Assembly (NCBI GenBank): GCA_038496445.1
Contig: JALMLS010000590.1
Coordinates: 124,001-188,000, forward strand
From: Trichosphaerium sp. ATCC 40318
Taxonomy: Eukaryota; Protista; Tubulinea
Direction of reading: 5' to 3'
DNA: 64,000 nt
Below are positions 1 to 64,000 of the stretch, in pieces; position 1 is the first letter of the stretch, and each line of letters begins with the position of its first letter. The notes under the pieces were generated by a model, which saw nothing but the letters and a program-made list of their open reading frames with translations, did not search any database and was not told the origin of the DNA. The translations under genes and the position numbers were made by a program.

Positions 1-1099
1 CCGCGAAGAGGAAACGGAAAAGGAAGAGATAACGACAAAAACAATCGAAAAGAAGCCACAAGCAAAGAGAAACCCACCAAAGGATGTAAATACATGTCCA
101 AAATTGAACTATGTCGCTCAATTGCTTTTCGATAAAGATTTCGCCCGCCACTTTATGTGCAGATACCTTACGCTACCGTCTATCACGTTAATGGGTCAAT
201 GCTCTAAACAATGGAGTTTCATCAAAAAATCAATACCAGAGGTAGAAATGCTCGTCTTATGTAACGCCTACGCACTAGAATTGCTTGAGGCACCGAAAGA
301 GTGCGTTTACTGTACAATACAGTTAAATAAGACTTTTTTTTACTCTAGAATCGTTGAAGCTGTTGTGGAATCGACAAGAAACGGGACAGGAAGAGTCGTA
401 CAAAATTACTGTGACAAAAACCCTAAGAATCTTCTAAAGCACATATTGACAGACACGTGTTTTGCAGAGAGTACAATTAACACGTACACGAGCGTGGAAT
501 CTATATTGGCAAAGCTTTATTGCCAGAAATGTGAAAAGAAGGCTAAGCCAGCAGTTGATAAAGGCAGTTACGACCCAAAGAGCTTAGATTGGCTGAAATT
601 CGATTACAGGCGGCTAGATCCAGTACTTGGGCATAGTATGAGTACTCGCTATGATCCGTATGATTCCCCTCCGACTGATGAGTACACTGGTAAATAAATG
701 CCTACTTAAAGAAAAACGAAAAAAAATTTCTGACAAAGTGTAGGTCCAGAGAAAGCCAGATTTAGTGTCATTGATAATGGAGAAGAATTGTTAGTTTGTG
801 GGGAATGCATACTGGATAATTATTTTACTGAAAAATGGAAAGAAATTGAATGGTTGCACAAGTCTAGACTATGGGTACTTAAAAACTTGATTAAGTGCGA
901 TAGATGGATTAGAGATATGGATATTTGTTTTGTACTTATCATGGATGATAACTCAACAATTAGAACAGTACCAAGCTTTAAAAACAAACACCTTAGATTA
1001 CAACAAGGAGAACATTGTATACAGATGCTCTGCTGGGAGGAAGATACTTCGTGGGATGATGATAGTACTGTTCGATGTTCTTGGATTGGAAAGTGGTAG
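1..1099 (+). CDS. 5'-truncated hypothetical protein with F-box-like segment (2 exons visible)
   Basis: Frame is open from the window start into ORF 104-697, which contains RYLTLPSITLMGQCSKQW (resembles F-box helices 2-3). An intron at ~691-743 (GTAAAT..TAG) joins it to ORF 788-1099. Confidence 0.5.
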
Positions 1100-2363
1100 T
1101 TCAATCTTCTAGTGAGAAGTTCGTGTTTTCTCAAGAATTTGGCGTAGCTGTACACGTGTTTTTTTCTTGTTACAGTATGTTTTGGGCAATGTTGAAAGCA
1201 TACAAAATTGTCGTGTAACTTAAGCTACGTCGGGCTATGATTTGCTATCTAAAATAAAAAATAATGTGTGAAGAAGCAATCAACCAATAATAATGGCTTT
1301 TATCAGGCACTGAAGGTTAACCTGTGCTACCAGCCAACACAAACACGTCGGTTTATTTATTACTTTTGTTACAGAACAGTAAAACCAGGGTTTGACTTGC
1401 AAGTGATCAAAAAATACTGCTCACTGGAAGCTATCAATGTTATTTCTCAAGTGTACGTTTTGAGTTGTATAATTAGCTATATTTTTGATAAGTACTATGT
1501 CTATTTAATGTTAGCGAAAAAATCTTGTGTTGACATGGCTTGTGAGCACAGGTATCCTATTTGTATCCAATCTAGCCCATAGATTTGCCCTTATGGAGTA
1601 CAGTGTGATGTAAGAGAAAGTCACGTGATTGCTACTAATCGTAGGTACCTTTTGAAAAGCAGAGTAACGTTAAATTAAATTAGCACTGTTCAACAATTAG
1701 ATATGGGCGTTTAGCGTATAGCTGGTATACATAAAATCTGACTTCCTAAGCGTATGTTCGCCTATTACCAGAGGTTTCTAGAGTAGTGTATAATCAAACG
1801 CTCCAAGGGGTCCCCTTTTGCTTAAAAACACCAAAGCGAATATGTGCGCCTAATTAACGTCTCCTGATACCAAACAATACGAGGAGAGCGTAAAAACACC
1901 TAAAAACCTCAACAAGTAGCGCAAAAAAGTATTTCAATTAGAAGCGAATCCTTTGTGCTTAGTTTAGACCGTTTTGCGCGTTTTATAACTGGAATTCACC
2001 ACACTGGTCTTTTATCGCTTGCGATCATTGTATTGTACTAACCAGGCCGTAAATATACTTACTTACCACCAAGAATAGCAAATAACACTAATTTACGCAA
2101 TATTCGAGAGTTAGTATTTCACTGAAGCAAATATTCAAATTCTTTGCGAGTTGGGTTTCAAAAATCCTCATTTATTCTCAATTTTTTTTTTGAATGACAC
2201 GCGCACTACTCACTGTGGAAATTGTGTTTTTAGTGATACCGAATGTGTATACTTAACAATAACTAAATATACTTTCAAGTCTGGAAAAATATCAGAAAAG
2301 AAGACCCACCGAAGGTATTTTTACTTCGCGAACTTAAACACATTATTTAAAAATCAACTCAAC

Positions 2364-3879
2364 ATGAACACTCAACAACAACAACAAGAAAACCAAACTG
2401 CCGCTAATGGAGCTGCAGAAACTCAACAACAACAAACTCCTGCTAAGCCTGGCGAAGATGAAATGACTGTAAGCGAAACGCTCACCGAATACAAGCAATT
2501 CGATGATATGAAGCTAGATAAGCAAATTCTAAGGTACGGAGAAGCTCTAGAGTAATATTTTAGTGCTCACACGCTTTAGAGGTGTATACGGATACGGATA
2601 CGAGCGCCCTAGCAAGATTCAAGAAGTAGCAATCGTACCTTTTAGCGCCGGTGAGTTTTTTTGCATTTTGTGAAAAAAAAGTATCGCTATCTTACTTTTC
2701 GCTTAGGAAGGGATGTTATCGCTCAAGCGCAATCAGGTACCGGTAAAACCGCTACTTTTCTCCTTGGTATCCTCAATCAAATCGATGAAACGAAACCACA
2801 CGTTCAAGCAATTATATTAGCTCCGACTCGCGACCTGGCTGATCAAATTCTTATGGTTTGCGAAAATCTAGCCAAGTACACCGCAATTAAGGTCGAACTC
2901 CTCATCGGAGGTACCAGCGTTCGCCAATTGAAAGAAAAACTACGCAATGATAAGATCCATATCGTAGTGGGAACTCCTGGTAGAGTTAATCACATGGTCC
3001 ATGAGGTAAGACTGAAAAAAAAGTGTTTTTAGAAAAAATCGTGGCTTTCGGTTTTTTTTCTCCATTTGCTGTACAATTTTTTCTTACTTTTTATTTTGAT
3101 AGGGATACTTGCGTACTCGCCATGTAAGAACTTTGTGCTTGGATGAAGCCGATGAAATGCTTGATTTGGGCTTCGCAGACCAAATTAAGGCTCTTTTCCC
3201 GCATTTACCATCTGACGTTCAAGTCGGCCTTTTCTCTGCGACGATGCCACCTGCTATGCTTGATATTACTGAAAATTTCATGCAAAAGCCTGTAAAGATC
3301 CTAGTCAAGACAGCTGAAGTAACTCTCGAGGGTATCCGCCAATTCTACGTCAGCTGCGGACGTCGTGAGTATAAATTCGAAACACTCATTGATTTGTACC
3401 ATACTATCTCTGTTGCTCAAGTCATGATCTTCTGCAACTCACGAAGAGAAGTACAACGTCTTCACGACGAACTCAACGCCCAAGACTACCCAGTATCATG
3501 CGTTCACGGTGATATGCCTCAAGCTGAACGCAAAGAAGTCATTAACGTACGTTTCTAGGTTTTTTTCTTTTTTGTAGAACAGCACGTGCTGACTCTTTTT
3601 TTTTAGCACTTCAGAGAAGGTAACACACGTATTCTTCTTTCTACAAATGTACTAGCTCGTGGTATCGATGTTCAATCGGTCAAGCTAGTAATCAACTATG
3701 ACTTATCTCAAGACTTCTCAAGCTACATCCATCGTGTAGGACGTTGTGGACGTTTCGGCAGAAAAGGAGTAGCAATCAATTTTATAACCGATAGAGATAC
3801 CAGGACTTTTGATGCTCTTCAGAATTACTATCAAACTCAAATCGAACCTCTCCCTGTCAATATTGGAGACTACTTGTAA
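2364..3879 (+). CDS. eIF4A: Translation initiation factor 4A, DEAD-box RNA helicase (5 exons)
   Basis: GYERPSKIQ (Q motif), [63 protein letters not shown]; four GT-AG introns; TAA at 3877-3879. Confidence 0.95.
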
Positions 3880-4011
3880 ATAATAATAAAAATGTACATA
3901 CATATTTAACACGAAAAAGAACTTGACATTGTGACTAAAAAATCTTTGGAAGTACTAAGGTTTAGGTTGTTTGGTTTAGTTATCGTCCTTCTTCATTCAG
4001 ATGCTTTGAAG

Positions 4012-6260
4012 GGCCAGCATCTATTTTTGAAAAGCATCTTTGATGCCAAGGACCTTTAATTCGCGTGTTAGATAAAAAAAGAAAAACGTAAGAGCGCATA
4101 CAAATGGTAATGATCAAATGAATGTAAAGTATGCCAAGCATTTTTAGGTTTAGCCGAAAAGACCCTAAGTTTCCACGTGTTAAACTTTAGAATTTTAGTA
4201 TTAATATCTTACCAAGGTACTCTATATTCTTCTGGTACTACACGTGTGATATGGCGTTTATATGTTGTTCTGGCGCCTACAACTTGAAGAACATTGTAAA
4301 ATTCCTCCAATGTTTGTATTTTATTCGCCTTTATCATCCATCTATAGCGTGCATTCAATCGACCAAAATGCGCTGTAAGCGTGTAAGTAGTTAAGTAAGT
4401 AGGCTTGGTAACTAGTCACGTACCAAAATTATCACTATTAAATGTAATTTGAGGATCCTAACGATTGTTAAGTTGACTTTTTTATTGGTTTGAAACAACT
4501 CAGACTTTCTTACCTCTATGAATACTGCTCTATACCAATATGCTCGATGTAAATGTACAGGTGCTATAACGAAAACTACTTCATGTGTATATATTACAAC
4601 ATCTAAATTCATCAGACAAAGATTGTAAGAAAAGTAGTATTGTTGTACCTGCTTGTTTAACAACTTTGTATGAGAACTTTTTCAGGTCTCTTGGGTTTGA
4701 ACATACAAGTGTCTATTCATGTTATTCTAATATGAAGGAAATAACTAAACATACTTTAAGCTTCAATCTAGAGGCTAGTTTTGATAATTTACTGACCACA
4801 TTACTTGGGCAACAAACTAACATCAAAAGTTATCAAAAGATAAATTGCAGTAAACAAAAAAGTAAGAAATCTTATCGTACTCATTGTTGCTGAGACAAAA
4901 GACGCTTCGTCTTCAGGTGGCGGATAAAAGCTTGATGGATGTGACATTATCAATCCAAGAACTGGAGGACGTTATAAACGATAACAATGATAAACTGATC
5001 TCAAACCTTCTGCTAGTTGTCCATCACCTGTTTGATCAAAAATACATCCTCCATCAAAAAAGAAACTTGGCGTAGGATCTTCAATATCAATCGGAACTAC
5101 CCTTTTCGAATAAAAGTCAAAGTTGCATATATTGTTATTATCTTCGTAATCCCATGGAATAAATATCTTGTAAGGGAACCCTTGGAAAGAAGCATAAGTT
5201 CGGTTTTTTGGTTCCAAAACAATATGTTTTCTAGTTTTCAAAAGTTTGCTTACCTATTTCAGTTTCTCGCTCAGTTTGCTTCATCCATGCGATTGTATCA
5301 AGCTGCCTTTGTTCTTGTTTAATATCTACAGCCATCAATCCAAAAAATCGATACACCTCAAAGTACTTCTTAATAAACCAAAAAAAACTTTTTTTCGCAA
5401 TGATTACCTTTTGAATTGGCTGCCACATGATTTCAATCTCTTCAAATAAACCACGCATGTTTGCTACAACACGTTCATACATTCGTTCAGCCAAGTACCA
5501 AAATAGTACATCTAGATTTTCTACTTGTCCTCCTTTTTGTAAAAGCTGTCTCAGTTGTCCAAGATGAAGAGATAGCTTAAAGATATACTCAAGTCTGTTT
5601 TTAAAACTACCTTCATTTGGAAGTACACGCGCATGCCACATTTGTCTATGACCCTGAGAATAAAGAGGCCAGTCTACAACTGCAATAGAAGTATAAAGCC
5701 TTGAGTTATAGTTTGGAGATCCTTTCGGATTAACAACAGCAATCTTGTACTTATCAGCGTCTCTCAAACAAAGCCTGATATTCTTCAAACAAAATTAGTT
5801 TCATTGTTGAACAGTATCCAACCACCAAATCACGTGATGGACACGTGAACAAAAAATCTGTTATCAATTTTAGTGCTTACCCCTGGTAAGACCACAGAGT
5901 CAGGAAACTTTGCTGAGATGTACGTTAAGAAATGTGGAACTTGAAGGAGGTTGCTAGTAGTATCATCGTCTTCTGCTACCAGACGCATTGTTAGAATCCT
6001 CGCATACGTAAAATCAGGTTCTTGGGTGACAGAGTACCACTTTTTCTAAACTGAAAGTGAACAACGGTATTCGTTAACGTCTAAAGCGAGAGCTATGGGC
6101 CGTACGTTTACTAGACTACAAGGGCAGAGTACATCAACGTCCAAGTGTGAAAAAACAATTATTAACACCTCATAGGGCAGCCTTACGGTAATATTATGTT
6201 CTACGTCTTATTTTTAGTCAGTTTTACACGACAGCTCATAATCTTGTACCCGTCATTGAT
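4012..6260. repeat. Direct segmental repeat, copy 1 (~2.25 kb)
   Basis: Aligns by eye with 8237-10550, starting at GGCCAGCATC..AAAAGCATCTTTGATGCCAAGG; long near-identical blocks. Confidence 0.95.
4209..6256 (-). CDS. F-box protein, copy A (multi-exon, unknown C-terminal region)
   Basis: Spliced N-terminus MTDVEHNITVRLPYEVLIIVFSHLDVDVLCPCSLVN-KKWYSV is a canonical F-box. Continues through ORFs 5231-5788 and 4972-5241 to the last exon ...LEEFYNVLQVVGARTTYKRHITRVVPEEYRVPW*. Confidence 0.75.
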
Positions 6261-6479
6261 TGTTAAGGTATAGTGTACGTAAAAACGAAATAATAAACTG
6301 TAATTCGCGGCAATTGGCACCAGACTTAGACTACTTTAAATTTAATAAAATACCCCACAAAAAGTCAAACTATTTCGGTACCTCGGTTAAAACACAACTT
6401 TGAAGAAATGTACAGGTTTGAAGCGGACTTGCTGCTGTTGAAATTGATTTATTTGTTAGGTACACCGTTGTATTGTGTA

Positions 6480-7389
6480 TTACTCCATAGTGCTGGTAAA
6501 CTCAAAGAAAGCTTTGTGTGCTTCTTTGTACACATGGTCTTTCTTAACTTTTTTATACAAAGAGGCAATCTTTTTAGGAAGTGCTTCCTTGTATCCAGTA
6601 CCAATAGCTTGAGCCAGAGAAACACATAATGCATAATCAGCCATAGATACAGAGTATCCAACCAAGAAACGTGAGTTCTTGAAGTAGTTCTTCTCATAGA
6701 ATGCTAACTGATCAAAAGAATAAGCAAGGACAAAAAACACAGTTGTTAAAAATACCTCGGCTTGTAGTTTATCGGTGATCTCTTTCAGCTTTTTAGGGCA
6801 TGTCTCCCTTTGCTTGTACACCTTTGAAACAAAGCAATTCTCAACAGCGAACTTGTTGCAAGTGTTAAAGATATCACTACGAATAGATTGGTACGCTGAG
6901 TCAATCTACAGAAAAAAATAACCGAATTAGTTGGCAGTTCACAAAAAAACGTGATATTGCGTTTCTATTTATTTCATAAAAGTTTGTAAAACGTACTGGA
7001 GCAAGTGCTACTGCGTTGTTTATAGGGTAAACAGGTGAAGGATTCTGAATACTAAAATACCTATTTTGGTGTAAGTGGCTAAATTATTTTTTGTATTTGC
7101 GGAGAAAATGTGTTCTTGTATGTCACCTGAGAATAGCGCTTGAGTCGCGTACTACCACATCTCCTTCAGTTACAGATGGTACTTGGTGCTTAGGGTTTAT
7201 TTTTAAGTAAGCTTCTTGTTTGTGCTCGCCGTTGAGCAAATCTACGGGCTGATAGACACTTTATTAGCGACCAAGTTGTTTCTGTTTGACGATGAGTACC
7301 TTGAGAGTTACATCAGTGCCAGTGGCAAGAGCACCAATGTGAGCAATACGGCATGGAGCAGATAGGAAAAGGTAATGAATAGTGGCCAT
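6480..7389 (-). CDS. GST: Glutathione S-transferase (Ser-type, theta/delta-like)
   Basis: MATIHYLFLSAPCRIA..., VDLLNGEHKQEAYLKINPKHQVPS, RDSSAILR, C-domain FLVGYSVSMADY; 4 introns. Confidence 0.9.
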
Positions 7390-8236
7390 TAGAGTTATAG
7401 TTTTGAGATAATGATCAAGTGATGCCAAGTCACGAAGACGGAACAGTTTCTAAAAAAGGAAGGTACGCCGAGCGGTTTTTTTTTGCTGTCCTCGGGAATA
7501 TTCCGTCTTCTCTGAAATGTAAACCGAGCTCTAAATCGTAGCGTTAAAATCCATCACATCCACCATACTACGTTTGGCATTTTGTGTGTTTACATAAACG
7601 ATAGGATATCGTAAACTCTTCGAAGGAAAAAAAAAAACGTCATTAAACGACCTATCACTATTTCTTTCGAACGCATAAGTAGGTTTGCTTTGAATAGGTC
7701 CTCCCCGCTGTGAGCTCCGGTGTAACCTATAATGAAGGGCTTGGTTAGATACAACAAGTTCTTCTACAGTACTTGTACAAAGAGGTTTCCGTCTTTCTGT
7801 ATTTTTTTTTCAAGATTTCACTTTCGTATTGTTTGTCGAGTTGAACACAAATTGCTGATTCAATTTGGCTGAGTCGGTGAACGTTTTAAACTAACTTATT
7901 TCATGGGGCTTTTAGCTAAACCTGTTAAGTTGTCAATCATGTAACGTAAACAGTAGACAAGGTAATGATAGAATCATTGTGGGTCGCTATTTATGAAAGA
8001 CAAACATGAAGGAAAATAATTCGCAACACATTCTGTTTGTTTCAGTTTGAATGGTTTGTAACCAACTATGAAAGGACTTGCACTATATCTTTAATTTCAG
8101 TTTGTATATATATTGTTCCGCATGTTAGCCGTTTCCAAATCAAGATTATTAAGGTTGAGTAGAAAATGGTGTGTCAGAATTACCGTTAAAGTCTTGTTTA
8201 TAGCTTTCTGTTTGCTACGATTTTTCTGCTTTGCAC

Positions 8237-10550
8237 GGCCAGCATCTTTTGCTAAAAAGCATCTTTGATGCCAAGGACCTTTAATTCACGTGTTAGATAA
8301 TAAAAAGAAAAACGTAAGAGCACATACAAATGGTAATGATCAAATGAATGTAAAATATGCCAACACTTTAGAGGCGAAGGTGAACGAAGCCTAAAGTTTC
8401 CATGTTTAACCCTTAGAATTTTGATTTTAATCTCACCATGGCACTCTGCATTCTTCTGGTACTACACGTGTGATATGACGTTTATATGTTGTTCTGGCGC
8501 CTACAACTTGAAGAACATTGTAAAATTCCTCCAATGTTTGTATTTTATTGGCCTTTATCATCCATCTATAGCGTGCATTCAATTGACCAAAATGCGCTGC
8601 GAGCGTGTAAGTAGGTTTGGTAACTAGTCACATACCAAAATTATCACTATTAAATGTAATTTGAGGATCCTAAAGATTGTTAAGTTGCCTTTCTTTTTGG
8701 TTTTGAAACAATTCACCTCAATGAATACTACTCTATACCAATATGCTCGATGTATTTCTGCAAATGCTACAAAGAAAAATACACTATGTGTATGTATTAC
8801 AACATCTAAATTCATCAGACAAAGACTGCAATAAAGTATTGTTGTACCTACTTGCTTAAAAGCTGCGTATGAGAACTTTTTCAGGTCTCTTGGGTTTGAA
8901 CATACAAGTGTCTATTCATGTTATTCTAATATGAAGGAAATAACTAAACATACCTTAAGCTTCAATCTAGAGGCTAGCTTCGATAATTTACTCACCACAT
9001 TACTTGGGCAACAAACTAACATCAAAAGTTATCAAAAGAAAAATTGCAATAAACAAAAAGTAAGAAATCTTATCGTACTCATTGTTGCTGAGACAAAAGA
9101 CGCTTCGTCTTCAGGTGGCGGATAAAAGCTTGATGGATGTGACATTATCAATCCAAGAACTGGAGGACGTTATAAACGATAACAATGATAAACTGATCTC
9201 AAACCTTCTGCTAGTTGTCCATCACCTGTTTGATCAAAAATACATCCTCCATCAAAAAAGAAACTTGGCGTAGGATCTTCAATATCAATCGGAACTACCC
9301 TTTTCGAATAAAAGTCAAAGTTACATATATTGTTATTATCTTCGTAATCCCATGGAATAAATATCTTGTAAGGGAACCCTTGGAAAGAAGCATAAGTTTA
9401 AGTTTAGTTTTTTGGTTGAACTAAGATTGTTTTCGTAAGTTTGGTTACCTATTTCTGTTTCTTGCTCGGTTTTCTTCATCCATGCGATTGTATCAATCTG
9501 TGTTTTTTCTTGCTTATTATCTATAGCCATCAATCCAAAAAATCGATACACCTCACACGTACTTCTTAATAAACCAAAAAAAAGCTTGTGTTTTGGTTTT
9601 GCCTTTTTAAATGGCTGCCAAATGATTTCAATCTCTTCAAATAAACCACGCATGTTTGCTACAACACGTTCATACACTCGCTCAGCTAGGTACCAAAAAA
9701 GTATATCTAGGTTTTCCACTTGTCCTCCTTTTTGTAAAAGCTGTCTCAGTTGTCCAAGATGAAGAGATAGCTTAAAGGTATACTCAGGTCTATTTTTACC
9801 ACTACCATCATTTGGAATAATACCATCTCCCAATCGTCTATTGTTAACACTAGCTTCGTCTAGAATTAGACATGCATTCCACATTTGTCTATGACCCTGA
9901 GAATAAAGAGGCCAGTCTACAACTGCAACAGAAGTATAAAGCCTTGAGTTATAGTTTGGAGATCGTTTCGGATTAACAACAGCAATCTTGTACTTATCAG
10001 CGTCTCTCAACCAAAGCCTGATATTCTTCAAACAAAATTAGTTTCATTGTCGTGAACAGTATCCAAACAAAGATAGATAGTCTTCATGCAAAAATTAGAT
10101 TCAATTCTGGAGTAAGCCCAAAAAATACCAACCACGTGGTGCACGTGAACTAAAATATTTTGAAAGAGAATATGCATACCGTTGGAAGGATCATCTCATC
10201 ATCATAGCTCGTTGCTGAGATGTACGTTAAGAAATGTGGAACTTTAGGGAGGTTACTGGCACTATAACTGTCTCTTGTTACCAGACGCATTGTTAGAATC
10301 CTCGCATACATAAAATCAGGTTCTTGGGTGACAGAGTACCACTTTTTCTAAACTGAAAGTGAACAACGGTATTCGTTAACGTCTAAAGTAAGAAATATGG
10401 TCCGTACGTTTACTAGACTACAAGGGCAGAGTACATCAACGTCCAAGTGTGAAAAAACAATTATTAACACCTCGTAGGGTAGATTTATGGTAAGTTCTAC
10501 ATCTTGTTTTTAGGTGTGTTTTTAAGAGTCACAATTTTACCTGTCATCAA
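8237..10550. repeat. Direct segmental repeat, copy 2 (~2.3 kb)
   Basis: Paralogous to 4012-6260. Confidence 0.95.
8433..10547 (-). CDS. F-box protein, copy B
   Basis: MTDVELTINLPYEVLIIVFSHLDVDVLCPCSLVN...; exon structure matches copy A where compared; includes ORF 9336-10031; ends VVPEECRVPW* (TGA). Confidence 0.75.
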
Positions 10551-10857
10551 TATTTACGTTTGTAGAATGATATTATAAACTGTGCTTGAGCAGTAAACTT
10601 GAGTGACACGAGCAAAAATAACGCAAAAAACAAATTTCAAATTTCTACTTGCTTCTTGAGCTGCTAGAGACTTTTTTCATGTAATATTTGCCGCTCACCC
10701 ACTGTATTAAAGTATTGGCGTACTTGTACGTAAATGACAACTGATGAAATCTGTAATGGTACTGTACATTCCGTAATCCGACTTAATTAGAACATTTAAG
10801 TCTACTTCAAAGTGTACCAAACGCTTGCCGTTACAGCTCGTAGCAAAAAGATTTAGT

Positions 10858-12405
10858 ATGAAAACAGGCAAAAAATTACTAGCTGTTGATGTTTGTGGGA
10901 TCGATGCACTTACATCACTATCGCACGTGGATCAATCGTTCAGATTTGATTGATGAGTTAACCTGGAATTTAGATCTCTCACTGCTTTTGACGCTCCAGA
11001 AAGAGTTCTACCATGTTTGAGAGATGTAACTGAGTTTTGCGATCTCGTCATCTACGTCTTCGAGACAGGCGCTTCGAAACCCGTTGTTAAAGTACGAACC
11101 TCTAAAGTACGCCTAGCTTCGAAGTCCAGGTACTACTATTCGTCTCAACAGTGGTACTTATTTATTCCATTAGCGCTTTCAAAGAAGCTTTAAGAAGTAT
11201 CGCTTCAAGTAATGCGGCTGACAGCGTGATCTGCTATCACCTCATTAAAGGCGAAACTGTTAAGTCAGCCATTGAGTGCCTGAATATCTTGTCAAGCGAG
11301 AAATTAGATAAAAGATGTTTAATAAGATGTGCAAGGCAAGATGTTGATATTGTATTGGGTGTATTGAAAAAACTACAACTTGTGCGTTGAGAAATTAAGT
11401 TGTGTTTTTTTTGTTGCTTATTAGTTGTAACGCTTTTTTAGTTGTCGGAACACGACCTCAACAATCAGCTAACGTGTAAAGCAATCGCTAAAGCAAACAA
11501 TATTCACTCGATTGAGCGTTTATTAAGTGTTTCAAAGGAGCACTCAGCGTGTTACGAGCCTGCTTTGAATCAACTAGTTTCACTCTACACTACCGCCGTT
11601 CTAGTCAAGTATTTAGTAGATTCTAAACAACCAGTATCCCTTCCCTTAAGCGTTGTTGAGCGCATGTGGGAAGATTACAAATGTGGGAGCTCACGTGGAA
11701 AGTATATCAGCTCTTCAGCTGATTTATGGATTCTTGCTTGTAAGTTGTTGGTAATTGTTGCTGCTTTTTTTAACCCAGTTTAGGTATGGGATCTCACTAT
11801 GACTTGGCTGCTGATATTGAAGGATCTCTTCCTTGTGCATTCGCGGGATATCTGTGGAAGATGTCAGCTGCAAATTCGTATTGGTGGACATCTTTGTGGG
11901 GAGATATTGTCAACTATCAAGTTTCCGATCCGAAGCTAATGGCGCTTGGTTTCGATTTCCAGTAAGTTACATTTATTTACACAACTGACGGCTATAGGTC
12001 ATCTACCAAAATGCCTTGCACTGTTGAGAGTCCGAAAGGAAAAACTGAGGTCGTAACCTTTAACCCTTTGAAGCAAGTTACACGCACTAAGCAATATGGT
12101 GGAGGGTTACTCTGGTATGGCGTGTATTATGTTTCTAGTAGCTAACTGCCTTTAGGCTGCTGTTCTCTAAGCGGGGTGACGAAGACATGTTTGAGACCTA
12201 CCTACATTTCCCAGCAGATATTGTCAAAGCACTTTTCCGCGTTCCTTATTCCGTTCAGTACAATTTTCCTCTTCGCACAATATGCAAGTCGGTCAACTTT
12301 AGTTCGGGTTATGACAGCGAGCATGATAGTTATGAACGATTTACAGACTGCTTAGTTAACTCGACTGTAGAAATTGTAAGTGTAGATATTACTTTAGATC
12401 AATAA
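10858..12405 (+). CDS. Hypothetical protein (multi-exon)
   Basis: ATG 10858; ORF fragments 11151-11390, 11442-11783 and 12187-12405 are separated by short GT-AG introns; no recognisable motif. Confidence 0.6.
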
Positions 12406-12578
12406 ACAAAATATAATTACAAACCTCAACCTTTGCTACTTCCATCAAAACTCACTGTTCGTTGCATTTAAACTTCAGGAATTATAAGCTAATGTACAGT
12501 GTTATAACTCATGGGCTCTGTTGGTATGTTTGTCAACAAAACCGATCCATCAATGACTGAGACAATTTGAATAAATGA

Positions 12579-14381
12579 TTACATATTATTTATTATCATA
12601 TCAGCTTTAACATTCTTGATACGACTAGTTACAACATGACTCTCAGACATAAATACAATATCATCTTGCTCTTCTTTATCAACACGCTCCTTAGACCAAG
12701 TCTCTAGATCACATCTGATCTCCTGAATCTTTGGGTGGAAATTCTGAGCAGAAATAGATTCATCCGTTACAAATGAGAAAAGCTTTCGAACAGGCATTGT
12801 CAAGATACCATGTTTTTTGAAGAAGATGGTGATTGTGTTACAATCACGTTTCAAAAAATCTAGAGCACGTGGATGTCTTATTTCAACCGCTTGTGATACG
12901 TCTATGATATATAGCTCGCCAGCATTATAAAGGATATTATAAGCTGATAAATCACAATGAACAAGACTATATCACAAAGTTAGTCACAAAAAAAAAACAG
13001 TTTGTATAACGTTGCAGTCGTACCGACTCTGGTGGTACATCTTATGCATAAGGCCAACACATTGAGCGTATAAAGCAGCGTGTTTATCCGTATCAAGATT
13101 AACATCACGTAACCTTGGGGCAGGAGAACCATTATTACCAATAAGAGTCATAACTACAAAGGGAGGGTTAGTGTATTTTCCGCAATATTTTTTTCTTTCT
13201 TCAAAACTTGGAAGTATTGTGGCGTACCTACTATGTGTTCCCTGACTAAGATAGGTCGAGGACAACGCACTTTAGCTTTAGATAGACGAGAAAGGTTTCT
13301 AAACTCTTTTTCCGCCCATAACTTGACAATCTTTCTTGGATGCTGCTTTCCAAAATTATGAACATGTTTGTATCTGTGATCATTCTCAAGGTATTGTGCA
13401 CGGTTCTTAAACTCAATTTTTGTAGTTTTGAATACCTTAACTGCACAGTATTCACCCTCAGGCGTCTTGGCATGGAACACACAAGCCTTCAGGTAAAAAT
13501 TAAAAAAAAGAGTAAAAAAGAAAAAAAAAAAGTATTCCTTTAAAGCGTACGTCTTTGCCTTGACTTATTTGACCACCAATGTCATCAATGGTGCCGTTAT
13601 TATGGATTTTAATAAGGAGAATTTGGCTCGCATTGTCTAGGCCGTTGGATGTCTCCCAAGCTAACAAAGGAAGTGAGCTTCAAAATCAAATTAAAATCTT
13701 TGACATTTTCAAAAAAAAAAAAAAAAAACCATTACCTTTATCCTTTGTTTGAACACCTCTCGCGTTACCACGGATTTTAGGAGAAACAGATGAAGGCTTC
13801 TTCTTCCTTGAATCCTTCTTGTACTCTCCAGATGAAAACCTACCGCCTCTACCTCGCCTAGAGTTCTTTCTTGAAGGACTTTGGCCTAATACAAGCTGAT
13901 TAACAAAAACGCGGTTAAACTCAATGAGTTGTACCGTAAACAACAAAGTCACCATGACTAGAACGCGGTGGACGCTTTTGAGGGGAAGCAGGCGGAGTGT
14001 TTGTAGAGTACAAAGAGACTTTCTGAAAATATGGCGTTCCGCGTGCGACAGGCTGTTCAGTGGGAACCAAGCGTTCTTGCTAAGCAATTGTCAGTATAGG
14101 GTAATCACAAACGCAAGATTACCTGCTGCAACGCGAGAGCTAGTTTCAAGTCTTCAGTCTCCTGTGCGGTGCTGCACGTATGCCCTAAAGCGAGTTAGAA
14201 CCGTTGTGAACTGATAGTTTAACTTACAAGCTGTATATTGAGAAACAACTGGCTTAGAGTACTCTTGCGCTTGTAATTTACGCGCTAGAGCCTCGTCTAC
14301 AATAATTTAAGTTGAAGACTTGAAGAACTTTCTTTTTCGTACCGTCGAAACGTTGATTTTGCTTTGGTTTTGTTTGTCCAT
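12579..14381 (-). CDS. RIOK3: RIO-family atypical kinase, RIOK3-like
   Basis: ISQGKDACVFHA, AVKVFKTTKIEFKNRAQY, PRKIVKLWAEKEFRNL, PAPRL, LVHCDLSAYNIL, IDVSQAVE..HPRALDFLKRDC; N-terminal DEALARKLQAQE. KVFKTT..EFKNR is RIO3-type rather than RIO1-type. Confidence 0.85.
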
Positions 14382-14483
14382 GTTTTTGCAGGTTAATTTG
14401 AGCTCTTTGCGACCAGGTGAAATTTTTAGGAGGGAAAGGTGTTTGTTGTTGTTTGCTTATTTTGATTGGATAGTGTTAACGAC

Positions 14484-14926
14484 TCAGACTGCAACTGAAT
14501 CGTAAAGGACAGGGATTAAAGTTATTTGCTTACTAGCAAAGAAAAAAAAGCCACATTTCACTGAAAACAACGCCAAGGAATAAAATGGGTATATTGCCGT
14601 ACCGGAACGATAGGGGTATCTTTCTGCAATTGTTGTGATGGTACTCTATCAATGCCACTAGCATCCGTTCTCCATTAGTTCCACTAGCACAGAAAACATG
14701 CTCGTACAATTGACCATCTTGTGTGACCTTCTCCGGCTTGTCAAACCACTCTTCACAATGTCTCTGACATTCCTGTCATTGAACCTCCTACTATCTCAAA
14801 GCATCACCTCACTTGCATACTCATTATCAATGAATTTCAACAAGTGACTAATGACACTTTCTCAAGTTTACAGTTCAGGTTCTTAGTGATGGTTCACCGC
14901 TTAAGAACCTTATGTACAGCAGACAT
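14484..14926 (-). CDS. Small hypothetical protein (~100 aa, 4 exons; not in ORF track)
   Basis: Hand-spliced MSA|NLNCKLEKSVISHLLKFIDNEYA|ECQRHCEEWFDKPEKV...KIPLSFR|KQITLIPVLYDSVAV* using GTACAT, GTGAG and GTACG donors; phase at the second intron not confirmed. Confidence 0.5.
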
Positions 14927-14951
14927 TAATAAACTTACATGTTTGATTTAG

Positions 14952-16351
14952 TTACATTAGGCAAAATTCTTTATTTGTTTCTTCAAGGTATGGACGAAGA
15001 ACTTTATATATTTTCCGTGTAGTCCTAGTTTCTACAAGGTAAATTTTTTTGACACCAACAAGATGTTTAACTCCTTTATCTGTTACACCTGTGTAAGCCA
15101 AATCAATCCCGTATACTCCAGCTAATACTTTAAGGCAATCATCTGTTATTTTGGTTCTTGCAAGACCTATAAGATGGACTCCAGCAAGTGCTTTAACACC
15201 TTCATCTGTCACTTGAGTACTACTGAGATTAATTGCATAAACACCACCAGCCAATGTCTTTACACCTTTATCTGTTATACACGTATTGCTCAGATCTACT
15301 ATGCTGGCGCCAAACAAAGCTGTAACTCCATCATCTGTGACATTAGTGTATGATAGATCAATTGCATAAACTCCAGCTAGTGCTTTAACACCATCATCTG
15401 TCACTTTTGTCTCGCTTAGATTAATTGTGTGAACACCAGCCAATTCCTTAATTCCGTCATCTGTGACATCAGTACAACAAAGATTAACTGTGTGTGCACC
15501 AGCCAAGGATTTAATGCCATCATCTGTGATCAAATCACAGAAGCTTAAATCAATTGTATGAACACCGGCCAGTGCTTTAACACCATCATCTGTCACTTTT
15601 GTCTCGCAGAGATTAATTGTGCGAACACCTACTAGTGCCTTAACGCTATTAGCTGTAACGCTGGTGTAGAAAAGGTTAATAGTATGAACGCCAGCTAAAG
15701 CCATTAAACTTGTATCTGTTAAACAATTGCAACAAGCCAAATTAATTGTATGAACACCTGCAAGTGCCTTAACACCATCATTAACTTTTGTCCCATGTAG
15801 CTTAATCGTATGCACACCAACTAAGGCTTTAATACCATCATCTGTGATCAAAAACAGAGGCTTAAATCAATTGTATGAACACCAGACAATGCTTTAATCC
15901 CATCATCAGTTACATCAGTTCTGAAGAGATTAATTGTATGAACACCAGCTAGTGCTTTAACGCCATCATCATTTACTCTTGAATAGGAAAGGTTAATAGT
16001 ATGAACACCAGCTAAAGCCTTTAAACCGTTTTTAACACCGCTGCAATGCTCTAGATTGATGGTATGCACTCCTTGAATGTACTTCAAATGTTTCTCTTTG
16101 ATCCAGAACTTAATAGTTATTGTGTTTGTTTTGATGAGATGTGGCATCGTTTTGAATAGTTTTTTAAGCTTTCTTTTTGACGTGATTACAATCTCTCTTT
16201 TGTTGGTGTATCCCACGTGTTGTATTGCGACTGCTTGTAATAATTTTGAAGTATGTACCACTGACTGCATAGTTAACGTAGAAACGAACTGTAGAATAAG
16301 AATAATAACCTCAACAGGAATTTCATCGAAGAATGCGCTTGTCGACTCCAT
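14952..16351 (-). CDS. Intronless F-box / leucine-rich-repeat protein (frameshift at T5 run 15850-15854)
   Basis: FDEIPVEVIILILQFV F-box, then ~16 repeats of ~22-23 aa (GVHTINLSxTxVTDDGVKALA). ORFs 15848-16351 and 14952-15851 fuse if one T is added. Confidence 0.9.
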
Positions 16352-17597
16352 TTTATTCTCAACACAATTAATAGTTCGAAGTTAGTACATAGCCTCAGTG
16401 TTACTTCGATGCGAGAAAATAATGACGAAATTTTGATGACTTTGTCAACACGTGCTTTTTGCCAATCTACCGCTCAAAATAATTTGGTCTTAGCCACCAG
16501 CTACACCGTAAATTTAACATTCAAATGCCTTTATAGTTACTCGCCACCTAATCTGACAACAAGTGTCGTAGCAGTTTTTTCTTAAAATGAACCAAAAGTG
16601 CCTCAATATTACTTCTACAAGGGGAAAGCTTTTCGAACTAAACAGCCGAAACATATCCAGTTTTGTACGCTTGGCAAAAATAAAACCGCGAACCTTTTAC
16701 GCTAGTGTCTTTTATTCGAAGACAGATTACACCAATAAACTTTATTAACGGTTGAAAAGGCACACCAGTGAAATATAGAACTTTCTCAGTAACTTATTTT
16801 TTTTCCTTTATCTTCAAATGTAGCACTATTTTGTATGGAGGTATTTGTTTCTGTTTGATAGTAGTAAAGCAAGAATACTATAGCGTAGAAACATGGATAC
16901 GGCTAGTTGCTAATTTTTGTAAGAATGTGAGCTCTTATGTGTACAATCTTCTAACAGGTTTTCGTTTGGTAAGTCCTTTACAATTTACAATATGCAGGCC
17001 ACCATATACTGCGAGGTTCACTAGCAGTGGAGCTAGCGATCGCGTCAAACCCATCCCATGTAAGTTTATGTGTAGGCACGCAAGTAAGTACAGGAATGTT
17101 AGTGTTTAGTGGTACAATACGGAGGTTTTTTTTTTCCGCACGTGGTACACAAGTTCTGTATTTTTTATTTACTGGATCTTTCTTACTGATTTCGTTAAAC
17201 TTACCACTTGGACTTGCGATAGTACTAGCTCGCGTACTTTAAAAAGTAGTGCAGAATAAGAAAGCGACTCTAAGTACTACAGAATACTCGAAACAGTTCC
17301 AGGATATAAAATTCTTTGTACAATAAAACAATAGATTACCCGCTCTCCGAACCAACTAGCGCAGTAATGAATCACTCAACGCTAGTTTGAAAATTCGCGA
17401 CATGTATTCTGCTCAGTTTTCACAACATAAGTATCAGTGGCAACAACAAAAGAATCAAGTACGTAGTAGCAACGCATCGAAGATACTCGATCTTTGCGCT
17501 TTGTTTTTTTGGTCGAACATAAAGTCACATGTTGTGAACCAACACCGTTTTTTATGGTATCATTCCGTTTTTTTGTTTTTTAATCTCTTTTTAGAAA

Positions 17598-20500
17598 ATG
17601 CGAGCTACCCTTTTCGTGGTCTCACTGTACTTGTTTGCGCTAGTAAACGGTGCTTCAAGACCAACAGCGTCTGTACCTAACTGCGATGCTGCTTCTTCTG
17701 ACTGGGGATGTCCACGTGCCAGTTTCAGAGTCAGAAACAATGGAGCACTAGATAGACTAACTTGTAGAAAGACCCCAGAACCTCGCATGTCATGGGCACT
17801 TCAAGTCACCCGTAGCAACCGCTATACAACATGGGCTGGTCCAGAAAATGCTAAGCTTAACCAATATGTCCCTGACACTGTTATGGATATCAGTATCCGT
17901 GTCAACCACTACGACTTTAAGTATCGCGGTATACTCATCTACGCTCAGAATAATGCTGGCCAAAGAGTTGGTGAATGGATTCTACCACAAGAAGAGAACC
18001 GTAAGTTTTTGTACAACTTTTTTTTTCACGTGTTCTTTCTTACTTTTTAGTTCTCGTGTTGTGTATTGTCTACATCGCTTACTTTTTCTATAGCATACTT
18101 CCAGTTACCTTTCCCAAACTCTCATGCTTGCCGACAGAGTTTGATGCATAACACCGCCCAACTCAAACCTCTGACATCGACATGGAAGTGGAAGGCTCCA
18201 CCAAAGGGAACAGGAAGAGTGACGTTTCATTGTTTAATCAAGCAAGGCGATGCTAATACAGGCGCTTTCTTTTGGCCAAATGCAAACGCTGGTCCACTTA
18301 GACTCACTGAATCAGCAAAAGCTAAACCACGCCAAACGTGGTTCCAAACAAAGGTAAAACGGGTTTTTTGATATTTAGACTTTTTTTTGCTGTAGTTGTT
18401 GTGGCTTACTTTTCTTCTTAGAGAGGTCAATCTTGTACTGATAGGTGTGCTGAGGAGAACCTTCAATGTGACCGTGTTCATATGGAGCGTGTTAATAGCC
18501 CAGCCCGAATTCAGAGCCTCATCATTCCACAAAGCTTTCCTTGCCAACTTCCTTTTGTTAGCGGATGCAGCAATAAAGGTGTTACAATGGGTACTGACGG
18601 CCTATGCTACTACGATGATACGAGATGTGCAGCTCAAGGACGTAATAGAGGAGCAGTCACGTGCGAGTCAAGAAGTGGTGATGCCAGAATCGGGTATGTC
18701 TTAAAACTTTCTCTTTCTACATTGTTTTACTGACTTCTTTGGCTAGCTTGCGCTTGTGTAAATGTCTTCGCAATACTCTTCCTCCTGCTAATCCTGGAAG
18801 AACAGTCATTGCCGCTAGAGCTGCTGCAACATCACCTGCAACAAAATCAAGCGCCTCATTTGTCTTTATGGCTCTTGCTATCCTTGGCTTGACAATACGC
18901 TCAACAGGAAAGACAACTACATTAATCTTGGCTCTATTTCTCATCGCCTTGGTTTCCTTCCCATCTATACAAGCTCACAATTGGTCTACAAGTTTCTCTA
19001 GAAGCCAAAACATTGCCAGTACCGAAACACCTTGTCCACCAAGAAGAGCAGCTTCTCCTCACGTCCAAGTCAGTAGAACCCAACAATTCGAGATTGAATG
19101 GGCAACAGGCCACACTCAGCCTTCGTACTACGTCATAGTCAAAGCAGCTGATGAGCCAAGACTCAAATCAGTTACATTCGCTTTACTAGAGACTTACTTC
19201 AGAGAAGCGCCTAATGCTCGTTGCCAGAATCTGCCTGTATATCATAGACGTTTCAGAGCACGTGATGCTAGCTTCAACCCACATTCTCAGTTCTACAGTG
19301 GAGAGATTGGACGTAACTCACCTAATTTTATACCAAGACCAGAAGCTTTTGGCGATTGGAGAGATGACGCTAAACTATTCGGATACAAGAACGCTCTAGA
19401 AGTCAAAAATTACTGCGAATACACAAACAACAAACTCAACTTTGTTCTTGGTGTCTTCAAGTTCGAACATCATGCTCACAGACCTGCCGATGCTGATATG
19501 GTCAGACTTAAAATGCCAAGTGGAGCTCCTCTCGGAGACTACGTTATTCAATGGCTATGGAGAGGATACAGAGATTGTATAGATGTTAGCCTTATCAACA
19601 GAAATGTGGCTAATATTTACGGACTACCAAACCCTGCTGGAGGTTTCACGTGCGTACACTAAAACCAAATTCTGTTTTTCATTTTTGAAACGTTCGCGGG
19701 TTCTGACTGTATCTTTTTAGACGTATTGATCATTGTTACATCCCAGGTGCCCGTAACGTGTATGGTACGTAACTTTTAGTGTCATCAAGAACGACAATCG
19801 TCAGAAAATTATCAAAGTTGTACTTTCTTAAAAACTGTTTTTTTACTACTCTTGTTCCTTCTCCTTATGATTTTTAGAATGCCATAGAATATATAACAAT
19901 GTAGACATCTGTGAAAAGCAGTGCGGACAAAGACGCGGATGTAATGCATTTGTTGTTATGCCAAGACAACTACTAGCAAACCAATACAACGGTCAAGCAA
20001 ATCTCATTCCTCAACTATGTATAGATAATGTCGTTAACGTTGGTGAAAATCTAAGAAACGTTCAAATGTGTGTCACTGTACGAGGACGTATACCATCCGA
20101 GACTTTTGGATTAGAAGAAGTAGTGGCGCCAGGTGATCCAGCATACCCAATGACATGTTACGTCAAAGGAGCAGGACGGCTATTCCCTAACTACGTAACT
20201 CCTCCACTACATCAAGATATCCCATGGAGACACGGAACACAATGCATCTCTTGTGATTCTGTGAATCTTAACAAAAACACAACACGTGTACCTAAATGGC
20301 CAATGACGAACGACTGTAGAAACTGCGACTTGGAACCAAAGAATACAGCTCCGTACAATCCACCTAGACTTGTCTTGAGGAATGCTAAACGATACTGCGA
20401 TGGACACGTCACCTATGCAAACCTTGGTGGAGGTAAAAGACATCATACTTGCCCTGGAACCACGTGGAAACAGTGTAAGAAAGAAGTACTCATAAGAGGC

Positions 20501-20740
20501 CGTGCTACACCTTGGCACAACCGTCATTTCGGCAATGACTGTGCAGCAGCTGCTGCTAAAGATCCAGCATGTTCTAATATTGTCTACACACAGGATATTC
20601 CTACTATTACATTCCAAGGTAATCCTGCTCGAAGATGTTTCTGTATGGCGAAGACTGCTTGTTGCAATGGATGTAGAGTAAGAGCACCTAACGGAAATAC
20701 AAATATTTGGAATATTTGGACTCTCAATCGTGGTTCTTGA
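17598..20740 (+). CDS. Secreted multidomain protein: signal peptide - Reeler - Cys-rich - hydrophobic segment - internal signal-like segment - LPMO-like His-brace domain - PAN/apple-like Cys-rich modules (6 exons)
   Basis: Signal MRATLFVVSLYLFALVNG. Reeler motifs YRGILIYAQ..VGEW and WKWKAPPKGTGRVTFHC. Exons approx. 17598-18000, 18094-18352, 18422-18693, 18747-19649, 19720-19764, 19879-20740. SIQA/HNW..., WATGH, MPSGAPLGDYVIQWLWRGYRDCIDV. Confidence 0.8.
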
Positions 20741-21004
20741 GAAGACTGACAAGACAGCATTTTAGAAACAACACTCTTTTTGTAACACCAAATAAACAAT
20801 CAATCAAATACCTACTCATGCGTTTTATACCTTCCTTCAAGAGATACTGATACAACTTTTTGTGCCAAAAAACAATGACTTAATGCTATTTACGATAAGT
20901 ATTTTATGCTTTGATATTACAAGTTTATTTACAGTGCGCGAAAAAATGAGTATGTACAAGGGAGAGTGATTTTTCTCTTTTTTTTTTTTTTTTGAGAAAG
21001 TTAT

Positions 21005-23012
21005 TCATACATCACGTTTTATTTTTGGTGAAGAAAGAATACTTCTTAATTTCTGTAGTTTAAAACTACCAATATCATCGTCATGTTGTACAATAGGTAT
21101 TTCTATTTGTGGTACTTCATTTTTGTATACAACCTTTGCACGTCCAAATCCGTTAAACTCAGAAGCACAGCATCGAGTATCTGAAAGAAAAAAAAATAAG
21201 TTCAAAAAAGTTCATTCAAATTCCAAACAAAATATTGACGTACAAGCACCCATGTTTGGAAAACGTAATTGATCACCTGGTTCCAATACTTGGAACGGTA
21301 CATTTTCTAAAATCTTGTCTATCGAATCGCATGTAGGACCGTAAAAAGTGCTTTTGAATTGTTTGCTGTCTAAAGATTTTGGTAAGATTTTCTGGTTTAG
21401 ATTTGAATTGTTACCTTTTGGTTTAACAACCAATTCAGGTTTTGGTGTCTTGCTATCAAATATGATATTATTAAAGCAACCGTATAGACCTTCATTTAAG
21501 TAGTACATTACAGTATGTTCACCACTCTTATTGGTCTCCTACAGAAGGACTTTAGTATAAACAAAAATACGAGTATTTCATGTACCTCTCTTTTTCCGAT
21601 GACTGTGGCGATTACAGACGCACATGAACTGACCATGTAACGACCTGGTTCTGCGATAACACGCACTTTAGAGTACGCTTCTGGAAAGACCTCTGGGATA
21701 ATTTTTTTCAAACCAGTAGCGATCTAACATCGAGATAAGTTTTCATTACTCAAAATCTGGTATTACCTCTGGTAGAGTTGTTGCTTCTCCTTCCCAGTTG
21801 CCTGGAAAGCCCCTCCAATGTCTAGTAGAGAAAATTCTTCGAACCCATATTCCTGAGAGAGGCGTAAGCAATAGATCTGTACAGAGGTGTGATAGACAAC
21901 GTACCTCAGCCATGTCAAATACTTTTCTAACTTTATGAAGTGCCATTGTAAATGCTTTTGGGTCTGTTACTTTACTACCCACGTGAAAAGATACTCCGAT
22001 AACGTTCAAGCCGAGAGAAGATGCATGTGATAGGAGATCAGGTACATCTAGTTGATAAAGAGTTAACATTATTTGAGGAACAAGCGCAAAGTGCGTACCT
22101 CTAAAACGAGCTCCGAATTTATTGGATAGAGGATGCAAAGAATAAGAGTTATCTACTGCAATTCTCAATATCAATTTTGCTTCTGGGTGTATTGCTTTTA
22201 TCTTCTCTAGCTCGTATTTTGAGTCAAACACAAGTAAGTCAACCCCACACTCTGTAAGAAATATGTAAGAAAAAAAATCATTCTTCCGAAAAATAAAAAA
22301 AAGCAGTTCAAGAACCGTTAGCATAAAAGGACTGATGAATTCCTGATTTTAAAAATTTCTATTGAATGACTGATTTCTAATGTAAAAGTCCTTAAAAAGA
22401 ACCTGTAGTGCTCTTTGCATTTCGGAAAGAGAAGAAGGAACCATTTTCCAAAAAAACAAGAAAACAAAAAGTTGTAAGTTTAAAATATTAAATACCTTGT
22501 GCTTTCTTTAAATGAGAGTAAGGTTTGCATGGGTGTGCGTATACTATTCTGCTTGGATCCACACCAAGTGACAAAATCTGATAAGAACAAAAATGTTAAT
22601 CGATCGATCATAAAGCATTCAACAAGAATATAATCGTAACGTACGAGCTCTATTTCAGCTTGACTTGCGCAGTCAAATCCGCAATCAAGTTGTGCCAATT
22701 CTTGGCAAATACGTCGATCAGGATTACATTTTACGGCTATAAACAGTTAGAATACACTCTAGAGAGGTTATATAACAACATACCGTAATGCGCAGTGATG
22801 TTTGGAAGGTTTTCTAAAAAATACGTGTCAACGTTGATAAACTCAAGTAAAAACAGTTCTTTACGCTATAACTAGGCGAAATAGCGTTGTTTTGTAAGTG
22901 TATGAAATTCCTGTCAATGTTTACCTTTCCACTGCTTTTGCTTCTTCCGTACGTCCTCCAAGTCAACGACGTATAGAGGGTGGTCATCATTGTATGTTCG
23001 ATTATTGATCAT
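21005..23012 (-). CDS. ODC1: Ornithine decarboxylase (fold-type III PLP decarboxylase)
   Basis: HYAVKCNPD (PLP Lys), FDCASQAEI, KFGA, FHVGS, LDIGGGFPG, AEPGRY, YYLNEGLYG, YGPTCDSID, FPNMGAY, FNGF. Confidence 0.95.
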
Positions 23013-24182
23013 TGTTGTTGTTAATGTTGTTTTGTGTGGATTTTTTTGATGTTTTTTTGGATGTTTAAAATCCTTGACTTTATGGAAATGTCGTATTTTT
23101 TTTACGGCTAAAACTACCGAGTTTACCTTCTTTTTATGTGGTATGTAATTGTAGAAGTATAAAACGGAGAATAAAAACTTTGGATTCCATACAATTTCTG
23201 ATTCAAAAAATTTCTGGAATTCTAGTTCAATGACTGCTTCCTGACTTTTATTTCCTATTTTAGAAGGTGATTAAACAAGAACTAGCGTTAGAAAATACCA
23301 TTGATCCGTTATGTACTTGTAAAGGAAAAAAAAAGCTTAAGCTTATGAAATTGATGAGATCCGAAAGTTTTTTTTTTTGTGCTTTTTTTTTTGTTTTGCT
23401 TTTTTTTTTTGTTGATTTTCTAAACGATACCTATTTAGGAGAAACTTGGGGTACTTTTCGAAAATGTAAGAAATAGATAATGGTACAACTAGCGTGTATG
23501 TTGAGAATAAATTTTATGCCTACCCAACGATGATAGATGTCAGTAAACTCAGAAACTCTGATAGTTGTTGTTGAATTCTTTTGACACTTATACATCATTT
23601 TATTATCTTTTAGATAATCAACACAGTATCAAAGGATAGTAGAGATACATGATGTATAATTTTACTAAAATCTGTGTTTGCTGCGCAGTGTTTTTTCGCA
23701 TAAAAAAAAACGGTTATTTTTTTGGGTTTTTGAATTTTTTGAACGTCAAGTTTTTTGTGCTCCTGTGTTAGGAATTGCAGAGGTGCTTTTTAGGTTCTTT
23801 ATTTCGCCTAAACAATGTAGATTGAACGGAATTGCAGTAGATGCTAGACTCAAAAAGTGGGAACGAGATGGATATTTTCAAAAAAGTTGGTTGGTAAGGC
23901 CTTGCATTGTTTTCTTTCAAAGTGGACATATTCGATCGACCATTGTGGATACAACTTTGGACATTGCGACTATTTTATTGACACAAATTTTGACTGGTTT
24001 TTTTTTCCATCAAAGTTGTTCTTCTAACTGAGCTTCTGCTCGCTTTTATTGTATTTCACGTTTCACTAATATTACATAATAACATATACGAGATAATGGG
24101 CTATAGACAGGAACAAGAAGTGAAACACCTTAGCATCACTTGATGGTTGAACTACCTACAAAATATGCAGCTCTGCTTTATC

Positions 24183-24932
24183 TCAAATATCTAGAAGATA
24201 TGTGGTTGAACATCCTTCAAAATCTACTGCACCATTACTTCTCCACATCTTCACAGACCCTTTTTCCCTGTCACCAACCGTTGTATACATCCTACTATCA
24301 GACTGTTGACCATTAGGATACCAAGCTCTAAATTCTCCAACTGGCCTATCTCCTTTATATACACAGTGATCGCATCTAGACCCATCCACGTACCAAGACT
24401 CAACAACACCTTCCCTTAAGCCATTGACATAAGTCCCTTGTTTTAACAGCTCTCCAGACGCATACCAATGCTGGTATTTACCTTCTCTCAGCCCGTGGAC
24501 ACAGTTATAGTGCTCAGCAATCTGTCCATTCGGGTAATAGTGTGTAACTGGTCCGTGTTTCTTGTCATCAACGTAATTACATTCAAGAGCGATTGTACCG
24601 TTCTTTTGCCATGTTTTACATATTCCATGTTTCTTACCATGTGCGTAAGTACACCATTGTACCCCATTAGGCGTACGAAGCTTGTACAAGCCGTGTTTAT
24701 CAAGGTTTGAGTCAAAACGAGACGTAACAGCTGCTTGGTAACATAACAGCGGCCAATGCCTGAAAGCGAGTCTATCCGCCGAATGGATCAAATATTGAAC
24801 TTCCAGAGGCAAATCCAAGATATTAAAGCCACTAATAATAACAATCAACCTAAAATTTGCGTACAATGCGGTTTTTCGGTCTTAGTACCTTTCCTCCTCG
24901 TTAGGTGCACTTGTTTTTAACTCCTCACTCAT
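24183..24932 (-). CDS. F-box-like + MORN-variant (YwqK-like) repeat protein 1
   Basis: ILDLPLEVQYLI...WPLLCYQAAVTSRFDSNLDKHG, then 24-aa repeats GKKHG..W..NG; one 5' intron. Confidence 0.85.
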
Positions 24933-25271
24933 TTTAAATTATAAGTAATCGAGTAAAGATCTCAGAAACTAGTTGACTATTAAATCCCACTAAAGTTTAC
25001 CTGATTGGCTCGTAGTATCCGAAACATGTAGATTTCGGCTATTTTTCGTGTTGTAAACCAAAGCAAGTTTTTATTGTAGCAGCGTTTAGTGCTAAACGGA
25101 TCACTTAAATTATATCACGTGTTACTTTGACAATTGGCACCACGTTTTTTTTCCCAGTTTCAACAAAAATTGTATGGAAAGAGAAGAAAAAACCCAGAAA
25201 AGTAATTGAACGCTATTTAGCCTTATTAAACAAAACAAAACAAAGTACTTTTTATTTACAGGAACCCTTTC

Positions 25272-26991
25272 TCATGCAACATGTTCTCCAACCCATTCAC
25301 CTTTAGAATAAATCCCACTTTCAAGTTTAACACCGTTACTATTCCACCTTTCAAAGATACCATCTTTCTTTCCATTCGAGTAATAACCACGCTCAGACAT
25401 CTGCCTTGTGTCTTTATACCAACGTATTTTTATTGCACTCGTTTCTCCATTCACCTCTGTAATCACCTCACGTGATATAATCAAACCAGTCTTCTTACTA
25501 AAAACCTCTTGCAAACCCTCTAAGACACCGTGGTTGTACGTTTTCTTTGATAGCAGAAGCCTTGTTTTAGGGTCCCATGTTTCCCTTATCCCATGGCACA
25601 CATCACCTTTGTACATTGCACTCAATGTCCTCAATCCAGTCTGTTCATCAAACAATTCTCGTAAACCATCCAATTGTCCATGTTTGTAAGTTTCCCTTAA
25701 TGTTTTTTGCTTAGTTCGTTCACTAAACTCCTCTCTTAGCCCATGATACATACCATCTTTGTACATTTCACTCAGTGTCTTAGCCCCTGTCTGTTCACTA
25801 AACACTTCTTTCAACCCAGTAAGCATTCCGTTACAATACTCTTCAGTAGATATTAAAGAAGCGCTGTCGTCAATGACCATATCTTTCGCTAAGTCTAGAG
25901 ATAAACCAACCAACTTTCCACTTTCGTATTTAATACAATCACTTAGTTTCCATGATCCTGAATAGCCTAGTGTCTTACCATGACGTTCAAGATTACGACC
26001 AAGTGGAGACACAATACTTAAAGAAATGCTATGATTATTAAGCCGTTCATTATTGGCTATATCTATAACCCTTAAATGGTTTCTACAATCAATGTATCTT
26101 GTTATATCATTATCTTTTAGATGCATTTTTCCTTTCCAAGATTTTGGAATTGTGCATGGTATTGTCGGTTCAGGGATATCATATTGGGAGAAAGCGCTAG
26201 CAGGAAATGGTGGTTCAAAGGCGATAAACTGTAGATTATCTAAAGAACGGATGAAGAGTACATGGCCATCGTAATCATAAGCAATTTTTGAATGAGAATT
26301 TTTCCATGTTCCAACTTTTTTGTCCTTTTCGTAATACCCTGATAATACTACTGTATGGTATTCATCTTTTTCTTCGTATTTACCATGTAAAAGACCATCT
26401 TCATACTCTGAAAAAACTAAAGCTTCAAAGTCTATCAGAAAATGTTTGCCATGTTTTTTCCCATTTTTAAAACCATAAGTTTTAACTAACCCCGCTGTGT
26501 CATCATACTCCTCATACATTCCATCGGCCCTTACTCCTTCTTTATATTTGACACGTGTGCGTAATACGTTTGTACGTAGGTATGTTGATGTGAATACTCC
26601 ATGGCGTTTGCCATGAACAAATTCGCAAGTATCTAAGCAAGGCAGCTTGTTAAGAGATATCAGCTGCTCATAGTAACTCTTTTTTCTTTTGAAAAGTCCA
26701 TGCTTTTGCAAACACGTGTCAAACCTTGAAGCAACGGCAAACTCATAATTCAGTAATGGGAACTTCTTTTCCAAGTCCGCATCTTCTCTGGCAATATCAT
26801 AAATACATCGAAGTACTTCTGGAGGTAGATATTCGACTATGTTTCTATATTACGAGTTATTTTTAGCATTTTGCGAAAAAAGCGAAGTAGTCGTACTCAT
26901 CACTCGCTCTGTGAGCCTCTACTATTTCCCTATTGATCTTGGTATGCGCAAATCGCTTCAGAATATTAATCGCAGGTTCCTCAGATGACAT
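25272..26991 (-). CDS. F-box-like + MORN-variant repeat protein 2 (long; start uncertain, possibly ~27160)
   Basis: VEYLPPEVLRCIY...FPLLNYEFAVASRFDTCLQKHG; two MORN-like blocks in ORF 25272-26774. Confidence 0.8.
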
Positions 26992-27591
26992 GTTGTAAAG
27001 TTTCTTCGGCTTTTTACTTTTTTTTCGCTTTCGTTTTTTAGGAGGTTTAATGTGTCGCACTTGTTTGGCTGACGACGCAAAGTAATATGTGTACATACGG
27101 AATATGACCTCTGAAACATTGGTAAAGTATTGCCAAAGTAAGTTAAAAACTTGGAGTAACATTGCAGAGGTGTATCGATGAGTGAAAAAGTGTGGATACA
27201 AAAAGTCACGAAATCCACACGTTTAAACATATTCACTGAACAATGTAAAGTATAACGTCACCATGACTTTGCAAATACTATTTAACGTTATTTAAGAGCT
27301 TCAAACTCTTGTCAAGTAATTTCATTGAAGAGTTGGTAATATTCGTCCTCCCAAAAGATCCCGGTGAAAACCCAAAAAAAAAACTCAATTTTTTATGCTT
27401 CAAAACTTGTCTAAAAATTCTATGTCGCCCTTTTTGTGATGTGTGAGTTCGCGAAACAAAAATACTGAACCCACGAAAGAGCTATTTATTTATCTTTTTT
27501 AGGATGTGTTAACAAACAATGTAGTGGTGAAATTAAATAAATTTATTGGATTTGTAAGCCACGTGTTTTCTTTTTTTTTACTGGTTTTAAT

Positions 27592-30500
27592 TTACTTTTT
27601 CTTTCTCATCGAGATTGATGTCTCGCCATCACAAAAGACAGTTACAGTAAACTTTGACTCATCACCAGGGTTGAAAGCACATGGAACAACAACAATATGA
27701 TTTCTCTTGCTCGTATCAAGGCTCAAATGAGTGAAAGCTTTACAAACACAACTTAGTACAACAAAAAAATAGGGAAAAAAAGTTTTTGTAAACGTACTGT
27801 CACGAGAGCCAAGGAACGCTTCTGGTGCCGTTAATAATTTAGCTACTCCTCTATCGTATAAATAGAATCCAATATTGATGGAGTATGGGACAATTTGGAA
27901 ATCAGCTGTAGACATGACATCACCAGAAGTCTATTTTTAGAAGGCGTCAACAAAATGAATGAAGCGTAAAAATAAAAATAAAACTGACCTGCGACAACAT
28001 GACGCAAAATTTGCACTGTGGATCCTTTGGTAGCGTCACCTCGAAATGAGGATTTGATGTCCATGTTTTATGGTTCTGACAACCACCAGCTGTGCCTCTA
28101 CGCTTTGACCACTTGCTCTGAACAACGAGTAAACATTAAAAACATAAACCAAAGAATGGAATTAATACCTCTGCATTTGTAACATATTTCCAAGGCACCA
28201 AAGGCTCGTATTCAGGTATAGGCTTTCCTTTTTCCGTATATATAATAATATTAAAGTCTCCTGAAATATCAGAAGATTTTGAGTATGGAATAATAGAGTA
28301 GACATCATCAGGATCAAGTTCTGTAACAAACAGTGAGCTTCATTTGAAATAATCAAATAAAAATCTAACCTCCATCATAAGGTGTCTGAGAAGCTAATCC
28401 AGCTCCATTACGTTGGAATGTTGGTTCGTTATGTTCACCTTCCTCACTCTTTACTATGAAAATACCACAACGACGTTGCCTGAAGAGCGTATAAGACGAC
28501 ATTATGAAAAGAAAACAAAGCGAGTAAAATACTACATTTGGAAAAAAAGTAAATAAATCAAGTACCATTCAAGTTTGCGATCAGTCGTTGGGTAGTGTAC
28601 AAACATAGAGCACTTTGTCTTCTTCTCAACCGTGACTGCATATTGAGGACATTCTCTCCAGTTTCTGACAAAGTATAAATAAGAAATAGTTCCAGAGTGT
28701 TTTTGGAAACAACACAAAAACAAAAAACAAAGCTGCGTACTGTTTTAAGCCTTCTGCTTTGATAACAGTCTTGACTGGAAGTTTCTTGCGGATATTAAAT
28801 TCTCTTTGATCATGGATATCCATAGCTTGCATAAACGCACGCCTACAAATTACAAGTAAGCATCTTATATAAGCTCATACTTTTTTGTATAAATCTCACC
28901 TTGCTGGTCCTTCAACTTCATTGCCTTGAGATATTTCCCATACTGTTTTATCACTCTCATTCCTAACATAGATATCTGCACCAAGTTCAACGAAAACCTA
29001 ACACCAGGTTAACATTACGTTGACTTGAGCTGTTTTGGGCTGTTGATGAAACAAAAACTGATGTAAAATATTTTTACCTTAACAGCATCTTCGGCAGCTT
29101 CTTTCAACGCCCAAACAAGTGGTGTATTTCCATTAGCATCTTTAGCATTGATATCTGCTTTCTAAATACAAATGTCAACAGTCTACAATTAAAGAAAGAA
29201 GAATAAAACACGTGTCACGTACAGCTTTAACAAGAGCTTTTATGGCTTCGATGTTATCTCCTTTTGCAGCGTAATGTAGTGGTGTGAGTTCATCAGGTGT
29301 TTTATCAACAGCATCAACAGAAAATCCAGCTTTGACCATAGACGAAACAACCTTTCCACACTTCCAAGCAGCTATAGAATTAATAAGCGGGGGTTTTTTT
29401 ATAACTTTGAAATTATGTACATACCAATGTGTAACGCAGTTACAGCTTTAGTCTTTGTTTCGTTCTTAACGTCCCAAACATCTGTAGCAAGAATAGCCTT
29501 TACATATTCAGGTTCATTCTTCAAGCATGCATATATTAATCCAGTGTTTCCTTTAAAAATATGTCAGTCAGGAGTACGTCAAATCAAAGAAAATTATCCA
29601 ACAAAATAAGTTAAATTATTACAAAAAAAGAAGTCGAGCGTGGTACCTTCTTTATTCTTTATCTTCATATCCAACATATCATCAGCGAGCTTACGCTATA
29701 CATGTATAAGCCATATATACTATAAAAAATAGTAACACCTCTTTCTGCGTACCTTGAACAAGTCGAGACGATTTTTGTTGATAAGTTCGTGCAAAGGATA
29801 TTTAAAGTATTCTACAGGTCGCACTTCGCGACTTGAAGTAGTAGCTGCAGAAGGCAAGTACATAACATGCAGACGGATCTCACCCTTTTCTTTCTTCTTT
29901 TTACCTTTGTACAGGGTGTGCCACGCATCGCTTGGGTACCCATCAAGCAACTAATATGACATATAAATAAATACAAGCGCTATAAAGCAAGAAATAATAA
30001 AAATACTCTCAGATTGAATGAATTAAATGCGAAACGTACGCCTTCTATTTCTATTGAAGCTGCGCCAATAGCTGGTGCTGTGATTAGTTTTTTCTCGTAT
30101 AACTTGACAATAAGTTTCTCTGGCTTGCTATTCAGCTTGCTAAAGGGGTACGATAAGCAATCTGACATATACTGTGTTTATACGGGGGTTTTTTTTTGTA
30201 GACTTCCAGAAAATACGTACAATAGCCTGCCTTGTTCCTTTGAGAAGTCTACACTCTTTTTGATAACTTCACTGCTGTATACGCTTTTCTACAGAGTATT
30301 TAAATTTGGATTGCATTAAAAATAGCAAAAAAACCCTTGCGATTGGGCGTAGTTGCGTACTTTTGCATCATCAAAAAAGCATTGGACGTAGTATGCACCA
30401 GGTTTTTTGGAAACGTTCTTAACCTCGAGAACTACGTTCATTAGTTCGTTTTATACGCGTTCATAGCATAGGAATAGCGAATGAGCATTTTATACTAAAA

Positions 30501-31068
30501 ATGTACCTGAAAAGTGTACACTGCCTTCAAACCAGTCCCCATCACTGCGAGGTGATAGAGTTTTAGCTTTCTCGATATCTACCTCGAGTTTATCTTCACT
30601 CTTTTTTTTAGCGCCTTTCTTTCTCGAAGCATCACTCTTTTTGCTCTTAGACGTCTTCTTTTTTGGTTCTTCGTCAACAGCTGACATTGACGGTTCAACT
30701 TCTTCAATTTCGTCGTCTTCGCCATCTTCGACATCTACCTCCTCTACTTCATCATCGTCAGTACTTTCGTCATCTTCGCTCTCTTTATCTTCAGAACTTT
30801 CGTCTTCCGATGCTTCTGGACTTTTTGACTCGTCCTCTGCATCTTCGCCACCGCTAGAGTCTTTCTGCTTGGTTTTGCCTGATTTTGCGCTTTCTTTGTT
30901 ATCTTCTTCAGCGGTACTTTCATCGTCGCTTTCTTCTTCAGTACTCTCGTCGTTATCCACTACTTCTTCCTTAGCCTTTTTCTTTTTGGACACCTTTGTA
31001 ACGATCTGTTGTTCTTCGCTTGTAGACTCGTCGTCGTCTTCTATTATTTCTTCCTTCTTCTTAGACAT
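27592..31068 (-). CDS. Acidic N-terminus - C2 domain - ankyrin repeats - tandem calpain domain-III-like protein
   Basis: D/E/K-rich exon 30490-31068. C2-like LIVKLYEK..IGAASIEI..DAWHTL..GEIRLHVMY. Ankyrins GNTGLIYAC, TPLHYAAKGDN, GNTPLVWA. Calpain-III-like NWRECPQY, KWSKRRGTAGGCQNH, VVVPCAFNPGDESKFTVTV. Confidence 0.75.
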
Positions 31069-31287
31069 GATGTACTGTATGTGTTACTAATTAAAGTTGT
31101 AGTTTATTTTGCCCAAATTTATTCGTTCTTGAATAAGTCTTTAACACCATCTTGCGTCATGCGTTACCTCATTCACAACGAAAGCGTCTGTAATATAGCT
31201 AGCTAGTAAATACGTAATTACTTCAATCTTGTTAAAACGTGCGAAAAAGTGTACAAAGTATTCTATACGCTAAATAATATGTAACAA

Positions 31288-33788
31288 ATGCGTTGTGTGG
31301 GGTATGTATGCTGTTTGACAATTGTAAATTGTGACAAAAGTCGTAGAAGGGTGCAACAGAGGCATACTCGCTATCCCTACCAACAGAATGTTAGTACACG
31401 ACAATATTCGGTAGCTGTCATTTCAAAACCCTACAGGTACTAAAATATGATTTATACGCACTAAGTAGTTGTCTAATCGAACCAAGGAATGATATACAAG
31501 ATCACAAAGAAAGTTATTTTCAAACAAACCAATATAACGCACTGAACCGCGTTGGGAAGGTTCTAAACGTAAAATCGCTGGACGATTGGTTTAACATTAC
31601 GCATGAAATGATAACGGCTTACGACCCTTTTATATGCCGAGATACGCGCCTCAGCAAGCTATTACCACATATATTCCCAAAGTTCGAGTGGAAAAAATGG
31701 AAATTCCGTAGCGAGTACGTCTGCGGACGCATTACCTTTTGGACTCTCTGTTGCGCGCCAAACCAACAAGAAAATAGTAACTTATGGATAGGAATCATGC
31801 TCCAAAGATATGGGATGATAAAGCAATGCAAAGATCCAAGTTTGAGGACATTGCAGAGAGACTTGGTATAAAAACTTTTAGTGATTGGCTTCGCGTTACT
31901 CTTTCGGACTTTAGAGCAGTAGACAGCGCTAATATAATAAATACAAGGTACACCCAACATCTCTTTTGTTCTAAGAATGTAAAGTCCATCAATTTTTGTA
32001 TTGCTGCGGCTCACAGTCCGTCATGAGAACGCAAGTGTCTCTAATTTTATGACACTTACCGCGTAGCTTCATTCCTATGCTTATATTAATGATTGAACTG
32101 CTTGAAGTACATACGTACCGCGTTTGTTGAACAGCAACATTTTATTTTATTTGTATTAAAATCGTTTCTTATCATTGCACGTGTAGGTACAATTACTCGG
32201 TGTTAAATGCACTTGAAAGTATATACCCTGAAAGAGAATGGCCAAAGAGTTTGGATAGGTATTATAAAAGGAGCATACTAGAAGATAGATTATCTGACGA
32301 AGTGCCTGAGTATGATACAGATTATATTGAAAAACTTGCAGAAAAGTTGGATATAAAAGATGCTAGTGGATGGCTAAAGTTATCACGATCTCAGTATTTA
32401 CCCTATGCTCGGTTTTTACTAAAAAAGCACGTGATAATGTTTTATTTATTTAGTAGTTATTTATACTCGCTGTAGATACGGATCTATGATCAATATTTTG
32501 GCGAAGTGTTATCCAAAGCATTTTGTTTCTGGAATGTATGTTACTTTTTTTGGATTTTTTTTTGACGTTTTCTTGTTAAAGTAAATTGTAGGGGTCTTGA
32601 TTCTGGTGATACCTTGGCCTTATGTAAGCAAATTTCGAAGGATCATAACATAGAGGATCCCCAGTCTTGGTATTAATATGAGCTATGAAAGCGAAAGTAA
32701 AAATACTTACCGTTTTTTATTGCATAGGTATCGCTTTTCTAGAGATTATTTGAATCACCTCAATTCTTCGTCTTCCAACAATGGAGCAACGCCAAAAGCA
32801 CTTCATGGTTTTCCAAGAATATTACAAGTAATGTACCCTGAAGAAAAATGGAATTGGGATATGTTCAATAGCTCAGACAAGCGAGGAAAGCAGTGGTGAG
32901 TTTTTATGAAAACGCTGATTTTTTTGGGGTTAATCCATGGCACAGAAGGCCTCTTTTTCGGTCGGGCTCATACGCATTTTATACTCGAACCCCCAAATAT
33001 CGCTTAGCTCAATTAGTAGAGCATCTGTCTTAAGCACAGATGGTTGTGAGTCTGAATCTCACAGGGAACATTATTTTTTTATAAACTTGCTTAAATTATA
33101 ATTTTTTGACATTTGACACTTTCGATATCATACTAATTTATCAACATAGGTGGTTGCTAAATTGTGTAAAAAAGATTCTATCTAGTTATGTCGTATTGGA
33201 AGACTATGTGCCTGGTATAGAAATAAGTAAAAAGTCAGATATCGAGATTTCTCTTGATATTTTTATTCCGGAGCTTCGACTTGCTTTAGAGTATCAAGGA
33301 GAGCAGCACTATATTGATATACCGTCAAAGTTCGGTCCAACAATCATACGTGAGCGTAGGGACCTTGAGAAACTGAAACAATGCCAACAAAACGGTAAAC
33401 GCTGCAAGTCAATTTATCTGCGTTTTCTAATGCTATCAAAATGTAGGTATAACTGTTTTACCTATCCCTTATTGGTGGAATGGTAATAGCGATGATATTG
33501 CAGCTACAATTTTACATTATAGGTATGGCCCACCTCTGCATTTTAGTCGTCTTGTGTGGACTTATTGCCAAAACTCGATTTTTTTTCTCTTGAAACGAAA
33601 TACTAACTATTGCTGCGTTTAGGCCTGACCTCTCTGCTGCAATTGGACGCACACACGGCACTCCTCTTGTTACTCTCAAAGAGAGTTATATTGGTATTCC
33701 TTTAAAAGAACACAAAACGTCAGCACAGCATGCTCCTAGTGCTGGCTTACAACAAGTGACTGTCGCTAATGTAATTGTAAATAATTAA
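31288..33788 (+). CDS. Trp-repeat protein with C-terminal PD-(D/E)XK (Vsr/DUF559/RAP-like) nuclease fold
   Basis: Repeats LNVKSLDDWFNIT, LGIKTFSDWLRVT, LDIKDASGWLKLS and FPKFEWKKW, YPEREW, YPEEKWNW; C-terminal SLDIFIPELRLALEYQGEQHY...RRDLEKLKQCQQNGITVLPIPYWW. Confidence 0.75.
32998..33070 (+). tRNA. tRNA-like element / probable tRNA pseudogene, anticodon UAA, short variable loop, inside an intron
   Basis: Canonical spacing: D stem GCTC/GAGC, anticodon stem TCTGT/ACAGA with loop CTTAAGC, T stem GTGAG/CTCAC, followed by a T-run. Deviations: three acceptor mismatches, A18 instead of G18, T loop TCTGAAT. Confidence 0.7.
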
Positions 33789-34098
33789 AAAAAACTTTTT
33801 TTAGACTTTTTTTTGTCAATTACAGACGTTTGGAATATGTTTCTAGCTAGGTAGTTGAGTCTTTGCGTGTTACGATAAGAAAGCCCTATTAACGAGCTGT
33901 TATGATTATATTCTAACAACGTAATGTAAATGAATCTATAGAAGGCGTCAAAGGAGGTTTAGTGTTCGTAGACGGCGTATAAGAGACAAAACTTAATAAA
34001 TGAAGTTAAGGTTGGTCATTCCGTATCAAAAAGCTATTTCTGCGTTGAGGAATTACTGCTACTCATTGTACAAGATATCAACTTGTCTGTAGCTTATC

Positions 34099-37000
34099 AT
34101 GGCTGCGAAGGTGCTGTTTTTAAAGAAATATTTGGATAAATAGTTTACAAATTCAATACAGGTTACGCCTTTGAAGAAGGCCATGAGCACTGCTGCGCAA
34201 GATTTAGTTTGTACGACATTATTACTGTTTTTAGCTCATTTTGGTTAGCCGTCACAGTCAGCTCCGGTAGAGCACTTATACATGTACGCGTTGTGGTCCC
34301 TCAGAAATACAACGAAGCTACAGTCGCTTGTGAGGTTTGTGAAGTTTGCTATCGTCTAATAGTAGTTAACTAAGCCTTATATTATAGCATTCGTGTCGTA
34401 AGAGCGAGTTTCTCCAAAACCTTAATCAAAACGATTTACCTTTTGACAAGGATAAAGTAAAGTATGCATGCGTTAAAACACCTATAATATATATGGTGAT
34501 CAAAACTAACGAGGTTTTTTACAAAGGGTGTTCGTAGAGCACGATCGGTTTGGTAAAAACGGCTTATTTCTATGGGAGGATGCAGATTTATCACTTGGAA
34601 GGCTTGTTAATACAAAAGAAAACGATCAGGTACCGTTTCGCGTGAATTATACAATTTTGACGCGAAAACTGCCATTTGCAACGCCCAAGCGTTTATTTGG
34701 CTATGGCAAGTGCATTTCACGTTGTTGTTCGCTTGTGGAGTGCACACGTGAAGTAAACTTTGGAAACCGAACGTGTTAAATGTCAAAAAATGTGACTGAC
34801 AAAATGTTTCTTCTAGGCTATTCCTTATGTAAATACAATATATCTTTTGGGTATTGGTGATCAAGCTGTACCGAAACAAAGTAAAGAAGCTCGTAAAAGG
34901 AAGCAATGGCATCGTCGTATGAGCAACAAGGCTCTTAAACGGCTAAAACGTAAATCAGAGGTGAGTACGACGAATTTTTGGCAGACTTTTCTTTGTTTTC
35001 ACAGTGAAGAAAAATTCTGTGGATATCAACGAAAAAACTCCGTCCTAAACAGGTTTTTTTGGATTTTTTTTTTGTTCAGAAAATCAGGACGAAAATAATC
35101 CAAAAATAGTTTTGAAGTCCTATAACTATTAAATAGAATAAAAATGTTGGTGGACGCGTTTTTTATAAAGCTAATGTTTATTTATAGCCTCGAAGTAGTG
35201 GTACGAATAGTCTGAAAAATAGTAAAAAATCAGATGCTGGTGGTTTATTCTTTGATCTTGATATCGTTACTACCATCTTAAACTTCTTGGCTAAGAACCG
35301 TGCGCATTTCTCTTCATTAAAATCTTTATTGTGACAATGCTCCAAATCTTTTTTTTTTGATAGTTGGCGTCAACAAGACACGAAAAAAATGAGATTTTTT
35401 TTGTTTATCTTTTTAACTGGTTTGTTAGATTGCGAGCAATATGAAGGTATATTTCGCGTTTCTGGTGATAGTGGTGAAATTATGAAAGCGTATAATATCG
35501 CTGTACATGACAAAGGAGAAATACCTGATGATACTTCTGTTTTTGTTGCTGGTGATGTATTAAAGAGATATCTTCGCGATTTGACTGATCCAATCATTCC
35601 ACATAAATTTTACTCTCCGTTCATTAGAACGCAACAACGTGCGTTAATATCACTTTACAACATTTATGAACACATAATAATATTTATTTTGTAGAGGCTG
35701 ATCCTACAACATGCTCTCAAACGCTCAAAGAAACACTCAAGTAAGTTGTTTTTTCTGCACATCCTTTTTTTCGTTTTGTTTATTTTTGTTCCTAGGTTAC
35801 TTCCAAAAGCTAATTTTCAGGGTATGAAGGCTTTAGTTGGTTTACTTAGAGTTATATCTGATAACTCGGATATAAGTAAAATGACTATTGGTAATTTGGC
35901 GATTGTATTCCAACAGACAATTATGTGGTCTGAAAATGATGTCAGCGAGTTTTTCGCTCATTCCAAGTTTATTGGTGCACTCATAGAGGCAATGATAAGC
36001 CAGAGTGATGACATATTCGAAAAAGATAAATCAGAAACGACCATAAGATTACCAGACCAAGTTGCAGATAATCCAACAACAGTGTAAGAAGAGAACCTTT
36101 GACAAAATCTATTGCTATTTTTTTTTATGTTAATTAATATTAATTTATCATTATAGTACTAAGACTGTATTACATCATGAATTGGAGCTTGTTCGAGATT
36201 CAACATCTACAAGTACGTATTATGTATACACGTACAAAATTCAATGAGCTTTACTAATGTGGTTGTTAAGGTGGAAACAGAAATCTTGTACCAACAATTG
36301 CAAAGAGAAAATCAAAGCAACTTGGTGAAATTCACGATTGGATGGAGAAGTCTCGTTCTGCACCTAATATCGGTTCACCAGATAGTTCTACTAAAAAAGC
36401 ACCAAAGAAGATGAATACTGTTGGAAACATACCATTAATGGTATCAGCAGATGCTGTCCGTCAAAAGAAAAAACAACTTCGTAATTCAGAGAAAAATCAA
36501 AGGTTTCTGAAGAAGCCTGACACAACCAAACCTCGAACGAATTCTGCAGGTTAGACACCGTAATTACGTTTAATGTTTCATTATCTTATGATATATTATA
36601 GCACCACTGGTGACAGGTAATCCTAAGGACCTCAGTAGAAGAAATTCAGAAATGGTCGTTGGCGGTACTGTAAGTCGTTTTTTATTTGATCTTCCTTAAC
36701 TTGTATTTTCACTGAAGCCAATATTGTTCCTTACCATCTCTACATAGCGTGCTCTTAGTACAAAGACAGGATCTAGAAGAGATAGGTCACGTTTCTCAGC
36801 ACAAGTGAGAAAGATAAAGTCAATGAGAGAAGAGCCAGAGCCATTAACAAATTTTTCTGCTCGGATACCGCCACCTATTGTTGGTAATGTACCCAAGCCT
36901 TCTCCTCTAACTGCAGCAACACCTCCACCAACTAGACCATCTTCTCGTCTTGCTAGTAGGCCTTTATCGATGCCTATAACAGCCAAGATACCTGCGCCTA

Positions 37001-37927
37001 TATCACTACCGGTTGCTTCACCAATACCGTCTCCTACATCACCACTATCGCCTACAAGCTCGAAAAAACTAAAGAAAACGTACGTCAACGAGTCTTTTCA
37101 TTTCTTGTTTTTTTTGATTCTTATTGATTTGGTCTTTTTGCTTTAGTTCTAAGCTTCGTGCTGCATATCAGACGTTGAAGGATCCTAATGCAAGTATTGC
37201 TGATAAACAATCAGCAGCAGCAAAGCTTCATTCATCTGTACAAAAAGGCACGTGAGCATAACATCAAAACTAAAAAATATCCAAACAATTTTATTTTCTT
37301 CTTCTTGTTTTATTTTGGTTCCTTTCTTCGCAGCTACTCTGTCTTAAATTGTTTTTGGTTAATTCATTTATAGATCGCGCCAAGGTTTTATCGTTTTTAA
37401 AAGGTAGACAAAAGAAGGACAATAAAGGAGTATATGATATGCTCTTTGAAATGCTTGATTTAATAGTTGCCATAAAAGAAAAGTCACCACGTTCAAAGTC
37501 CAAGAAAAAAGGATCGAAAGTAAAGCTTCTTGGTGTTAATAACTCTAAAAAGGACGTTAAAGAAAATGGTATAGTCTCAATCGAGACAAAGAAGGTTGGA
37601 AATAAGGATACCAAGAAGAGTAAGAAAAAAGATAAATCAAGCTCTTCCAAAACAAAAGACGAAGAAGTCGATACTGTCGACGATTATGAGAGTAAGAACT
37701 CTCCTAACGCTGATAAACAACATTATAATGATAAAAATGTTGAAGAAGAGGCTGAAGAAGTTGAAGAGGAAGCTGACGAAGGTGAAGATCTTGAAGAAGA
37801 TGACTCTGACGAAGAAGATGTTGAAGAATCTGAAGGTGAGGAAGACGAACCTGAAAGCAGTTATGATCAATCTGAAGTTGATGATATAATGTCAAGTATA
37901 TCAACTGGACCTCCTTCATCACGTTAA
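34099..37927 (+). CDS. RhoGAP-domain protein with Pro-rich and acidic C-terminal regions
   Basis: EGIFRVSG (arginine finger), VLKRYLRDLTDPIIP, SKMTIGNLAIVFQQTI; many short introns; start approximate. Confidence 0.85.
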
Positions 37928-38388
37928 CAACTTTTTTTATTTGTTTTTGATAGAAGACAAACAAAAACAAGGTAAAAAGAAAAAAAAAAAAAATGTACAA
38001 GAAAAAATGTATTTGTGGATAAGTCAAAGTATATCAGTTTATTTTTATTAAATTTAATTTTACTTGAAAATAATAGGGTTGTACTACATACATTGTGTGG
38101 TGTATGACTAGTACCTAGACAAAAAATGTTAAGGTCAAAATGTGAAAAGTTTGCTCTTTCTCCTATTTTTGCGTTTGATATCAACTGTTACTTTTAATTG
38201 TTATGCAAAAGTGTCGTGGATCAATGATGAAAGGTGAGCATGATAATACAGTTGGGCGATGCTTTTTTCTAAAACAAAAGAGCACTTGAAAGTTGTTGGT
38301 TCTTATATTCATTCATTTTGCTTTTTACCATCGACTCACGTGGTCCTTGAGCAAATAGTACTGTTTATTTTCGTGTTAAAGGATGTAT

Positions 38389-39591
38389 TTACAATATATA
38401 CAGACTTCTCTTGATGATACTTGAGCTAACTAGATGGCGATGCCTGTCTTTTTTCATATGGAAAAACCTGTAAAAAGGTATAAGACAATACACATGTTTA
38501 AGAATAAACATACTGTTGTGCGGACAGATGGGATTAATAGTACGAGGACTATCACAACCAATACAGCAAAGAGAACAGCAACTATTATACCGCCAATAGC
38601 TGCCCCAGATAGAGAGGAAGAATCACTCGAGCAAACATCGAATACCTGAAAAACAACAGATAACCTTGAAAAAAAAACCATCAGGAAAAAAAACGGTTTT
38701 CAGTGTCAGGTTTCGTACGACGTTTCTGAGTATCTTTCTTCAACAGAAGCCCGTTCACAAATACCCAGACCTTTATAGAAATCAGTTAGATATTATTGAT
38801 GATGAAATGGATACCACTTAGCCGTATAGAGTCAAATGTTGATGAGTTTCTACAATCAAAAAATAAAAGATCAAGTTTATTATCAGTTGCATTCTCTCTT
38901 TCTACTACCAATTCACCTCCAAGCGTGGCACATCCTACGGTATTCATTATTATTATTTCGATTTAAACTTTGTCTTAAACGTACCCTCAACAGTAATTTT
39001 GGTAGAGGGGAGCAAACGGATATTGGATATACTGATATTTGTTACGGCAATAATTGTATCTGTCACAATAGTCACGTTCGATACTGTATCCGTATCATTT
39101 ATTCTCCATGATCCAAGCACACATTCGGCATTGGGAGAAGGTTTATCACCATAGCAGTCTACGGCATCTAACATAATATTGGTATAAAACTTGGGTTTGG
39201 ATAAACCAAACTACCTAGTAAACCTTTTTTTGTGTTTTAACGTACTACATATGGTTGTTTCGATACAAGCTTGCTCAGCACACCAAGAACAATTTAAAGC
39301 TAGGTTACATTCAAATTCTGTAGGTAGTATTGGACACCTAGCTGGGCTTCTCATAACTAATAAAAAAACGTAACGTTAGTCTTTTCCGTCGTTTTGTAAC
39401 ACGTGTCGCGTACGGCAATCACCTCCACTATTTGTAGTGCATTCCCTTGGGTCCGCACACCATTGACAATACGGAGTTGTTTTGTTGTAAAAATCGTTAA
39501 CGCATTCAACAGGGTTAGTCGTTTGGCATGGTATTTGACAGTTACATGTGTATAAAAGTAGGCCTAGGAGTACGAATAAGTGGCTTTTCAT
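38389..39591 (-). CDS. Type I membrane protein with Cys-rich (PSI-like) ectodomain
   Basis: Signal MKSHLFVLLGLLLYTCNC; YCQWC and CSWC motifs; TM LSGAAIGGIIVAVLFAVLVVIVLVLLI; short basic tail. Confidence 0.7.
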
Positions 39592-40216
39592 TTTTATTTT
39601 TTCTGAAAAAAAAAAAAGAAGTTTCAGGAAAGTTTCCAGTTAATTTCATGTCTTGCCCGTTAATTTTCAAGAAAACCAAGAAGTATCTATTAGAGATAAT
39701 TATGGTGTTTGGCAATATATCAATATATTCCTGTATTTACGAGTAATCTGTCCGCGGGTTAGTCCCCGCATGGGAACTTTTCGTTGAATGTACAAAAAAC
39801 AACACGACAAATGACGTCCTACCTGGGAAAATTGTACAGAGTTTTCTTACTTTACCAAAATTACGCTACACTCCTGTTTTCTTCTTTTGAATTTTATATT
39901 GGCTCACGGAGTGAAAAACACGTGTTTGGTTTTGGTCATTTCCTAGTTAATCATAATCATTGAAGCCTTCTATTGTCAAGCTCTGTACATGTGTACACTT
40001 AGTCGTAGTTAGTAAAGTAGTTATGTTCGTGGTTATAATCAGCTATAGCATTTATAAACAGTATCTAAAGTCAGACATTTACAATTGCATGAACTTCTAC
40101 ATTAAGTAAGAGCAAACCTTTCATTGAATACATGTCGTTCAGTTGACTTGCTCAGACAATCTAATTAACTCCAGAATCAACCCTTTGGATACTTGTCTGT
40201 CCGTTGCGCAATAGCA

Positions 40217-40786
40217 ATGTCTACAACTCGCTGTTTTACTGGCGAGAGAAGCCATATGGATTTACATCTGCTTCAAATGCCTATTGAGCTTCACTACGCG
40301 TTCCTTGAACTAGATTTGGAGACTTTTATTAAATGGCCGCTCCTGTGTTATCAAACAGCAGTTACATCAAGATATGATGATAAACTACGTAAGAATGGCC
40401 GATTTAAATATGTTACAAAGCTTGGTGAACGTCACAATTGTCAATTCAAGAGTGGGAGAAAAAACGGCACGTACACTATCCATTTGGCTACCGGAGATAT
40501 TTATTGGATACGTCATTACAAAAATGGGAGGCTAGATGGCGAAGAAAAAAAGTGGCAAGTCAAATTGTCAAATCTCAGCTATTTGAGGCTTCATTGCCAT
40601 TATACTAATGGCTTACTTACTGGAGAGAAGCAACGGTGGCTTTCAGATGGAACTCCGCTCTCTCAATGTTTTTACAAAAATGGGAAGCTACATGGTTTGT
40701 ATAAGGTCTGGATATCGGGTAGAGTGATGGGTACTGAGTACAAAGACGGAAAGAGCCTAGGGAAAGTAATAAAGGTTCAAGAATGA
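40217..40786 (+). CDS. F-box-like + MORN-variant repeat protein 3
   Basis: LLQMPIELHYAF...WPLLCYQTAVTSRYDDKLRKNG + GRLDG/GKLHG repeats; start at 40217 or 40256. Confidence 0.8.
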   Translation: MSTTRCFTGERSHMDLHLLQMPIELHYAFLELDLETFIKWPLLCYQTAVTSRYDDKLRKNGRFKYVTKLGERHNCQFKSGRKNGTYTIHLATGDIYWIRHYKNGRLDGEEKKWQVKLSNLSYLRLHCHYTNGLLTGEKQRWLSDGTPLSQCFYKNGKLHGLYKVWISGRVMGTEYKDGKSLGKVIKVQE

Positions 40787-41421
40787 TAAAGTACTTACAG
40801 CACCAATGTCAACAATTAGTCGTCTTAGTAAAACTTGTTTGACTCAGCTTTGTTTTTGTGATTACAATTATATACGTGTGACACGTGCTTTATCATATTG
40901 GGAGTTTTCAGTTGGTTCTTTTTTGTATCCTATGCTTCTCAGATATAATTGACTTAAGTACTTACAACCATTTTGCACAATTGGTCTTAAATGTAGCCAT
41001 AGACTCAATAAACAGACATTCATTCATTCATTTTGCACATTTACTGTTTTCAGTGACTTGAAAGCACTCATCAGCCTCTTGTGTAATGCCCCAGAAATTG
41101 CTATTAACTTTTTATTAAACAAGCAAATATCATCGAACAAAATAAAAAGAGGGTTTGTTGGTGACGTCCAACATGTTTTTTACCCTCAAAATTTTTGGTT
41201 TTCTACTGTTTTTGTCAAAGGGTGACAACATTAGTAAACAGCTGAAAAAGAACTGATTACCGTACATGTATTAAGAGAACATAAAATTATGAACACGATA
41301 AAGGAAGATAGTGTTGCTACACGGTTCCCACCCATGAACATCTGACCAAACCTTGTCTTCTAAGTTATTTAATTTTCGTGCTTGGAAATAAAAAAAAAAA
41401 ACCTGCTTACATACAAAGAAC

Positions 41422-41925
41422 ATGATATTTCACATATCCCTTCCAACCTTTACCTTAAGTGTAAATAAAGGATGGCTTAGAAGATACATCTAATGTTTAA
41501 TCATATAACAAATGTCATCACACCTTGTAAAAGCAATACGCAAAACGACTGATACTCTACTCTTTCTATCATGTGCTTTTACACTTCTTCAAACAGCTGC
41601 CTTTATTAACGTCATTGTATTAACCTACAATAACCAACTCCCAACAGGTACCACAGGAGGTTAAAAGTAACCAACAACAAGAAAACGCTAACATGCTCTA
41701 CACAGGATATGAAATTGACCATACCTTATTGTACGTATTCTCTGTTATAGCACTTGTATCTTCGGTCTTGGGTTTTGTATTGGAGGTAAATGAAAGCTTT
41801 AAAACTCGATCTAAATTTGCTGTAGTGCGTCCGAGAATACTTGGTTTTGATTCAGATTACATTAAAATACAGCTACATGGATAATATGGTCACAGAAGAA
41901 GAATGTAAAAGCTGTAATGTTTGAC
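41422..41925 (+). CDS. Possible small multi-TM protein or gene fragment
   Basis: Spliced hydrophobic reading FLSCAFTLLQTAAFINVIVL..|GYEIDHTLLYVFSVIALVSSVLGFVLE with GTACC/GTAAAT donors; both ends uncertain. Confidence 0.3.
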
Positions 41926-42251
41926 ACTGGAATACGAAATAAATCACGTTTTTCTGTTTATACATAATATCTCCTTTTAAGTGCACCTTAATGGCTACAG
42001 TGACTTTGCTTATAACGCTTCTTGCAAACCCCTCAGCGTAAATATTTGCGTGCTACAGAACGTAACAACCAAGCAGCTCCAATAGCAGCAGAACATAGTT
42101 ATTTTCTGTCACATAAAAAAAAAACATCAAAAAGTCAAAAAAACCTGCCAGTTGAGGCCATGCTTTGCAGCCAAGATTCAACGAAATAGAAAGCGCTTTA
42201 ATACACTTCTACATTTATTATAATAAACAATTATCACTCAAGGCTTAATGG

Positions 42252-42810
42252 ATGGTATTTATGTACAACTCAAAGAGCGAGCACAAAGGAACTGAGCTTA
42301 TTTTTTATGTAGCACTATAACCATAAAAGAAGAGGTAGTCGTAGTGGTACCAAAGGCGTACCATGCAGTATTGATAACAGATATTGAAAATACATACACA
42401 ACACCCGAAAAAACCAGTAGATCGCCTCTCAGTTCAGCCTCAGAGCTCAGAAGTAAAAAACGCTCAACATGTTATAAAATTGGAAGTGGATTCTTAGATA
42501 CTTTTTTGTGTTGTTTCAGAAAGACGTGCAGGACTAATAATTTTTTTTTTGCGTTTATGATAGGATGGGTATTAGGTTGGTTTGCTGCTATACCTTGTTG
42601 TTTCGTTGGCTGTTTCTGTGACGACGTTGGAGAAGGTAGAATACGGCGTAAAATGCACGTGAATTAATTTTACGTCGTACTGCACGCTAGTGCTCATGCT
42701 ATTATATAGGTCGTTCTGTTTATGCCTTGGTGTTACCATTCATACTTTTCTTTTTCTCTTGGTTTTCTTATTTTTGGTTGTTCGCATATAAACTTTATTT
42801 GGACCACTGA
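42252..42810 (+). CDS. Small Cys-rich two-TM membrane protein
   Basis: ORF 42344-42667 (FFFAFMIGWVLGWFAAIPCCFVGCFC) spliced to RSVYALVLPFILFFFSWF...LDH*. Confidence 0.5.
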
Positions 42811-42869
42811 TGTTAAAAGCACAAAAAAAAACCCAAAGAAACACAGAAAATAGTAAAAAAAAATTATGT

Positions 42870-44972
42870 TTAGTTTATAAATGGTGTTCGTTCTGTAGAG
42901 TGTTTCTGTATCTGCTCCTTTATACGTATTCTTCTAACCTCTCTTTGTTCCCATAACTTCCACAGAACAACAGCTAAGGAAACAATATAGTTAGAACGTT
43001 CAAATAAAGCTATACAATCTATGTAAAGTTCCTTACCTGCAAGCAACAACGCAAGAGCTGGGATTATGAATTCAACTTGTACACGTTGTCTTCCAGGTAC
43101 AGGGAATACTATAAAGTAAATTGCACTATTATTAAGTAAGCTATAGCTCAGTAATAATGAGATGTTTTATGTTGTTCCTTTATTGTGTTTCTGAAAAAAA
43201 AGAGAAAATTACACAACAATCGTGTGTTGTAATCTTACCTGAGAGGAGAGGCAAGGGTCTGTGCAATGAGTGTAAAGACAGCAGATTCACCTGCTAATAT
43301 AGCTGATATTGTATTCGCTGAAATGAAAGCACCTATGAATATGATACCATGCCACCATGTATCTTTGCACATGGGATATATTTCAAGATCTACTTCATGT
43401 AGGAAACACTGCCATGTGAATGATAAATTGGAAAAAAATGTCTTTGGATTAGGGCTAAAAGCATTAAGCGATAATAAGATGTCAATCAGGTTTGTAAATG
43501 GAGTTCTTGAAGAGTTTTAAAAGTAAACAATTATTTTTTTCTTGCCTAAAACCGAAGCCTTTGATGAAGTCTACCTGAATTGTATTAAGATTTTTAAACC
43601 TTATATTAACGTATAAACGTACCCAGAAAAGTAGTAATGCAGTTAAAAGCTGTGCCATGTTACTCCAGAACAGCATATCGATTAAATCATAAAACATGTC
43701 TCCACCTTGTTGAACACGAAATCTCTGTGTTTACCATTAGTACAACTAGTATTATCGCTTGTACGTACAAGAAATCGCTCTTGAAATACTGTAGAGAATG
43801 CGCCTGGTAGCTGTGCAACCATAAAACCGAAAACCCAAACGATAGTAACTAATACAAGTTAGAAGCGAAGGCAGTAAAAGTATTTTTCTTTTTTTCTAAT
43901 AATAATGTTTGATTATTACTAACTTGTTCCATTTACTAGACTTCCTTTCCCCTGGACAATATCAGCAACGGTAGGTATCAAGCTTATAACAACACCCCAC
44001 ATTACAAGTATCATCGAAAATATAGGTGCCCACTGACAACTAGAAGTAAAAAAACCAGTAAGCAGTCTATCGAAAACTCATATCGATTACTATGTGTATT
44101 TTGATTTTTCGACTACCCAAATCTTTGATGCAGGAATGCCCCAAATGAACGTTGTCTAAATAATAATTCGTCAAGACATTCTATAGTTAACCTACCCATC
44201 ATACTGTTTGGAGTAGTGTTTGTAATATAGGAGTAACACGGTTCGGAAGAGATGAATAGACAGTGATTAACCCATTCAAAGCTTGATACAACAATCAGAA
44301 GTGACATAAAAGTAAAGAGCAGCTATGCTTCCAGATGTAACTGGATACCATGGTTTACGTGTCAACGCCATAGTGTGGTGTTGGATTGAGACATCCAGCA
44401 AGCCTAAAACTCACCTAAGAATCCTCCAATACCGAGGTAAGTAAGCCAATATTGACGAAATTGTGCTGCAGGAGGCCTTCGAATAACCTACAGAAAGTAA
44501 GTGATAGCAAATTGACACAAAGGTTCCCAACTTTATAGGCGGCAGTGAGAATAGCGTATACTAATCCAAAACCAAGGCTAGTTATCAGTAATACAAAGTA
44601 CGGTCCCGAAGATCGTTCAGAAGGAAATTTACTTAGAAAGAGAGGCAGGCTTACAAGCATTGACGCTTGTGCTAGTGTGAACACTAACAATGCGTTAGTG
44701 TCAATCTTTACTTTGTTTTATCTTACGCAACATTAAAAGCAAAGGCTTAAGCATTGCACTACAGTAGCGGTACCAACTGTTATCCTATGGGATATTTGAA
44801 TAAGTACGTCAACGAATACGTTTAGAAAACAAAACCCCCAAAAGCAGGTGTAATTGTGAGTGCATAATTCGCGTTAATCACGTGCGATGATATAAAAAAG
44901 CACGTGTATTAGTGGTTTTTTTTTTTGTACCTCATTGTTTTCTTCCCTTTCCAAGGAATACTTTGCTTCCAT
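42870..44972 (-). CDS. CRT-like (chloroquine resistance transporter-like, DMT superfamily) transporter
   Basis: Many TM segments; GPYFVLL, NGLITVYSSLPNRVTPILQTLL, FQERFL, LFWSNMAQLLTALLLFW-VDFIKGFG resemble the CRT-like family. Confidence 0.75.
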
Positions 44973-45224
44973 GGATTACTAGGTAGCGCGATGTGTCTAT
45001 TGCCTTTTGGGACAATCTTCGTCTGTTTTATTTTTTTTTCAGATTCGGTTAAGTAACGCTTTGATTTGAGTGTGCTTAACGAAGCTATCTTGTAGAATTA
45101 CTACTGTGCTTAGTACTTCACCTACAAGTGCGTTTGTGCGTTTGGAATACAGTATGAATAGAATTGTAAACAATGTGTTAAAAAGCTACGAAAACGGTAA
45201 CAATAGTACGCCATTTAAACCCAC

Positions 45225-48200
45225 ATGCGTCGTAATACTCAAAAACAATAAAAGGATATCAAAAACCATACCGTGATAACCAAAGAGCTAATAATGAAGA
45301 AACAAAGCCTACAACGCGTTTATTTGTTCGTAATTTACCTCCTAAACTAACAGACGGTGAATTAAACGCATTATTCTCAAAATATGGATCTGTTACTGAT
45401 TGTCGCATAATGACTACAAAGTACGTGCAAATGTCAGTTTTTTTTCGACAAGTTCGTTACTGAAATAGCAGTTTTTTTTTCCCAAGTTTTTTTTGAAGCC
45501 TCGTAAAGTACCCATAGCATGTACTACGTGTGTAGATGCCATGGATAACGTAGTTTTGAATAAATGCGCTTTTAAACAGAAAGATTGATAAAACTCGTCA
45601 TTTTTTGTTGTTTTTGATTTTTCCGCTTTAGGGAAGGACGTAGCAGGCGTTTTGGGTTTGTTGGATTTTCTAATATTGATGATGCAATAAACACAAAGAA
45701 AGAGCTTAACCAGACATACTTGGGTAGTTATAAGGTGTCAATAGATTTTGCAAGAAAGGTATACTTATTTTCAATGTTTTATCCACGTGTGATTGTTGAA
45801 GTTTCGACTTTTCTTTTGTTGTACGCTTATGTGATTTGTTTAGAGAGGTTCTGATCAATTAAACCGTCCTTGGAGTAAGTACTCTGAGGGTAGCTCGGCA
45901 CATAGTTCAGTTGTTGATCAGCAGAAGCGAGAAACTGAGAGAATAGCAAAAAAGAAAGCAAAGAAAGAGAACAAAAAGAAAGAGAAAAAAAAGGAAGAGA
46001 ACCCTCTTATGGATGAATTTATAAGTATGCACAAGAAAGCAACAGCGTTTACAGACGTTATACAAGCTTCTCAAGAACCAAACAATACAGGTAAGGACGA
46101 CATAACCATCTCAAAAGGAATACTAAGAAAAACCTCAAAAATAGATGTTATGGACATTGATAAGGTCACCGATGCAAATCAAGCTATGAAAAACATTGAA
46201 GAAGAGACAGGAAATGTTCCTGCAGATGCAACGGCTAATGACGCTTTGGATTTTTTAAAGCAGAAGAAGTCCAAAAAAGGATTTGATTTTTCACTTCTTG
46301 AGGAGGTAGCTCCTTTTGTTTAATCAATGCTCGCTTAACTGTCTCATTAGAAAGGTGAAGAAGCTGCGATTCGTAGCGCAGATCCTACGCAAAGGTTTCT
46401 AGATGATCTAGGCATTGATAGCGCCAAGAAGAGAAAAGCTGATGAAATGGGAGGTGAAGAAGATAACAAACAGGCTAAAAAACAAAAAACATCAAAATCA
46501 AAGAGCGCTTCCATGAATCTTTTCAATGAAGGTATGTTCTCTGGCATTTTGATTATTATTCTTTCTTAACCACCTTATAGAAGCGCGTGAAGATGGTGAG
46601 GAAGAGGATTATGGTGGTATGATGCTCTTAAATCAAGGAAAATCAGCACAGGATGAAAGTGACTCTGAAAGCGAAGATGACCTTCCCCAGGCTCGAGATG
46701 AAACAGTACCGCTTGCAGCAAAGATTCAAAGTATGTAATACGCTACTGAAACTATTTTTAACATTAGATATAGGTACAAAGGAGGGTAAAACAGTCTCAG
46801 GCGATGTACCTTTCTTATCAGACAAACCAGAGGTTAAAGAGGCTCCAGTCGATCCACAGACCACTGGTAGACTTCGGGTATTAAATATTGCGTATCATTT
46901 AAGTGAGGATGACTTGAGAGAGATTTTCTCGCCATTTGGAGAGATTGAAGAGGTACCCTATGACTTGTTTTGAATGGAGATTTTTTTAAGTGATTTTGCT
47001 TTTTTTTTTTAATTTTGTTTTGAACAGGTTCACATTGTAGTCGAAAAGAGAACCAAGAGATCACGTGGTTTTGCATTCATACAATTTTCATCACCTTCAC
47101 ATGCCCTAGAAGTACGGTTTTTGAGAAAATTTTGTTGTTGGTGGTTCGCTGTAACTCATAAAAAAAAAGGCAATGAGATCTCTTCATGGAGAGATTGTTT
47201 CTGGAAGAGTATTGAAAGTTGAGACTGCTGATAAAAAGTTGGAGGTTTCGGATGACTTCAAAGTCATGAACTCTGGTAAAGGCTTCAGATCTGAATACCA
47301 GAAGAAAAAACATTTGAAACTCCTTGCAAACAAAGACAAAGATGTCAGTTGGAATTCCCTATTTATGGATGTACGACGATTATATTTGCTCATTATACGT
47401 CTTATTAACGTTTATTTAAATAGTCATTTTCTGTTGCGCAATCTATGGCGAATAGATATGGCGTGCAGGCGAGCGATGTACTGAGCAAAGACGGGGATGG
47501 CATGGCCGTCAGGTGAGCTTTCATTTCAGAATCGAAAAACCTTAAAAATGCTGTCTTAAACCAATACCTGCCAATGAATTTTGGATGTTTACTCTATATT
47601 AAAGGCTTGCTTTGGGTGAAAATCAAGTAGTCAGTGAAACAAAGAATTTCTTAAGTCAGGTACCCATTTATTGTTAAAACCGTTTTCTGGCAATAATAAT
47701 AAAAAAAATAGAATGGAGTTTCACTTGATGCATTGAAAGCACATTACAATAAAGATATTACAAGAAGTAATACAACAATACTAGTAAAAGGATTGAATTT
47801 TAGAGTAACAGAAGATAAAATCCATGAATTATTCAAACCGTTTGGATCTATAGCACAAGTAAACAGTTTTTTTTTTTTTTTTTTTCGATTTGAACTTAAC
47901 TAACCTATATCTAAGTTGTTGTTGCCTCCATCCAAAACTATTGCACTCATTGAGTACTTTGAACCAAAGGATGCCAAGAAGGCTTTTAATTCTCTAGCTT
48001 ATCGTCAATTTAATGATAAACCGTTAATGCTTGAGTGGGCACCAACAGGTATAATTTTTTTTTACTGAATTGCTTTTTTAAATATGCTTCTTTGTCATCT
48101 TGTATCTCACTCTTGACCCTTTAGGTACTCTCAAAAACAAACCAAAGACAGAATACAATGTAAAAAGATCAAACACAAAACCTGTTGAGCGAGAAGCTGT

Positions 48201-49410
48201 TGTTGTCGAAGGCAAGCCAACAAGATGGATCATTGTTTGTTTTTTTCACTAATTCCGAAAATAGAACTTATGGATAACGGTGCTGAGAATAGTACACTTT
48301 ATGTAACAAACATTGCATTCTCTACAACTAAACAAAGACTTGTTAATGTATTCAGACGTGTTGGGTCCGTTGTATCATTGAAATTGGCTCAAAAGCGAAA
48401 CTCTACTGGACAACTTGTCAGCTTAGGTATGTACTGCTTCCTTGATGTTTCTTTCTGCAAATAATTTATATTATGTCTAGGTTACGCTTTTGTTGAATAT
48501 AAGTACAAAGACGAAGCTATGAAGGCATACAAGAAATGTCAAGTACGGCCCTTTTTTTCTTGAAGAAAAAAAAAACCCCAAAAATAAACCTTAGTAATCA
48601 CGTGGATCAATGTCTAAAACTCAAATAGGGGAAAGAAATAGATGGAAGAAATATTAAAATTGCATTCTCTAAACCTAAAGCACAAGAAGAGGCATCGAAC
48701 CGTAAAGGTATCAAAGACTTTAAAGTCACTACAAAGATTATGGTACGTTTTCTGCTTTTTTTTTTGTTAGTGTACAATTGTCTTATTAACATGCAATGTA
48801 CCTGTTCATTAATTAATATTTCAGGTACGCAATATTGCGTTCGAAGCAACACACAAAGATTTATGGAATTTGTTTTCGTACGTTATTCATTATAATCCCA
48901 TGTCTCTTTTTCAGCGAACATGTTTTTTTTTTTTCCCATCGATGTCAAAAGCTAGCTCTTATCCATTACTACTCACTTCAAACTCCCGTTATTTTGGTTA
49001 CTTACATCCGTTGTAGACCTTTTGGTGAGATTAAAGCTTTGAGGTTGCCTCTAAAGAAAGAAGGTACATATTCCAAAAAAAAGAAGCGAAATGTCTATTC
49101 ACTTTTCTAACTTTTTTCTCACTTAGGGAGACACAGAGGATTCGCTTTTGTTGAATTTCTTACAAAAGGTGAAGCTGAAAACGCTTTTAATGGATTAAAT
49201 ACGCATCTTTATGGTACGAGAGACATAGCTTAATCCCTTCATTTTCTTTTTTTTTTCTTTCTTTTTTACCTCGATATTTGTTAATTGTATGCAATTAAAT
49301 GTTTTGTTATAGGACGTAGACTTGTTCTTGAATATGCTATGCCAGAAGAGTCTCTAACAGAACAAAAGCGCAAAGTAGAAAAATACTTTAACAACAACAC
49401 AAAAATGTAG
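45225..49410 (+). CDS. RBM19: Multiple-RRM ribosome biogenesis protein RBM19/Mrd1 (apparent 1-nt deletion at A5 45241-45245)
   Basis: TRLFVRNLP..GRSRRFGFVGF, RPWSKYSEGSSA, TGRLRVLNIAY, SWNSLFM, AVRLALGE, LLLPPSKTIALIEY, PLMLEWAP, SLGYAFVEY, TKIMVRNIAFEA, HRGFAFVEFLT, THLYGRRLVLEYA. Confidence 0.95.
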
Positions 49411-51374
49411 CATAACAAAAACAACTAAAAAAAAATTAAACAAGTTACCAAAAAAAAAAACCATACTATTACTTCAGTTTGTTACTTGACCTACGGTTTG
49501 AGCTGTATGAATTTGGGTAACAAGCTAAATATGGCATATACAAAGACACGATAGAGAGTCAGCCTTTACAGCCTCTTGTTCGTGACAGGTAAAATATGTA
49601 AGTTTTGTTCACGTTTTTTTTTATTCAGTTTTCAGTGGTTTGTGGATTATCCGTGAGTGGAAGTGTTCCAGTTTTAATTGTGATCACATTCGTATGTTCT
49701 TTTGCCAAAACAATACCGCAGACGTGGGTACAATTGTAGCTCTAGTATGCTTGTACGCTGGACTAATTTTATAGATTTAAAATTAAAGTTGAGCTTTACA
49801 CTATGGCACTCCTTCTGGTGCTACCCAGAAAGTATTTAATCCTTACTAGTTTCAAGCGTTGTTTATTGGTTAGTTCCGTGGTACAAAGAGGAACCAAACG
49901 TTTCCTAGGAGTAACCAAAGTTTATTAAGCTAAAACAAAAAGGTATCGTTTGACGAGGTGCCTCACTGTGTTTTAGATGTTCTTGTATAAGCAGTCCAAA
50001 CCCTTCGTCAGAACTCCTCGTGCTTGTATCTATACCGTGACGACACGCCAGGTAAATCTTAAAGAGATGCGGCATTACTGTTAAAACGAAACTTAGTACG
50101 TTAAGGTTGTCATTGTACTTCGTCCCGACGAGAGAGTCATCACACAAGTGCCTTGTGGACCCTCACCCATCAAGCCGCTAGTTAATAAAACGTGCTGTAA
50201 ATTCATCTTTATAACGATCTTGAACCGTACCACGAAGAGGACACATGTCTCACAACATGGCCAGTGACGTTTTTAGACACTTTCAATATTATAATTTGTA
50301 CGTTCATCAATTGTATTGCAGATGTCATGGTTACCTAGACATCATTGTTGCGTACCCCATCCGTTGTCTAAACTACTTTTTAGTAATCGCAAAAGACGCT
50401 TTACGTCTGATGGGCATCAAAGCAACGCGGACGCGATCAATTCACTCAAACCTTGTGTCCTACCCCAACCACAAGTACCTGCGTTTTTCTGTGATAGATT
50501 ATTACGTGTTGGTACAACGACAACAGAGATATAACATTCCTTTACGGTACGCCAATGACATTGCACGCAAAACAGAAATTTGAAAAAAAAAAAAAAAAAA
50601 AACTTGAAAACCGTAAAAATTACCTGAGAAATGCTTACCTACTAGCTACATATGACAAATAATGAAAAAAAAGTTTTTTAATCGAGAAAAAAAAGTAGTT
50701 TCTTTTTCTTTTTCGCACCTTTCCTTTTATAATCATTAAAAAAACCGCTTCGTTAAATAGCCAATTAGTCATAAAACTTTGCAGTTCATTCCTTTACTTC
50801 AAAATTCTCTGACGTGATCTGGTTAGTCTGATACTTTGATATAGAGCGCTCAAGTACACTGTCCTCGCATGGTAGTGAAATATACACCAAACAACGCATA
50901 GAGTTCCGTTTTTTTTGTCAACAAGAACAGTCATCAAAAAAATAATCGTTTCGAAAGGCCAATCAACCCAACGATACCCTTTAGACGTGTATTTTAACGT
51001 ACAAAGAAAGAGAACTTACTACACGAAACTTTAGTCTAGATACGAGGGATATGAGTGATCTGGGTGAAGTAGGCTGTGACGTACTCAGTTTACCTCTTTC
51101 TTCATTTTTAAGCTATTAAAATATGCAACAATACAAAAGAATAGAATATATCTATTTTTTTGGTCTCTTTCGATGGATTGTGGAGATGACACGTCGAATC
51201 TAATGCTTTGGGTACCAAATGCATTAAAAATCATAATTGACACCTTATTTATTATGCTCATTGATCATACAAACTTTTACAAAGCTCATTAAATGAGTTT
51301 TTAAACGTTTTGTGGATGTCTGTAACATTTAGACATTTTTTGACTGTAACACATAACAGAACGACCAAACGTCA

Positions 51375-51733
51375 ATGAAAACAAGACGTAAGGATTACGG
51401 TGTACCTGTAGAAATACCGAAGCCTAAACCTAAACCATATGCAGAGTATTGTACGTATATAAACACGTGACAAAAACAAAAACATTTCCTTCTAACTTTT
51501 TTGTCCTAACAGGTTTTGATTTCAGGCTGAAGACTTTTAATGGATGTACACCTGCTCAAGTAGTTCGTGGTATTGACTGGGTAACGTCACAGATTAGAGG
51601 CGGTAAAGTACAACTGGATAAATCGTTCGTGACGTCGTTTGATGATCACTACGGGGCGTTTTATAGTGATAGAGAGTGTGATGTGCAAATACTATATTAC
51701 CCTCCTGCTGGAATTGAATGGAAGTATTCTTAA
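51375..51733 (+). CDS. Small hypothetical protein (~100 aa, 2 exons)
   Basis: MKTRRKDYGVPVEIPKPKPKPYAEY|CFDFRLKTF...IEWKYS*; GTACGT..CAG intron. Confidence 0.55.
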
Positions 51734-52606
51734 AATAAACGTATTGGTACTTTAATGCGTATTATGGATTAGTTTCATAGTAATATAAGCTATGTGCTTG
51801 GTTATAGTTAATTTTAGACTAACCACTTGAATCACGTTGTTCGACTTAAAAGTCTGTTATTTCGCTTTGTTTTTTTCGAAAGTGTTGTGCGATGTTGGCC
51901 TTGGTTAACGACATGTGACCTTCCTCATTCCGTTGAAAGTTGTTCACGTATTAATAACCTTGGAGGTTGTAGTATAGTAGTGGAATTGGTAAAGGGATCT
52001 ATTGTAGCTAGGTTCGTAGAGTTCGCAACCTCAAGTAAGGGTAGGAATTTTTTTTGTGGATTTTTTTTTATTGCGATTTCCTTCTGTACTGCGTATGTTC
52101 ATACTATTTTTACTGGTTGCTAAGGATGGAGTCTAAGATTAAGCTTTTATTTTATTCAATTTAGAAGGTTAGACAACCCTTATACTCCCTGGTCTCGAAC
52201 ATATGAAACTGTTTTCAAAAGTTGTTTTTTTTTTTTTTTTGACGTCTATGAGATTTGTTTGTATTTGCTCGTTTTGAGCTTGTTCGCAATGAGCCTTTCT
52301 TTTTTTTATTTTATTGCGAAAAGACATTTACGTAAAATGATTGATTTGATCGTGCTACAATACGTTATTGCTAGGTATGCTCAGCTTAATATTGTTTCAC
52401 AATAAAGTACAGAAATTAGCTGTATTTATCAATGCGAAGTGCTCATACGGTCCATCTGGGAAGTTATGGCTACTCAGTTTATGAATGACGTACTGTAGTA
52501 CTATTGCAGATGTATTGCTAGTAGTAACAACTAAGTGGTACTTAAAATACTCTAGCTTTGATCAAAATGAGACATTTCAGGTCAAAAAGGTTCTCCAAAT
52601 CAAAAA

Positions 52607-53624
52607 ATGTCGTCTTCAACTAACCACATAGTCAAGGTACTGGTTTTCTAACCTTAGTCTTGCTTAACGGAATTTTATAGATAAAAACATCGCAATCAGA
52701 TTGTTGTCACTTATTGAACATACCAGTGGAGCTACACCTTCGTATCATCGGTCTTGATATTAAACTTGGTATTCAATGGCCATTGCTTTCAAAACAAGCA
52801 GCTTTTAGCTCAAAGAGGTATGATAGTAAGCTAAGAAAACACGGGACATGGATACACACGCATACAACAAACAGGAATAAACACACACCTATAGCACGTG
52901 ACAATGTCAAAAAACGGATTGTTGTCAAGAAAGCTCTGTGGAAACATGGTAAACGTCACGGTAAATTCAAGGAATGGCACGTGACTAGTGGCAGAATGGC
53001 CAAACGGTATTTTTATGTAAATGATAAGTTGGACGGAGAGTATAACGAGTGGTTCGACAATGGACAAATACATAAACATTGCTACTATATCAATGGCAAG
53101 TTAGATGGGAAGTACAAGGAGTGGTATTCTAATGCAAAGACATACAAAGCGTGCTTTTACACCAACGGTAAGCTAAATGGAAAGTACAAAGAGTGCTACA
53201 AGAATGGGGTTGTGTCAAAAGAGTGTTGTTACTTAAAAGGTTGTTTGAACGGGAAGTACAAAGAGTCAACTGTATATGGTACTTTAAGCTTACTTTGCCA
53301 TTATGTTAACGGTGATTTACATGGAGAGTACAAGGAATGGAATAAGAAAGGTCTATGCTGGCTAGAGTGTAACTACTTTAAGGATAAAAAGAAGGAGAGC
53401 ACACAACTTGGCATTCGAATGGTAAAGTATGGGTGCATTGTCACTATGTCCAAGGTAAACTAGAAGGAGAGTACAAGATGTGGTATGATAATGGTAAACT
53501 ATCAGAAAGTGGTCAGTATGTTAGCGGTAGCCGAGAGGGAAAATTTAAAATGTGGAAGAGAAATGGTAGGTTGAAGAAGCGATGTATCTACAGCAATAAC
53601 AAAGAAAGTAAAAGTCAAATATAA
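52607..53624 (+). CDS. F-box-like + MORN-variant repeat protein 4 (frameshift at A5 53386-53390)
   Basis: LLNIPVELHLRI...WPLLSKQAAFSSKRYDSKLRKHG + 24-aa repeats YxNGKLDGEYKEWYxNG. ORFs 52714-53463 and 53433-53624 fuse with one extra A. Confidence 0.85.
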
Positions 53625-53942
53625 AAATGAGGACACACTTCTTTAACAACCCTTTATTATATGTACTTCACTATCACTTCAATATGCATATAAGTTTGTA
53701 AAAATCAACAAATGAATGTCTTGCATCAATATCTTGCTGTTTTCGAAGAACAACTTTATTCATACCAACACAAACACGAAGGTATGATCTTCGGATTGTA
53801 AAACCTACGTGTAAATAGCAGTTCGGATAACGCAACAATATAAGTCTTTTTTGAAGCACTTTTACGACCAGCTGAAAAGTCAATGATTTTCATAAGAAAA
53901 AAGCATAGATTCTACACAGCCTAAAGAACGCAACGCAACAGC

Positions 53943-54878
53943 ATGGTATGTTCGCATTTTCCTAAATAAACCGTCACAGCACCTTACGGCGTTATTTAGA
54001 CAACAATAAAACAGAATTACAGTCTATTAGACCTTCCTATAGAGCTACACCTTGATATTACGGATTTAGACTTTGAAACCTATAAAAAATGGCCGTTGCT
54101 AACAAAACACATGGCAACGATAACAAGGTTCGATAGCGACTTCAAAAAGCATGGAAAGTGGCTTAAACAATACAAAGAACAAGGAAGAATGTGTGAGCAA
54201 TGTGTCTTCGACCATGGTTCAAGAGAAGGTCAGTGTAAGAAGTGGCATGTCAATGGACAACTTGCTGGGGTATCAAATTATTCCAGAGGTAAGCTTGAAG
54301 GAGAGCACAAGAGATGGCATTCAAATGGTCGAAAGTCTATGTGTTGTCATTACGTCAATGGAAAGAAAGAAGGAGAGTACTTACGCTATATAAATGATGC
54401 AATGTATTGGCAGTGTAACTATGTCAAAGACAAACTTGAAGGAGAATACAGAGAGTGGTATAAACATGGAGATTTAAAAGAGATTTGTCATTACGCTAGT
54501 GGGATACTTGAAGGAGAGTACAAGAAATGGTATTATTATGGTAAGGTGAAAGAGTATTGTACATATGTCAATGGTAAGCTAGAGGGAGAGTTTAAGTATT
54601 GGCATTATAGTGGTCAATTGAATGAGCAGTGTTATTATGTCAACGGCAAACTGGAAGGAGTTTACAAGAGTTGGTTTATGAATGGCCAAGTGAGCGAGAT
54701 TAGTAACTATGTCAATGGCAAACGACATGGAGAGTATAAACTATGGTATCAAGATGGGCGACTATCAACAGAATGTGTATATGTTGATGGTATACGAGAC
54801 GGTGAGTTCAAGAGATACTCCTACGAAGGAGTATTGGTACTACAGGGTAAGTACATTAATGGTAAACAAGAAGACTGA
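53943..54878 (+). CDS. F-box-like + MORN-variant repeat protein 5
   Basis: ATG|intron|TTIKQNYSLLDLPIELHLDI...WPLLTKHMATITRFDSDFKKHG + ~10 repeats YVNGKLEGEYKxWYxNG. Confidence 0.85.
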
Positions 54879-55459
54879 GTAAATAAATTTTTCCTTTAAC
54901 CTGAACTCTGTTTGATTTACAAATTAGTTAGTTGTCACGTGATTACTCATGTGCAAAATATCATGTCTGTTACAAGCAGACAGGCATCTCTAGAGGGGAA
55001 ACATTACGATTTTCGCTTGAACTTACAATATCTTCAAAAGTTTCTCTGTAAACAACTGTTGCTACTAGGTAATATAAATTGAAAATGCTCAAAGCATAGT
55101 CACAAATTGTATGTGAACGTTAAAGTTTTAACAAATCCAAAGTCATTCGGCACCTATCACTAGTAATTCTGTAGGTTGTGTTTGCCAACCTAACTGATTA
55201 ACCTAAGCAATAGCTGAAAATTAATGGTGATGGAAGTCAGGAGAATAGGTTTATCACCCCAAAAAATGTTGTAATTGAGTGTCAATATTTTTTTACCTCA
55301 CAGGATTTGTTGCATTTGCGAGTCTGTCAATCAATACCTGTTTGTTTCCTTGCTTGTTAAGGTTCAATGTACTATAGTGTCTTGAAAAGAATGATTTTTT
55401 CTTGTTTTCTGCCATTTCTGGGGTCAGGTGAGCACATCCTTATAAAACGTTTGTAAAAA

Positions 55460-56060
55460 TCGTGACGCAAATCACTGAACCATTCTTTGGCCTTACTTTT
55501 TCTCTTCCATGTCTTATTGTCCCAATCAAGGCTTTCAGAGTGCTACCATATATCACAGTAATCGCATCGTATCATCGCTTTGTCTCTTACTTCTTTTCTA
55601 CTGTGTCGACAATCTTCAAAACAATGAAATTCTGGTTTTTTACCTATCTTTCTGTGATGTTCACTTAAAGAAGCTTTCTACCTTTTCTTCTCTGATACCG
55701 CTTTTACTTTCTTGGATAGGAGCTCACACACCTCCTGTGCTAATGCTAATTGTTGCCAATACCATGTCTGTTGCACTTCCACGACAAAAAAAACTTAAGT
55801 CTCACGAGATAGTCCACAGTTTTTTTTCAAAATCAGACAAACACGTGGAGTTGGAATCTGTTTTGGATCACCAGTATTCCAGCCACTATCCATAACTTTT
55901 ATTTTTACATGGCCAATTATGGTCGCAATGGGTTTTACATACATGCAAGAGCGGATTGAGAGGGTTTTGGGCTGTTTAAAAATTTTACTATCCATAATTT
56001 TTCAACTACTTCCGAATAAAGAGGTATTGCTAAATCTAAGCTGTTTTCTTTCCTTATTTA
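55460..56060 (-). pseudogene. Decayed PHD-finger-containing sequence (possible transposase relic)
   Basis: Minus-strand reading FHCFEDC..AMIRCDYCDIW*HSESL...EWFSDL is a PHD consensus with TAG at 55543-55545 and lost Cys ligands. Confidence 0.55.
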
Positions 56061-56481
56061 GAACAAGTAGTTTAACTTGTACCTTCACCGAATATCCTAC
56101 AAACACGTGTTTTTGTTTTAAGTAATTTATGGGAATACTTACTGCTTTGCCAACCCTTTGGTTTGATAAATAGTTTGGTATCAGGGATACTACGCTTTTA
56201 ACTTCCTTTTTTAGATTATGTATTTTAATGCCATTTTTGAGAAATATACAGGTAATTGAATGCGCACTGGTGCGGGTCCATAATCAAACAATTAAGTCTA
56301 ACCTTCAACATCCTGCTTCATCTCTACCTACTTATCCAATAAGTGTAGCTGGCAGTTTCTGTTGCAGTAAATATTAGAAAACTTTGTGTTATCATATATA
56401 CAAGGCGATTTATTACTACATTTAGAATCATTAATAACGTGTTTGACTTTTTACGTCAATTTCCTTTTACTGTTTATCACT

Positions 56482-57560
56482 ATGGAAACTACAAATAAGG
56501 TATCGCTTCGAGTTGAATGTACTGTAGGTACCAGTGAATGTTCAGGTACGCCAATAGATCTAATAGTGTTAAAACGTTATTATTTACAGTAAAACTAAGA
56601 TTGTGAACCTCTACAGTTGAATATAAATACAGATACAGTGTTATCAAGGATAATACGTAAAATACTACGGATATACCAAATTATAGGCCACCCAGATGAC
56701 TATGGCTTATATACGTGCGTACCTGGGTTACAAGGCAAACGTTGGCTTCAATCAGAGTGTCAATTGGGTGATTACGCTTACGGCTCTTCAGTACGTTCCA
56801 TTTTTGGTTCTCAAAACCAATTCTATTTTTAATGGTTATTTACACTCTCAAAGTTCTCTGTGTACTTTGGCAGATCACCCAAGAAACTGTATTTTGACAT
56901 CATAGGGATGGATCAATCTTATAACTACTTGCTATTGGATGATACAAGTACCATTGACGAGGTTATAAACGAAATAAGCACACGTGCAACAATATCTTGC
57001 CCTGAGAATTTCTACCTTATGGTACCTCCGTCTATTCATTTATCACGTTTCTGTTATCTCTATGATGATGATATATACCAAGAAGCCAATACAAAGTCGC
57101 TACCAGAAGAGGTATGATTATGTAAAAGACTTTCGTCGAAAAATAAAAGTTGCAATTTTATTAACAACTTTATGTTTAGACTTTAGAAGAGATTTTTGAA
57201 CACGTGGGTTGGTATTTATCTTTAAATTTGGTTTGTAAGACATGGAGACGTATAGCACTACCTGTTCTGATAAAGGCATGGGATGGGTTAAAAACGGACA
57301 GAGAAAGTACGCAACTTTGTTTTTTGAACAATTTCTGCAAAAAAAAACAAACCAAAAAACTGACACGTGTTATTTAGTGATTAGGGCAGACCGTAAATCG
57401 CGACTGATGGACCAATACCTATCTTACACATCTAAAGTAGAGTTAGTACTTGATAGCACTACGCATAGATATGGTACAGCATCAAAATGTTCAGTGGAAT
57501 ATACAATCAAGAACTCAAGTATATGGCGAGGTTATAAACAAACAACCCTTCAGTCTTAGT
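56482..57560 (+). CDS. Protein or fragment with talin-head F0/F1-like ubiquitin-fold tandem
   Basis: DDYGLY....GKRWLQ...LGDY (F0-like), then LLLDDTSTIDEVINEISTRATISCPENFYL (F1-like); 3' end unclear. Confidence 0.5.
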
Positions 57561-57987
57561 AAGCTATACACGTCAGAAGATTAACCGAGGACTCTTGTAC
57601 TTTGTAAGAGTTCATTGTACGCTTTCCTGTGCGTCTACAGCTTAATGAACTGCCCTTATATGTGACAGACGCATAGCTATCCAACATTAACGTGACTGGT
57701 TGTAACGGGTATACACATGAAGTGAATGAATCTGACTTGCATGACAATCTGTCTCCGTTCCGCTAAAACACCTGAAACTCAGAGAATGCACTTTATTTAT
57801 TTATAGGCTAGTAGCACGTGAATTTGAATGAAACAGTGTCGAACTTCTACAACAAACCCTTGGTTAATGTAAGCTCCAATACAACTTAATAGGTAGTTTT
57901 CCTTCGATAAGTCCAACGAAAAGTGAAAATCGCATTTGTCTTTAAACTCGAAGATGCGCACTCTACTTGGTACTATTTTCACAGCGA

Positions 57988-59422
57988 ATGGGTGTTAACG
58001 CGTAGAGTATAGTTTTGGTTTGCATTGTATGCTCAGTTGCTGCATTTACAGCTTGTGTTGGACATAGAGGACTACCTTCTAAATACCCTGAAAACACCCT
58101 CAGTTCCATGAAAGGAGCACTGGATGCAGGAGCGGATGCAATTGGTGCGTTATAGCATTTTTTTTACCAAAAACACTCCTATACAGCATATCAAGCGTCT
58201 ATCGAAGCGCGAGTGCTGTTTTTTGACAACTCTAGTACATTTTGTATTTTTTTGCGCCAAATTGTTTACAACGCTCTAGAAACCGACGTACACATGACAA
58301 AAGATGGCTACATCGTACTTTTACACGATTCGTACGTCTTGTGTACTGTTAATGTAACCTTACCGCTATTCTAGTTCAGTAAATCGCACAACAAACGGCA
58401 CTGGGCAAATAAACGAGCTCAACTACAAAGGTACGAAAAAGCAACAACAAAAAAAAAGTGTCAAAGTCTTTTAATGCTTAGGAAAGGTTATGTTGAGTAC
58501 CTTGACGCTGGTAACGGTCAGAAAGTCCCACTCTTGAAGTCTCTTTTGGATTTGCTGGTAACATAGTACGTGAAGCCAACTCCTAATGCATTAATACTCG
58601 TAATAACACAATGTGTAGCCCTGAAGGGACTTATGTTTTGCTCGACACAAAGCCGGATGATGCCAACACTATTGACATCATTAAAGCAATGGCTGAGTTG
58701 TTTCTAACATACAATGAAAGCGTTAACATAGATAAACGTGTATACCTTGCGCCTTGGTACAACACAGTATCCATGTTTCGGAGTTTATTTTGTGCTGAGT
58801 TTTTTTTTATTGACTTTTTTTTAGGAACGCTGAATGGATTAATTACGCATCACAAGTGGCACCTGATGTATCTAGGTACGCAATATTTACTTGGGGTTTT
58901 ATCACACACTTCTTTTAAAGCATCACGTGCTCGACACGTGCTACAACAGCGAAAATACTTTTCAAATCTCAACTCAAAATGAACCTTCTTTTTTTTTTTG
59001 GGTTTGTTTTTAATACTTCCGTAAAGACTGACAGTGTTCTTGTATTAGGTTTTTGATTTATCCAAATGTTCCTGAGAATCCACAAGATTTTAAGGTTTTA
59101 GGATTTAATGTAGAGTACGTCCTTTATTTGACAAGTATTCAAAAAAAATCAAGAAGTGAGCTTAACATCCTTTAAATAGTTTCAAGTCTCCCGACCTTGA
59201 AGAATTTATTAAATCTCGACAACAAAACGACCAAGCTGTATTTGCATGGACAATTGATACAGATGAAGACTTGAATAAAGCTTTTGAGATGGGTAAGTGA
59301 CAAAGCTTGTTGGAAGTTTACAAAATTGAGACTTTTGTGTAGACTTAAACGGTATTCTAACTAACCGTGTTGATCGTTGTTTGGAGATACAAAAGCAGCA
59401 AAAAAGAATAGACTTTAATTAA
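57988..59422 (+). CDS. Glycerophosphodiester phosphodiesterase (GDPD) family protein
   Basis: VGHRGLPSKYPENT, GADAIETDVHMTKDGYIVLLHD, RTTNGTG, LLDTK, VFAWTID, GILTN. Confidence 0.9.
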
Positions 59423-62400
59423 ATAATAAAAAAAAACCGTGCGCATGCACGTGATAAACCAGTATTTAATTACAAAGCAAAACATCAAGTTGTGAAGTTT
59501 ACTTTTTTTTACTACCTAAACCATCTAAGCTATCCTCTTTGCAAAGATATGTTGCTTAAATCCAAACGTGCACAAGTAGGAAGTGAAATTTCAAACTGAG
59601 CGTATGTTGAATAGCAAATGCATGGGCTTAATGAACAAGTATTGATGTCTTACTAACATATACCAACGCAGCCTCACCAAACAATGAAGTTCTATGGCGT
59701 TTCGTTGCAGCAAGTATTACATAGTCCTATTCTGCAATTGATGATTCTAACCTACTCTCTCTGTTATAAAATAGCTTAATGGGTGCAATTGGAGCACGTC
59801 CTTGACATTCTCATATCATGTGTGTTCAGTCTTAGAAATCACGTGAAAAAAAAAATCATGGCAACTATTTCGTCTCAACCCACATCAGTATGCTTTCTGT
59901 CTGCATTATTGGTATATGTCCTAACAGGATATGGTGAAAAATTGCCTATTCATTACATACCATTTTTGGAGCTATGCTGTATTACCAGGTAATAAACGGT
60001 TAGGTGCTTTAAGTCACTTTTTTTTTGTTTTAAGCTCGCTTTCAAAAAGCAGACCTAACACCCATGTGGCGTTGGGCTCTATAGAGTAAATTTAATGAGG
60101 TGTATACTGTGCAGTGTGTTATATCGCTTTTCCGATCACTCTTGACTATAACTTAACGAAAAGCCTAGAATCTGTTTCGACATAAAACAAGTAAAGCAAA
60201 GAGCAATTTCAATACGTCTACGTTTAACCTCCATTACTTGCTAAATAGCAGGGCTGTTTCAAATTTAAATACGCTGCATAGTAACCTATGTCTATCTCTT
60301 ATATGGCAGACAGTGTCAGTGATACTGTAGACGAACACCTAATACGTAATCATACTTTTTTTGTACGAACTAGAAAGAAACAACAATCACGTGACCTATG
60401 AACAATAAGCCACCAGGCATAGATATTCAGATTAAGTTCTACTTTACTAAACCATTACATCCTAACTTCGGCATACACTCACCTTGAATACAGCTCTAAT
60501 GTACTCGATGCCTATGGTGGATATATATACTATAATGGAGAGCAAGCGTTAGATGTACCACTGGCATCAAACGGAGAAAGCGCCGAGAGCGACTTTATTG
60601 CTTCTTCGATAACTTCTCTGCTTCCTTGTTGCACCACAACATTACAGGCAAGTGTTAGAGTTAGTTTGATTACAACACGCATTTCGGAAAAGTGCAACAG
60701 GGCATTAGTTACGCTCTTTATGGATCACACTGGCGACTGGGCTAGCAACTGACAAATGTCTTTGTTGGTAGTCTAGACGCAGAGTCTACACGAAAGACCG
60801 CACCTCATTCACCCGGAGACACACAAGGTAATCCATAGAGTATCAAATCATGTTTTAAAAGTTGTTCGACTATCCCATATTGCTCAACTTTTGAGTTTGC
60901 AAAAAATTTCATTTTTGTCTGAGTTACAGCCTCTAAAAAGTCTTCACTAGGCGATCAGTGTAACCACATTGCTTCTTGTGACAGTTACAGTTCTACGTTT
61001 ATGCCGGCGATACATGGATTCTCCTATAAAAAACCGCTTTGTAGAGAACGATCGCTGCCACGCCACTCTAGCACGTGACACTATTTCCGGCAGTTCCCAC
61101 TTTTGAACTGTTTTTTTTTTATCATATTTCTGAATTGGTAACTACTATTTTCATCTCACATGATCTTCAGGCCTGGTAAATGAAGTGAAGAGGTGTTACA
61201 CAAGTTCTACATTTTATGTGAGAGAACGACAAATTTTTGTTGGAAGCTACAAACCAATATCACTTAAAGTTCTCTGGGACATTCATTTCTGACCTCTAAC
61301 AATGTTAATTTTCAAATTAAATATAAATCTGTTCAGGACAACCGGTTTTCTCCGGAAGTTAGCCCTTCTATAGTTCTAAACCTATACCAACTGTGTATCA
61401 GTATTACAGGTCATAATTTTAGATTTTAGACTGACATTCCAAATATCACATGTGGCGGATTATAACACGTGCTTTTGTTCCATAGCGGATACCTCATAGG
61501 TACGCTTATTTCATACAATGTAGTTAAAAGTTTGGTTTCTCTCAAGACACCGAACAAAAAAAAAAAGAAAACAACTCACAATAAACAACAATTTAACAAG
61601 TTTTTTTTATTTCCGGCTTTATCATACAAGCCCGGCTTTTTACACTCTGTTTCCAAACTTGAAAAGGTGCCCTCGCATATCTACAAGGCCTTTACAACCT
61701 TGGGGTTCTACCGTAATGGCGCATGGTCATCAGTCGACAAAAAACATCCAAATGTCTTGACAATTTACAGCGATGTCATTGGAGCTACAAAGGCTCTAAT
61801 CTGCATCTACACAAATTCTCTAACGAGATTAGTGTTTAAATCACGAGAATATGTACGAAGGTACCTTTATAGGGTATTCCACACGTTGCTAGATGATTAC
61901 TCTTCGAAAGAAAGAGAATAGAAGGAAATGCCTTTGGTTTCAAAAGAATAAGCTTGAGCAGGGTAAAGATAGGTACGTACGAAGTATGGCGTAAAAGGAT
62001 TCGTATAGATACAAATTAGAGTACTTGTATCAATAATGGAGCTAACGCTTCTTGTTGTGTTGCGTTTCTGATGTGAGATTTTGACTATAAATAAAAATCA
62101 ATTCACATGTACGCTTTTAGCCACATTTTGATTCTTCTCTTTGTTGTGCATTCCGATCTTTTGTAAACTATCATCACATCATATACAAGGCAGTGCTAGT
62201 TATGGAGGTACTATAGGTATTGCTCTTCTTTCAATTGGAAATCTCTCGCGTGACCAATATTTCGTGAAATAGCACCAAAACTATGCTTTATTTCTAGCGT
62301 TTGGTAATACAAAACACTTCTGAAATAATTCGTCAAGGTCCTCACCCTTTGCTCCTCAGACCTCATGCTTCTTACCCGCAAGCCTGTAATATCTTATACA

Positions 62401-62967
62401 AGATAGGCAGAGTTCCTGTCTGGTATAAACCGCACTTGGCTCATACTCGCTCGGTGAGCTGTCGCTCCGACAGTACAAGACCTTGAGTTTCTCTTTCGTG
62501 GCAGCTTCTCTACATACACCAACCAAATTGTTAACTTGTTGTGAAAGTAACATCCCTAATGTCGGTCTTCGGCGTGTTGTACAATTACGTAATTAAAAAA
62601 TCAGCCTCTGTCTAGTATTTCGAAATATTATCGTCTGACATCATTCATGATTAGAGGTCTTATTTTTACTGTTGCAAACATCGACTTGTTATCGACTGTG
62701 ATTCAGCTAAATACTACACTAAACAGCGTTGGACAAAGGCAAACTGTAGCAAAAATCGACTCAACAACAAAATAGTATGTCTCAACTTTTTAGAACTTTG
62801 TTTTTTAAAGTGTATGAGGTATTAGTTTGGATGGAAAAAAAACGTCCCGTAGGTTTTACAATGACGCCAACTCCTATCATTTTACCACAACCATAACCGT
62901 CTACTAATTGGCGTAAGGGTTAAGTTGAAAATCCGTTTTGAGAGTTCTATTCGTGATTGCTGTGTAC

Positions 62968-63323
62968 TAACGCCCTTCCGTTATGAATGAATAATTTGAA
63001 TATTCAAATACAGCCTACATTCACAAATATTCACGACTAAAAAAATTCATTCATTATTCATGCACACAGTAAAAGGCCGAAAATTGTGCAATTTGATGGC
63101 TGATTTTGACTGGATTTGTGGGTTTTGGTGTTCTGTTGACTATTCCGATTCGGTTTTCAAATGCAACTTGTTGAATCTGTCCATTTGGAACATCGCTAGG
63201 TGCTACAAACCAAAATCTCCTCAACATCCTGACTCACCAAACGCCCATGAATGAATATTAATGAATATGGCTTACGGGGCAATGAATATGAATATTGCTT
63301 GTATTCATAACGGAAGGGCGTTA
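62968..63323. mobile_element. Non-autonomous DNA transposon (MITE), hAT-type, 356 bp
   Basis: Perfect 21-bp TIR TAACGCCCTTCCGTTATGAAT (62968-62988) / ATTCATAACGGAAGGGCGTTA (63303-63323); 8-bp TSD CTGTGTAC at 62960-62967 and 63324-63331; subterminal TGAAT/ATTCA repeats. Confidence 0.9.
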
Positions 63324-63459
63324 CTGTGTACAAATATGATTTTGCTTTCATGTCTTCATCTGCAATCTTACAGCCATGCAATAGCTTGTCGATACTATTG
63401 CACCCACTCAGCAATGAAATTAGCTGCATTATTCACATTACCCTCAGTAGATCATTCAC

Positions 63460-63860
63460 ATTGCATAGCCAGGTGTTCCTTAGAAATCAGTTACTGTACG
63501 AAGTATACAGATGAAGGACTCTAAGCACTGAACGGAATCCATACGACTAATCTTAACAGACGTTTTTGTATGACAGACGAAGGAATCAAAGCACTCAGAG
63601 GTGAATCCAAGAGCTTACAGGTGATCACAATTAACAGAGAAGGAACAAAAAGGTGTTCATACCATTGATATGAGTACATGCCATTAATCTTTCTCATACT
63701 CTAGTGACAGATGCTCGTACTTTATACCTTGATCACTATGATACTTATGAAGGGATAAAAGCACTTAACAGTGCTCATACTACATCCCTTGAGTTTTGTG
63801 ATGGAATAACAAGTGACGGGATCAAAGCCACCACAAAAATTGTTTATAAAATACATGAAT
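63460..63860 (+). pseudogene. Decayed LRR gene of the same GVHTI-repeat family as 14952-16351
   Basis: Fragments TDEGL*ALNGIHTTNL, MTDEGIKALRG, GVHTIDMS and EGIKALNSAHTTSLEFCDGITSDGIKA, broken by stops and frameshifts. Confidence 0.75.
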
Positions 63861-64000
63861 GAGAGCTACACAATTGGAGCAATCTGTTCTTAACAACCTA
63901 CAATAAAATTGAATTTCAACGTTTATTTTTAGTTTATGTACCAAATGGTCTCATTGATCTTTTTCTCGTACGTTTTCTTTTACATTTTCAAAATGTTCAT

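Follow-up and report, generated by a model that had tools for sequence, protein, structure and literature searches.

The gene located at positions 17598-20740 of the forward (+) strand in Trichosphaerium sp. ATCC 40318 probably encodes, with a probability of about 0.72, a cellular polyprotein that would be split by the ER signal peptidase, freeing the first residue (His1) of an LPMO-like protein. All the coordinates given here are relative to the window, which is the whole stretch of 64,000 nucleotides that was analysed (contig JALMLS010000590.1, positions 124,001-188,000, forward), and all the features described lie on its + strand.

The proposed mechanism consists of several consecutive steps. 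The N-terminal signal peptide would direct a module formed by a Reeler domain and a Cys-rich domain into the lumen, and a first hydrophobic segment would then halt the transfer and tether this module in the membrane, while a short basic loop would remain cytosolic. The first segment would supply the membrane crossing required by a second hydrophobic segment for insertion in an N-in/C-out orientation. This second segment, together with the motif PSIQA, would act as a second complete signal peptide with which translocation restarts, and the signal peptidase would cut after position 18975, at IQA/H, that is, between Ala (18973-18975) and His (18976-18978). The cut would expose the alpha-amino group of His1, and His1, His46 and Tyr198 would bind copper as a histidine brace, with the tyrosine in the axial position. 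Two products would result in a 1:1 ratio: a membrane-tethered Reeler protein and a soluble His-brace protein carrying a Cys-rich tail. The observations themselves comprise the single in-frame exon, a junction conserved across the family, the invariant residues, the modelled fold and single transcripts of relatives; from them we infer the cut, the binding of copper and a redox or polysaccharide substrate, and the two products may or may not stay associated. The sequence-only reading had called the precursor "self-splitting", which is the wrong word because the ER signal peptidase would make the cut.

Gene structure and the upstream Reeler module

The window has a GC content of about 37% and short GT..AG introns, and it is eukaryotic. 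The splice model of the gene consists of six exons (17598-18000, 18094-18353, 18422-18693, 18747-19649, 19721-19764 and 19878-20740) which, joined in frame at canonical splice sites, form a continuous reading frame of about 914 residues that ends with the stop codon at 20738-20740. In this model His1 is residue 389 of the precursor. A further GT..AG intron (17459-17594) lies in the 5' UTR and ends just 5' of the start codon; it is defined by a single RNA contig that joins 17458 to 17595 and whose upstream part comprises 22 letters only. No second copy of the gene was found in the 64-kb window.

The junction between 18353 and 18422 is confirmed by an RNA contig of the same organism. The depth of the RNA contigs, which are fragmentary and come from runs of the same organism, is 0 over 18697-18950. 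No contig spans the junction between 18693 and 18747; this junction rebuilds a contiguous ARIG/LRLCKC, which can be compared with PRIGYRFCTC in a transcript of the relative P0027, and homology to the motif of the relatives supports this junction at the level of sequence. Exon 4 contains by itself, in a single stop-free frame, the end of the upstream module, a linker, both hydrophobic segments, PSIQA and the HNW domain. It had previously been proposed that this mid-gene segment lies in one uninterrupted exon, and the splice model (18747-19649) agrees with the proposal; when the translation of 18739-19662 was recounted, the coordinates assigned earlier proved to be correct throughout.

The upstream module begins with an N-terminal signal peptide, MRATLFVVSLYLFALVNG, read from the sequence at 17598-17651; among the internal relatives, that is, those in which the HNW domain is internal to the precursor, 56 of 90 have a hydrophobic segment within the first 40 residues. 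The signal peptide is followed by a Reeler-fold domain at 17652-18353, encoded by exons 1 and 2 (17598-18000 and 18094-18353), for which a match to the family model (PF02014) and a match of the fold were both obtained. Exon 3 encodes a Cys-rich second domain (18422-18693). The last conserved motif of the module, LRLCKC (18748-18765), and an Ala/Ser/Thr/Pro linker occupy 18747-18858. The R-x-C-x-C pattern of this motif is visible in the relatives and nearly invariant in the upstream-module alignment, with both cysteines included. Residues 1-388 match those of dozens of fused relatives with E-values from 1e-65 to 1e-31, and the upstream module of the relative P0001 is predicted to fold in two parts (pLDDT 91.7).

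The fusion of the upstream module with the HNW domain is found in several kinds of data. Fused ORFs are present in two paralogs of Flabellula baltica known from Trinity transcripts, on a transcript of Cavostelium apophysatum (ORF marked complete), in MMETSP transcriptomes, and on metatranscriptome contigs of near-ORF length, for example P0001, with 976 aa on 2994 nt. In another eukaryote the fused protein is encoded by an uninterrupted ORF of 3831 nt on a genomic contig of 182 kb. Chance read-through of two neighbouring genes was considered as an origin of the fusion and rejected, because dozens of distantly related species have kept the fused frame, which also appears on transcripts.

The family is distributed among Amoebozoa, Rhizaria and uncultured protists, in hundreds of clusters at 50% identity. 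On the tree of the domain, internal forms are mixed with N-terminal ones, and well-supported branches force at least nine changes between them. Such an arrangement would follow from an internal signal peptide that does the same work as an N-terminal one.

The junction before the HNW domain

Hydrophobic segment 1, FVFMALAILGLTI, is located at 18859-18897 and contains a Met at 18868. With 13-16 residues, it is short for a stable TM helix. From the paired segments of the relatives it is predicted to be the stop-transfer anchor of the Reeler product. The basic loop RSTGKTTT (18898-18921), predicted to be cytosolic from the charge of the loops in relatives, would also be the n-region of the internal signal peptide, which continues at 18922-18975 with the h-region LILALFLIALVSF (18922-18960) and the c-region PSIQA (18961-18975), both assigned from the junctions of the relatives.

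The junction was compared in 130 relatives in which residue 1 of the query is aligned: 90 of them are internal and the other 40 carry the domain behind a classical N-terminal signal peptide. The 90 internal sequences are independent cluster representatives, and their domain typically starts at residue 340-400. In nearly every one of the 130 the domain opens with HNW. All 90 internal and 39 of the 40 N-terminal relatives (129/130) have A, G or S at -1, and both groups have A, V, S, T, C or G at -3. Besides, the first residue of the domain in the internal forms is the same residue that follows the N-terminal signal peptides of the 40 relatives. When a crude signal-peptide rule is applied, it is passed at the exact junction by 76 of 87 relatives and at 0.4% of other positions.

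Two hydrophobic segments are found within 80 residues upstream of HNW in 72/90 internal relatives, with a median length of 16 residues and a median gap of 5, and most of the remaining internal relatives have, as judged by eye, a weaker first segment. The loops of 82 relatives contain 159 K+R and 32 D+E, with at least one K or R in 78 of them. The order found, namely N-terminal signal peptide, predicted stop-transfer segment, short basic loop and an internal h-region followed by the small residues of positions -3 and -1, is the one expected of a polyprotein processed by signal peptidase. It had been anticipated that homologs would keep the order TM-loop-signal-HNW, and this is what is seen in the 90 internal relatives, the two segments being distinct in the 72 just mentioned.

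Read from the sequences of the relatives, the pattern of the junction is far beyond chance. The residues at -1 and -3, the paired segments and the basic loops of the relatives argue that loop, segment 2 and c-region together would constitute a complete n-h-c signal peptide. As for the nature of segment 1, a Ser/Ala-rich stretch precedes it, and the segment is internal in the precursor, so that the loop and the signal peptide would still be attached to it after the predicted cut. The pairing of the two segments and the basic character of the loop speak rather for a TM hairpin, which seems to fit better than a GPI signal.

The putative histidine-brace domain

The HNW domain (18976-19647) is an LPMO-like, putative His-brace copper domain. 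The three candidate copper ligands are encoded at 18976-18978 (His1), 19111-19113 (His46) and 19567-19569 (Tyr198), as given by the translation. An exhaustive HMMER search, using the 224 residues from His1 as query, returned 363 cluster representatives at E<=1e-3, among which 163 are at E<=1e-10. An alignment of 70 sequences, with 27-38% identity, has only seven invariant columns: H1, N2, W3, R9, H46, G187 and Y198. H1, H46 and Y198 had been picked out from the sequence alone, and all three are among the seven.

The AlphaFold2 model obtained from the 70-sequence alignment (mean pLDDT 93.3, pTM 0.90) is a beta-sandwich with two helices in which Y198 is placed at the start of the last beta-strand. 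When it was compared with known structures using VIA-align, seven families of LPMOs and LPMO-like copper proteins led the structural matches, and a repeat run agreed. Residue 1 of the model falls on the mature His1 in structures of X325, AA15, AA9, AA10, AA11 and AA13; AA13, AA10, AA9, AA11, AA16 and fusolin appear later in the ranking, and each of these chains is likewise aligned from residue 1 of the model to its mature N-terminal His. The model is therefore in line with the LPMO-type beta-sandwich that the sequence-only reading had predicted for the fragment starting at His1. This LPMO signal is visible with VIA-align and not with Foldseek, which gave only weak and mixed beta-sandwich matches (TM about 0.3) in PDB, Swiss-Prot AFDB and AFDB clusters. 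A shape search in the ESM Atlas gave TM values of 0.52-0.54 to haptophyte clusters, one of them with LPMO_10, and the protein-language-model neighbours are eukaryotic clusters, part of them with LPMO_10 or BIM1-like domains.

From the point of view of sequence, the only echo of a known family is an AA15 motif around "...QW.WR...DC.D" found by phmmer in PDB (5msz), whose E-value of 0.44 is not significant. Pfam gave no match to the domain in the window and no family common to the 70 relatives, no LPMO family was found by Pfam in the pieces of the window or in these relatives, and a profile search against PDB gave no match for the HNW domain. Since no sequence or profile match in Pfam or PDB is significant, the domain is treated as a new LPMO-like family.

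The features that define the histidine brace and the LPMO fold have been described (PMC7924993, PMC10952591), and their counterparts can be recognised here. At sequence level, His1 comes right after a signal-peptidase-type site in nearly every one of the 130 relatives. H46 is a second conserved His, and Y198 would occupy the place of the axial Tyr/Phe near the end of the domain. In the predicted structure, an Ig/FnIII-like beta-sandwich core has its N-terminus at the putative metal site. On the basis of conservation and modelling it is concluded that the HNW domain represents a new family of the LPMO-like, putative His-brace kind.

Downstream of the domain, the end of exon 4 together with exons 5 and 6 encodes the Cys-rich tail of the HNW product (19648-20740), which has no hydrophobic end in the splice model. 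This tail is homologous to those of the relatives, with E-values down to 1e-29, and in 73/86 internal relatives nothing TM-like follows the HNW domain. The tail is probably ligand-binding. Its earlier description as PAN/apple-like keeps a weak lead from the language model, whereas Pfam was negative.

Alternative explanations and related systems

Three other explanations of the same gene have to be weighed against the polyprotein. The hydrophobic segments could form a permanent hairpin in an uncleaved two-pass protein, with Reeler module and HNW domain both outside the cell membrane, the His internal, and the HNW domain serving as a binding module without a His brace. The pairing of the segments and the basic loop fit such a protein equally well; on the other hand, it leaves unexplained the small residue at -1 in every internal relative and the signal-peptidase-type residue at -3. 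A permanent hairpin would not account for a domain that starts at the exact residue found behind the N-terminal signal peptides of 40 relatives either, nor would it need H1 to be invariant along with H46 and Y198, and for the gene described here it is considered improbable. Another explanation does away with the copper: the HNW domain would be a generic Ig-like beta-sandwich, for example one that binds carbohydrate or protein, and its conserved N-terminus would have some other purpose. Against this stand the identity of the invariant residues, which include precisely a His at the N-terminus, another His and, on the last strand, a Tyr, and the presence of LPMO and X325 families in most of the top structural ranks, aligned from residue 1. 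The language-model neighbours with LPMO_10 or BIM1-like domains and the weak AA15 motif match point in the same direction, so a module of this kind without copper is also judged unlikely.

The remaining explanation separates the gene into two expression units. In this organism the HNW protein would come chiefly from a transcript of its own or from a start codon at Met 18868, with an ordinary long N-terminal signal peptide, and the fused frame would be incidental or rare. The position of this Met inside hydrophobic segment 1 agrees with such a start, as does the stretch 18697-18950, which the RNA contigs leave unbridged; moreover, N-terminal and internal forms are sometimes close on the tree (P0057, P0071) and could represent alternative first exons. 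Nevertheless, the conserved RLCKC of the upstream module shares exon and frame with HNW, and consequently any mRNA with a complete Reeler module reads into HNW. A start at Met 18868 had been named as the scenario that would replace the polyprotein by two genes or by an alternative start. In 25 of the 94 internal relatives, however, the 45 residues that precede HNW contain no Met, so that a separate AUG start is excluded as the general mode of the family. Single transcripts with fused ORFs exist in several species, and the search for stand-alone upstream modules that end at hydrophobic segment 1, which would have spoken for a GPI-signal origin, turned up only fragments and truncated gene calls. 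Two expression units are regarded as improbable for this gene, and the polyprotein split by signal peptidase is the reading retained.

LPMOs and related His-brace proteins require the free amino group of residue 1, so they are annotated only at an N-terminus behind a signal peptide, and internal LPMO hits are usually dismissed. In the literature searched, outside of which most subscription journals fall, no description was found of an LPMO or His-brace protein made via an internal signal peptide. If the polyprotein reading is true, a whole family would have its His-brace domain about 350-400 residues into the precursor, with an internal signal peptide exactly before the His, and eukaryotes that have received little study would contribute a new LPMO-like family. 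This family would also be a rare case of a cellular polyprotein split by signal peptidase, a mechanism known mainly from viruses, and would provide a simple rule for locating His-brace domains that lie hidden in multidomain proteins of other kinds. Since the putative copper protein would be synthesised 1:1 with a Reeler module anchored in the membrane, this module would be indicated as its functional partner, and a Reeler domain outside animals would for the first time be given a role open to testing.

Among the known systems, the Reeler proteins (F-spondin reeler domain, PDB 3coo/2zot; PF02014) share the Reeler domain with the upstream module. The protein described here differs from them in that a Cys-rich domain follows, resembling the C-terminal luminal domain of MGAT5, and in that the Reeler module is joined via a hydrophobic hairpin to an LPMO-like domain. 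The AA15 LPMO of Thermobia domestica (TdAA15A, PDB 5msz) is the nearest in sequence, with 20% identity to the HNW domain at the E-value of 0.44 mentioned above, whereas the HNW family has an invariant HNW N-terminus, its second His at position 46 and, in most members, a domain that does not open the precursor. X325 proteins are themselves GPI-anchored at the C-terminus and have Asp where the HNW family has the invariant Tyr198. In comparison with X325/Bim1 (LaX325, PDB 6ibh), the anchor here would be on the upstream partner and the predicted His-brace product would be anchor-free.

In architecture there is a likeness to the viral glycoprotein polyproteins, whose signal-peptidase sites have been exemplified elsewhere (PMC3937272). 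The precursors of bunyavirus Gn/Gc, flavivirus prM/E and pestivirus have the same order of elements, that is, N-terminal signal peptide, ectodomain, stop-transfer TM segment, short basic loop in the cytosol, internal signal peptide and second ectodomain. In these viruses the host signal peptidase frees the second ectodomain and the products are made 1:1, which is what is proposed here for the Reeler and His-brace proteins. The differences are that the present family consists of cellular genes, found in protists that live freely, and that the predicted cut would, besides separating two proteins, also make a catalytic or metal-binding N-terminal residue.

5' end and expression of the proposed polyprotein gene

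An intron with GT..AG borders was located in the 5' untranslated region of the polyprotein gene (window 17459-17594, + strand), and one RNA contig, which has just 22 letters on the upstream side, supports it. According to this alignment, the start codon lies three bases past the end of the intron. RNA contigs of far greater depth, up to about 260x, match positions 17643-17713 and 19459-19585; they show 90-95% identity over short conserved stretches only and then continue into dissimilar sequence. These are probably transcripts of more strongly expressed paralogs of the polyprotein family from the same organism.

Other genes in the window

Directly downstream of the polyprotein gene, and convergent with its 3' end, there is a multi-exon ornithine/arginine decarboxylase-like gene (21212-22324, - strand; Pfam Orn_Arg_deC_N, E 6e-23 for 21746-22324). 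Three repeat ORFs (24183-24866, - strand; 54096-54878, + strand; 14952-15851, - strand) matched Pfam repeat families: MORN_2 in two of them (E 5.5e-17 and 8.6e-20) and LRR_6 in one (E 5e-28). The Pfam search gave no match for a 500-aa ORF at 25272-26774 (- strand).

Internal and N-terminal HNW domains

In the tree of 91 HNW domains, some close pairs of relatives differ in architecture alone; examples are P0057 (domain internal, at residue 355) with P0071 (N-terminal), and P0022 with P0078. The upstream module could have been lost or gained repeatedly, or one gene could use alternative first exons. In a eukaryote with few introns, represented by contig L001 of an ENA metagenome assembly, the homologous fused gene of 1276 aa is encoded by a single exon (3001-6831) and is flanked by an ankyrin-repeat gene on one side and a CPSF_A/RSE1-type beta-propeller gene on the other.
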